Shown here one piece after another: positions 1-64,000 of a DNA stretch of 64,000 nucleotides (position 1 is the stretch's first letter; each line of letters starts with the position of its first letter). The DNA comes from Pelomyxa schiedti (Eukaryota; Protista; Evosea), in NCBI GenBank assembly GCA_020536535.1, contig JAHLWZ010000812.1, positions 1 through 64,000 on the forward strand. Direction: 5' to 3'. The notes beneath the pieces were generated by a model. It was not told the DNA's origin and ran no database searches. It worked only from the letters and a program-made list of their open reading frames with translations. A program made the position numbers and the translations under genes.

Positions 1-291
1 TTTGGAACAGGGTGATCCCGATCTGTGGCTCTCCAAATTGCTCAAAGCGTAACCACTGTGGGGCTTTTCTCCCAAAGTGGACCCATTTACTGGAGGGTGG
101 GAACACTTTGACTTTAGGGTGTTTGGGCACCTCTTCTTAATGATCAGTGTGGCAACGTGGTTGCTGTGCAAGAGCTCGTTCCAGGACCCGGTTCCGGTCA
201 CCCTGCAGAAGAACGGCTCGCCATCGATTGGGAAGCCTTTCCACGAGGTCACGTCGGCTGTCGAAGCTCCCTCCTCCTCTGTGCCTCGCAT
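1..291 (-). CDS. 5' part of unknown repeated-module protein (copy A); runs off the window
   Basis: ATG at 291 gives MRGTEEEGASTADVTSWKGFPIDGEPFFCRVTGTGSWNELLHSNHVATLIIKK. Many differences from the copy at 51447+ are synonymous in this frame (ACC/ACT, GGG/GGA, GCC/GCT, ATT/ATC, AAG/AAA). Confidence 0.65.
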   Translation of the reverse strand, partial: MRGTEEEGASTADVTSWKGFPIDGEPFFCRVTGTGSWNELLHSNHVATLIIKKRCPNTLKSKCSHPPVNGSTLGEKPHSGYALSNLESHRSGSPCSK

Positions 292-1070
292 CGTCGTTGT
301 TTTGTGTTGTGTTGGGCCAAAGAAGAAGAAATTTTTTGTCACCATACATAATACCATTCTTTGAACCCATTTCTTTCTTGTACTTTTGCGAACCGCAGTC
401 ACCTTCAAAGATACATGGATCATTTTTTATGCGAAGATGTAGTTTTACTCTTCTTCGTATAAATTTATACGAAGCCGGAAAGAGTTTTCCTCCTTCGAAG
501 CTTCCACATTCTTCACAATGACAAAAGCAGTTGCAATCCCTCAACTTATAAGCAGGGGAAAGTACCGGTAACAAAATAAATTTGTTTAAAACAAAACACA
601 ACGAAGACGACGATTGTTATGCGACGGAAGTGGGCTGGGAACGACACATGCCGTCTTCGTTACAGCACCCTGCGTTTTTCTCTCTTTTTTTTCTTTGTGG
701 GCATTGGGGCCTTTCAGTGTTTTACTTTCGAAAACCGCAGGTTAACGTGGAGGATTTATCGTTTTTTTTTTTTTTTGGCAGTGTGGGGTGGAAATGGCCA
801 TTGGTCAATGTGCCTGGCTGCTGGGACCGAGCTCGCACAAGGGAGACCTACGGGAACTAGGCTCCCTTTGGCTTGGTCTTGTCTTCCGCTGTCTCCAATG
901 GCCATGGAAGCCCCACGTTTTCTTTTTTTCTTCTTTTTGGTTTCATCGGTTTTTCCATTCGGCCTACATAGTGCATCATATCAAACAGCATCAGTTCGAA
1001 GTATTTTCACCAGGTTGTTATGCGTTTTCCTCTTTCGTAACTAACTGGGTGGTTTCCAAGTCGTTGAATG
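122..1070. repeat. Dispersed inverted repeat; partner at about 50715-51617
   Basis: Long near-identical blocks in reverse complement, e.g. 783-916 vs 50838-50972 and 340-560 vs 51220-51420. Weaker similarity continues to about 1475 vs 50565-50680. Confidence 0.95.
783..916 (+). ncRNA. Predicted structured RNA element, copy A (single X/Y motif)
   Basis: Nested helices GTGGGG 783-788/CCCCAC 911-916; ATGGCCATTGG 794-804/CCAATGGCCAT 895-905; GACCGAGC 825-832/GCTTGGTC 871-878; AAGGGAG 839-845/CTCCCTT 862-868; CCTA/TAGG. Motif Y at 812-824 faces a degenerate X at 879-889. Confidence 0.6.
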
Positions 1071-1720
1071 ATGTCCTACATAGTTTTCTCCGGCGCACTT
1101 GCGTACTATCGCAGTCTTTGCTTGTAGCTGAACTCGAGTACATTCAGGTTTTCTTGTTTAGTTTTTCTGACTTTGACTGACTGAGTCATTTTACAGCTTT
1201 GTGAGGCCTCTTGTCACCCTGAAATTCGGAAATTGCTTGAATGGGAACACTCTAAGAAAGAATCTTTGACCTTTTCGCGCAAGGTAGTTGTGTTTAATCT
1301 TTCATCCTAACTGGTTTTTAGTGTTACGAATGAATACATATGTGCGACTTGGTTTTCTATGCTCACTTGAGAGGTCGTGTTCCATTAGAATAGTTCAGGT
1401 TTGCTTGTTCACTTTTTCTTTCTTTTACTTACGCAGTTTTGTCCAGAACGGAAGTGAGGCTTCTTGTCACGTTCTTGTTGTCACACTCTTGGCCTCTCGA
1501 ACCATTGTTCTGTGTAGAACCCACCGGCAAACTTCAGAACTGTGCTCCATTTTTGAACAAAAGACCAGTTTTTTAACATGTTAAATGTTAACCAAACCAA
1601 CGTTTTATTTTTTCTTTCAAGTCCAAATCGGACTTTGTTGTTCCTCTCGGAGGAGACTAACTTGGCGCGTTCTATCTGTGCTGTCTCAGACCATGTAAAT
1701 GGGGATAACCTGCGAGTCCA
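1040..1720 (+). other. Probable spliced transcript downstream of the structured element; coding status unclear
   Basis: CAG|gtttt...tttacag intron-like segments; exons can join as FLRRTCVLSQSLLVAELEYIQ|LCEASCHPEIRKLLEW. Internal duplication 1140-1240 vs 1395-1475. Homologous segments at 47740-47860 and 50565-50680 on the minus strand. Confidence 0.35.
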
Positions 1721-1780
1721 CGCAAGCTTAATTTAGTAAAAGTGCAGAATGGTCCATTTTATAATCCTGGTTCTGCACTA

Positions 1781-2861
1781 CTACAGGCACTTCTTTTTGG
1801 AATGATGAGGCTTGGGTGTGTCTCCGTTTGCTGACAGCGCCTGATTTGCACAGACCAAATCGTGAACAACTTCACCAAGAACCAGCCCAACGGCATTGAA
1901 TGCCAAATCGGATATTCTCCCATACCAGTAACTGCACTCCGGATTATATCCCATCCACTTTGCACTGTAAAAAGTCAATTAAAAGCTAGCACAAGTTGGG
2001 CAACCTTGTGAGATTGTACCGTAGCTGCCTCAGTTTGTGTTGAACCTCAAAGTTGCGTGATGTCGCCTCAAGCACCTCCCAAAAAATTCCGCAAACGGTT
2101 AATGCCCTCATGTGCCCTGGGAACAACACGCCTTGCGTAAAGTACAAAACAACATGAAGCATTGCCCACCCGTCAAAAGCTGCGGTTGCACCACACCCCT
2201 GCACGGAAGTACTGGTACTCCTCCTATTTGCTCTCAACTCATTCGCCGCAACCTCCTTATACGAACCAACATCAGCCTTTCCGCAGCCACAACTCTCACA
2301 ACACTTTCCACTATCACTTGCACCACCACTACAGCGGTACAGAGTAGCTTCATCAGTAGTAGGTGCAGGAACAGCTTCCAATACAGAATCCTGAGAAGAC
2401 AATGGGTACTGAGAATCTGCCAACAGTGATGATGCACAACAGGGATGCACGGAATCAAATGCAACCGACGCCGCCGGGGGTCGAACTCGCGACCCCGAGG
2501 TGTGCGATGACCCACAAGAGACACCAACGGGCGCGCTAGACTCAGCCTCCACATCAGGGGCGGGGCTCTCCCATAATGGCGCAAACGGGGCGCGCAGGGG
2601 GTCGGGCCTGTCGGCCGGCTTGAACACCGCCCAATAGCACATGATCCACAGGAGCCCGCACATGAACACCGTCGCCGGCGTGGCCCGGAAGCCTCCCATA
2701 ATCCTCACCGACGGAAGGCGCCAAACTGCACGCCGCACCGCGTGGCCCGCGATCCAGGCGACGTCGCAAAGCACACCCCAAGCGTTCGACCAGAATTTCG
2801 TTGTCGTGTGCGTCCCACAAGAAGATGTTTTCACGTCCGCGTTGCCCTCAGTGTCAGCCAT
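1781..2861 (-). CDS. Hypothetical multi-pass membrane protein (loosely VanZ-like H...WE...D pattern)
   Basis: Long ORF plus 3' exon; hydrophobic segments and motifs GWAMLHVVLYF, GIFWEVLE, YWYGRISDLAFNAVG. Confidence 0.6.
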
Positions 2862-3001
2862 TATCACTTTGCAACATTACGTAGCAAATCCAGACCGCCA
2901 ACCTCTCTTGTGCTGCGTATTACTCACCAGAAAGAAAACACATGATCATCAAAAAAAAGTGGCTTTTTGTCATCCAAAGGGTAGGAGCTGACTTACTTAT
3001 T

Positions 3002-3020
3002 GTTAGGGTTAGGGTTAGGG
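3002..3020 (+). repeat. Interstitial G(TTAGGG)3
   Basis: gttagggttagggttaggg seen directly. Confidence 0.9.
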
Positions 3021-3204
3021 CAGACCTGCCCCACACGACAGTCTTCCGCTTCACTCATCTCCCAACTGGCACTGTCATTTTCCCGTTTGTTCTTTACGTA
3101 GTCTTGATTGCTAAAAACAGTGGACGTATTCCTTTACCAAGGTGATGCGCGCACGTGACCAAGTATGTGCATTGGCATTTACTTCGCGTGCACGGGGTCA
3201 GGTG

Positions 3205-4190
3205 CTACCACGCGGGTGGTAATGCGTACTGGGAACGGCTGGGTTCTGGTAGATGGATGGTGTCAGTGGCCGCGAGGTTTCGGTTATGCATGACAAGACC
3301 GGCGATCCGTTCTATGCGATGAACCACAAATGAGCAATGGCTGGAAATTGTGTACGTAATGTTGCTGGCCTCGGACCAAGTTTTCAGTCCACTACCTTGG
3401 TTTACAATTCAACAAGGAAAATCCTTCAGAACTATTCACACGACATTGGCACCACATACCATTCCTGGCAGCCACACTAGAAGTCCTAGACTCACTTCCA
3501 CCTCACTCTCTGTCTGCCCAACAAAAACTTAGACCTACTTGTACCAAACACCTTGCAAGTTATAAAATAAGAACTTAATTGTTTGTGTTAGTTCTCTCTT
3601 TGGTTGCACAAGGGTAGGAAGTACAACTCGAGGGCGCTCAATTGGGTCTTGCACCTGGGGGTGCCGTAAGAGCAAGATTTGTTGCGATAGTGGGGATATG
3701 GAGCACGGGAAGGAATCCTCCTCTCAATGTAAATAAAAAGGGATATAAAACTTGGCAAAGATACCTTTTTGACTTGTTAATCTCAGCTGGCTGCTTTCAT
3801 TTCGTCCGCTCCAAAAAGCTCTGTAAACCACGTAAAGAGCGGGAAAGGAAGAGTTTGAGTGCAAAAGTGATGCGTTGGTTGTGTTTGAACAGGCTGCTGG
3901 GCGAAGTTACCCAACAGCTCACAGCAGCCTGTCACTGGTGTAGAGGCAACCGTGGGCTCGAGTTCACCAAGAATAGCACCACGTTGTGACTTCTCTTTGG
4001 TGTTTTGCAAATTTGTTGTTGTTGCGATGGGAATGGATGGAACTTGCCAAGCAGTAAACGCAATGATTGAAGCAAACTCAGTGCTTAATGTACCATAAAA
4101 TGCGATCACCATAACATGTTGCACTGTCGTATATGCGTCTACCCTCGCGTTGTAGCCTTTGTTGGTGGTCCAATGCCGCACCACTGCCGC
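3205..4190 (-). CDS. Possible hypothetical spliced gene; start codon not found
   Basis: Open exon-like segments between GT..AG gaps (ALDHQQRLQRE|ALSLLQSLRLLLGKF...; ...SQYALPPAW*). No recognisable domain. Confidence 0.3.
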
Positions 4191-4478
4191 TGTCGGTTTT
4201 TTTCTTTTTTTTTGGCCCCTTTGGCCCTGTGCGCTTTGGTTTCCAGGGAATTCCCATGTTGCGAAAATTTCGAAAGTGACCTTGATGAAATATTTTCGGA
4301 GAAGCACGGAATCGTGTGTTTCCCCGCGTCTCTGCCGGGAGGGCGTTTCTGTTCGGTGTTGTTTCTCGACTTTTGACTGAGTGGTGAAGGTCAGTGGCCC
4401 GCTGGGTGAAGATGGGCATTAGCCCGTTTGGATTTATTATTTGTTTACTACCCACCTCAAGGCCTTCCTGTTTAGAGG

Positions 4479-7400
4479 TTATGAGCCAGGGGCAGGAGGT
4501 AACAGTGGAGGTGATCCCATAACTACATAGCTGGCACCCCTTGAAAGGGCACCGCCCGATGTTCCTGGCCGCGAGTTACCCGGTGTGCTGCGGCACTTTG
4601 AGTGCGCGGTCGCCGCGGTTGTCATTGCAGTTGTTGCTGTGGCTGCTGTTGTTGAATTGATGGCGGCGGTGCTGGCCCCTGTTGGGATTATGGTTGCTGT
4701 TGTTGTAGTTGTTGCTGCCGATGTGACTTGGGAGCGCGGTGGGTGCAAATAGTGGGGAGTGGTTGCGGGGCTTTTGTGATTGTGGGATGCTGCGGCGGCC
4801 GTTGTCGACGTTCGGGGAGTCGAGGGCTTGGAGTGGCTTGGAGTCGACGGCTGGCTGACGAGGTTTTGCCAGCGTTCGAGGTTGGAGGCGAGGTTGTTTT
4901 TCATCGTGGTTGTCAATTGTGGGTCTATCATTTTCGCAACGCTTTCGAATAGGGGAGTTACGACGAACCTGGGAATTTTGTTTGTTGGTGAGTTGGGTGG
5001 AGGAAAGGAATTGTGGGAATTACTGAATAAATGTGCATTGGCACTTGGGTACGTGCGGAGTATTCCTATCCATAAATGGTGATTTGGGGAGGTTGTATTT
5101 CTCTTCTTGGTCTCCTTGTTGGAAACATTCTTCAACAACCAGAGTAGTCCATTTGGAGGCAGTGTTCCATTCTCTTGTTTGATTGGAAATATCAGCCATT
5201 TTGAGAATGATTTGAAGTACACTTGTAAGGTCACTCTAGGGTTTTTTTTTTTTTTTGTTTAGTTATAATTGGCACAGGAGATGCCCCCAGTAAGAAGTAC
5301 CTTGTTGGACAAATTAAAGCCATCCACAGACTGCTTGGATTTAAAGAAACTGAGTAATTCTACATGCTTGGACATACTGAGCACAAAAAAAACCAAACGT
5401 AGTAGGGATGTCAGTCAGTTAGTGATAAGGGAAGGAAGTTTTTACTCTGTTGCCAGTATCAGGCTTGTAACTTGCTTGTGGAATTCTAAAAAGTCTTCCT
5501 TTTTTGTGTTAGAAAGGTGAAATTGCACATCTAAATTGGATGCAGTCGTGTTATTACCGACGAAAAAAATGAGAGCCAATTGAAGCCACTGTGAAGAGTA
5601 AACTCGAATGCTTCATGAACATGCATGTTTTCAAGAACCTAAAAATCAGTTGGTTGTGCCCTTGTTGGTGGTGATGCATACTGAAATTCCATTGTATGTT
5701 AGGGCCAGAGGATCAAATATTCGATAAAGGAAGTTATTGCTGCGTGTGAGTGAATGTTAAATGGATGTCTGAATGAGGAAACTGGTTTACTAACTTAACA
5801 CCAGGGTGTGCCAGGTCGTGAACAATGGCACTGAACAGGAGACTGAGAACCGAAAGCGGGGAAAGAAGTTCGCGGTCAACAAGATTCAGTAGCATCACAT
5901 GACAAGCTTGCAAAACATCAGCTGCGTGCACAACGTTGTGGTATGGATTGCTGAGATACCTAATAACATCACTAAGGATACCAAAAAGAAAATAAGGATC
6001 AAGCAATACCCTCGTGTCACGCCATCCAACCATGACATCAGTGTGCCCTCATCAATATTGAATTTATTAAACAAGCCATGCCTCCGAAAAATTGAAGGAA
6101 CCAATTTACCCAAAATTTGATCTGGCAAATGTTTGTTAACTAAAAGAAATGGAATTGCATAAAGAAGAGAAAGGTGTGTAGTACCAGGGGCATATTCAAA
6201 TGCTGAAAAACCCCATTCATCCATGGTCCCAAATACAACAGGCTCCAGATTGTCATCACAGAAACTGAAAAAAAGCTGAGAATACTCTTCCATATAGACA
6301 AAGTTCCACCATACCTCTCACTTTGAAGTGTGTCTTCCTTGATATCTTCTTCTTGTTTCATCTGAGGGGAAATAAGTTGTTCCACTAGGTAGGCATTCAC
6401 TTCTGAATCGAAATCTGCCCGAACGCAGATTGGAAAATTAACAGACGAGAGTAATGCGCATACTTGCAAGGCAGGCTTTTTTCTGAGCAATGTAGTCCAC
6501 TCTGTGAAGCCCATTAGTGGCGATTAATTGAATAATTTTCTCCAGAGAGAGCTTGTCATCCGCTTCAAGTGCTTCAGGAGGGAAAGTTTAGATGAAAATG
6601 TTATTTGGGTGTTTTTGAGGGGTAATACTTTTCTTCTTCGTGATGGCACTGAGTTTCTTAATGGCAGCTTCGGCTGGAGTTTTGAACAGTTGTGCACCCG
6701 TGAGTGGTTGTGACAGAACGGCTACCTGCGGCATATCGTTGAGTCTCGTGTGGTACATATTCACAACTAACCTTGTGTTTGAAGTAACGAATCACCAACA
6801 AAAGTGCCGTTACCGTGACCAGGAAGACCAGTGCTACTGCTCCCCCAACTGAAGCACTCACTTTGATTGTCATGGTATCAGCTATAAAATAGTTTCCTCA
6901 GATGCGAAGAATCGTGGAAGGTGTACATACCACTCAGTGACAGTAGAACGGAGTAACGTGAGTTGAAGCATAAACTGAACGTTGTTACGGCATCTCTAAC
7001 TTTGAACCAGAGTCTGTTTGTGTAAGGGAGGTGACCATTGAATGTAAAGAGTATGACTGAGCTTTCTCCTCCATAGAGTAGAATATCTTCAGAGAAGTTA
7101 CCTTTTTTTTCAGGGAGAGGGAAAATTAGTATTTAATGAGGGAGAAAGTATTCTACTGGATAGCACAGAGCCGACGTCTTCTAGGGATATCCAAACAGGA
7201 ATTATTCCAGTGTTGTTAAGAGAGACAGTAAAGGACACAGGGCTACTTCTTGTAGTTAACTGTACAGTAGCAGGCTCCACACTGAACACAACCCCTGCAG
7301 CACGTTAGAGTCATCTTAAAGAAGAATACTAATGTCATAATTACAACCTGACAGTATTTCTGAAGATGGTGCCGCAACAACAACTGTCCAAGGAAGCATA

Positions 7401-9073
7401 TCAAGGGGGTGGTGTGCAAAGATCCACATAGATCCATTTAGATAGATTTCACTGTAGCCATAGGCATCCAATGTAGACAGGAACTAATGGATTGTTATTT
7501 GGAGGGAAAAGCTTACTAATACCTCAGAAAAATTGGCTTGTGCTGATGTGAGGAAAGGAAGACTCCGACTGGAGAAGTTGAAACTTGGTCCAAATAACAA
7601 AGGAAAGGCCCAAAGATTGGCAGAGATAACATAACCCTGATCAGATACCAGCATAGAAAAACCTAACGAATAATAAATATTGTTTGCTTTTGAATTGTTA
7701 TCCACCATACCACTTGGTGTCGTGACAACACTGGTTAGAAGGGAGCAGGTCTTTTGCAGTGATAGTGTAATGCCAGTTGCAGCAATGAACTTATTGTTTT
7801 TGTCATAAACTTGTTTACCCACTTGCATAAACATTTCTAGGCATGTTCAGTTCACAGTAGTACTTAGGGGAGGGTAAGCTTACCAAGTATAGTAAAGTAG
7901 GGATCAGTCCAGACAACTACGTTTGCAGGATTGTTTTCTGGAGTAGCCATGGGCCAGAACAGTGGTTGATAATCAGGTAAATTCATATATTCCCCTGCAG
8001 TCAATCCAAGTGACCTCCACCCTTGCCAAGGGTATACGAATGTACTAATCGGGTTACTCAAAACTCGGGAAGTCTGAGGGAAGAATACGTGTAAGAGTAT
8101 TCATTGGCCAGACCCCACATTCTCAGTGCTCCGTCGATGGAAAGAGAGACGGGAATATATATGGATCCAAGGTGTCTGTTGAGAGCCATCATTTTGCTTG
8201 TCGTGCAGTAACGTTCGCAAGGAATTCCAGTGGCTTCGTCTGTGATATTAATTGGTAAAGGACAACTAAAAGTTGATCCTGAGTACCAGGGTAGAACTTT
8301 TCCAAGAACTTTAACCAATAAGGGTTGCACTCACAGGGAGCTGATCGATTAACTGGGATAGGCTTCAGAGTACTGCTTCGCACAAAAGCCTTATTGAGTG
8401 TCAAGAAAGGTAGGAAGGTTGGTTTCAAGAACCTCCTGAGTCCTATTTGCACTTTTATCCACACCACTGCCAGCAATTGTGCTGGTATTTGGCATGATTG
8501 TGATGTGGTCATACATGTAGCTTTTCTGGATCTCAAGTTCAATAGCGTCCGCATTTTCATCAATGAACAACAACATTGACGCAGCAATATCTATATACTT
8601 GAAAGCATTTAGACACCTGTGAACATCACAACACTCTACACCAACAGCAATTTTTTTAAAAAAACAAAAGCAAAAACGAAAAGGAAAAAAAAAAAAAAAA
8701 AGGAAAAAGAAAAAGGAAAGACAGAAACATTTTCGAGCTGCACAAAAGGTGGTTGTATCTCAGCCACAGTCTGCTTAGTTAGGGACAGCAGACCCTCCAG
8801 CGTACACACCCCCCACTTCCCCCCAACTACGGTCCCCTTCCCCGTGTCCCTCTCCTCCTTCTCCTCCACCTGCTGGTCCCTGTCCCCCTCCCACACCCCC
8901 TTCTCCCTCTCCCCCAACCTCCATCCGCCAGGCACCACCCCCCTATTCCCCCCGTGCACTCCCGCGGCGGCTGCCCCCGGTGCCCCGGCCCACCGCAGGA
9001 GAAAAAGGAACCCCGCGAGTACCACCACCACCCGATTGGCAGGAAAAACAGATGCGGCGGAGGCTCCTCCCAT
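4479..9073 (-). CDS. Membrane-anchored class I cyclic-nucleotide phosphodiesterase with dCache-like extracellular region
   Basis: PDE motifs YHNVVHAADVLQ and LLFSAIVHDLAHPG, then EECFQQGDQE and FVVTPLFE. N-terminal hydrophobic segment; Cache-like WTDPYF...FIAATGITLSL...FSMLVSDQGYVIS; TM GGAVALVFLVTVTALLLVI. Confidence 0.85.
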
Positions 9074-9390
9074 CGTTGGTCGTTGGGTGTGTGCGCGCTT
9101 GTTTGTTTCGCCAATCGGTTTTGTTTTGCCCTTTTGTGTTTGGGTTTTCCGATGGTTGGCTTTAGGGGTGCTGCTGTGGAGCTCTAGTATTTCGTGAAGC
9201 GCGGGTTGGTCCAGGGTTCCCTAAATGAACGAGGTGCATTTGCTGATGATGTTTACACCATTAACGGCTGATCATTCCTTTTTCAGCGAACGCTTGCATC
9301 AACATCACATAAAAGTGTGGTCTTACGCAACAAAAAAGACTAAATTTACCCACTAGTGAATTTGGAAGTCAAGGCCGTTCGGTAGAGAAT

Positions 9391-11714
9391 TCAGCAGCCT
9401 GCTGATGTGCTTGGGGGTGGCATGAATGTGGAAGAGGGGAAGCTAGGGGCATATGTGTTGTGGCTCAGGGGCTTGATTACGATGCTAGAGTGCCACGGCT
9501 CACTATATCCCAGGCTCGAAATTCCATGCATGGTGCTGCTTGGGTAGCTCTCCTGGCCGCTGGCGTGTATGACTGAGAAGTAGCCCCCTTGTGGTGTGAT
9601 TGCCCCACTATGAAGCGCTGCTGTGCAGACACATGAGTCGCTGGTATACACGCCTTGTATTGGTGTGAGTAAGTGACTGAGGTTAGGGTTTGAGTGCAGT
9701 GTGTATTATTAGGTGTATTACCTGTGCCCCAGATAGTACCTCCCGGACAGCCGTTGGCAATACCCTTGCAGAAGAAAAATATGCCCCCTCTGTGCCCGCA
9801 GTTAATGGCATCGGCCCATGTTTTTTCGGCCTGATCGGTGATGAGTGTTAATCGATATGGGAGAAGAGGGGATTACAGTATGTTGTGCTAATGACGATGA
9901 ATCCTTTAATGCATAACATGAGAATGCGCCATTTTTATGTGAAGGTGCAGCATGAGACTCGATCCCATTCCTGACAGAGGCAATGAACTCACCTTTGTAA
10001 TTTGGATGCTTGGCTACTGAAAAAGATCCGCCTTCTAAGCCAATCACACCAGCATGCAGTGCTGCACTACAGACATTTGACCTGGATGATATTAATTGTG
10101 TAGAGTTATTATGACGGCGAGATATCAACCGTGGGCTATATGTATCTGTGCCGTAGACAACACCTCCAGTGCAGCCACTAATTTTCCCGCGGCATATAAA
10201 TACACCTGGAACAAATTCGAAACTAGATAACCCACATGCCAGAGGCCTCTAGAAATGCACTTAGTGGGTAGCATAAAGTACTTCTGGTTACCTCTAGCTT
10301 ACATATCACGAAGGACCCACAGGAGGGGCCGAAATCAAGGGGAGTGATACCGTAGGCCTCTCTCCCTTGCTCATAGGATAGCTGCCCAGCAATTTCAACT
10401 AGTCTACTAGATTTTACAAGGCGCCAAAGGGTAATGATTTACCTGAAGAAGCCACCCTCCTTTGCAGAGATAACCCCAGCGTGAACTGCACTACTGCATT
10501 TATTACTCTCTTGAGCATACATCCCTACACCCCCCAAAACTGGGCCTCCTTGGCAGCCACATGCGCTACCTTTACATAAGTACACCTCTCCACAATGCTT
10601 CCCACAAGGCCAATACCTCAGACCTTCACCAGAACCCATCTGATTGTTGTAAGTAAACTCATAATGTGATCAAATAAAGAGATACTTGATCAGCGGTAGT
10701 AAGAGCCCAGCCAGAGGCGGCAATGTTGAATATCTCGTGTAAAATGTCTTGAGAAAATGCATTCAGTTTACGATTAATCAGCAGCATTTCTTTGACCATA
10801 CTCTTGAATGACTGAGGAAATAAATGATGTGTCTTTGTGAAGTTAGAGGAAAGGCGTAGGTGTTGTAGGAGGAAGAAGACTCACAGATGGTTCCCATTGG
10901 AAACACAAACTTCCTCTAAGTTGCACTGCGTCGATTTCCGCCCATGATTGGGATTGTGTACAGTCCAGTTCAAGTCGTATCACATTTACACGCATTGCTC
11001 TGCGCTCATCTTCCTTCTGGGCACAAGAGTCGGGAAGAGACAGCCTAATTTTCAAAATCCGGCTCTCAGGGGACGGAGATGGTCGTGCCTATTGGGTGGA
11101 AGAAAGTACTTCTCTCTGAGGTACATACTTCCAATTTTTCCTCCCACAAAGATACCCAGCCCTCTGGCTTTCCAAATAGTTGTGCCTTCACACTCACAAT
11201 TGCTCTTGCAAAAGTCAGCAAATTGGAGGTGGCAGTATAAGTTACACCAACCCAGGATTGAACGTCTCATAGACCAGCAACGAAGTCGGGTACACAGGTT
11301 CCAAGAAAAGAAGCTCAGCAAATTCGTGGGTGCCTCTGCTCCTCAAAGGTGCCCAGGCACCCCTCACATCGCCATATTTTGGGTACACAGTTGGCGGCCC
11401 AGTCATGCAGTCCGCATCCCATCCTCTCCCATATTCGCTACTCACCTCTAGATGCCACAAATCAGTCATTCCATTGTATGAGTGACAATACATAGGTTTA
11501 CATTATATTCAAGGGGGGGGGGGGGGAGGCGAACGCACTTGATACTGAGACTACCCACTGGTGTGCTCTGAATACACTTTTGCCCGGTTGAACAAGTTGT
11601 CGCCTCATGCACACACTACGTCAAATCGAACGACGAAAACGGTACAGCGATAATTATCGTGTTCAGTATTGCCAATATCAATCGCAATAACCCATTATCC
11701 ATAGACGTGTCCAT
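9391..11714 (-). CDS. FBXL4-N-terminal-like (discoidin-type) domain plus three LCCL domains
   Basis: VSSEYG...GPPTVYPKYGD...EPVYPTSLLVYETFNPG...IRLELDC...EIDAVQLRG. LCCL motifs YAQESNKCSSAVHAGVI, SNVCSAALHAGVI, YTSDSCVCTAALHSGAI. Confidence 0.8.
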
Positions 11715-11875
11715 CGCTAATCGGAAATAACCACCCAAGCGGTGAAAAAAAACCGTTTCCCCGAACTCATCATCCTTGGTTTTTTTATTTTCTTCTTTCC
11801 CAGTACTAGTAATGAGCCTCGCACTGCTCGTCTTTTTTTTTATGGGGATTCTTGCTTGTTGTTCACTGTTAGTCG

Positions 11876-12665
11876 ATGCACAATATGGAGGGCAACCAGG
11901 GAAAACCTACGGCTTCTGGATTATGGGCGCAATCAAAGGGAGTGGCGTTTGGTGTGCAGTACTGGCAGTTGTTGGTGGCGTTGAGCGCAGTCGTGTTTGT
12001 GGCTGGTGTGTGCATCGCAATTGTGGGAGGTTCCATGCTGGTGTCTGGTGCCGTCATGTGGTCAAACTATGGGCAATGGAGGAATCCCACAATGTGTACC
12101 GTGAAGTCTGTGCATTTAGCTGAGACAAAGGCATGTTTATCTTGTTTTAGATACCCCGTTTATAGTTAAATGTGAGAGCAATAGTAGATGGTAGTGAGTA
12201 TGATATCTGTAGATGATAGCACATAACTAACCCATTCTTTTTTTCTTTTTCAGCCATGTAAATTGTTTGGATATGTTGAGGATTTGTGTACCAACGTTGA
12301 GTGGCAAGTGCATGCCTCATTTGGGGATAGAATCATAAGATCAAATCCACGCATTTCTATTGGTGCCGCCGTGAGGACAACCGAGGGCCGTGATGTTGGC
12401 CAGTCATCACTCTGCATTACAAACTGGAAGAACACAAAAGTGCGTAGTAACTCTATGTCTTTTTCCGCAGTTTAATCCCCGAACTTACCAACGTTAGGCC
12501 AAGTGGTATGACAATGAAGAAGGCAAGCTTAGGACAGGGCAATGGCTTGTACTATTGGCTGGAATTCCATTCATTGCCGGTGTTGCTGTAATGATGGTGG
12601 GACTATCCCTTGTGCATTATTCCTTCACCAAGCAACCCAAGCCCATCACAGTTACGTTCAAGTGA
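11876..12665 (+). CDS. Hypothetical two-TM protein with Cys-containing loop
   Basis: TM1 LLVALSAVVFVAGVCIAIVGG, TM2 WLVLLAGIPFIAGVAVMMVGL. In-frame join needs a GC-AG intron at 12131-12253. Confidence 0.6.
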
Positions 12666-12899
12666 ACACCCCAGAGCAGCAAACAATCCCAACAAAAATA
12701 TCTCAGTCTTTTATTGGCTCGATGTTTTTGTTTTCACGTGCATTTTCAAACCTATCATTTTAATCATCCCAGAAAGCAAATTTCTCTGCCGCTTCCCCGT
12801 CCCGCACTGCCTACTTCCTGCCCCGCACACCCCGCATTATGGGAACCCCAACCTGGTATCTCTTCCGAGAACCCAAGAAGAAACGAAACGCAAAGAGCG

Positions 12900-13830
12900 A
12901 TGGGGCGAATCGCCGGGGTGGCAGCAATGGCCTTTGTAGTAGTTGCCGTTGTTATGGGAGGGCTCCTGGGACCGCTGCGCGGGGCGTCGGGGACCGTGCT
13001 GCCCATGAGCTACGCGGGGGACCCTGTGCTGCGGCTGGTGGCGCCGCCCTACGACGCCGGGGAGGCGGGGGCCAACGCGACGCAGCAGCTGGCGGCGGAC
13101 CTGGCCGACACCATGGCGGCGCAGGGCGGCGTGGGGCTCGCGGCCCCGCAGGTGGGCCAGTCCCGCCGCATGTTCGTCGCCCAGTGCGAGGCGTGCGCGG
13201 GCGTCGCGCCCCCGCTGCCCGTCACCGTGTTCATCAACCCGGCTCTGGACATCGCCGAGTCGTTCGGCATGCCAAAGGTCGATCTCTTGGAAGGTGGGTA
13301 GGTTTGTGTTGGCGCAGGAGGCTTCGTTCTGCATAGGATTGGATTCTTCCGACCTCGTCTCCTTATTGTGTCCCTAGTTTGCTTGTTTGGGTGTGTGGTA
13401 TTCTTTTGGAGAGCGTGTGGCGTAACGTGCTGTCTTGGCGTTGCTCTAATTCACAATTATGCTCTGTGTGGATGGATATCGGTATACTTTCTTTAATATT
13501 TTGAGTATAGGGTGCTTGAGCATTCCTGATTACAGAGCGCTTGTTCCTCGTTATCAGATTGTGACCATGGAAACACTGGATTTCAGTGGCAATTTGCACC
13601 ACATGCGGGCAACTGGCTGTACGCATTTCCCGTTGTTATCTCTTGACTAATAGTCGAAACAACAAATTGGCACAGATGTGGCTGGGCTCCTGCAACACGA
13701 GTATGACCACCTCAATGGTGTACTTTACATTGACAAGATGGATATTTCTTCGTTTTGCTCAACTGACAACTGTAACATTTACTTCAAGAATGCCGGTGTA
13801 AAAAATGGCACCTGGGCATGGTTGGATTAA
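12900..13830 (+). CDS. PDF: Peptide deformylase with N-terminal hydrophobic signal-like peptide
   Basis: All three motifs after splicing: GGVGLAAPQVG, E|GCLSIP, LQHEYDHLNG; also GDPVLR and VFINP. Confidence 0.95.
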
Positions 13831-13880
13831 AAAAATAAGAACTTCTGGGAACAAAAAAAGATAAGCTACAGTACAAACAA

Positions 13881-16426
13881 CTACTCTTTATTTCCAACAT
13901 TACCGCTTTGGTTTTGCTCTGTTAGGGGAGTTTTTGGATGGAGTTGTGCAAAAAAACCGGGTGGGCCAAACTGGTTACCTCTGAGATGTGGATGTGGTTG
14001 TAGTCGAAGGGCTGGTGCGTGGGGTGGAGCTTTTTGTGAGTTGGTGGTATTTGGCTGAAGCGAGGGCCGAATTGCGGGTGTAGGTGTTGCTGCTGTGGGC
14101 TTTGGTGGTAGAGTTGTGGAGGGGCGTTGTGTGGACCGATGATCGTTTACAGGTTTCGGGTGAATTGAGCCTGTGGGAATCGCCGCAGCCGGTAGTTGGT
14201 TACTACCTGTAGGATACCCGGGGAGGGGCTGTTGGTGGAGTGAGAACGTGTTCTCTTTCTTTGGCGGAAAGGGGGTTGCGTTTTGTAAAGATGTGGAGGA
14301 ATTTTCTGCGATGACCGGATCGCACTGTGTTCTCGGTTGATGAGGAAACGGGGGCAAGTTGAGTTCAGCAAGTTGAATTTGGAAGGGTGTAGGAGGAAAT
14401 GTCTCCCATTCCGGAGTTGCCTCTTGTTTCCCTCCTACACTATATGGATATAAAGTGTCACTGTGGGTACCACCTGAAATGTGCTCAACCGGCTTTATTG
14501 GAGGTTCGTGCCGATTGCGTACTTCCCTGCTTGGTTCTGTGCAAAATGCAGCCTGTGGAGTTGCGAACTGCACTGTCGCAGACTTTGGCTCCACTCGCAG
14601 GGGATTTGTGCCATTAGGTTGAGAGTGCTTTTCTGACACAGGTAACGGTTCATTGACAGGATGTACCCAGGTCTGCTGGAGCTGTTGCGGGGGTAAGAGA
14701 GTATGCGTAATTGCTTGTGTAGAAAGCACTTTTTTGGTGCTTCCCTTGGAAATTAGTGGGGTAACGGACGCTCTGCACAATGTAAGCAGAAAGAATCTCC
14801 AAGGAGGGGGAACAAACTACTTTGCTGTCACTTCAGATATTTGTCTATTAAGTTGCTCTTCAAAATCTCGAAGTTGTTGGTTCAAATCTTGCAAGGCTGA
14901 GGTTCTTGGGTACCAGTTAGGTGGTTGGGAACTAAGTGAGCGACTATACACGAAAAAAAACATTAAAATAACTTCCATACATTGCTACAGTGTCAACTAC
15001 TGGCTCTGAATTGCCCAGCTGAGGGGCAGTCATTTGATTGTACTCGTTTGTACATGGCGGCACAGGCGTGATTATTGGGTGAATTGTAAGCCCATGACCA
15101 ACAGGTCTTGATTTGTTTGTAGTGCTACAGTGAATTTCTGTGTGTGATGCAACTGAATCTACTTCCGTGTTTTCAGGAAGGATAAGTGTATCAATCTCTT
15201 CTTCAGGCTGGTCCTGATTTGTCGAATCCACCTGATTGTCTGTTGCCATATATTGAATTGACTTTGTAGGTCCCTTTTCCTCACTGGAGGGACCTTCATC
15301 AGAAGAGCTAGAGCTGACATAAGCAGAAAAAGTATCTAGAATGCTCTCACCAACTTGAAGTAGTCTTTCCTTGATGCACATGGGTTTTCTCAAAAGAAGG
15401 GAGGAGAGGCCTGTGTGCTAGAGGGAGGGGCACTTCTACATAGAAAATGAGAATAAAATGAATTGATTCTGGCGGCATGCCACTGTCATCAAACGGAGCC
15501 ACCGAAAACGGAGGGTGAGTTAACTGTGTGGATCTTGTGTTTGCAACAAGTCTTTGCAAATTTTCCAACTTGGCCTTGTTGTCATCGTTCCTTTTTTTCT
15601 TTAATTCGTTGTCCAAAGATATCTGCATTTTGTGTTCCCCCACTTCTTTTGGTAGGAAGGTCTAATTTACTTTTTGCACAGCTTGAACCCATCGCTGCAA
15701 TTCAAGTGACCTGGCGTGGTCCATCTTCTCCAGGCGTTCTTGTTGCTGTATTTCCTGAGCAGAATAAGAAATACTAGAAAAACAGGTGGCCCCAGTACTT
15801 GCTGGTATTCAATTTGGCGAGCCGCAAAGTGGGCAGGGTTTGGTCGCGGTTTGGCAAAGGCTTTTCTTTGCTCTGCCATCTGGATTTCTCGGGCTTTCTT
15901 TTCATTTTCCCGCTAATAGCGTGTTGGAATTAGAAGTGGAAAACTCCTTCAGACCATGACTTGGCACGCTTTGTTATACTCGGATTCTGCTTTCTTGAGC
16001 TTATGTTCTCTCAATTTGCAGGCCTCGTATTGCTTTTCCTGCTGCCTCACCTGCATTGCGTTACAAAGAATCTCTAATCATTGTTGCGCCACCTCAACAA
16101 ATCTGTTTCTTCTATTCCGCAATTCTTCTTCCCTGTCAAGCCTCTCTTGTTGATAACGATTCAGTGGGAATGCCTTTGTACTAACCGTCAGAGGTAAACA
16201 ACAATGAAAAACCAAACGAAAGTACCTTTTGCGGTTTCAGTCGCGTGACCGATACAATGTTCGCCGTATCACTCGGATCAACGGTCGTGGCCGCAGGTTC
16301 GTCGGCATGTGTAGAGGCCACATCATCACCACTAGAATCGTCAGACGAGTCATCAGATCCGCCATCACGTTCCAGGTGCACAAACACAGGCGCCCGGAAA
16401 AGCGACCCGTTATTGTTGCCGGCCAT
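13881..16426 (-). CDS. Hypothetical coiled-coil / proline-rich protein
   Basis: Colinear minus-strand exons with charged helical (MAEQRKAFAKP..., ELKKKRNDDNKAKLENLQ) and Pro-rich segments. Confidence 0.6.
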
Positions 16427-16714
16427 CCCACTTCGAGGTTAATTACCTTAATCGTGCCATTCTCGGAAGATGCATTGCAAACAGACTGATGATGAGAGCC
16501 AGACAAACAGAAAAAAAACATAAACAACCCCTCAATCTCAGGGATCGTAATGCCCCCCCGAGTTCACCCACGGAATTTGGGGGGAGATGTTCTCCCTTAG
16601 AGGCAGTCTCCACACGAGATACTTCACATTTTGTAAGTTCTCGGAAGTACCCTCATCATTCTTCTTGGCTTTTCGGCGTTCCCACAATCAATACAGTTCT
16701 CCTGGCACTTAGTG

Positions 16715-19038
16715 ATGATACGGGCTCTGATTGTAGCGTGTGTTTTTGTCTGTTGGGCTGAGGGGGTGTCGTTCAGTGGCACGTGGACTGACGGTTCGGG
16801 CTATGGGGGTTCAATGCTGGTCTGTCAAAAAAATGATGACAATTCCGTCTACGCAGTACGAACTCTTCTTCCCTTTTTTACTGCTTCTTCTTTTACCTTG
16901 GGTTTTGAAAATTCCTTAAACACAGATTTATTCCGGGATTGGTTGGATTAAAGGTGTAATGGATGGATTGAATTTCACTGGCAGTTGGTATGACTCGGGA
17001 AGACACTGTATGTTTACCGGTGATATTCATTATGATTAGAGAAGTAACCATTGCTTTTAAAGACCTGTATAACTCTGTCAACCATGGGACTATGTGGGGT
17101 TCCATATCTCAGGATGGTGACAGCTATGACTTTTCATGGTTGGAGAATTATTGGAGAAAGTAGGTTAATATCCCAAGGTCATTCTGGGGGCAAGCAGACG
17201 TTTACACTGGATGGTTAGGGACCCGAATAAACTCAGTAATTCCAAGTGACATAGAATGTGGAAACGTGCTCCCCAACACCCCTCCTTCAATGGCAGTATG
17301 CTTCTCCAACCTACTCTCAACTCCAACATATTTATAGGGGACCTGGGGATATGACGGCACTGGGGGGCATGGGAACATATCCAGTGAGTGTTATACGCAA
17401 TATCAGCTTACTGACCTTCAGTCTAGTTTCCCATACAAGTCAATTCACTGCATCCTACGCTTTCCGCGAGGATGAAGGGGAAACAGTTCCTGGCTATGTC
17501 TCTGCAGAGTGTTATGGAGACAACTATGAAGTATGCTCTGGGGAGTGGTACGAATCTGATGGGGTCAGTACATGAGATCTCTCTCCTTGTTTCATCTTAA
17601 ACAGGACAACTGGGGCGTAACCATTTATGTACGTCTATCGAATACTACACTATTAGATATATGGCAAATCGGACACATTCCCCTTAGATTTGCTCCAAGT
17701 CAAATGTTAACCCCGGCATGGGAATTGCTTGTTGTGGATAGGTTTTCCCAGCATTTAATTACATACACACTTTGAACATCTACTAATTTGTGTGTCTAGT
17801 GATGTCAATTACCCAAATGACAACCCTCTCAATCCGACTGATCACAGTGCTTTCTTATGGGATCCATATGCCTTGTGAGCAATTTCTTTAACTTAGTGTT
17901 TTAACCTTCATATTATAGTGACTACAACGGCCACTGGACATATTCCGACCTGGACTTTTACGTTTGCAGTGAATCAGTGGATCACTATTGCCGGGGACTT
18001 TATTGGGAAGTGTGTTTCTTTCCCTTTTTTCCTTCTGGCCATTTATACTATTTCCTATTTCCAGTATGGATACGTCGTTGGGTACTATGCGGCAAATTGG
18101 TGGATAGCCGTGTGGTTTGAAGGAAATGCCAACGCAGATTCGCAGTGGGGATACACTTACACAAGGGCAGTACGGTATGTGATTCGTGACATATTTCTGT
18201 ACTCATATCCATAGTTCAACCCACCAATTGGTCTGGTACTACGGAAACTCCTATGGAGACTTGGTTGAGACAGTGAACCTCGAAAGTGTCAATACTTACA
18301 CTCCCTCAGATTCACAATGTTGGTTTTCCACCTCAGATTCTTCAAATTGCAGTGTAAGTCTTTTTTCATTACCCTAACTGGCTACTACGCACTTATCCCG
18401 TACCAAGGGTGTATGGGAAACGGACGATGAATTAACATACCAGTTATGCCTGGAGGAAGATAAAAACTTCACAGCACTCTTTGTCAATGAAGATGGGACT
18501 ACAATTACTGAGCAGGTATTCAAAACAAACAAACAAAAAAAAAAAAAAAAAAACCAGTTGGCTATTTCAGGATACTAATTTGGGGGAAATTAAAGGGAAG
18601 ATGCTACCTGGATGGTGTTACCTGTTCTGGGTGGTGGACTGACAGTGAAATGCATTCAGGGCCATCACTCTACCACATTGATTCCGATGGTTATCTGCAA
18701 CATATCTGGTGGAATGGGAACTGCAATGTTACACCAACCACAATATCAAACCCAGAGCTGCACGACCAAATGGTGATTGCGTGCTGTGTTTTTCCGTTTC
18801 CGATTGCTTGTTTGTATTCGATTTGTTTTACAAGCGCCCCGCTCTGCAGTGCACAACTAGATAGACTTCAATCCTATCAACACATAATAACCTCAATCAG
18901 GAAATGAGCAGTGCAGGTGTTGATCAAGAGCCCATATGCACACCACCACAATCTTCTTCATCCTCATCCATGGCAGTATCACTACGGGTCAATGTTATGC
19001 TGGCCTGCCTGGTTATCTTCTGTGCTACTCTCTTGTGA
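16715..19038 (+). CDS. Secreted, probably GPI-anchored surface protein with repeated W/G/C-rich domains
   Basis: Signal peptide MIRALIVACVFVCWAEG; repeats opening GTWTD, GTWGY, GVWET; C-terminus SSSSSSMAVSLRVNVMLACLVIFCATLL*. Confidence 0.7.
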
Positions 19039-19342
19039 GAAATCCTGCATGTGCTGCACAGCAACAAAACACCTCTTCTTTCGACAGGGTTTTAAAAAAA
19101 AAAATACACACAACCCTGTCGGGCTAAAACTTTCTTCAGTGAGACATTAGCTGGAGGAACCCACACAGGGACAGATTGAACTCACTCAGGAGGTTGAGTG
19201 TGTCCAGGCAAGACCTTCCCACGGGACACACAGCGCCTCTTACAACCGAAGCCTTGTACTACAATCTATCATCATCAGGCCCCCATACAGGCAACACACG
19301 GAATCTCTAATCACGAATCGACAGACGCACACCGCACAGTAA

Positions 19343-22300
19343 ATGCTGGTTGGGGGCGGAACCGGTGGCAGCAAGGGAGGGAGCGGCGCCCGCAAGCGAG
19401 GCGAGATGGCGGATCTGCGGGATCGGCTGCGCGTGGCCAACAACGACCGCACGGCCACGTCCGCCGCGCTGCCCCTGGTGGACAAGGTCGTGTCGTTCAT
19501 GACCCTGGGAATCGACACCTCCTCGTTGTTTCCGGAAATGGCAATGGTGCGTGCCATCAACAACACAAAATGTTGTTGTTGTGTTGTTACTTAGTTTACG
19601 GGCAGTTGGTTGGTTATTATACTTATAAAAAAAAAATAATAGGCATCCAATACTCGAAATCTGGCCCAAAAGAAGTTGGTTTACTTGTATTTGTGCCATA
19701 ATGCAGAAACCCAACCAGGCAAATATCTTTGTGCTTTGCAATGATGTAATCCACTCCCTCACATAGATGTGTCACTTCTGTGTGTGAATACACTACAGCG
19801 GGATGCCACTGATAGCAATCCTATTGTGCGTGGTCTTGCATTGCGATCAATAGCATCTTTGAGGTCTGTTCTAAGTGACAAAAACAAAAGAGGGCATTAG
19901 TTCATGCTGATTTAAAAAAAAAAATAACCCAGGGTACCAAATATCGTGGAATATGTATTCCCTCTTATTGCAGCTGGTCTAGGGGACACCAATGCATATG
20001 TTAGGAAAACTGCCGCCATTGCTGCAGTAAAATTTTACAAAACTGCTCCTGATATTTTCATTGGTCACAAAAAACCTTTCTCCTTACCCCTATTGATTTC
20101 TGTTCAGGTTCGGATATGACTGACAAACTTTATCAACTTCTGCGCGATTCAGACCCTGTGGTATAATATTTACAAATACCGTCAAACACCAATCATTTGC
20201 ATACAGGTTGTTGTAAATGCCATCAACGCTCTGAATGAAGTCCTGCGAGATTCCGGTGGACCACAAATTCCTAATGAATTGATGATCTCGCTCCTGCAGA
20301 GGTAAAAGTTATTTGGATATTAGTAGAATCTCATTTTCACAGATTGAGAGAGTTCAATGAATGGGGACAATGTGTGATTCTGAATCTCACAGAGTCTTTT
20401 GAGCCACAGAACGAAGATGAAATTCTTGCTATCCTGGTTTAATACTAGACTGTTGTATTTCTCTGTTAATTGTAACATGAAAGAATCTTTTGGATGAGAA
20501 ACTTAAGCACACCAACAGCAGTGTCGTGATGGCAGTGTGTGGCGTATTCTTGCGCCTCACCCAGCATCACCCAGTCCTGCATCAAAGTGTTTGTGCGCGC
20601 ATCAAGTCCCCCCTACTCCTCCACATCACAACCACACATTACCCAGAGGTGGCATACCCATTGATGTGTCATTTGAAGTTGCTACTTTCCAGGGTACCTA
20701 CTTTGTTGGAAAACGATTACAAGAGTTTTTATATCAGGTTCCAGGTTTTAATATATTTTTTTCCTTTGTTCACTTTGCTCTCACAGATCAAATGACCCCA
20801 CCTATTTAAAAACACTCAAAATAGAGCTGCTCACGAGCATTGCCAATGAAAAATCTGCCCCCTATATCATTGAAGAGTTATTGTATGCAAATTAAAACCA
20901 ACTTAAACCAAACAATTAATACTGTTGGCTCGGTACACTCACTTTTTTTCTCCCAGTGCCTACGCCACTGACGTGGACATGACTTGTGCCTGCAAAGCAC
21001 TAACTGCCCTAGGAACCATTGCTCTAAAAGTACTCGAGTAAAGGCATGATAAAACAGTTTAGTTACCTGTTTACAGGTCCCTTCCATTGTGACCCGAATT
21101 TTGAGTAAATTCATTGATTTGATAGCCTTGGACATTGATTACATTGCAGCCGAAGCTATTCTTGCTCTTAAAGGTTGTTTCCTTTCCTTCTTCTTTGATT
21201 CCAACTCCCACGAACAGATATTTTCCGTAAATACCCCACAACGCGGGATGAAATTCTTGACCTGTTGGAAAGCTGTATATCTGTAGTGTCTTCACCGCAA
21301 GCTAAAGTACCGAATGTCACTCAAAAGCCTGTAAACATAAACGCAATAGGCTGCAGTTGTTTGGATGATTGGCGATTTTGGTGAGACCCTCGAATCGGCA
21401 CCATACATTCTTGAGGATCTCGTGGATACTTGGGAAGAACTTGATGAAGAAGTTCAGCTGCAGGTGGGGCTTTTCCAATTTGAGCGCCATTTTGACTCCA
21501 TCCCATCAGCTCCTAACAGCAACAATGAAAATGTACTTCAAGCGCCCCCAGGAATGCCAGCCCATACTCGGACAATTATTGAACTCGGCAATCAACAACA
21601 CAGTCTCAATAGACACTCACGACAAAGCGTTATTATACTATAGACTTCTAGCCTATAACCCTCAAGAGGTTCTAAACTTACATCATGAACGAAATTAAAC
21701 AAGATAAACAGGCAGCCCGTGTTGTATGTGCTTCTAAAATTCCAATAAGTACTTTCTCGGAACAAGCAAAATCGGAAATAGATGTAAGTTCCCTTATTCT
21801 ACAATGTTTTCTAATGCACCAAAAGGATCAACTCTTTGAAGAGTTCAATACACTGTCTGTTGTCTACCACAAACCCGAAAAACTGTTCACAAAGCCAAAG
21901 CCTATCATACAACCCATTGCTGCCCCTTCCAACACTTCACCCACTCCACTTTCCAAACGCACTCCAGCAACTAGCACGGCAATTCCACAAGCAGTAAGTA
22001 CCAGCTAAATATAGGGAGAACTAATCCACTATCTTTAGTCACAGTCACAGCAACAGCAACACGTTTCTGGCAACCGGTATGAATTCATGCTAGAACCATC
22101 ACCTAAAATGCCAGCTGAAGTATTCCAACGAAAGTGGCAAGCTGCAACCACATGGTAATACCAAAATCTATGCTACTTCTAACATTTCCACAGTGAAACC
22201 GTGGAGAAAATTTGGTTAGGTCCCATAGAGCCTTTAATCGCTTCAGTGAAGTCAAACACTCACTGTGTAGCATGTATGGCCAGTGGAATTGTAGCAAATA

Positions 22301-22565
22301 CTGCGAAAATATATGCCTACGCCGTCGATGTATGTACCGCCTTGATAGCTCCGATTCTACCACTCTATAATTGTGTTATTTCGGATACGAGCTCATTCCA
22401 ATTTCAAAACAGCAACTGTCGGGCGTCGCTTTCTTAATTGAAATCATTGTCAGGCTGACACCCCCGCAGAACCAATCCAAGTTGGTTGCCACGATAAAAT
22501 CCGAAGATCCTCTGTTGGCCAAGCAATTTGCTGCTTATTTCACACAACACTTTTTGGCATACTAA
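19343..22565 (+). CDS. AP4B1: Adaptor protein complex beta subunit, most likely AP-4 beta
   Basis: [53 protein letters not shown]. Short hinge with platform-only appendage. Confidence 0.85.
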
Positions 22566-22664
22566 ACTAAAGGCGTGTCACTTTCGCCAAACTATCTGAT
22601 CGAAAACTTTACAATCATAAAAAAAAAAAAACTCGTCAACGGAGACTGATCTTGCGGGTGGAGA

Positions 22665-23897
22665 ATGATGGTGTTGTCGCAGCCACGGCTGCACTTGCGT
22701 CGCGTGTTGATTGCACTGTCGATTGTGGCTTGTTGCAATGGGGTTGGCCTCAGTTCTGCTCGTCCTGGGTTCTCCCATTTGTCGATACATGAAGCTGTCA
22801 GTGGTCAACATTTGATTACGCACGAAGAGTGGACTTCCATTTTAAAGTATGAGGGGGCTGAAGATAGTGGAAGCAGTGTGGGAACTGTGAATTGGCTGGA
22901 GGAAACTTGCGGAGGCAATTCTGCTGATTGTGATTTCCCTCTTTCATACGTCGGGGATGATAGGTGCAAGCCTCTAAATACGCAAAACTGTACTCTGGAT
23001 TGCTGTATTGTAGGCTTTTTATCTTTTCACTGGCTGTTAATTATTCACTGTTACATTTCGTTTTCCCTATGAGGGGAAAACCCTGTTAAAGGTATACTGA
23101 CCTCAATTGTAGTGCCTGAACGATTGCTTTATTTTTACTGCGTCGATGACTCTATCTGGTGTTGTGGTAACATTCGATTGTTTCCTCAATATTTAAAATT
23201 AATTCCATTCAAAACTTAGTTTCTGATTGCCCTGAGTGTGCTATTACTAGTTTGGTTCCTTAGAAGGCACAGGCGTCACCACCTGCATGCTCAGTATATC
23301 CGAATTGCAACTAAAATGAGTAACAGCACCAAACCTGATGAGGTGGCACAACCAAATAATAAGTGGCCGTTCATGAGAACCGGAACCCAGCCGGGTCCGA
23401 GAACTCCATCACAACGTGCTGAAACCCCCCTCCTTACCCAACCAAAGTGGACAGTTCCCGGGATAGCTGTCCCAGTTGCTCCACCAGACCCTAATGCGAC
23501 GAGTAGTGGCAGCGTTGACTCGGGTGATAGCTCACCGCACCACAACATATTCACGTCGAGTAGCGCACCCCCGCCCTCAACTATTGCAGCAGTTTTTGGT
23601 GAAGACAACAATACCACAGCCTCGTCCGCAATACCTCACCAAGCACCACAAACACCAGTACACCCTCAGCAGCAACCATACCGCCACACAACTCTCCCCA
23701 CTCCAAGCAGTAGTAGTACCTCTGTAGCCCGAAAGCCTGATTTCTCCATCTTCGACTCCTTTGGCGGGTACCTCCCGCCAGTACCGGAGGGTGCTGTATC
23801 ATCTCATGACCCACACACCAGTGGAACCTCACCCACCAGTGATGATTCCAGCACTGACTCTGGGTACTATGACATATACAAGGACATGAACGAGTAA
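22665..23897 (+). CDS. Hypothetical type I membrane protein (signal peptide, Cys-rich ectodomain, Pro/Ser-rich tail)
   Basis: VLIALSIVACC signal; Cys cluster; TM ending LLLVWFLRRHRRHH. Confidence 0.65.
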
Positions 23898-24071
23898 GGC
23901 CCACAAGAGCAAACCAACGAGGAGAAAATTGCATACAATAAGAATGCTTGTTTACAATAATGTAGGGATATTCTTTAATCTTTTCTTGATGTACACCTTG
24001 TGACACTACTTTGTGTGCCCTTTACGAAAGGGACCCTGGTTGTTTGACTGTACTAACAAAACCCCCTCATT

Positions 24072-26238
24072 CTACACCATACATGTGATATTACAGCTCA
24101 ACTCTGAGAAACAGTGAACGAAAAGAGGAAATTGAGCTGCAAAACCTTTTTCTTTGGTGTAGGAGTTTCATTGGCACACTCCCCAATGACTCGTAACAAT
24201 TCTTAAAAGTCCGTGAGATATTTTGTTTGTGTACGTAACGAAATAACTACCTTCACACCAAGAGGGCACAGTTGTACTGTCTCTATCACGATAAACCTGA
24301 GCAAGCTGTTCAAGCAGAGTTTCAGCCTCACACCTTTGGGGAATAGATGATTGGGAAAGATAGGTCGATAAGTAGTATCTTTGGCATGAAACCTTTTTTG
24401 CTTTTCCAGCTGATACTGCTCATCTAAGAGCCGTAGTTCCTCAGAGAGTGCTGCATGTGCTTGCTGAGAGGTGGTGAGCTTGGAGAGAATTTGTGAATTC
24501 TCATTCTCGTGGCCTAAATTGAGTTGAGTGTCACCGGTTATTTGTAGAGGTGTTTACTTACTCTTCAAAGTTTTCTTTTGTTCATCATATATTTTGGCAG
24601 CGCGATGTATTTCTTCCGACATTTGCTTGCATTGTTCATTCAATTGGTGAAATTTCGTTTCGTACGACTAAGAAAAGAGTGAAAATTATTATCCTGCCAA
24701 ATTGAGATGCGTGTATTGTGAACACAAGAGCAAAATTTGACGAAAATACTCTGGTGTACATTGACAGAATAGAATGAATCTCTTTCTTCACGTCATCTTC
24801 AGTCACTTCATACTCAGAGACACCTTTACCAGCACCAACCATCGGGAATAGGGACTCAGCTTCACTTGCCACTATCTTGAGCTGAGAAATCTAGGAAAAT
24901 GATTACTACTAATTGTTTTGGCTCGGGTGCACACCCAGGAAGATCCATTTTGAGCAGTAAAAAACTCTGTGAGCTGGTCTTGGTAAGTGCACACAACTTT
25001 ACTGATCTCAATCAATGCTGCATTTACTGCACTTTCTTTAGGACATGGAAGGCACTCAAAAATGTCCTCAACTGGCAAATTCTGAGTTTGTGGTCAGTGT
25101 ATTTGAGAAATGTGCCCAGCTACTTCAGTAAAACGGGCCAAAAATGCATTAATTTCAGGAAGTCGATGGTATAGTGCATGGCACAGAGGAGCTAACGCCT
25201 CTTCTGGTTCCTCGTTGGAAGTAAAAAGCCACTGGAAGGCTTTGAAAAGATTCGTGGCAAGAATGTAGATTGGGGAATCAACTACAACAAAGTCAGGCAA
25301 AGCAACCCCATCCCTCTTTTTTTATGATACCCTCTGCTGAACTGAGGCCGTATAATTCCGGGAAGATAAATGCAGGGCACAAGAACCTCATGAAGAAGAA
25401 GGAGCCACAAATTTGGATAGGAGTCATCTCTAGCCTTTGAGATTCTGCAACAGCCTGAAAAAGATTTGCTAACTTGCGAATAGTTCTGTGAATAAATGGT
25501 TGAATTTGAGATTAAGAGAAAAGGAAGATCTACGCAGGAAATCCATCAAGAGGGAAGTTAAGAATACTCGAGGTCAGACCGTCAACGAGACCAATAACTT
25601 CTTCAATTGAAAGGGAAGGGAATGATAGTGACTCAACCTATGGTTTTAGATGAATATATCGAATATAAAAGATTCGTGGAAACCTTTTCAATGAAGGGGT
25701 CAACCAAGTACTGCAAACAGTTGCCACCTTCTGCTTGCAGAAACGAAGAAAGCAAACTCGATGTGGTGGTTGTGCTAGTGAATAATTCTGACGGTCTAGC
25801 TAGAGGTGGGAGAGAGGTTTATTTTCAAATCAATAAAAAAAAAGTCACAAATGCAAGTCAAAAGGGGAGATATAAGAATGGGTGAGGAGCCAACATACAT
25901 GCAGATTGCACCTCACATGACACGCAGTATCTCAAAACCCTAGGTAGCCTCTTGTGAAACAAAAACACGGTCAGCAGCTGCCCGCCCAGCGGCCACTCCC
26001 CCATAAGTTGCTGCTGTTGCTGCTGTATTTGAATGGGCGATACCACGCGGTCCAGGGCCGCCACCAATTCATAGTTGGGGGATAGCAGTATCTATTTTGG
26101 TGGTGGGAAACGAAACGTCGAACCGTTATTCGGGTTTTCCAAGCCACACAAGGAAAAAACAACACAACACATGTCAAATAAATCGCGTGCCTGCGTTATG
26201 TGCTGAAACAGGCTGGTGTACTTCTTGTTTAGCGACAT
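24072..26238 (-). CDS. RasGAP-domain protein with coiled-coil C-terminus
   Basis: GSFFFMRFLCPAFIFPELYGL near 25350-25410 matches the RasGAP FLRF.CPAI..P motif. Confidence 0.75.
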
Positions 26239-26326
26239 AACTACTGGTAATACGTGAAGTTCCTTGGAGGGATAAAAGAGCAAAATTATTTGGTTTGTTT
26301 AGCGGAAGTACGGTGTTTTTTTTCTT

Positions 26327-27349
26327 TTAGTTTCTCTGTGTGATTGGTGGGTTTGAGTGGTTTTGGCTGGGTGTTGTGATGGGTGGAGCAGTGTCTATGA
26401 AAACTGACCGTAGGAAGGATTCCAATATGGGGCATGCGGTGGTGCACATGTCCAGGACCGCAAACAGGGTGTCATCGTCTATGGCCCCTTTATCCTGCAG
26501 CCACGTTGTCAATTGGGGCTTGGATGGTGTTGGTGCCTTGGGTGAAGCTCGGCTGACAGAAAATACGGTGGTACAGACAGAGCTGGCTTGCTGTTTTTGG
26601 AAGTGAAATCAGACGAGTTTCGAGGGTATAAATTGCGTACTTTTTCTTCTGCTGTGGTGGGATCAAGTGACAGCAGCAACGATTCGGAATCAGCAGTGGG
26701 AAGTACAGCACAGGTTATAGACAACGGCAACGCTTTCATATGAATTCCACAATCCATTAGTGCTAGGCATGCTGCATTTACAGCCGTACTCATTACCTTC
26801 GCGTGAGATTAGCAACAAGAAAAAAAAGAACGAAAAAAGCACACAGATCCGGCGTCATTCAGAACTTGCACTATAACAGTGATTAAACTTCGAGGGTGTA
26901 AGTGCAGCAATATAAATGGTTCGAGAGTCGTTTGTAAGCAGTGCTCGCGCTCTGCATCTTGTATAGTGGCTGCACCGGATTTTGGTTTCCTGGGTGTCAA
27001 TAAGGGTGTTTCTTCAAGTACCATAAAACGCACCATACTACACTCAGGGTGGCACGATTGTACTGCTCCATATTAATTGGGCAAGGCGCGGGTCCATAAA
27101 CCCCAACCATTACTTGCGTTTCCCCTTAGGAAGAGTTCCTTCTTAATATTTTCACATTTTCTTGTTTGTGATTTGCTATGTATTGCAAACAATAACATGG
27201 TGTGTGCAGGGGGCAAAAAAAAAAAGAAGGGAAAAAAAACCTTGAGAAAACCTCGCAGATCCATCCGCCCGGTTGAGAAACGACAGCATGGACGCCATCG
27301 TACGCAGTTGTACGTCCCCCCCAGCATCCGTGGATTCGCCTGTGGCCAT
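26327..27349 (-). CDS. RRP46: Exosome RNase PH-type subunit Rrp46
   Basis: QLRTMASMLSFLNRADGSARFSQG, VGVYGP, HPRSLITVIVQVLNDAGS, AVNAACLALMDCGI, LDPTTAEE. Confidence 0.9.
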
Positions 27350-27384
27350 GAAAATTGTGGCGTGATTAATTAGAGCCTAATCTG

Positions 27385-27510
27385 CACGGTGGGGAGATGA
27401 GACTGGGTCCTCACTCGGGCGCTAAATGAGCGCTTGGAATCTCATATCTATGCTCCCGTGGCCTAGGGACAACTGTGTCACCTGGGAACCTGGTCCAGTC
27501 CAGCACTGGC
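27385..27510 (+). ncRNA. Candidate structured non-coding element; family not recognised
   Basis: CACGG/CCGTG, ATGAGA/TCTCAT, CGGGCGCT/AGCGCTTG, CCTAGG-GACA/TGTC-A-CCTGGG, CCAGT/ACTGG. Wobbles are G-U on the + strand. Confidence 0.3.
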
Positions 27511-27916
27511 TTTCTGTGAAAAACTCATCAAAAAGTACCCCAATTTTGCCGCGAGAATAACTCATGAGGTCCGACAAATTGACTGAGTTTCTTCAGTGTT
27601 TGTTTTCGTGGCTTCTCGCCGGGCATTTGTTTTCAAAAAAGCCTGTCTGTGCTGGTGGGGTCTTCGTCGATGAGATGGGTGAATAAGAGAATCAACAGAC
27701 TGGAACCGTTTAGCCAATTCCCACCGGGTCTGGGGTTGCCCCAAGAACCCGATAGAAAGTTCTGTGATTCATAGAACGCGGTCTGTGCAACCGCTCGGCT
27801 GTGAAGAAAAATATATACAAACAAAACGACCGGCAAAACAAAAAAAAGCCAAATAAACAAAAAAACAACAACAAAAACAAAGCAACGACTGCTGAACCGC
27901 AATACGACAAGAAAAT

Positions 27917-28910
27917 ATGAACGACATTCAGTTTGATTCCATTTTGTGTCGATTCTTTGTTTAACGTTCGGGTTAGGTACCACGTTACAACGGCACCCAA
28001 CGCTCTACCAGACGAACTAAAGAACGAGATACTTGCGAAAACTGGAATTGGGGCCTACATTAGCGTCCTTTACGAAGTTCCTGTCGAGCCCGAGGAATGC
28101 TTCGATACAATTTTTGGGCTACCAGAACCCTGCGAGATTACTCGACTTGCCATTATTACAGGCCCACCAGACCCCAGCTTGAAAGAGTCACCAAGCTGCT
28201 TCCTTGCGATAGGTACTCTTATCTCATACCTCCATTATTCTTATTCTTTCTAGAGTCTTGTAGTTCTGCACACTGTTGCGCTCCATCAGGCGAAAGACAT
28301 ATTTTTATTCGCCTTGGTCACACTCAACTATTTGAGACTGACTTTGAGCCCTCGCGCACCTTCAGAGTCTTGGTTTCCTATGGGGAACCATTTGGGGCCC
28401 CATGCTACTGCTTGCCATTTCTCTTCTGTTGTACTTTGTCTTATCATCTAATAAGCTTATTTTCTGCACAGATACATTCCCAGATTCGACTGGCCAGAAC
28501 TGTTTTCTAACCCCGGATCTGCAGGCACCAATACAATCGTTGGAAACCGATACAAGTGCGCCAGAGTCGAGGAACGTCTTCAACTCGGAACAGGGGTGTA
28601 ACTCTGCACCAGAAACGAGGCAATACGAATGTGGGCCCTCGACTGTTGCTCCTCAGCCAGTGGCCAATGCCTTGCAAAATACTACTTGCGCTAATTCCTT
28701 CAATGGTGTGCCGCACATCCACCTACCAAACATAATCGTAAATTGCAGGTGCCTCGGGCTACCCCTCCCTATTTGCGGCCAATACTACACAATATCTCCC
28801 CCAGCCTCTGCCTGTGCTTTTGCCTCTGCGTCCGCGCCCACAGACACAGTGCGCTGCCTGCCGGGTTTCCATGTACACCGACCACGAATGCGACTTCTTC
28901 GGATCGTTGT
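27917..28910 (+). CDS. Hypothetical protein; 3' end uncertain
   Basis: Spliced open exons VRYHVTTAPNALPDELKNEIL...ESCSSAHCCAPSGERHIFIRL. Confidence 0.5.
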
Positions 28911-28999
28911 AAGCTTTGTAACAACAAATAAATTGTTTTATTGTAGAAGCACAATTCAATTGGATCCACGCCAAACAACCAAGTTATCCCCACGCCGAA

Positions 29000-30295
29000 A
29001 TGGACCCGTCGGCCCTACAAGCGGCGCTAGCGTCGCGCAAGACCCTCGCTCACGTAGACGTGAAGGAGCCCACCTTAGCCGATGTGATACGCGCCAAGGA
29101 GGGCGCCGAGTTCGCCGTGCCCTGGTGGTTCGACCCATCCGTATCGGGCTGGGTCCAGTCCCAAGACCCCCCTCCTGCTGCTTCTTCTTCTTCTTCTTCT
29201 TCTTCTGCGTCCTCCTCGCCGTCTCCATCGCCGTCGGGGAGGCGGACGATATCTGTTGTCACGTACAACGTGTGGTTCGAGGACTATTTCCGGGGCCTGA
29301 GGACGCAGAGGCTGCTGGATTTGGTGGCTGAGAGGGACCCGGACGTAGTGGTGCTCGAGGAGATGACGAAGGAGAGCCTCGCCGTGCTCAGGTCCCATAA
29401 GTGGTTCCAGGCCGGCGGCTACTGGCTCAGCGACGCCGTCGGCGATACTTGGGGTGGACGCGGAACCTACGGCGTGGTCGTGGCCTCCAGGCTGCCCATC
29501 GACACCCTGTCAATCCGCAAAGTTCCTACAGTTATGGGACGAAAACTGGTTGTGGCCTCAGTCCGTCTGCCTCACAGTATGATATTTGTTTTTCCTTGTT
29601 GCGTAGCAACGTAGTCCTCCTAATTACGATAGAAATAAGAGGCAGAAGTGTATATTTTTGAATTATACAATACACATACTCAGGCTAGTTTACATTTTGA
29701 CTGTTAGGTGTTTGAAAGTTAATGGAATCCCTTAATCTGTTATGTGGTAACGACCAAGAATCGAATAGGTGAGGGATCGGAGCTGATGTGCATCGTGGGC
29801 TGTCATCTGGAGAGTACTTCTGAATGCGGGGAGACCAGAACTGCACAGCTCAGGGCCGCAATATCACACTCCAAAAACTTCCCACACACAATCATACTAG
29901 GTGACACCAACATAAACAACGAGGAAGAAGCTTCTGTTCTCTTCCGTACTCCTTCCACACCCACACCCACTTCCACCTCTGCCACCTCAGCTTCCACAAC
30001 CCCGGCATCAACACCATCCCAAGCCGAGAATTCCTCCACATTCGTCGATGTGTGGAAAGCCTTTGCACAAGCCACTGGCAGCTCCGACCCCGGGTTGACA
30101 AGGTTTCCTGTCCTGAGCCCACCTTTTGAGCCTCGGGAGCCCCGCCGCCTGGACAGAGTTTTTGCCAGGAACCTCAGAATTGTGCACGCCGAAGTTTTCG
30201 GCAAAGAACCCATTCCTATGGAACTCACCCCTGGCGCAGAAAAGCCTGTGCTTCCTTCTGATCATTATGGATTCCACTGTACCCTGTCCTTCTAG
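29000..30295 (+). CDS. TDP2: TDP2-like endonuclease/exonuclease/phosphatase
   Basis: VVTYNVWF, DPDVVVLEE, MGRKL, CHLES, ILGDTN, RLDRVF, PSDHYG. Confidence 0.85.
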
Positions 30296-30389
30296 CAGCC
30301 TGTAAGTAAGACTATCTTGTGCAATAAAAATTTTTCTTTTTTTTGGCTTTGGCGTATAACAGACAAACAATTTGGGGGAGTAAATGGGC

Positions 30390-33300
30390 TCAAAAATAGT
30401 GCTTTGCTGAACCACCACGTTGATATGTGCAGGCCATGTTACCCCTGGGCTGCACAGAGAAAGTGTCATAATTGGTAAAGAAGAGAAATGTGAATGTACC
30501 AGCATGGACACTGGTGCACCTGAGTATTGTACTTGTGGAAAATTCTGCAGCGGCAGCTGTGAAGAGAGTTGCCTTGCATCGGCTGGTGGTCTATTTTAAT
30601 TTTAGGAAAAGAGGAAACTGATGTTGGCGGAGTACTTACACCAGCATGTTAGAACCATAAATGATTGGGGGTGAATGTGAAGTCGTGTATGTAATTACTC
30701 TCTTGATGGTGGGAGACATAAGTGGTGCCTGAACTTGACTTTGTGTTTGGGAGTGCATCTGTACCGCGAGAAGTGGTTGTGCTTGGGGAAGTTGCTGTTG
30801 CAGCTGTTGTGGTTGCGGCTGTGGAGGTGGCAGCAACTGTGACAACTGTGGTAGTGGCGGTAGGCGTGTCTGAGGCGGCGGCTGTGAATGTGGCTGTGTT
30901 GGTTGAGTTTCTACTTGCGTTTGCGTTCGTGGTTCTGTATGTTTCTCATGAGAAGGATGCTGCCCAGGTTGTTGCGTCTGTGATGCCTTTCCAGTAATTT
31001 CCTTGGGATCCATTTGGAAATGTAACACAGGCACAGCCCTGGCACCATCTCCTTTCTTAGGTTTCTTTTTTGATCCTTTTGGTGCTTCGGTGTTCCCAGT
31101 GGGGGTGCTAAGTGTGGTAGAGCTGTTTGGTGGTGGAGAGTTTGGAGTCTTCTTCTTACCCTTGGTAACAACTTGGAACTCACCTTCTCCGTCAGAGTGC
31201 TCTATCCCTTTCTGTGCACCAGTGATATTCTTCAGGTGTATATCCTGTTCACTTGGAGCTACTGCCTCGGGTTTGTGCTTCTTTTTTGGTTCTTTTTTAC
31301 CTTTTTCTGGGTCTGGTTCTGGCTCTTTCTTTGGTTCTTTCTTTGATTTCTTTTGCTTTTTTGATGCTGGGGTTGTTTTGTGGTCATCTTTACTTGCAGC
31401 TTGTGATTGGTCGTTACGTGGTGAATGTCGCGGGGTACTGTTCACTGAAACAGATGGAGAGACCTGAGCTGAAGAGTTTGGTGACGAATGCACAGCTGGG
31501 GCGGCAAGCAAAGTAGAACTTGTGTGTACTGCATCAGCCAAGCTCTCCTGTACAGGAGCAGGATGTGTAATAGGTACAGGGAAAGGTTGCACCTCAGATA
31601 CTGGAGCAGTCAGCAAAACTGGTGCAGCCTGCACGGCAGGTATGGGTGCAGGTGCAGGGGGAGTGCGATCACCAGGTACTAACTTTGAGGGATCAATTGG
31701 AACTTGCGGTAAAAGGCTGTGACCCGTGGCATGTACCACTTGCTGAAGCTGTGGTGGGGGAGTGACGTCAGTAACGGGTGGTATTAGGTCATTAGGTGCA
31801 GTCTTCGTCTTTAAGGTCACTTTGAAATTTACTTTAGCACCAGACTTGGTTATAACACTCGTTTTCTCAAGGAGGGGGCTTAAAGCAACTGGCAGTTGTA
31901 AGGGAGGGGTACTTGGTAGGTGCGTTGTTGTGGCGCTAGCTTGAGTCTGTGTGTCGTCTTCTGGCAACACACACTGCTTCGCCTGGTAAGTGGGATTTGG
32001 GTCTTGTTTGTCAGAGGTGGTCTCTTGATCAGAATGCTGGGGGTGTACATCCGAGGAAACAATAGGTTGCTGAATGTAATGAACGGAAGATAGTGAAGAA
32101 TGTGCGGGATCCTTCTTGAATATTACTCGTTGGATATACGGTTTCATGGGGGGTGAAAGAGTTCGTTGAGGTGGTTCTGAAATGCTACGGACCACCTGAG
32201 CTGGCTGAACGACAATGACCCTTTGATAAGGCGGGATGTTCATATGATGGCCTACCCCTTCATTTTCTGTGTGTTCTGTTGAGCCGGGATTGGCCATTGT
32301 GGGTAGAAATGATGGGGTTTGGAGATTCTGTTGTTGGGTAAATTGAAGAGAAGGCTGCAAAGGTTTCCTGTGAACCACCACAACAGCACCCTTGGCACTT
32401 TCCATACGCTTTGTCTGTACTATTGTATCTGGGGTGGGAGATCTAGAGACAACTATTACGGCTCCCTGCGTCTCATTCGAGGGCAATTGAGGGGTCGAGA
32501 GATGAACAACTGGATCTGGTATTGCACCGTGGTCTCCTGTTGATGGTTGCGGAGGATGTTCGGCCATAGCCCCCTGCCCTGCAAGTGGGAGTGAGGGAGA
32601 AAGAGACGGCGATGGTGCTGATGGAAGTGGAAGGTTGGGTAGACTCTTTCTTGTGATACTTATGCTACACGGCCGTAATGGTTTGTCAGGTGTTTTGTCA
32701 ACAACTGGAAAAGGGGCAGACTGCACTGTGGAGAGAGTAGATGATTGGGTGTGCATTTGGAGTGGTACAGGCGGCAAAGAAACTGTTACACTGTGGGGTG
32801 GCATGGATGGAGAGTGTTCAAGAGAAGTTGTTCTTGAATAACTTGGTGGTGTTTGCAACAGACCAGTTCCATGAGTACTAAGTGGTTTCAGCGGCGGAAA
32901 AACAGCTAAGGGGCGAATGGGTTGTACAGGAGACGGCAGAAGTGCCGTTGGTTGCAAATGAGTTAGTGCGGAATTTTGAATGGGAGGCGACGGGCTGGGA
33001 AGAGAAGGTGTCAAAGTAGATGGTGGAAGGGATGGAGATTGAGCAAGGGATGAACCATGGGATTGCTGTGGTCCAGTAGTTGTTGAATTGTGTGGGGGAG
33101 GGAGGTGCACAGGCGCAGGGGATGATGGAGAGGTGGCATCCTCTGAAGCTGGGGGCTGGACAGAGGTCTCCACGGAAGTATTTTCAGCCTTAGAATTCTT
33201 TGATGCTATTCTTTTCTCAAGCTCTGCAAGCTTTGCTAGAGATTTTTCTCGCTGCTCTGTCTTGCGCTGTTGTTCTTCACGTTCCCTTTCAGTTTTTTTT

Positions 33301-35141
33301 TGCAGTGCTTTCTCTTTCATCATTTTTGGTTGGTCACGAATGGAATCCAACTAGAAGGGAGTTAAATATTGGTAAAAACAAATTTAACTACATCGAGACA
33401 GATAAGGTCAGCTTTGTCTTGTGCTTTCAGCGGTTCAGGTTCTATCACTTCACCTGATACTGGGACAGTGTTGTGTTCTCCAGTTTTTATTGCCTCTGCT
33501 AAGGCATGTCTACGCTGTTCTTCCTGTAGCTTTTCACCTGCTATTCTCTGCTGCTCTTCGAGTTCTTGTCGCCGCTTCTGTTCTTCCTGTTGACGTCTTT
33601 GTTCTTCTTGCTGACGTCTTTGTTCTTCTTGTCGCCGCTTCTGTTCTTCTTGCTGGCGCTTTTGCTCTTCTTGGCGCCTCTGTTCCTCTTGTCGCTGAAG
33701 TTCTTGTCTCCTCTGTTCTTGGCGCTGTTCTTCCTGACGCCTGTGCTCTTCTTGGCGTTGTAGTTCTTGCCGCTTGCGCTCTTCTTGGCGCTGCTGTTCT
33801 TGCCGCCTGCGCTCTTCTTGTTGTCTCCTCTGCTCCTCTTTTGCTTTTTCCAGCCGTTGTTTCTCTTCAAGGGCCCTCGTTTCTTCCTCTTGAATACGCT
33901 GCTGTTCTTCATATTGCTGCCTCTCGAATTCATCATTCTGTTTTTTTTTTTTTTTTAGAAAGGTAAACCACAATATATTTAGTTCGTAGTCACATACTGG
34001 TTGATCACCAAAATCAGGGGGTTTTGTAAAGTCGGGCTGATCCTCGACATCAGCCCATCTAGAAGCCTCAGTGTCTGGAATCTCTGTGTGGGTATCTTGA
34101 GGCTGGATTTTAACAGGGGGACTGTCTGGCTTCCCAGAAGTTTCAGACACTTTAGTGCTTAGTTTCATTTGGGCTTCTGGCATTAGGGCGGGCCTGACAA
34201 GGATGTAAGTGCTGTACTCAGACACGGGGTAAAAAAAAAAAAAGAAGGTACAAAAACAAAAAAAAACCTTACAGAAGTCTGAGGTTCTATGTGTGGTGGA
34301 GAGAGATTGTGAGTCTCGTTCTTCTCTTTTCAAAAATGGTGGAGAAAGGAAGATGTTGCACAAAGCAGGTAGAATGGAATATAAGAGTAGCATGAGTAAG
34401 AGTGTGATAGTCGCCAATTAGATGGAAAAGTACCATTTCGTAAGGCTTGATGTTGAGTACTGTGAGTCAAAATCTGGTATTGAGGTTGCGGCTGGTGCAT
34501 TTGTGACTGCGGGTGTTGTGGTAGTTGAATTGGTGGGTGCATTGGTTGTGATTGGCTTGCATTTTGTGGTAATGGGGGTGGTGCTTGGCGGTGCTGTTGC
34601 TGCTGACGCGAGAGAGAAGGGAATTGCTGTGACATTGAGTTATTCCCTCCGCCACCAGAATTTTGTGTGCTCTCATTGTATTCCCTTTGGTGTTGCTGTT
34701 GCTGTTGGTGTTGTTGGTGCTGGTGTTGCTGCTGTTGTACCTGAGGCGCAGACCCTCCCCATGCCTTTCCACGTAAAGGGCCTTCGCTGGGTTGCTGTCC
34801 TCTCGTATCACTTCCCGGTGAGGTCCTCAGCTTCCCAAGAACAACCATGGAACTCCCTTTTCACAGGAACCCAAATCAGGGAAAAAATAAATAAATTAAA
34901 AAAAAATAAACCAAATAAAAAGAGAGATTAGATGACAGTGCAACCCAGACACCTCAACACCACATTAAAAACGACACAAAAAAAGTGTGCTCAAAAAAAA
35001 AAAAAAAATCACGAATGATACGGTGGGGATACCAGACGACGCTGAGGCACTACTACTACTGGTACTTGACGGCGACTGTGTGTTGGGCTGCGTAGTTCCG
35101 CCAGATCGTCCACGGGGCCCTCGTCCTTTCTGCTGTTGCAT
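30390..35141 (-). CDS. Large low-complexity protein, PRRC2/BAT2-like
   Basis: SRWADVEDQPDFTKPPDF followed by an E/Q/R helix and a 900-aa Pro/Ser/Gln-rich ORF. Family call tentative. Confidence 0.55.
33550..33830 (-). repeat. Coding repeat (QEEQRR)n, charged single alpha-helix / coiled coil
   Basis: Recurrent ttcttcttg/ctgacg units translating RRQQEEQ. Confidence 0.8.
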
Positions 35142-35378
35142 CGTGCTTGTTGTCGCTTGTTTTTTATTTTTTGTTTTTTTTTTTGCTTGTGATCTTGTTT
35201 TTTCCTTCAATGGTGAGAGAATCCCGAAGAATCACGGGTGCACAACCCTTGAGGGGTCAGCTGACAAACCAAAACAACAGAAAAAAGCAAAAGCAAACGA
35301 CAAGACAAAAACTCGGTGCTTTTTTGTTCAAAGAGGGGAGTGAGTTTACTGGGATGTGGTTGGTGTGGGGGTTTCTAT

Positions 35379-37365
35379 TCATATGTGGCTCAACCAAGAC
35401 AGGAGGGCAGAAAGGGGCCCGCCGCTGGATGCCGGGGAAGGGGATGCTGCAGTTTGTGGTGTGGAGGTACTAGTTGTTGAAGTGGCGCTGTGCTCCTGTG
35501 GGGATTCAGAGGGAAACTCGAAGCGGCAGCATGGGCAAGTGTTGTGCTGCGGTGTGTTCAGTGTTAATCGGTATGATGATAGGAGGGGAATTACCAGAGA
35601 AAGCCATGGCTTGATGCATTCAGGGTGGTAAATGTGCTTACATGGAAGCGAAACCAATTGCTCACCCAATGAAAGCTCCTCACGACATACAGTACATTGT
35701 TCGCCGTGATCTTTGGAAAGTGAGGAAAAGTTTGACGGAGTGCATATGAACATACCAACATAGTCTTGGGTTACAGAAACAGGTGTGAGCATTGTGGCAA
35801 TCGCATCCTTTGAGGCAGGTGGTGGTCCACTCATTTGTGACTGCTGAAATAGTCGGTTCAAAATTGCATCAATTTGTCCATCACTGGCGTAATCACCGAA
35901 AGGAATACCACCACCTTCTGCTTCAACTCCAACTCCAAACGTACTCCCACTGGCCATGCCTCGAGCATGGGAAAGGAGGAGGGTCAGAAGTGAATTACGA
36001 AGTCTATTCATGTTGGCTGTAGGTCGAGACTCTGAAATTACAACGTAAACAGGAACATGTGGATGGGCTTGGTCTTCATGTCTGGAAGGGGTTGCTCTGG
36101 GTTCTTGTGTTGGCGCGCGAACCATATTAAGGAAGTCGCTATCCAGAAGTGATTCCAAAGAAGGTGAGAGACTGGTTGGAGCTCGGTTTGAAGTAGAAGT
36201 AGTGGTTGTTGAAGTGGGTGAAGGAGACGAAGTGGATGAAGGAGAAGTTGGACTAGCCTGAGTACTTATACCATGCATAACGGTAATCTGTAATACCATT
36301 CCAGTGTGTGGCTCGCCATCTTCTCTTCCAGGAAACGTGTTCTCAGCATCAGAAAAAATAGCTGTTCCAGAAGAATTTTGCGCATTTTCTTCAGATTCTG
36401 ACTCGGAGTCGTGAACTTCTATAGGAGTCTGGCTGCTGCCACCAAAGCCAGGAATTTGGTTCAAGAAAAGGAAGGGGAAAGGAAGGAAGTCTACACCGCT
36501 ACTGCCAGCAGACAAAAAGTTGAATGGAGAACTGTGGTGGGGTTAATTTTGAGTGGGAGGAGAAAATTATATTCAAGACAAGATATGAGATATGAGATAT
36601 GGTCTTTTTTTTTTTGTTGAGAATAAATAAGTACCTTGTTTCTCGTGTACTATTAGTAACAGGGGTCCTGGGTTCACTTCTTTCACTTCTATAGGTAGGA
36701 TTTTCCGGGTCTGCGTCCGTGTCTGTGTGAGGTGTCCTAAGTCTATATGGTTGTCTGTGCTGCTGATGTTGGTGCCTGGATTGTTGTCTGGCGTGTGCTG
36801 GTGGATTGTGGTCAGTGTGCCTTTCGTGCGGACTATGTCTCGCTTCGGAAGGCTGAGTGGCTTGGAGAGGTGACCTATCCCCTCCATGCGACCTAGGGCC
36901 AGGTTGATTGAGATACTGCAAGGATGGTAGAGGCATTTGCGGAAGTCGCAGAGGAGAAGGAAGCATCTCAGAGACAGAAAGTGGCCCACTTGGAGGTACG
37001 AGAGCTTCGGGATATTGCATAGACAGCGAAGGAAAGACAGGAATGGGCTGCCTTCGGTGCGGAGTGTGCACGTGGGGCCTCGCAGCGTGGTGCTCAGTCG
37101 GCAGAGCCGCTGGCGAAGTGGGAGATCGCACTAGCGGAGGAGGTAGCGGACTTCGCTGCTCCGCAGAAGACGAGATCGGCGGCAGTACCAAAGGCATGGT
37201 AGTAGGCACGAACGGCGAACTACGTCTTGACGTCGAGGAGTGCGGAGGACGCGATGATGCGCTTGGCGTCGCACCGCGAGAAGACGAAGAATTACTACTG
37301 GAAACAGGTGTCGCAGATCCGGCTGGACTCCCCGACCCCGACACACGCGGCCTGTTAGGTTGCAT
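35379..37365 (-). CDS. RING-H2 E3 ubiquitin ligase (RNF126/RNF115-like)
   Basis: GPPPASKDAI...CTVCREELSLGEQLVSLPCKHIYHPECIKPWL|HNTCPCCRFEF. Confidence 0.9.
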
Positions 37366-37586
37366 TTTTCCTTTTTTCTTCTTTCTCTTTTCCCTGTGAA
37401 TATTTGTGGTCTTCTTGATGTTTCTCTTTGGTCACCAACTTTTTTGTTTTTCTCGAAATTTTTTGGGGATTAGTCTTGTGCGTTTTTGAGGTGACAACTT
37501 AGCAGGGGTTTTAATTTTAGGCGACGCGAAATGGGTGTCGATTGAAGAAGGAAGAGGCACGAAAAGAAGGACAAGGGAGTTCCATT

Positions 37587-39812
37587 TCATATTTGTGTAC
37601 ATACCAACACTAGACAACATAATAATACAAATGTGGAGCAGGTGACAGTCACCAACAGGATGAAATTGGGTGAGGGTTTCCATTTGAGTGTGTGCCGGTA
37701 GAATGCACCGCATTGGTGTGCACTGCTGTTGTAGAATCTGGTCCAAAACCGGCAGTTGAGTGCCGCACAGAGCCCCATGGTGAAGAACTGTTGGGTTCTG
37801 TGAAGCTGGATGAGTGATTGTTGCCAGGTGTGCTCCAGTTGCTTGGAGGTGTGGAAGCAGGTGCTGCACAGTGATGTGCGTTGGTTTCGGGATTCAGCTG
37901 ATTGGTTTTCGGCACTGCCGGGGGTATTTTGAAGAACTGAATGGACAAGGGAAACAAAGTCACGTTCGAGTGAGTCGCGAGAACTGGCTATGACTCTAGA
38001 GACAGACCTGGGGTATTCTTGAAGTACAAGGCTATTAACACTGGCTGTTGTTGTTAAATTACAGCTATTATGAGAAAAGAATGTACCATGAAGTTGCCAC
38101 AATTCTGTACTCATTTCTTCGGACACTAGTGTTGTTTAATAAAGGCTCCCAGAGATTTTACTTACGAAATGGTGTATCAATCCAAGTCGGTTTGAAAATG
38201 GAGGTACAGGCACATGCAGTGCCCGTAAACCATATTACGGGAGGTTCTAGGCGTGAATAAGGAAAAAGGAAACAATCAAGACCCCATACTGTCTATGTAC
38301 AGGCAGAAAACTGTAGAAGAGTTGGTATTTGCCGTTCTGATTGGTCCCCAGCCAGCATGTGAGCAAACGGACATCCCAGAGAGCCTATCCAGTGGTCGAA
38401 ACGAATAGGAAGTACCTGTTGTGGGGAAAAAAAACACCATGGCGTGTTAAAATAAGCGCTTCCTTAATTGTCACGTTGTTAAAATAAAGGACTGAGGCAA
38501 TGTTTTGAGAATGAAGAGTTACAAGGAAACCATATGGATAATGGTCCCGGAGAATAGACATAACGGTTAGTTCGTCAAGAGTACTGGCATTAGACATCAG
38601 TTGCATTGTCCGCTGTTGCCTCATATGTGCTGTATGTGAACGATTACATGAGTGTGGGATGGTGTGACGTCAATACCTTCCGTGAAATGTGTGTATGCAA
38701 TTCCACGCAGAGTTGCCGTGGAGAATAATGACGTTGCCTTAGCACTGCACTTGTTAAAGAAATCGCGGAAAAGTTGGGTACCTTCCCGGCAAGAAGTTTT
38801 CTGAACATAAATCATACTGGTGGAGCTCTGCAGTTGCTAAGAGTGAAGCGTTGCTAATTGTTGCTAGGCCTCCCATCTTCTTAGCTACCCATGAGACATC
38901 CACTGCTTCTAGTAACCAGATTTCATGTGGGTCCGCCAATAAGAATCTGAAGGTGAATATTGGCTGTATTCGGTAAAGGAATTTGAACACTACGAATTGT
39001 GGAACTGATGATATGTTCGCAGCTTTCCAATGACAAAGGCAAGCACGTCCACCGCATGTCTTGCGGAAACAGCATATTCAAGTACCATTCTCACCAAATC
39101 CACACCCACACGATGTTGGCTGTTCTGCACAGTAGTTGTATACAAGCTTTCACTCCCAACAGCCACACTCATCTGCAAAAGACCAATAATAAATAACCTT
39201 TCTAAGTACAACTTCCTCCTATCATTAGTTCATTATTTTCTCTTTCAACAGAATTAAAATTTGTTATCGTCGGCAAACGCGACGGTCTGGTGTTTATTTT
39301 ATTGTCCCATATAGCGAGCTGTACTAATTTGGATTTCTAAGAAAGCAAACCTCATTGCAACCAGCCTCAGCCCCCCAGCACCACAGCGGGCCACAGCAAA
39401 CAAACGCCAACTTGGCCGCCGGGTCTCCCACAATTGCGGCCGCCTCGTCCCGGTGCACCTCAAAAGGGTCTATCGCCGCCAGCCTCTTCTTCCCCTCGCT
39501 CTCGTCCGCCGTTGCCCCTCCCGTGCAAGGAGGTGTCCCCGTGCCCTTCCCCGGCCCCGGCCTCGCCCAGCCTCCCTCCCCGCCCAATACATCGGCTGCA
39601 CTCCCGGCCCCTGGGCGATCTGGGGTAGCAGGGTGCATGGACTCGGGGGCGCGCTGGGGACGCCGGCGGGGGTGGTAGGAGAGGTGCTGGGGCTCCCATG
39701 GGGTGCGGTCGCTGTTCTTGGCTAGGATGCCCCCGCTCCAGGGCACGGACGGGCCCCCCACGGCCGCGACGGTGTCGCAGTCGCACTCGAACGAAGACTG
39801 GGCGGGCTCCAT
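37587..39812 (-). CDS. Secernin / peptidase C69 family
   Basis: CDTVAA...AKNSDR...WGAEAGCNE, GVDLVRMVLE, HNS|FLLADPHEIWLLE. Confidence 0.9.
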
Positions 39813-40027
39813 CGCCGCCGTTGTAACTTCTTGCGACGACGTTTGGGGACCGAACGTGGTTCGGTTAGACGACGGTAGGTGCACTAAAATGGCTGAGGAA
39901 TCGGATGTTGTCGAATGGGAAGAAGCCTTCCGATCCTTTTTGTCGTTGTCGTCTGAAAAAGAAGAACAAAAACGGAAGGGAAAGCGAAAAGGAAGGGAAA
40001 AAAAACGGCCTATCACCGGTGACTTCG

Positions 40028-43000
40028 ATGGACGCTGAGGAAGAACAGGCGTTGAGCCAACAACGTAGGCGCATGAGGGCCCAACAGATGGTCCGTAAAC
40101 TCCACGAGCCAGTAGATGAGTCCCTCGTCCCGGCCTCCGCTCGAAGTCCCCCTGCACTCGTCCCACAATCCGCTTCCGCTTCCGCCTCTGCTTCTTCGCT
40201 GTCGTCGTCGCCACCTACGGTTGTTGTTCCGGCGCCTGGAGCGGCAAACAAGGCCAGGGGCGCGAAGTCTGTGGCGGCTCCCATAATGCAGGCTTCCCCC
40301 GAGGGTGGTGTAGTGGGTGGCGCAAGTTCCGCGGAAATTCACAAGAGATGTGCAACTACAATGCTTTCCAGCGTTCCCAATCTCAAACCAAAAAAAAAGT
40401 GCCTGGTAGCATTCAAGAAGAAAAATACAAACAAGTATCTTTCTACAGCAACACCTGAAAAGGAAGACACTGCAACTGCTGTTGTTGACAAAATTTCTGC
40501 TGATAAACCACCCCTTTGTATTGGTGGTGGGTCATTGGAGTCAGTTCAAACAAAACCTGAAGAACCTTCTCACTACCACTGTGACGTCACATTGCCCAAT
40601 TCTCCTGAACAACAAAAATCTTCTGCTGAAGGAAATTCTGGAGCATTGCCAATGGATACAGCCATTGTTGATGAAAGGCCAAGTCAGAACATTGTATCAG
40701 ATTCTGTAATTTACACCCCTCATCTGGAGAAAGAAGAACTCTCACCCATTCTTGAAGAAACTTCCAATGACACCCAGTTAATTGAAATTGGGGAAGAGAA
40801 GGACAAGGCTGATGAGCAAGACTGTAAACCAACTACTTTCAAAAATGAGGACACACTTCTTCCTACTCCCCTTACGTATCAACCATTGGCTGAACTCACT
40901 GCTTGCCCAATTGTGGAATCAAATCTCACAACAACCCAAATCAGTGAGCAAGAGGAGACTTCCCTCAAACCACTTCCACCACCTCGACCGCCACCTTCTA
41001 CCGGTCATAGAAGACAAAAACACTCCCCACCGCCACCCCCTCAGAAACCCCCTCCCTCAACAGTTATTGTTGCACCAAAATGTAATGAACCTCAAGTTGC
41101 GAATGTAGGGGATACAGAAACTAACAGTAAGTGCACAGAAGATCTCTCACTAATACAAATGTCTTCACCACGTTCTGTAACAGAGGTGACTATGAACTTG
41201 CTATTTTCTTTCCTTACATTACAAGGAAACCGCTGAATTAATTATTACAAGCACAACTACATGTGAACAGGACACCTGCGTTGTACCATCGATTCCGACC
41301 TCAGCCATAATCAAGCCCAAAAAAAGAGGCCGGCCACGGGTTTTTGACAGGCCGTCAGGTGTTGATATAGCCTCCTTTTTATCAGTTCAACCAGAAGCGC
41401 CACAAGCAACTATTAATCTTCCGGCATGCGAGATCGGAGGCAATGAAGCCTCTTCTCTTGTTACATGCACATCAGTCTCTGAAAAGGTGTCGAACTCTTC
41501 TTCTTTCGCAATTTTCACATAGTGTCTAGAAGGAGACCTTGCCACTGCCTCCTGAAGGTATTAAAATTTTCACTCCCGTTTTTTCCTGATCAACTTGCAG
41601 ATAGTACTCTAACAATTCTTACACCTGGTTACTACATGCAGGCATGTTCTAGTGGTCTCAATTCAATGGCAATCTCTAAATCTCTATTGAAAACTGACAT
41701 CCCTCTGCCAACTGTATGTGTTCAAACATCGAGTTGGTTATTTTTCTCAATATTACAGGAGCCTTGGTATTGTGAATACTTTTTTGGCAAAGGTATGACT
41801 TGTGTCTCTTACATCTTCTTATTTTTTCTCCCCAGAGCATACTAATTATATCGGGGAAGCCACTCCAGACGGATTGTTTATTGCCTCAGTCTTGGAACCA
41901 GTTGCAACTCAGTCAACACGGGTCCTCATCAGATCTAAAAATGTTTATCAATGAAAATAAATGACAACACTAACCTTAACACCCTTATAGAAAGATTACA
42001 AGGGGCTTATTACTGGCTTACCAGGCTCAAAAGTTCCCCTGCAGGAAATCTGTACTGAATTACAAACTGGGATGAAAATAAAGAAATATTCACAAGAAAA
42101 AAAGCTGGAGCATGCACCACTAACAAAACTCTTGAAACGCCTCGAAGAATGTCAGGTTAGTTTCCTCTAACAGTGTTAGTTATTGATTTTCCAACTTCGA
42201 AGGACACTGGATCCTATCATTTCGGAGTTGTTTATTGTAGAGATTCACAAACTACTGAAGATGAATTCTTTTCTAACGGTTGAAACATGATACAAGGGAA
42301 GAAATTAACCTCCACCAAGAGAATGGAAGTTACATGTTCGAGCAGTTTTTACTTCTATTAGGAGATAAGATTTGTCTTCAGGGATGGCAAGGGTACAATG
42401 CTGGTCTTGACGTAACAAGTTGTCTTTTCGTCAACCGACTTGTTCTCACAGTTTTCTCTCAAACCAAGATAACGCAACCGGAACGCATTCCATCTTTACT
42501 AAATCCCTTGGTTTCAACGTAATGCTTCATGTCTCCACTTTACTTCCATTCAGTACAACAGGCTCACAAGTGGAACGAAAACGGTTTTTGTGACATGTTA
42601 ACCTACATTTTTGATTACTAATAATGGATTTTCCCCATTGTACCAGACACCTTGCTACTGACACTGTTGTACTCTACTACCTAGAAGGAAATTCGAAATT
42701 GGATGTTTCATCTGTTAAACTGGAATCAAATTGTGTGTTTTTCCCTTGTAATTCGTTTTCAGTAATCTCCTTCAGGTGTATTCATTACTGTAAAATACCG
42801 AGAAAGCAAATTCATGTTACCTCTATTTATGCTGTTTTAAGCACCCACACCCTCACAGATGTGAAATTTGTTGCAAATCATATGTACCTGACTTTGGACC
42901 TGCCATTTGTACTCCTTTCCTGTTCGATGACCCCGAAGTATTTGCACGTTTCCTTTTGTGCAAAGGTATTATCATTCCTCCAACAATAAAGCTTACGAGG

Positions 43001-43137
43001 CTACAGCTTTGAATGCAACACACGCTTGTATGTCCATTCCATCTGTCCAAGTAAATCAGACACACAGTCGGCTGGAGGCTCTATCTTCTGTTCTCATAGA
43101 ACTACACACCACTGATGAGGATATTTCTGAACCCTAA
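40028..43137 (+). CDS. Rap/Ral GAP domain protein
   Basis: WYCEYFFGK|EHTNY, FGVVYC...EDEFFSN, FEQFLLLLG...GWQGYNAGLD, VMLHVSTLLP, QVERKRHL. Confidence 0.9.
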
Positions 43138-43294
43138 ACAAGGCTGGGCTCTATTCTATTAATTTATACTACAGACCGCACATACCTACACCCACATTTG
43201 TTATTATATTTTTATGAAGACAGAAAAAATTGTTTACACCAGAAAAAAAACTTTCTTTAAAAAACACTTTGCCTTTGCTTGTTTGCTTTTACAA

Positions 43295-44450
43295 TTAGGT
43301 CTTTCCTCCTCTTCTAGTCCTGGTCTTTTTATTCTTCTTGGCGGAGTGTGGTTGCAAGACCAACTTTGGGGGTGGTGCAGTCATGGGGACCTTCAATTCC
43401 AATGTTTCGAGTGTATCATTTCTAATTGCGAGTGCTGCTTGGTCGTGTGTAGAATCGCCACCAAAGGCAGACTTGAGCATTGGGAACAATCGCTTGTATA
43501 AGGGTGCATTCTCTTGAACATACAAATCCGTGGCATCATCCGTAAGTTCTTTCTCCGGTATTCCATTGTCAATCTCCCCTTTGAGGAGTTGAAGTCTTTG
43601 GGCAAGAATGGCCATCTGCTGTTTGAGTTGATTGCGTGCAGCTTTCTTGCCTCTCTGCGGAAGATGGTTAGGAACAACAAACGACGCGGATAGGAAGATA
43701 AACCTGCCAATTTTGTCTCGCCAGGTCCTTGTATCTATCCAAATCAGTAGGCGGTACCACTTCGTCCCCAGTTATCTTTCTCTTCTTTGCCCTACGGGCG
43801 GCATACTCAGCACACACCTGGTCCTCAACCTCTCGTGGAACCTCCACTTTCTCAACTACATAAGAATCTTTCCTTCCCCTCTTCGTGCCAGCGTACTTCT
43901 CCTCCTCTTCTTCTCCCTCTCCACCAGCAGTGTAAGTAGAGCCAGAAGCAGTGGATGCAGAAGCACTAGTCGTGGTAGTGGCGCTGTGGACGGGCTCACG
44001 AGGGAGGAACTGAGAATACATTCCAGGGTACAGAGTGCCAGTCACTTCGCAGGTCGTTGGCTCGAACACGGGAGCAGAAGGCTGCAAGTCCGCGACGGGT
44101 GGCTGGTGCATGGGCGACAGGTGTTGATTGTGCAGTACTTGGTTGCCGCTGCGTGCCAGCGGGGACACAGGGTCGTAGTTCTCCTCGGCGCCAAATTGCA
44201 GGGGCGGGAAATGCCCAGGCGGCGTGTTGGATACGGAAGGAGGCAGGAACGAGTGAGCCGTCGCGCCCATTGCGCGGTTGTTGGTGTTTGTAGGAGGCGG
44301 AGTGCGGGGGCCAATTTGTGTGGGCAGCGGGAGCGGAATCGGCGGCGGGGGGCTGTGGCGCAACAGAGACTGCGTCTGTGGTTGCGATGGAGTGGGGGAA
44401 TGCGCTAGCGACGGCGGGGCTCCGTGTGCGGGGCGTCTTGCTTGCTCCAT
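43295..44450 (-). CDS. Hypothetical protein (Pro-rich N-terminus, basic NLS-like segments)
   Basis: Long ORF MEQARRP...RRAKKRK plus a 3' exon ending KKNKKTRTRRGGKT*. Confidence 0.6.
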
Positions 44451-44730
44451 GTACCTCTTTTTAATGAGATGGAATGAGAGGATGAGACCCGATCTGGTGA
44501 AAAAGAAAAAAAAAACGTGAGACAACGTTCGGCGGGTCACATGAGATGGGTGACCTGGAAAATATAAAGAGTTGGGGTGCATAAATAAGAAAGCAAGAAA
44601 TCCAGCCCAAAGGGGGTTCGGCTGCGTATTACAGGTTTTTTTTATTGTTATTGCCTTGTGGTTTCATTGTTTTTTTTTTAATAATTGTTTGAAATTTGGT
44701 CCTGTTTTGCAACTCGTGTGCCCTGGCGAC

Positions 44731-46573
44731 ATGCCACAATCTCAATTTGTTCAAATCTTGCCTGCCACAAATAATTGGATTGCCGCTCTTGTTGTCATTT
44801 CTGCTAGTTTTATTGTGTTGGCGCTCGTGGCTCAGATCTATCCCAATATTCACCAGCAGCTTCTTCGTTGGGCCTTTGTCCTCATCTTACGAGATTCTGT
44901 TCATACCCGCTGTTTCTTATCAATGGACTGCAGCACAAGCACATCCCCTGATACAACTCCAATCAAAGTCGTTGTTGTGCGGTACATTCACTGCGAGATC
45001 TTTGTGGTGTGCTCACATGCACAAAAAAGGTCTCACACTGGCTCCAAGAAGTGCTGGGATCATCTGAGGACACATTCACGTGATTTTGGGGACAGGCCTC
45101 TTACGATAACTTATCAGAAGTATTCCTGCTCAAACCCTTGTTGCATACCAAGCACTTTACAGGGAATTCACTCTTGAAACCTTGATTCGTGCCAACCCTG
45201 ATGTTATTGTGTGCTCTGATCCCGCAGGGGCGCCATATCAATATACTACTGCGGAAGTAAATGCCCTATCGTCGTACATAAACCAAAACTGCTCTCGGCA
45301 TTTATTTGGTACCATTACCTTTCCCTCCTCTTTTTTTTCACTGTCTGACAGGTACATATGCCACATTTTATCATAAGGTTTTTGCACCCTCTCATACATT
45401 TCTTTTCTCAATTGCAACAGGAAGGCCCTACTGAATCACCACATATCTATGATAACAGGTCTTTTCTTCAAGTTCTTTTTAGGTGGTAATGTCATACAGA
45501 GCTCTTGCATCATTGTTTGGACTCGACCCTGACATCTTTTATACCACAAGACGGTAATGTTTTTCTGCAATATCGTTTGGTTAATCAGTTATAGGCTCTC
45601 AACACAGCCCAAGTACTTCCCTGAGGTACATGCTTTCCCAAAAAAAACAATAGAAATAAATACACTGCAGTTGTCCAGCAGGAACTCCCTACTGTGGAAG
45701 AATATTCCGTTCCCATATATATCTGGTTTGATTTCTTTGGTTTTACATCCCCTTACGCGGAACAGGTGGATATGCTTCTTCACAGATACCCGATACTGGT
45801 ACGCTCCGCCACTATGCCCCACTATGCCCCACTATGCAACTCAGTAGCTGTAGGTACTCCAAATACCTGGTTCGAGAACACCGGAGCTCTATCGGGAGCT
45901 AGCCCCGATTGTTCTGTTCTCGCGAAAACATTGTATATCTATGAACTGTTCTGGCGGAATTAACACATTACTGAACAGGGATGGCAGTTGTGTAGTTCTA
46001 AATTACGTGTGTGAGAGATTCACGTCCCTATACAGTATGTACTCTCATGAACCTTCCTGTGTCTAACTAAACAAAAAGTTTCCCACATGCCCGAGGTATA
46101 TATTCCCTCGTTAACTCTTTTCTTACAATGGGTTATTATCAACTTTGGTCTTAGTACGAGTCAGGTAAGAACCACCCTATCTTATTTCTTTATCTCACTC
46201 CTTCATAAGCCAGAAGTTCCCACGATGATCTGCAACTCCTCTACAACGTGATTGTATTCTTGTACAACCAAGGTTTGGTGAAAATTGCCCCATTAACCCT
46301 GAACGACATTAAGGAAAATTGAACTCACTGAGCAATCGATGCCTTGAACTTGTGGCGAGGAACATTCGAAATTATCCGCAGAGTTCTATTAAGAGTATGG
46401 CACCCGTTACAATTTCACTGCCCACCTTCCTCCCACTAACACCCAACCAATCAGGCTTACCAGTGGACATCCAACAGCGAGTCTACTCAACTGCTTTCTT
46501 CTCGACTGGCTACCCAGAAAGCACCAAAGAATTTTTCGCCGACTTCGAGGCACCACAGTGTCACGTCTCCTGA
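44731..46573 (+). CDS. Hypothetical protein with C-terminal BC-box/SOCS-box-like motif
   Basis: LIRANPDVIVCSDPAG domain; C-terminal NSLSNRCLELVARNI...GLPVDIQQRV. Confidence 0.55.
45808..45837 (+). repeat. Intronic 10-bp tandem repeat (CCACTATGCC)x3
   Basis: ccactatgccccactatgccccactatgc inside a GT..AG intron. Confidence 0.8.
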
Positions 46574-46695
46574 AACTGACACCAACGCCCTGTCCTGATC
46601 TGTACCATACCTAAATTATGCAGAAAAACCAGTAAATTAAAAAAAAAAAAAAAAATAGGAAGAGCAATCAATCAAACAAACAGCACCATAAAGCA

Positions 46696-47602
46696 ATGAG
46701 TTACGTCGGGGAAGGAGGAGGAGGGCTCGACGACGAGGGGCTGGAGGAGAACGAGGTGATGGAGGAAGGGGGAGGGCCGCAGGGGATGGGGATGGGAGGC
46801 GGGGGAGGCGCGGGGGGCGGGGAGGGCCTGTCGCTGCCAAAGGCCACCGTCACCAAGCTGATCAAGGAGCTGGTGCCGGCAAACATGCGGTGCCCAACGG
46901 ACACGAGGGACTTGATGCTGGACTGCTGCGTTGGTGAGCTGGCCAAACCCCTCGTCATGTCACACTCTTGTGTGGCTCTTGTTATGGTTTATGTTTGGTG
47001 GCTGTGTTTGCTTTGGTTGTGGGTTTTGTTTTGTTGGATGGGGTAATGTTGTTTTGATGCCATTCCTCTCGTACTCAGAGTTTATTCACTTGGTGGCTAC
47101 GCAGGCGAATGATGCTGCATGCAAGACAAACAAGAAGACAATATCTGGTCCTCATGTTTTGGAAGCTCTCAAAGTACTAATCATTGGCCTGTTTTGAGCA
47201 AGCGTGTCACAGACACGATATAATAACCCCAAATAAACAAACAAAACCATCGCACCGAATCACAACCTCACACAATACAAAAATCAGCTTTGACTGAGTC
47301 ACAAACATATTGAAGGAACTTGGGTTTGACCAATATATTGGGCAAGCAACTCTCACCTATGGACAGCACAGAGAAGGACAAGCGGTATGCAAACCACAAC
47401 TAACTACAAATTAACCCGAATCAGGACAAACCCAAAGGCAGAAAAGGGAAAATGGCATCCAAGGGTGTTTCAGAAGAAGAATTGGAGCGGGAACAGGAAG
47501 CTTGCTTTGATAAGGTTTTCCCATCTTTCTTCTCTTGAAATTTGACTGCGAATCAAGGCACAAGCAGCATTTGAGGGGAGGCAAGGCCTCACGCTATCAT
47601 GA
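46696..47602 (+). CDS. DR1: Negative cofactor 2 beta (Dr1), histone-fold
   Basis: LSLPKATVTKLIKE...DCCV|EFIHLVATQAND...KKTISGPHVLEALK|ELGF, EEELEREQE. Confidence 0.92.
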
Positions 47603-47938
47603 GACCAAACAAAACAAAGCAACATTTCGAAATATCAACAAGAACTGCGTAAAAAAAAGCTATTGCTGTTTTGAAGAAAAGAAATTCTTCATTTAAGTTT
47701 GGCAAAATTGGAGATAGGTGGTAGATTATGCAGAACTAAAGGCCCCTGTACAAAAGTAAGATCAAGAAAAACTAAATCAAACAACCTGAAGGTGCCGGTA
47801 ATACTTCCTAAAGTTGGCAAGCCGCGAGGTATCCAAGAAAAGTGCGGTAGAAGAGAAAACTGAACATAGCATAGCCGTTGTATAAGTATGTTACAGAAAC
47901 GTTCGAGAACTATTCTATTTTGTGAACTACCAACCCCT

Positions 47939-48123
47939 GGGGGGGACTTGGCTCCAGCAGCCAGGCCAGGTTGATCCGAAGGCGGGAGTCAGTCACTGGC
48001 CCACACAAAAGTGACAAGCAATCACAAAAACTGAATAAAAACAATGACGAAAAATAAAGGGCACAGTTCCAGCAGCCAGGCCTCATCGGACCATAGGCGG
48101 GAGTCAGTCGCCAAGCCCACCCC
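47939..48123 (-). ncRNA. Predicted structured RNA element, copy B (two X/Y motifs, two-fold symmetric)
   Basis: Exact direct repeats tccagcagccaggcc (47953-47967, 48068-48082) and aggcgggagtcagtc (47980-47994, 48095-48109). Flanks and spacers are mutually complementary: 47944-52/48110-18, 47972-79/48086-93, 47995-48002/48059-67. Confidence 0.65.
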
Positions 48124-48549
48124 GTCCCACTCCCCTGTCACTACTTGTATACCTTATGGTACGAATCAACTAAGAAATCAACTCGCTTTGGAGAGTTAAA
48201 GGTAGCGCTCAAAGGTGCGAGGAAGGGGAAAAAGACGCGATAAGAAGGCGGAGAAAAAGAAACAAAGAAAAAAGACGCGACACAGCCGCATAGGCCCAGC
48301 ATGCTCCCAAAGTGCGTACGGACAGATGTTGCCTCCCAAATTTGTTCCCCCTACGTTGCGCCTGTCGTCGGCTCGCCACTCGTTTTTTACAATATTTATA
48401 GATTCAAGTGAATCAAGTTATCAAATTTAAATAAGGGAAAATTGACGTACTAAATGCAACTCCGGCTGTGAATGTCACCAAAACACTGACTGATAGACTC
48501 AAGCGATCGCTGATTACTGGGGTCCTTACAGTTTCACCTCAAAGTCTTG

Positions 48550-50110
48550 TCCTACTCTCTCTAGTTGAGGTTGGTGTTGAATATTGTGCGGATCTCAGCG
48601 AAGGTTCGAGAGGATGCATGGGAGCTGATGCTAAAACAAGGTGAAGTTCCACCAGGAATACAAAGGGGCAGTGTGCTTCTTTCTTGGAGCCGCACACACG
48701 AGCTCCAGCGCAAGTATTCCATTCACGCAATTCTTAAGAGATTCGAGAAGTAGAGAGAGCCAGAGGTTTGTATTACTTATTCCCAGCACTCTCTAACTCT
48801 CCACACAGAACACTGCAATTGAAGATTACGTGGATTACTACCCCAAAGTGGAGGAGTGTTATGATGAAACTCCAAGTGATGACAACTCAGATTATTGTTT
48901 GGAGACGGACTTTGTGCCTGATGAAGAGGCCATACTGGCCAAATCGGCTGATAAACCTCTGGTATTCGAAGGTGATTGGTCCCCTGAACCCAAGGTATCC
49001 AATGGTTACATTAGATTAAACCTAATATGTTTTATGTTTTCTTCCATTAGCCTGCACCACTTCCCACTCTGGAGGTACCAAAGGCTGGTGAGTTCGAGAT
49101 ACCGGCCGATTTAGCCGATTACGATGACGGTGAAAAGCTTCTGTTTAGTCCCTCTCCGCCACAGGAGTATTCATCCATTAGCACCAGCGAGGCAACAGAG
49201 GCCACTAAGAGCACAGAAGGCAGCAAGGATGCAAATCAACACCTACCATCTGACCTTGTGCACTTCAGAACAGCATGGCAACTTGTATGTTTGCACTGCA
49301 TTCCCTTGTGGTTTGGGATGGAGTGAGCTTTTTCTGACAAAGTCCAAGGTGCTTTTGTGCCTGAAGTCTAAGAAGGATTTTGAAGGGGCTCGGGCAGTAT
49401 CCAGAGAGATGAAAGCAATTGTTGAATCGGTGGAGCGTGTCTTCTGGCGCGAACACAGGTTGGACCTGTGTTCCCCCCGAATGCGTGACTTCTTTTCCTG
49501 GATGATCAATGCTAAGATGAAGATTCCTCTGTATGCTATGAGAGTGTCTGACTTGTCTATCAACCTGGCCCCCAACTGTAATCGAATCATGGAGAAGATA
49601 TCTACAGTAGGCGGTTGCCACGCCGAGACAATAAATATCCACTGCAAAACTGGACAGCCTACCAGGATAGACACCCTGCTGAAGGCCATCAGCGTCACCC
49701 TTACACTGGTACTCAAGTCAAACACCATTACTGGAACCCACTTGACGATGTTCCATTGCCCCCAGGAAGCCGTTGCCACCGTCATCGAGATGGTCTCCCA
49801 CCAGAATCCCCACAACATTCACGTGCTCACACTTCGTGGTCCGAACCTCACTGGGCCAGCTTCTACCCCTCTCATTGTCGCTACAACTGCTTCTCCAGTT
49901 ACCCCATCCATGGCTTCCACTTCCTCATATAACCACTGATGAGACTCTGCCCTTTGATGTGCACATTGTGGTGGTTGACGACCAGTGTTGCCGGAAGGTT
50001 GAGAACACCACAGCCGTTGCCTACGCCAAAAGCACCGTAAAGAGGAGCATCGCCTCGGCTCCTGTACATACACATAAACATAAACGACTCTACATGTGTC
50101 TGCGGTCATA
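48550..50110 (+). CDS. Repeated-module protein, copy B (unknown N-domain, acidic linker, F-box-like motif, unknown C-domain); start and frame integrity uncertain
   Basis: Colinear with copy C: GEVPPGIQR..SWSRTHELQRKYS; PLVFEGDWSPEPK|; LPSDLVHFRTAWQL|VLLCLKSKKDFEGARAVSRE; HCKTGQ; HCPQE. Confidence 0.6.
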
Positions 50111-50714
50111 ACAGGCCACGTCAGGTTGCGCAGTTCGGTGCTCAGCCCACTCCTCAAAGAGGAAAAAAAATACCCGTGGTTCAGCTAACAGATCAGGCTC
50201 CCAACCAAGGTGAACGTTCCCGACCTACCGCCCAGAACCATAGAGGTGAGGACAACACTGCCGGTTGTTTCGGCAAGAACAAGGCGAGTCTGGGGGGTGG
50301 GCATTGATTAGAAATCATCAGAGACAATTAGAAACCGATTAGAACGTCCATTTTGGACGCTTTTTACGGTAAACTCACTAATACCTCCCTCCGCCTAAAA
50401 GGATATGCACCTAGCTTGCCCTACATACAATCCGGCATCCTTTTCACCGGGCACAAAAAACCCACAGTACCTTGAAAAAGCAAGTTCTACGATGAATGGC
50501 AAAGATTTTTGTTTTCAAACAGAATGTGGGGTATCAAAGGCTGGGTTATTCTGTCTGTTCTCTACCAATTGCCGAATTTCGGAGCGTCTAGGTGTTGTAG
50601 AATGACAAGACCCTGCCTCACTGGGCTGCACAAAACAACATCAGTAAAAGAAGAAAAACTGAACAGACAAACCTTCACACAAGGAAAACTCTGTCGCACG
50701 TATCCAACTGAAAG

Positions 50715-51617
50715 TCCAGACAACTTGGAGATACACGGTTAGTTACGAAAGAGGAAACACGGAACTACCTTATGCTAGCCGGCTGAATGAAAAACAATGC
50801 AACCGAAAAAAACAGAGAAAAAAAAAAAAAGGTAAACGTGGGGCTTCCGGGGCCATTGGAGACAGCGGAAGTCAGTTACCAAGCCAAAGGGAGCCTAGTT
50901 CCCGTAGGTCTCCCTTGTGCGAGCTCGGTCCCAGCAGCCAGGCACATTGACCAATGGCCCTTTCCACCCCACACTGCCAAAAAAAAAAAAAACGATAAAT
51001 CCTCCAGCTGTCTACGTAACCTGCGGTTTTCGAAAGTAAAACATTGAAAGGACCCCAAAGACCACAAAGAAAAAAAAGAGAGAGAAAAACGCAGGGTGCT
51101 GCAACGAAGACGGCTTGTGTCGTCTGTGTTCCTCCAAACCCGCATCCTCCCCAGTGTCGCAGAACAATCCGCATTGTCGTCTTCGTTGTTTTATTATTTT
51201 TCTTTGTAAACAGGTTTCTCCTGCTTATAAGTTGAGGGATTGCAACTGATCTTGTCATTTTGAAGAATGTGGCACAAACACCGAAGCTTCGAAGGAGGAA
51301 AACTCATTTCGGCTTCGTATAAACTTCTTCTTCGCATAAAAAATGATCCATGTATCTTTGAAGGTGAACTGCGGTTCGCAAAAGGACAAGGAAATGGGTT
51401 CAAAGAATGGTATTATGTGTGGGGACAAAAAAGAAAACAAAAAACGATGTGATACACGGAGGAGGAGGAAGCTTCGACAACCGATGCGACCTCGTGGCAA
51501 TGCTTCCCAATCGATGGCGAGCCGTTCTTCTGCAGGGTGACCGGAACTGGATCCTGGAACAACCTTTTGCACAGCAACCACATGGCTACACTCATCATCA
51601 AAAAGAGGTGCCCAAAG
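50715..51617. repeat. Dispersed inverted repeat; partner at 122-1070
   Basis: Reverse-complement identity to the start of the window. Confidence 0.95.
50838..50972 (-). ncRNA. Predicted structured RNA element, copy C (single X/Y motif)
   Basis: Same fold as 783-916, with a U-A to G-C compensatory change in the GGCCAUUGG helix. X = AACUGACUUCCGC (50865-50877), Y at 50931-50943. Confidence 0.65.
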
Positions 51618-53420
51618 GAGGCAACAGATGCACAGGCTCGCTTTTGGCAACAGCAGAGCCTCAGCACGAATTATCGAAAGAGGCACAGGTACCACAAGGT
51701 GGGTGAGGACGTGTTTGCGGCCATGCAAAGGAACGGGGAGGTGCCTGAGGGCATCCCCCGTGACAGGGTGTGGGTGGCATGGTGCAGGTCGCATGAGCTG
51801 AACAAGAGGTATTCCTTCAAAGCCATTTGCAAACGACTCGGCCAGGACCCAGTCACAGGAAAAATGGCTGTGTGTAGAGTGGTGGAAGTGGGGTGTCGTG
51901 GTTTCCTCCTGATTGCAGAGCAGTCTTCTCTCATCTCATCTCCTCTCCTCTCTCACGTACTCCCCCTTGTCTGTTTGTAACTTCATTGACAGAAGAGAAA
52001 TGCCCAAGTACCAACAGAAGAAGAAGATGATGATGGTGAAGAGCAAGAATGTTACAGTAGTGACCAGGAGGAGGAGGACGATGATTACAACCTTGCGCCA
52101 GAGGAATATTCCTCCAGCCGTCCGCGCCAAGACCCGTCCTTGAAGTGGGAACTGAGCAGAATACCAGTCATTCTCGAGGGTGACCTCATTCCCCCGCCAA
52201 AGGTACTTCTTGCTTGTTGGCTGCGCGGCACTTTCTCATTCCACATCCATCCATCATCAGGCCCCAATCTTGTCTGATGCTGAGAACTGGGGATTGGCTC
52301 TCGATTTGTCACAGATCAAGGACACGGTTCGTTTCGTTCACACTCACACTTCAATTCCCTTTCCCTCTCTCCCTTCCCCCACTTCCACCACGCCCACAGG
52401 AGGATGATTCTGAGGAAGAAGGCACCACTTCCACAGAGGAGACGTTGGAACAAGAGCCTGATGCAAAACCACCCCATGACGTCGTCCGCTTTCGGTCAGC
52501 CTGGATAATGGTGTGTGCCCCATGTGTCTCTTTCTGGATATCTCATAATTTTCAACAGATTTTGATGCTGTTGTCTCCTGTTGCATTTGAGAGAATGAGG
52601 GGTGTGTGCAAGGGACTCCTGACACTTGTGAGGTCTCTTGAGAGAACTTTCTGGTGCGAGTTGCGATACAATTTCTGCAACCCCAGAGAACGCCAACACT
52701 ACATGAGAGAGAAAGCAAATGCACCTGCGGTGCGTGCTACAGAGATGGCAATCAACTGTTCCCCAATCTGCCTTCAGACAGTGCACGAACTCGAGGTATA
52801 TGGGGGCTTCATTGCCAAGCGATTTGATATACACTGTACCACTGGACAAAACGCCACGCCCAATACACTTTGGTCGGCCATCATCAGCACAGTGGAAGGG
52901 GTCATGAGAGCCAACACCCGCCCGGACACCCAGCTCATCGTCCACCACTGCCCCCAGGAAATGGTCGGCACCATCATCCACGCCGTGATGTCGATCCAGG
53001 AGCCCAGCAACATCAGCCTGCTCACCATCATCGGGGACAACCAAATCACATTCCCCCCTGGGTTCCGGCCTCTGCCGCCCGACTCGAAGAGGTGCCTGCC
53101 AAGAATAGAACTTGAAGTCGACCACGACAGATCATGCTGCACCATGACCGACTCCCACAGTCATCAACAACATACCACCCCGCGCCCAGCCCACTTCCAC
53201 CCGCGCCCTGGCCCCTGCCCCCACCATCAATAACAACAACAACAATAATAACGACAGGAGGGCCAGCAGCAGCCAAAACAACAACGGGGGGGCCAACGGC
53301 GGGACAGTCACGGGGAAGAGGTTGGCGCCGGGGACACCCCCTCGTGTGCTCCTGCCCCCACCAACCACATTCACAAATGGGGCCACTGGCGAAAACAATC
53401 GCCGCCGTAGACTGTCGTGA
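51447..53420 (+). pseudogene. Repeated-module protein, copy C (F-box-like), probably disabled
   Basis: Codon 2 is TGA (51450-52) where copy A has CGA. The natural-looking tail PTPTVINN...NNNNNNNDRR...RRRLS* is in a shifted frame after about 53145. F-box-like PPHDVVRFRSAWIM|ILMLLSPVAFERMRGVCKGL. Confidence 0.55.
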
Positions 53421-53836
53421 TGCTCCCGTGCACCGTGCACAACACGAAAAAACCAAGAGAATTTCTGTTGTTCTTCTTTGATTTCTTTGTTTCCTTCTGA
53501 GAACTGCATCGTACGTAGGGGTATTTCGGTTGCTGTTGGAGTGGCGAGACACATTTGCATTCTTCCCTCTTCTGCAATTCTCCTTACTAAACAAGATTCA
53601 ATGTGCAACTTGGACACTTCAGAGTCCTCTACCTCTGCACTTGTGAAAGAAGTTTTGATGGGATCAAAATTCTCGGACCAACACACACCTCACTTACCAT
53701 CTAAATGAACAACTTTGCCATGTTATACAGAATAGAAACATCAAGGCATTTCCATTCGAACACGGCAAAAAGAGATCTCCGCTCTTACGAAAAATAAAAA
53801 AAAAACCTTTTGAAAAGGAAGAACAGGTGCAGGGGA

Positions 53837-55983
<2,147 letters not shown>

Positions 55984-56056
55984 AACAAGAAACAAGTACC
56001 AATTCAATGTCCTTCCTCTATCTACAATTTTCTCTTTTTTTTTTCCTTTCAAAACA

Positions 56057-58557
56057 TTATCTTCTTTTCTGGTAGAATAGTAGCACGGGGTGCTCATAGT
56101 GACGTGAATTCACAAATTCGTCCCAGCTTGCAGCAACCTCATGGCACACAGAATCATCAAACTTCATCCAGTGTCTGCTTTTGTTCCTGCTTCTGCTCTC
56201 TGGGGAGAAGGAGAAAACGCTGTTGTAGTGCATCATCCAGAAACACAACATTCCTCTTAGATCGTATAGTGCCGATTTGCCTTGAAAAATGTCCCCCAGT
56301 TGTAGGGTTTCCCCAATGGTCTGATAGAACTTCGTAATAGCTGCAAAGGTACTGTTAGAACAATGAAAATAGTAAGGGAAAAAACAATAGGGTTCTGGGT
56401 GTGAAGTTGGCCACGTGAGTCCAACTGCAAGGACTTGAGGGTCCGCACTTTGATTCAAATACAAATGAGTGTCAACTTTCCCGCGACAATTTCCCTTTTC
56501 ACATGATAAGTTTAGATGGCTTAGCTCCCACTATCATACACAAGATGACAGCACTGTGTTGGTAGACTTAAGCATTGAGGCCATACCTTGGCCGTCATCA
56601 CTTTTTTTTGAAGGAACTGAGTTTGTGAAAGGAAATGTATCTCATACCTGACGGTCGCGTAGATAACCCAGGATTGATATTCGCGGAGTAAAGAACCGGC
56701 CCCTTCCGGACACTTAACTCCCGCTTTCGGGCATTCTCCCTGAGAGAGTGAGGAAATTCAACTACGGATCTTTGAGCTTGTACCTTTTGCGTTAAGCGGA
56801 GACCAAAGATTGCGTGTGGGAGGCACTTGGCATTCTGGCATGGACCTGATGGGTTTTGTACCACCATGCACCTGTGAAGGCAGTTTAAAATCGCTTCCTA
56901 ACAAAAATTAATATCCAGTGCAAGATCGGCAGGAGAATACAAATGCTTCTCTTGCATCCTCCTGAATTCAGTAAGATAACAATTACATGAACGCCCGCAC
57001 ACAGTTTCTCCAAGCTGAAATCGTGCCTGCTGGCTGAAATGTGTACTTAGTGCTATCCTCAACATAGAAGGAGAAACTGTTCTTGCTTGAGTTTCTTGAA
57101 ACGACAAGAAAATTTCCTAGGAATTTGTGAGTAAAAACAGTTGAAGAACAATTGAGGCTTGCTTTTAGAGCGACGAAGATACTGTCAGAATAATGCTCCT
57201 TGAGAGCCAAAAAGGGCTCCCTAAAGCGGGATAAATTCCACAGAGATTGCACAACAACATTCAAGAAACAGTTGTTTTCGCCATTGTTTATAAGGCCAAC
57301 ATGTCTGGGCTCCATTGTCTGTCCCATAACCTCATCTGGCAAAAATGATTTCGCGTAACCACCATTGCCTCCCGTAAAGAAGCAATTCGGTGCCTCTTGG
57401 TGAGTTGCTGGAGCTTCCTTAGGGGCACCAATCATGGAGAACTTGAGGTCATTATATCTATCAAATCCGCCTGGACAATTCTGAGCAGGGTTCGGTTTCA
57501 TGTAGGGTTGTGGGTCAGTATCCGCTATTGGAGAAATAACATCCCCCCCTTTCATGGTCATGGTCATGGTCATGGTCATTGCCGCTGCGGCCATGTGTTC
57601 GGTGGCCTGTGGTTGCTGCACAATTTTTATCTTTGGGCGCGGCTTCGAAGGCTCGAAGGCCGGGGGAGGTGGTGCCGGCGGAACACTAGCTTCAACTGAA
57701 GTGGTATCGCGCGAACCAGGCTGTGCTTGGTTAGGTAGCCGAGCCCCCATTTCCACATTAGTATTCGCGGCACCAGGAGCCTGAGCCTGAGCCTGGACTC
57801 GAACCTGGAGCGACTGCTGGTGCTGATTTTGATGCTGATTCTGCTGGACATTATTATCGTTTGGTGTGGCGACGGGCTGTTCCCATTGGGCGTTGTTCGC
57901 CACATCGGGGGGGATCTGGCACCGCGGGAGCTTCTGCCGAGTGAACTGCTCCTGGCCCGGCTGCGGGTTCGCATTCTGCCGCTCCTGCGGAATGTGAACC
58001 GCTGTCGGTGCGGGGGCTTGCCGCTGCTGCTGCTGCGGCGGCGGCGGCGGCTGTTGTTGGGGCCACACGGGGGTCTGGGCCGAGGGGGGCATGCGGCAAA
58101 CCAGCGGCTGGGGGAGAAAGACGCCCTGCGGGGGAGAGGGACGGGTGGGGGCAGGGCCCTCTACAGGGGCGCGCTGGGGCTGGGGCTGAGGTTGAGGTTG
58201 AGGCGGCAGGGCGAGAGAGGAAGGGGGAGGGGGCAGTAGAAGGAGGCCGGGGGGCGGGACGCGGGGCTGCGGGGTGGCCACGATCAAGGGGTGCTGCAGT
58301 GGCGGCTGGGCAATGGGCAATGGGGCCTTCTGCTGCTGTACCTGGGGCGGCGTCGGTGGCGGCCGCGACGGCGGGTGTTGCGAAACGTGCGGTTGTTGTT
58401 GCGGTGGATGTTGCTGGGGCTGTGGCTGCGGCTGGGACGGTGGTGGTGCATAGCACGACGGCGGTGGTGCGTTTTGGCTGGGGCGATAGTGGTACATGGG
58501 TGGTGGGAGTTGTTGCTGTTGCTGAGCTGGGGATCGCTGGTCTGGCGGTACGTACAT
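56057..58557 (-). CDS. Ubiquitin-specific protease (C19), USP53/54-like, with Pro/Gln-rich N-terminus
   Basis: GLINNGENNCFLNVVVQSLW, QDAREAF, LRGMLCFWMMHY, WMKFDDS, HPVLLFY. Confidence 0.88.
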
Positions 58558-58782
58558 GGTTATTGTACCAACAAACAACAACCCAAAATTACGAAAAGAC
58601 GGCTGGCACGACCGAGATTTTCAAGTTGGGTTTGGGGGTGTTACTGGATTGAGAACAGTTTTCCTCCGTTGGAGTGCTGTAATCTCCCGACGGAACTACC
58701 ACCTGCTCCCATGGCAAGCCGTCCACCAGAGAGTTCTCCCCAACTCATCTCTTACTGAGATCGCACCTCAGTAAACATCAAC

Positions 58783-59581
58783 ATGCAAAGCGATGTTGAG
58801 GGTCTTTGGCGAGTGCTGGACGAGATCGGCGCGGGGGCGTCCATGTTCCTGAACGGCGTGTACGTGTCTGTCATTCTTGGGGCGTATTGCTTCCCGACCG
58901 ACAATTTGTGAAGAAACTTTTCTCCCCCCCTTTGGCACTTGGTGACCCCAAAATTTGCAGGTCAGGGGTGCCCTTTAGTCAGTACACAGCAGAGCAAGCA
59001 GCAAGTACTTAATCCGTCGCCTCTTTCGTCTATTTCTATTCGCACAATTCTAACGTATCTTACTACTATCCTAAAACACAATACAAAACTCAATAGAGCT
59101 AACAAGCACAAATCTCCTTCAAACAAACAACACCCCTACATACATACAAACAAAACCACCACAACAACACAAAAAAGGTGACTTGGCGAGATTGCAGGTT
59201 CTTGCTACAGAATGTGAACGACTTGCTACCACGTCATCATTGGCACACCTCGAGATATGCCCGCAGTCAGGGGACGCCTCGTCGCTGGCGTCACCAACTG
59301 GCAACCTCTACACCGCATCGTACAGCACCGCCTCAGCAATCGACGTACTCACAGAGCAAAACATAGCCATGATGAAGGCCGACGTGGTCATGCGCGAAGG
59401 AATCAGGCGCGTGGCCACCGGTTCCTATGACAAGATTGACGCACTGCAGAAGCAGAAGAAATCGGGCCCGACATTCCCTCCCAAGAGCGGACCGGTTTCA
59501 TCAGCACCCTCCTCGTCAATGACTTCCACACAGCCTTCATCCTCACCCTTCGCTGCGCCTTCACAACAAAGGCGAATGTGA
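58783..59581 (+). CDS. Small hypothetical helical protein
   Basis: MQSDVEGLWRVLDEIG...; last exon SDLARLQVLATECERL...QQRRM*. Confidence 0.5.
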
Positions 59582-59760
59582 CACTTGGTATTTCGTGCTA
59601 CACTTCAGCTTTTGGACTATTCCATGACAATTGACGATACTATCAATCAATGACCACAATTGGCGAATGCCACACCTTGGCTGATGCATTTGTTTCCTTC
59701 AATACCACAACAAAAAAGTCAATTTTTTTTTTACGTACATTATTTTGTTCTTGCACACCT

Positions 59761-61143
59761 TTATGACAATGGGAGAGGAAATGTTGTTCTGCCCTGATTG
59801 ATATTGGATGAGCCCCAGTGTGGGTCGAGAGAGTGGGCAATAAACTGGCGCACAACCCAGTCTACTCCTTGTGATATCTCCACCAGCATGTCACCAACTG
59901 AGTAGCCCTGAACTCGCCACGCAGAGCATTTGAGTGAGTGAACATCCATCACAACCGCTATCTCTTGAGGAGACAGGCAGTCGGGAAGGTCTTGCTTGGC
60001 CGCTGGATGGAAGTGAGAGAATCAACATTGAAGGAAGGGTACTGGAACACACCAAATATCACAACTGGTATGAGAGGATATTTTGAATAATTGTTGTGCA
60101 AGCCCACAATGAGGTGAAGTGCCGCCTTCGCCTCTAATATTCTTTACAAAAAGTTAATGCACAGGATACCAAAACAATGCGGAACGAAACCGATCTACAT
60201 CCTGACTATCAACAAAGAAGAATAAAGCGTCGCAAGGGAAGTATTGTTGCCAAGTGGGGATTGTCTTATCACCTCCTCTGATATCTTAAGAGAAAGTACT
60301 GACACTAAACAAAAAGATTAACATCATACCTACTAGTTCGAGTGAACACTCGTATCCTAAATGTTTCCAAGGTATAGTTTCTACGTTGTATGACATGGTA
60401 GGTATAGTGGTAACGTACTCATGTGTCTTTGAAAGTGAGTTCGAGAACACTTCACTTCATATAACCTGAAGAAGATAAAGAGCAAATGTTTTTCCGGCGT
60501 TATCCAAGCCCAACATGAGAACCCTGACTCAACACTTAGAAGAAATACAGACGACTATAGATAATAGACCACAGTCTTAAATATCTAAAGGGGAGTGACT
60601 ACTTGGCTGAGAAAGGTTTTCTTTTCACTGAGGCTATCAATTTTGATATAAACCCTGGATTCTGCTTATCTTCCATCCTTTTCAGGGTTGATTTGCTCGC
60701 ATGTTGTACTCGGAAGTATTCTTTAGTGTAAGATTTTGTATCTGCACAACAACAGCAGACATGTCCTCTGCGCTGCTCAGCAGTGACGGGTGGAGTGGTC
60801 TTCCTATACCAGAAAAGTCTGTCCCTCATAGGCAAAGGAACAGAACCAGAGGGAGCGGAGCTTGCAGAACGAACAAGGGCAGAGAGTGAAGTGAGCCACA
60901 ACTGACTTGGTCTAAACAAACCAGGAATTACCGCTTCGTAGTAAAGCCCAACCATGGTCTTCGCGGTCTCATGCCACTGTATGTCAGATGAACAAATACA
61001 ACAGCACTGAAGAGCGACAGAAAAAGATGACGGTGCCGTATGTACGTTACCTTGGCACAAACACGCGACGCCTGAACAAGGTCCTTCTTCCCCAACCATA
61101 AAAACACCGCTCGTAAGACAAACACCTCACTCGTGAGATCCAT
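59761..61143 (-). CDS. F-box plus Arf-family GTPase fusion
   Basis: F-box MDLTSEVFVLRAVFLWLGKKDLVQASRVCAK.W; G1 LMLGLDNAGKT, G2 TIPTMSYNVE, G3 DIRGG, G4 AKQD. Confidence 0.85.
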
Positions 61144-61699
61144 CCGTAATTCCCAAGTGCTGTGGTCGCAACACAAACGACAAGCCCGGAGATCTCGCGT
61201 GTTGTTTCCAAATGGAGATCTCCAAGTCGCTTTTCAAACAGATTTGTTGGAACGAACGGAAGCAGGCGAATAGTGTGTCCCGTTACAGCTAGGTAAAAGC
61301 GAAAATTTAAAAAGGAGAAGATCTGACCAATCATTTCTGTTTATTTAAACAAAATAAATACGGTGGGTGGTATTGATTGATGTCGCAAGAAAGTATGTTC
61401 ACGCCATGTCCGCTACGAAACCCAACAAAAACAAGAGCATTTGATGGGCCTATCGAAGGCTCTTTATTGGTTTTTTGTTTTGAGAAGGAAAAAGAACAGC
61501 CCAAGAACCAAACCTAGCGGGTGGTTGGTTCTTTCGCTGCTTTTTTTGTTTGTAGCAGTAACAATTAGAGCACAAAAGGACAAATTTTTTAAAAAACAAA
61601 AGACGTGTTGCGTCGCTCACGGCGCTCATTAAATCGCATTTTTATTTTCTTTTTTACACAGCGTAAGTGCTTGTTGTTTCTAACATTTATAAAAAAAAA

Positions 61700-64000
61700 G
61701 ATGTTGTGGATAGGGTGATTGGTATACTTCAGGCGCAATCTGAGAAGTTCTCCTCTCAACTCCAGCAAATGCACGAATTGCTCCAATATCACGTGACTTT
61801 GGCTGGTGAGGGTGTTTTCCAGAAGCAAGGTGGAATTGCTGGTCTCACTTCAGGCCTGTGGTATACTTCTCTCCAAGGTATCTTAGAGATTCCAATATTT
61901 TGTATTGCCAGCTTCTAACCCTGTGATTAGGCATCTTAGGTATTTATTCTCTCAGTCTTCCTTCCTGAAATTAAAGTGAAAAAGAACCAGGTTCAGAAAT
62001 ATGCTCTCCACCACCTTGTGTGAATCAGATTGCTGACCCTAATGATATTATTACCTTTCAACTACCTCAACCTCAACAACCCCAACAACCTAGTGCAGCA
62101 GCTACAGGGATGGACATCAGTACTATCAAAGCACAATTGTTATCAGCAGGTCCACAAGAAAAACGAGGAGCTATTGCCTTGCTCGAAAAGGCACCAACAG
62201 CAGATTTAGTACAGTTAGGTTTTCTTCTTCCTTTTTACCTAAGAGCCGAAACTTATCGTTGTCCGATTTTAGATGTGCCCACCCTGAAATTTTGTCTGCA
62301 ATTTTGAACTGGATTCACCCAACAGGAGCTGAACCCCTAGAGACCTCTTTGCTTGTGGCTTTGCTAAAAGTACCCCAGTTAATTACCTTTTACAACTTAA
62401 AAGGATCAGGTGTTTGAGCGATTGAATTTATCTGTGGATGTTCTGCAAAAATGTCCTTTGGAGCAAGAAGTCAACCTTCTCCACAATCATTCAAATCCCC
62501 AAGTTAAACTACTATCAAAGGCATTAACACTAAAAATTCAAAGGATTCACCATCCAGGTGACGAGTCCTCTCCACTGCGCTGTTACTAATCTTTGGTCAG
62601 ATCTCAAAACAACTGCAAAGCCAAAAAAAGTGAATGGTCCCCCAAAAACGGGAGGTGCTGTTAGAAAGCGCACCACACAGTAATACTTTATTTCATTTTT
62701 ATTAACCCCTTACTTTCTTGAAGGCCTGGAGAGGTTGAGCCTCCTCCCAATAAAAAAGGTAGAAATGATTTGAAGCAAGTACTAAACTTACCACTCTGCA
62801 GCCAATGTCAATACTATTGTCAAGCCCAAAGTAGCTACGATAAAGGCAGCAGCAAAAGTGGTACCCAGCATGCCAAAGTTACGTGCCTCTGTCTCTCCTG
62901 CTGCAGCAGCTGTACAGCCCATTCATCCACCTGCCCCTATCAAGCACATTGACACCAAGAAATTGAACAACAAACAGAAGGTGAAAAAACCAGAAGAAAA
63001 ACCAGAAATAAAAAAAAATGATGTTGAGAAGAAAGCTGGGATTGCAAAAGTGTGTAATATCCCTGAAGTGAAAAAAATCTTATCATCATCAGGCACATGA
63101 TGAATTTGATGCCCTTTTAACAGCTGATGACACTTCACCTGTTGCAGCGCGCTTGTCAAAAGTTTATGCACAACCAAAATGCAAATTAATCTCAACAACT
63201 GAAGTGTGTATGTTAGTTCAACTTCAAGATTAGTCACTCCTCGAAACCAAAGGAAAGAAAAGCACCTAAGAAAACAAGCTTTTACGAAGCCCAGCCTCTT
63301 TCTGCAGATGACATCCGTAAGGCCAAACAGAGAGCGTTGTATTCTGGGCAATCCGCTACACCGTCAAATACCACTACCCCCACATCTACACTCGCTGCAT
63401 CACTGGCAGCGTCTCAGGAGAAAGATGTGAAGAGAACATTTGCAGGCCCCCAGCCTCCCCAAGTATCTCAGGTATGTGGCTGATATCCTATTTTCGCCCA
63501 TGAATCACTCTCTATAAGACCGTAGAGTCCCCCAAGCCACTAGAAAAAAGCCCCGATTCTACACCAGAGAGAGATGATGATGAGGTATAATTTACTAAGC
63601 TTTCAAACATCTGAATTCTTCAAGGCGCCTTTATTTGGTAACCTGCCTAAAAAGAAGCGTGTCTCCTGGAATGAAGTGCTATTCGAAATTCAGGAGTATG
63701 ACATCGACGAAGATGAAGAGGAAGTTACTAACTATACATCCTTTTTCTTGATACTCACAATGAATTAGCCTGCTGTGCATTACAGTTGCGAGGAGGCCCG
63801 GCAAATGGAAGCTGAAATGGAACGAAAATATATGAAACAACGATCTGAAGACATTCTCAATGCAGCAAAGCAAAACTTGGAACCCACTATTGAGTGGTAC
63901 ACACCGCCAGGTATTATGAAGTCCTTCTTTGAAAAGTCACACATCTCCAGCACTGGACCTCCCTCCGGTAACCAGGGGGCAAGACAGTATGGAAAAAACC
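61700..64000 (+). CDS. PNUTS/PPP1R10-like PP1 regulator (TFIIS-N-like region, RVxW motif); partial, start uncertain
   Basis: FERLNLSVDVLQKCPLEQEVNLLHNH.NPQVKLLS region; KKKRVSWNEVLFEIQEY; EPTIEWYTPP. Confidence 0.65.

Follow-up and report, generated by a model that had tools for sequence, protein, structure and literature searches.

A structured RNA element, referred to here as the rod, is present in nine diverged copies in the genome of Pelomyxa schiedti and is built around a recurrent, previously undescribed motif of about 26 nt, in which a sequence X faces a sequence Y. The structure of the rod is real and under selection, and its RNA constitutes an undescribed family that is so far confined to one species, a distribution that limits its reach. 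All nine rods lie at loci of a single gene family and none is found elsewhere in the 52 Mb; a sequence model of one unit finds only C69, C714, C794, C812 (three rods), C815, C831 and C933, the loci being named after their contigs. Every rod lies antisense to an intron-containing gene of the orphan-domain/F-box-like/LRR-like type, or to a remnant of one, at a distance of a few hundred bases on its upstream side. The assembly comprises 52,367,397 bases in 5337 contigs, and the window, meaning the whole 64-kb stretch that was analyzed, is contig C812, which holds copies A, B and C. According to its published description, the genome was assembled from single cells after amplification, comprises 52.4 Mb in 5337 scaffolds and has 7.43 introns per gene (PMC8887013).

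Copy B is the two-module form of the rod in the window. Its minimum free energy fold on the minus strand is the rod (-69.9 kcal/mol, z -2.9, equalled by 2 of 200 shuffles), and the plus strand reaches -57.8 kcal/mol (z -2.1). A sequence-only reading of this DNA had described two units, each with an X and a Y and with identical cores, and both units are located on the minus strand as claimed. The three flank and spacer helices also pair as described, the inner one with a bulged U, and both wobbles in these helices are G-U on that strand. The parts of copy B are as follows.

47939..48123, minus strand: two-module RNA rod of copy B, with outer module X1:Y2, central helix, inner module Y1:X2 and U-rich apical region
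48095..48109, minus strand: X1, 5' strand of the outer module
48086..48093, minus strand: 5' strand of the central helix, with its partner at 47972-47979
48068..48083, minus strand: Y1, 5' strand of the inner module
48003..48058, minus strand: U-rich apical region, which would correspond to the U-tracts at the base of C-type rods if the rod is permuted (see below)
47980..47994, minus strand: X2, 3' strand of the inner module
47972..47979, minus strand: 3' strand of the central helix
47953..47968, minus strand: Y2, 3' strand of the outer module
47934..48228, minus strand: extended fold, with an outer G/C stem and a 5' hairpin
48215-48221 and 48130-48136, minus strand: motifs of the 5' hairpin, which are located in the apical arm in C-type rods

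The register of the module is A-G, C-G, U-U, G-C, A-G, C-U, U-C, Y-G, C-G, C-U plus a bulged C, G-C and C-G. The shared part of the loop consists of a closing G-C, A-G, C-U, U-C, two pairs, C-U plus the bulged C and two G-C pairs, to which C-G/U-U and an A-G on the other side of the loop are added in most copies. In C933, the part that begins at G-C and runs to the end of the last two pairs is retained and the remainder is altered, so this part is regarded as the deepest core. The tandem G-A proposed earlier is present in B and C69, but elsewhere the position is G-A, A-G, C-G or U-A. The 13-nt core of Y has nine exact matches in the genome, all within the rod family, compared with zero for the reversed control.

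Conservation of the cores far exceeds that of the neighboring genes. The X and Y cores of B and C69 differ at 2 of 52 positions, while synonymous divergence of the neighboring genes (pS) is 0.34-0.42 (binomial p ~1e-7). The B-type and C-type cores have one constant difference, and their genes are near saturation (pS 0.77). Positions -3 to -6 of the helix are paired in 36 of 36 cells across nine intact modules, and 97% of cells are paired in an alignment of eight rows, against 24-53% in slid controls. The flanking helices show C-G/U-A, G-C/A-U and U-A/C-G swaps, with changes on both sides in three columns; the central helix has eight pairs in B, nine in C69 and six in C794, with C-G to A-U swaps. 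The covariation score is matched by 29 of 500 shuffles and is modest because there are only about four independent module lineages. Together, the core conservation, the paired and covarying stems and the G-U bias described below uphold the earlier proposal of a sequence-specific RNA module under purifying selection. The unpaired loop positions are as fixed as the paired ones. Fixed unpaired bases within exchangeable stems are expected of a recognition or catalytic surface, and because they are arranged in this way in the rod, such a surface is suggested here.

At the flanking helix positions, nine G-U and zero A-C pairs are observed on the minus, folding strand; since G-U is present and A-C absent, the minus strand is taken as the RNA strand. 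All eight rods tested fold better on the strand equivalent to it. Downstream of the rod, intron-like stretches of 38-62 nt, with GT, a branch-like motif and AG and styled like the annotated introns of the family, occur on the folding strand in eight of the nine copies and on the opposite strand in one. A single match of this kind arises in 25-46% of shuffles of the same T-rich regions and the pattern was chosen after the sequences had been inspected, so that the argument draws its weight from the contrast between strands and from the positions common to the copies. The predicted signals in the window are listed here.

47746..47785, minus strand: predicted intron-like stretch of copy B, 40 nt, with GT, branch-like motif and AG and with counterparts 3' of other rods
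47921..47930, minus strand: predicted GTAGTT motif resembling a 5' splice site, just 3' of the rod and common to most copies
48394..48400, minus strand: TATA-like motif, a candidate RNA promoter judged by its sequence
50626..50768, minus strand: two predicted intron-like stretches 3' of rod C, at 50724-50768 and 50626-50672

These signals point to a putative spliced non-coding transcript, which would share its promoter with the neighboring gene; no conserved open reading frame was found across the rod copies. A U6 snRNA match in the same region (window 47821-47922, plus strand, 17 bits, E 0.11) is absent from C69 and was set aside as chance. An intron-containing histone-fold gene at 46696-47600 on the plus strand of the window resembles NC2-beta/DR1, with a Pfam CBFD_NFYB_HMF match in its first exon (E 0.005); this gene is convergent with the predicted copy B RNA, its 3' end facing the downstream part of that RNA.

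It had also been proposed that the RNA exists as rod or kissing four-way-junction isomers. The first of these is the minimum free energy fold. The second can be drawn, but with the module pairs enforced it is less stable than the rod, before kissing, by 20, 22 and 24 kcal/mol in B, C69 and C794, respectively, and the kissing helix as a free duplex is worth about 12 kcal/mol at most. Copies that lose a module retain the first Y and the last X, which is the rod pairing. A switch between isomers is unlikely because the junction is far less stable and needs both units, and because one-module copies retain the rod pairing. According to these folding models, the rod is the working fold.

Two modules are present in four rods: B, C69 (81% identical to B), C794 (with different flanks) and C933 (divergent). 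In C831, C815 and C714, the inner module is kept and the outer one has decayed yet is recognizable, and in copies A and C the outer module is lost.

50838..50972, minus strand: one-module rod of copy C between U-tracts, with Y at 50930-50943 and X at 50865-50877
783..916, plus strand: one-module rod of copy A, with an intact Y at 812-825 and a degenerate X at 878-889

C794, C831, C815 and C714 form a series in which a two-module rod loses one module step by step. The spacer between modules varies from 11 to 16 nt, and three copies have only one intact module. The earlier claim that X:Y occurs once in copies A and C does not hold for copy A, where Y is intact but X is degenerate, as it is in C714, and was missed by the X search. 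The helices of A and C had been called unrelated, which proved incorrect, since the C helix is homologous and matches the outer helix of B at 12 of 18 positions. C1018 is the only relative with neither the RNA nor the N-terminal domain (N-domain) of the neighboring gene family, and its F-box/LRR part is present.

Copy A is a mosaic: its downstream region, at window positions 1266-1520, is 90% identical to that of C794 (L057 3890-4140), whereas rod and gene resemble those of C714. TTAGGG repeats form a short internal run at window 3001-3020. In or near the family copies, local inverted duplications are found on C794 (L057 6024-6248, 1629-1883 and 3608-3692) and C815 (L061 5050-5410), and these may be amplification chimeras.

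The copies also differ in where the ends of the rod lie. In C-type rods, U-tracts flank the base and a GC-rich arm forms the cap; B and C69 instead have their U-rich part at the apex, and the cap motifs of the C-type are found outside the rod. When B and C69 are cut in the middle of the U-rich loop and the halves are swapped, the alignment to the six C-type copies improves in 12 of 12 comparisons, which are non-independent, and in 11 of 12 with T-runs collapsed. The identity of flanks and spacers alone gives a mixed picture. From these alignments, B (and C69) is probably a circular permutation of its C-type sisters; the simplest route to it would be a tandem duplication from which the outer halves were lost. 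If the permutation is real, the fold is what counts, wherever its ends lie. The natural variants already separate required from free features: module number, altered stems, a tandem G-A that can be lost and, probably, a permuted backbone. The same palindromic spacer is present in both units of C933, which suggests that the rod began as a duplicated self-complementary unit.

The neighboring genes, whose models were queried exon by exon or via public identifiers, encode a protein that combines a basic orphan N-domain and an acidic linker with an F-box-like segment and beta-alpha repeats. The match of the F-box-like segment to Pfam F-box is weak (E 0.064). The best structural matches of the C-terminal model are LRR proteins such as RanGAP and FBXL3 (Z 6.9), with Z values of about 6-7, all below 8, so that an LRR-like nature of the modeled repeats is suggestive only. 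Fold searches with the N-domain (model pLDDT 69) gave no match and no RNA-binding fold, and a reading of this domain as KilA-N, Bro-N or Ski-like is unsupported by them. No homologs were found outside Pelomyxa; protein searches with both domains, including Atlas, return only Pelomyxa schiedti models. The N-domains are down to 42-48% identical among copies, and their dN/dS of 0.19-0.38 indicates that the gene family has been functional. The genes in the window are listed below.

48601..49939, plus strand: neighboring gene of copy B, with half an N-domain, an in-frame TAG near 48748, acidic linker, F-box-like and LRR-like parts
51447..53233, plus strand: neighboring gene of copy C, for which public model P0002 has four introns and encodes 449 aa
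122..400, minus strand: 5' half of the neighboring gene of copy A, truncated at 121 by the end of a transposon

By its sequence, the gene of copy B is probably damaged at the 5' end. In the gene of copy C, the codon right after the ATG used by the sister copies is TGA. The genes of C794 and C831 are frameshifted, and no N-domain could be detected in that of C933. Complete rods stand beside broken genes at B, C794 and C933. Some of the breaks may be errors of the amplified single-cell assembly (PMC8887013). The copy A gene and the C714 copy starting at 2529 each resemble one half of a single gene that was interrupted by an element whose ends are CACCCTAA and TTAGGGTG, with duplication of the two bases AA. 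This element has CAC-ended inverted repeats, is CACTA/Mirage/Chapaev-like and lies in the region 690-2529 of L059 (C714); window positions 1-121 are its left end, identical to C714:690-810.

The rod RNA is predicted to dock a protein that is supplied in trans, a reading with roughly even chances. A short non-coding transcript, spliced and placed head-to-head with the F-box-like gene, would have the rod as its functional core, and the functional unit would be the internal loop into which X and Y pair antiparallel. This loop would serve as a recognition site of defined shape and sequence for a trans protein that is conserved across the divergence of the family, and the RNA would act as its tether, decoy or scaffold. 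Two modules, arising by duplication of one self-complementary unit, would add avidity; one module would be enough alone or would be a stage of decay. The least certain part of the proposal is that the partner is a protein, together with its identity. A conserved host protein as partner would mean a new RNA-protein interface, and the F-box protein next door would link a structured RNA to ubiquitin-ligase targeting in a eukaryote. A dimeric site like the polyadenylation inhibition element (PIE) of U1A had been suggested; the two identical loops in one duplex agree with it, but a rigid dimer is doubtful, and the variable spacers and one-module copies favor independent binding sites instead.

The neighbor could itself be the partner, with its basic N-domain binding X:Y to give an RNA-loaded F-box adaptor or a toxin-antidote-like module, analogous to type III toxin-antitoxin systems or autoregulation. 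RNA and N-domain co-occur at eight loci and C1018 lacks both, the N-domain is under constraint as given above, and the C-terminal model best matches LRR proteins, several of them F-box proteins, as is FBXL3. This cognate pair is nevertheless unlikely. A trans partner is favored because X:Y is near-invariant while the N-domains have diverged to the identities given above, and because the RNA outlasts a broken neighboring gene: the N-domain is half lost at B and undetectable at C933, both with two-unit rods. Moreover, the missing RNA-binding fold and the low LRR and F-box scores speak against it. If true, it would be a eukaryotic two-part module, either an RNA-loaded ubiquitin-ligase adaptor or a selfish unit of the RNA-antitoxin type, whose RNA is divergently transcribed and has a new, topology-independent internal-loop motif. 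Considerably less probable is that the rod acts as DNA rather than RNA, either as a single-stranded signal or as a promoter element belonging to a unit that moves or duplicates. The copies are dispersed, partly broken and about 3.5 kb long, and the fold lies near the promoter of the gene. However, their ends are ragged, with no shared sharp termini or terminal repeats and no transposase, reverse transcriptase or HUH match, and the genes retain introns. Covarying stems would also be needless for independent double-stranded DNA motifs, and intron-like signals lie downstream on the folding strand.

An RNA with a catalytic rather than a docking role would suit the near-invariant unpaired core, and two loops per rod recall the layout of the hairpin ribozyme, so that an unrecognized small ribozyme acting through docking of its two loops or in trans was considered. 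Against this stand two identical loops that point apart and the lack of RNA-mediated mobility. Pattern searches of both strands gave no hammerhead, hairpin or twister core, no Rfam ribozyme matched, and a GAC/GUC mini-stem like P3 of HDV is absent from the second units of B and C794 and from C831, C815 and C714. The idea of an unrecognized ribozyme or switch had been raised before; no known ribozyme core is present, the rod/junction switch is unsupported, and a ribozyme of a new kind is very improbable. An antisense guide, in which Y would open and pair with helix 18 (530 loop) of 18S rRNA and X would be the protecting strand, appears slightly more remote still. Y is complementary to nine consecutive bases of Pelomyxa 18S helix 18, with further flank pairs, but the duplexes, at -27 to -32 kcal/mol, are no better than background, their energies being reached by 14, 2, 13, 5 and 0 of 14 background 7.5-kb stretches; the match is lost in C933, and the fixed unpaired X bases are left unexplained. 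Helix 18 itself (C59:21918-21944) is one base off the usual eukaryotic sequence, C to A, near the strand forming the pseudoknot. Least probable of all is that the plus strand mimics SRP RNA helix 8 or that the RNA switches from rod to junction. X and Y of the plus strand can be placed in a register that recalls the symmetric loop bound by SRP54, as in E. coli 4.5S RNA, and a four-way junction is formally possible. The G-U bias favors the minus strand, though, SRP models match six other loci and no rod, and C933 breaks the likeness; the junction carries the energy cost given above and is impossible in one-module copies.

Exact X/Y pattern scans of viral and prokaryotic genome collections gave no match, a result with little bearing on other amoebae since these collections are poor in protists. 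A lone metagenome match lies within a bacterial coding region without a rod and was dismissed as chance. No Rfam covariance model matched over any rod, either at the gathering cut-off or at E values up to 2-10. An HDV-like ribozyme was rejected on this basis and because the P3-like stem is unconserved across copies. SRP RNA identity was also rejected, as the matched loci are all elsewhere; the six SRP RNA loci (C455, C794, C817, C834, C850 and C714) are unusually many and diverged. A 5S rRNA or 5S-derived SINE was discarded, since none of five 5S model matches is in the rod family; these matches, of 60 to 92 bits, are on separate contigs (C828, C179, C133, C702 and C910). Readings of the rod as H/ACA, SECIS, Sm site or branch point were checked and dropped.

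The rod most likely works like known protein-binding internal-loop elements, and it is a member of none of those tested. In SRP helix 8, HIV RRE stem IIB, loop E and the K-turn, fixed non-canonical pairs lie amid freely covarying helices. The rod resembles them in this arrangement, and their consensus cores are absent from the folding strand of the rods. It differs from the K-turn in that its tandem G-A is unconserved and there is no three-base bulge. In the U1A PIE, duplicated elements dimerize U1A and control the mRNA that encodes it (PMC9977717). The likeness lies in two identical loops in one two-fold symmetric duplex, seen in B, C69, C794 and C933, with binding predicted. The rod differs in sequence, having none like U1 loop II, in being antisense and upstream of a gene rather than in a 3' UTR, in its spacing of 11-16 nt instead of a fixed short one, in its one-module copies and in a neighbor without an RRM.

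Other resemblances are more partial. The order X-Y-X-Y parallels C-D'-C'-D of box C/D RNAs and X contains CUGA, but the rod has no box C and its spacers pair mutually rather than being free guides. ENEs stabilize RNAs via a triple helix with poly(A) (PMC12501189, PMC6379651). C-type rods have U-tracts on either side, and C815 and C714 have a lower helix by which a U-rich internal loop is closed; however, the folds predicted for the other copies lack this helix, the loops are uneven and of great length, and the U-rich part of B is apical. The strands of the central helix recall the stem of Y RNA, but the bulged C of the Ro60 site is absent in every copy and the stem is internal and variable in sequence. 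The genome has a TROVE-domain gene (Ro60 or TEP1-like) at C807:26546-27809. Circularly permuted RNA genes, such as those for two-piece tmRNA and permuted tRNAs, can be explained by tandem duplication and loss of the outer halves, and the rod probably shares with them an unchanged fold with relocated ends. The difference is that here both arrangements coexist as paralogs in one genome.
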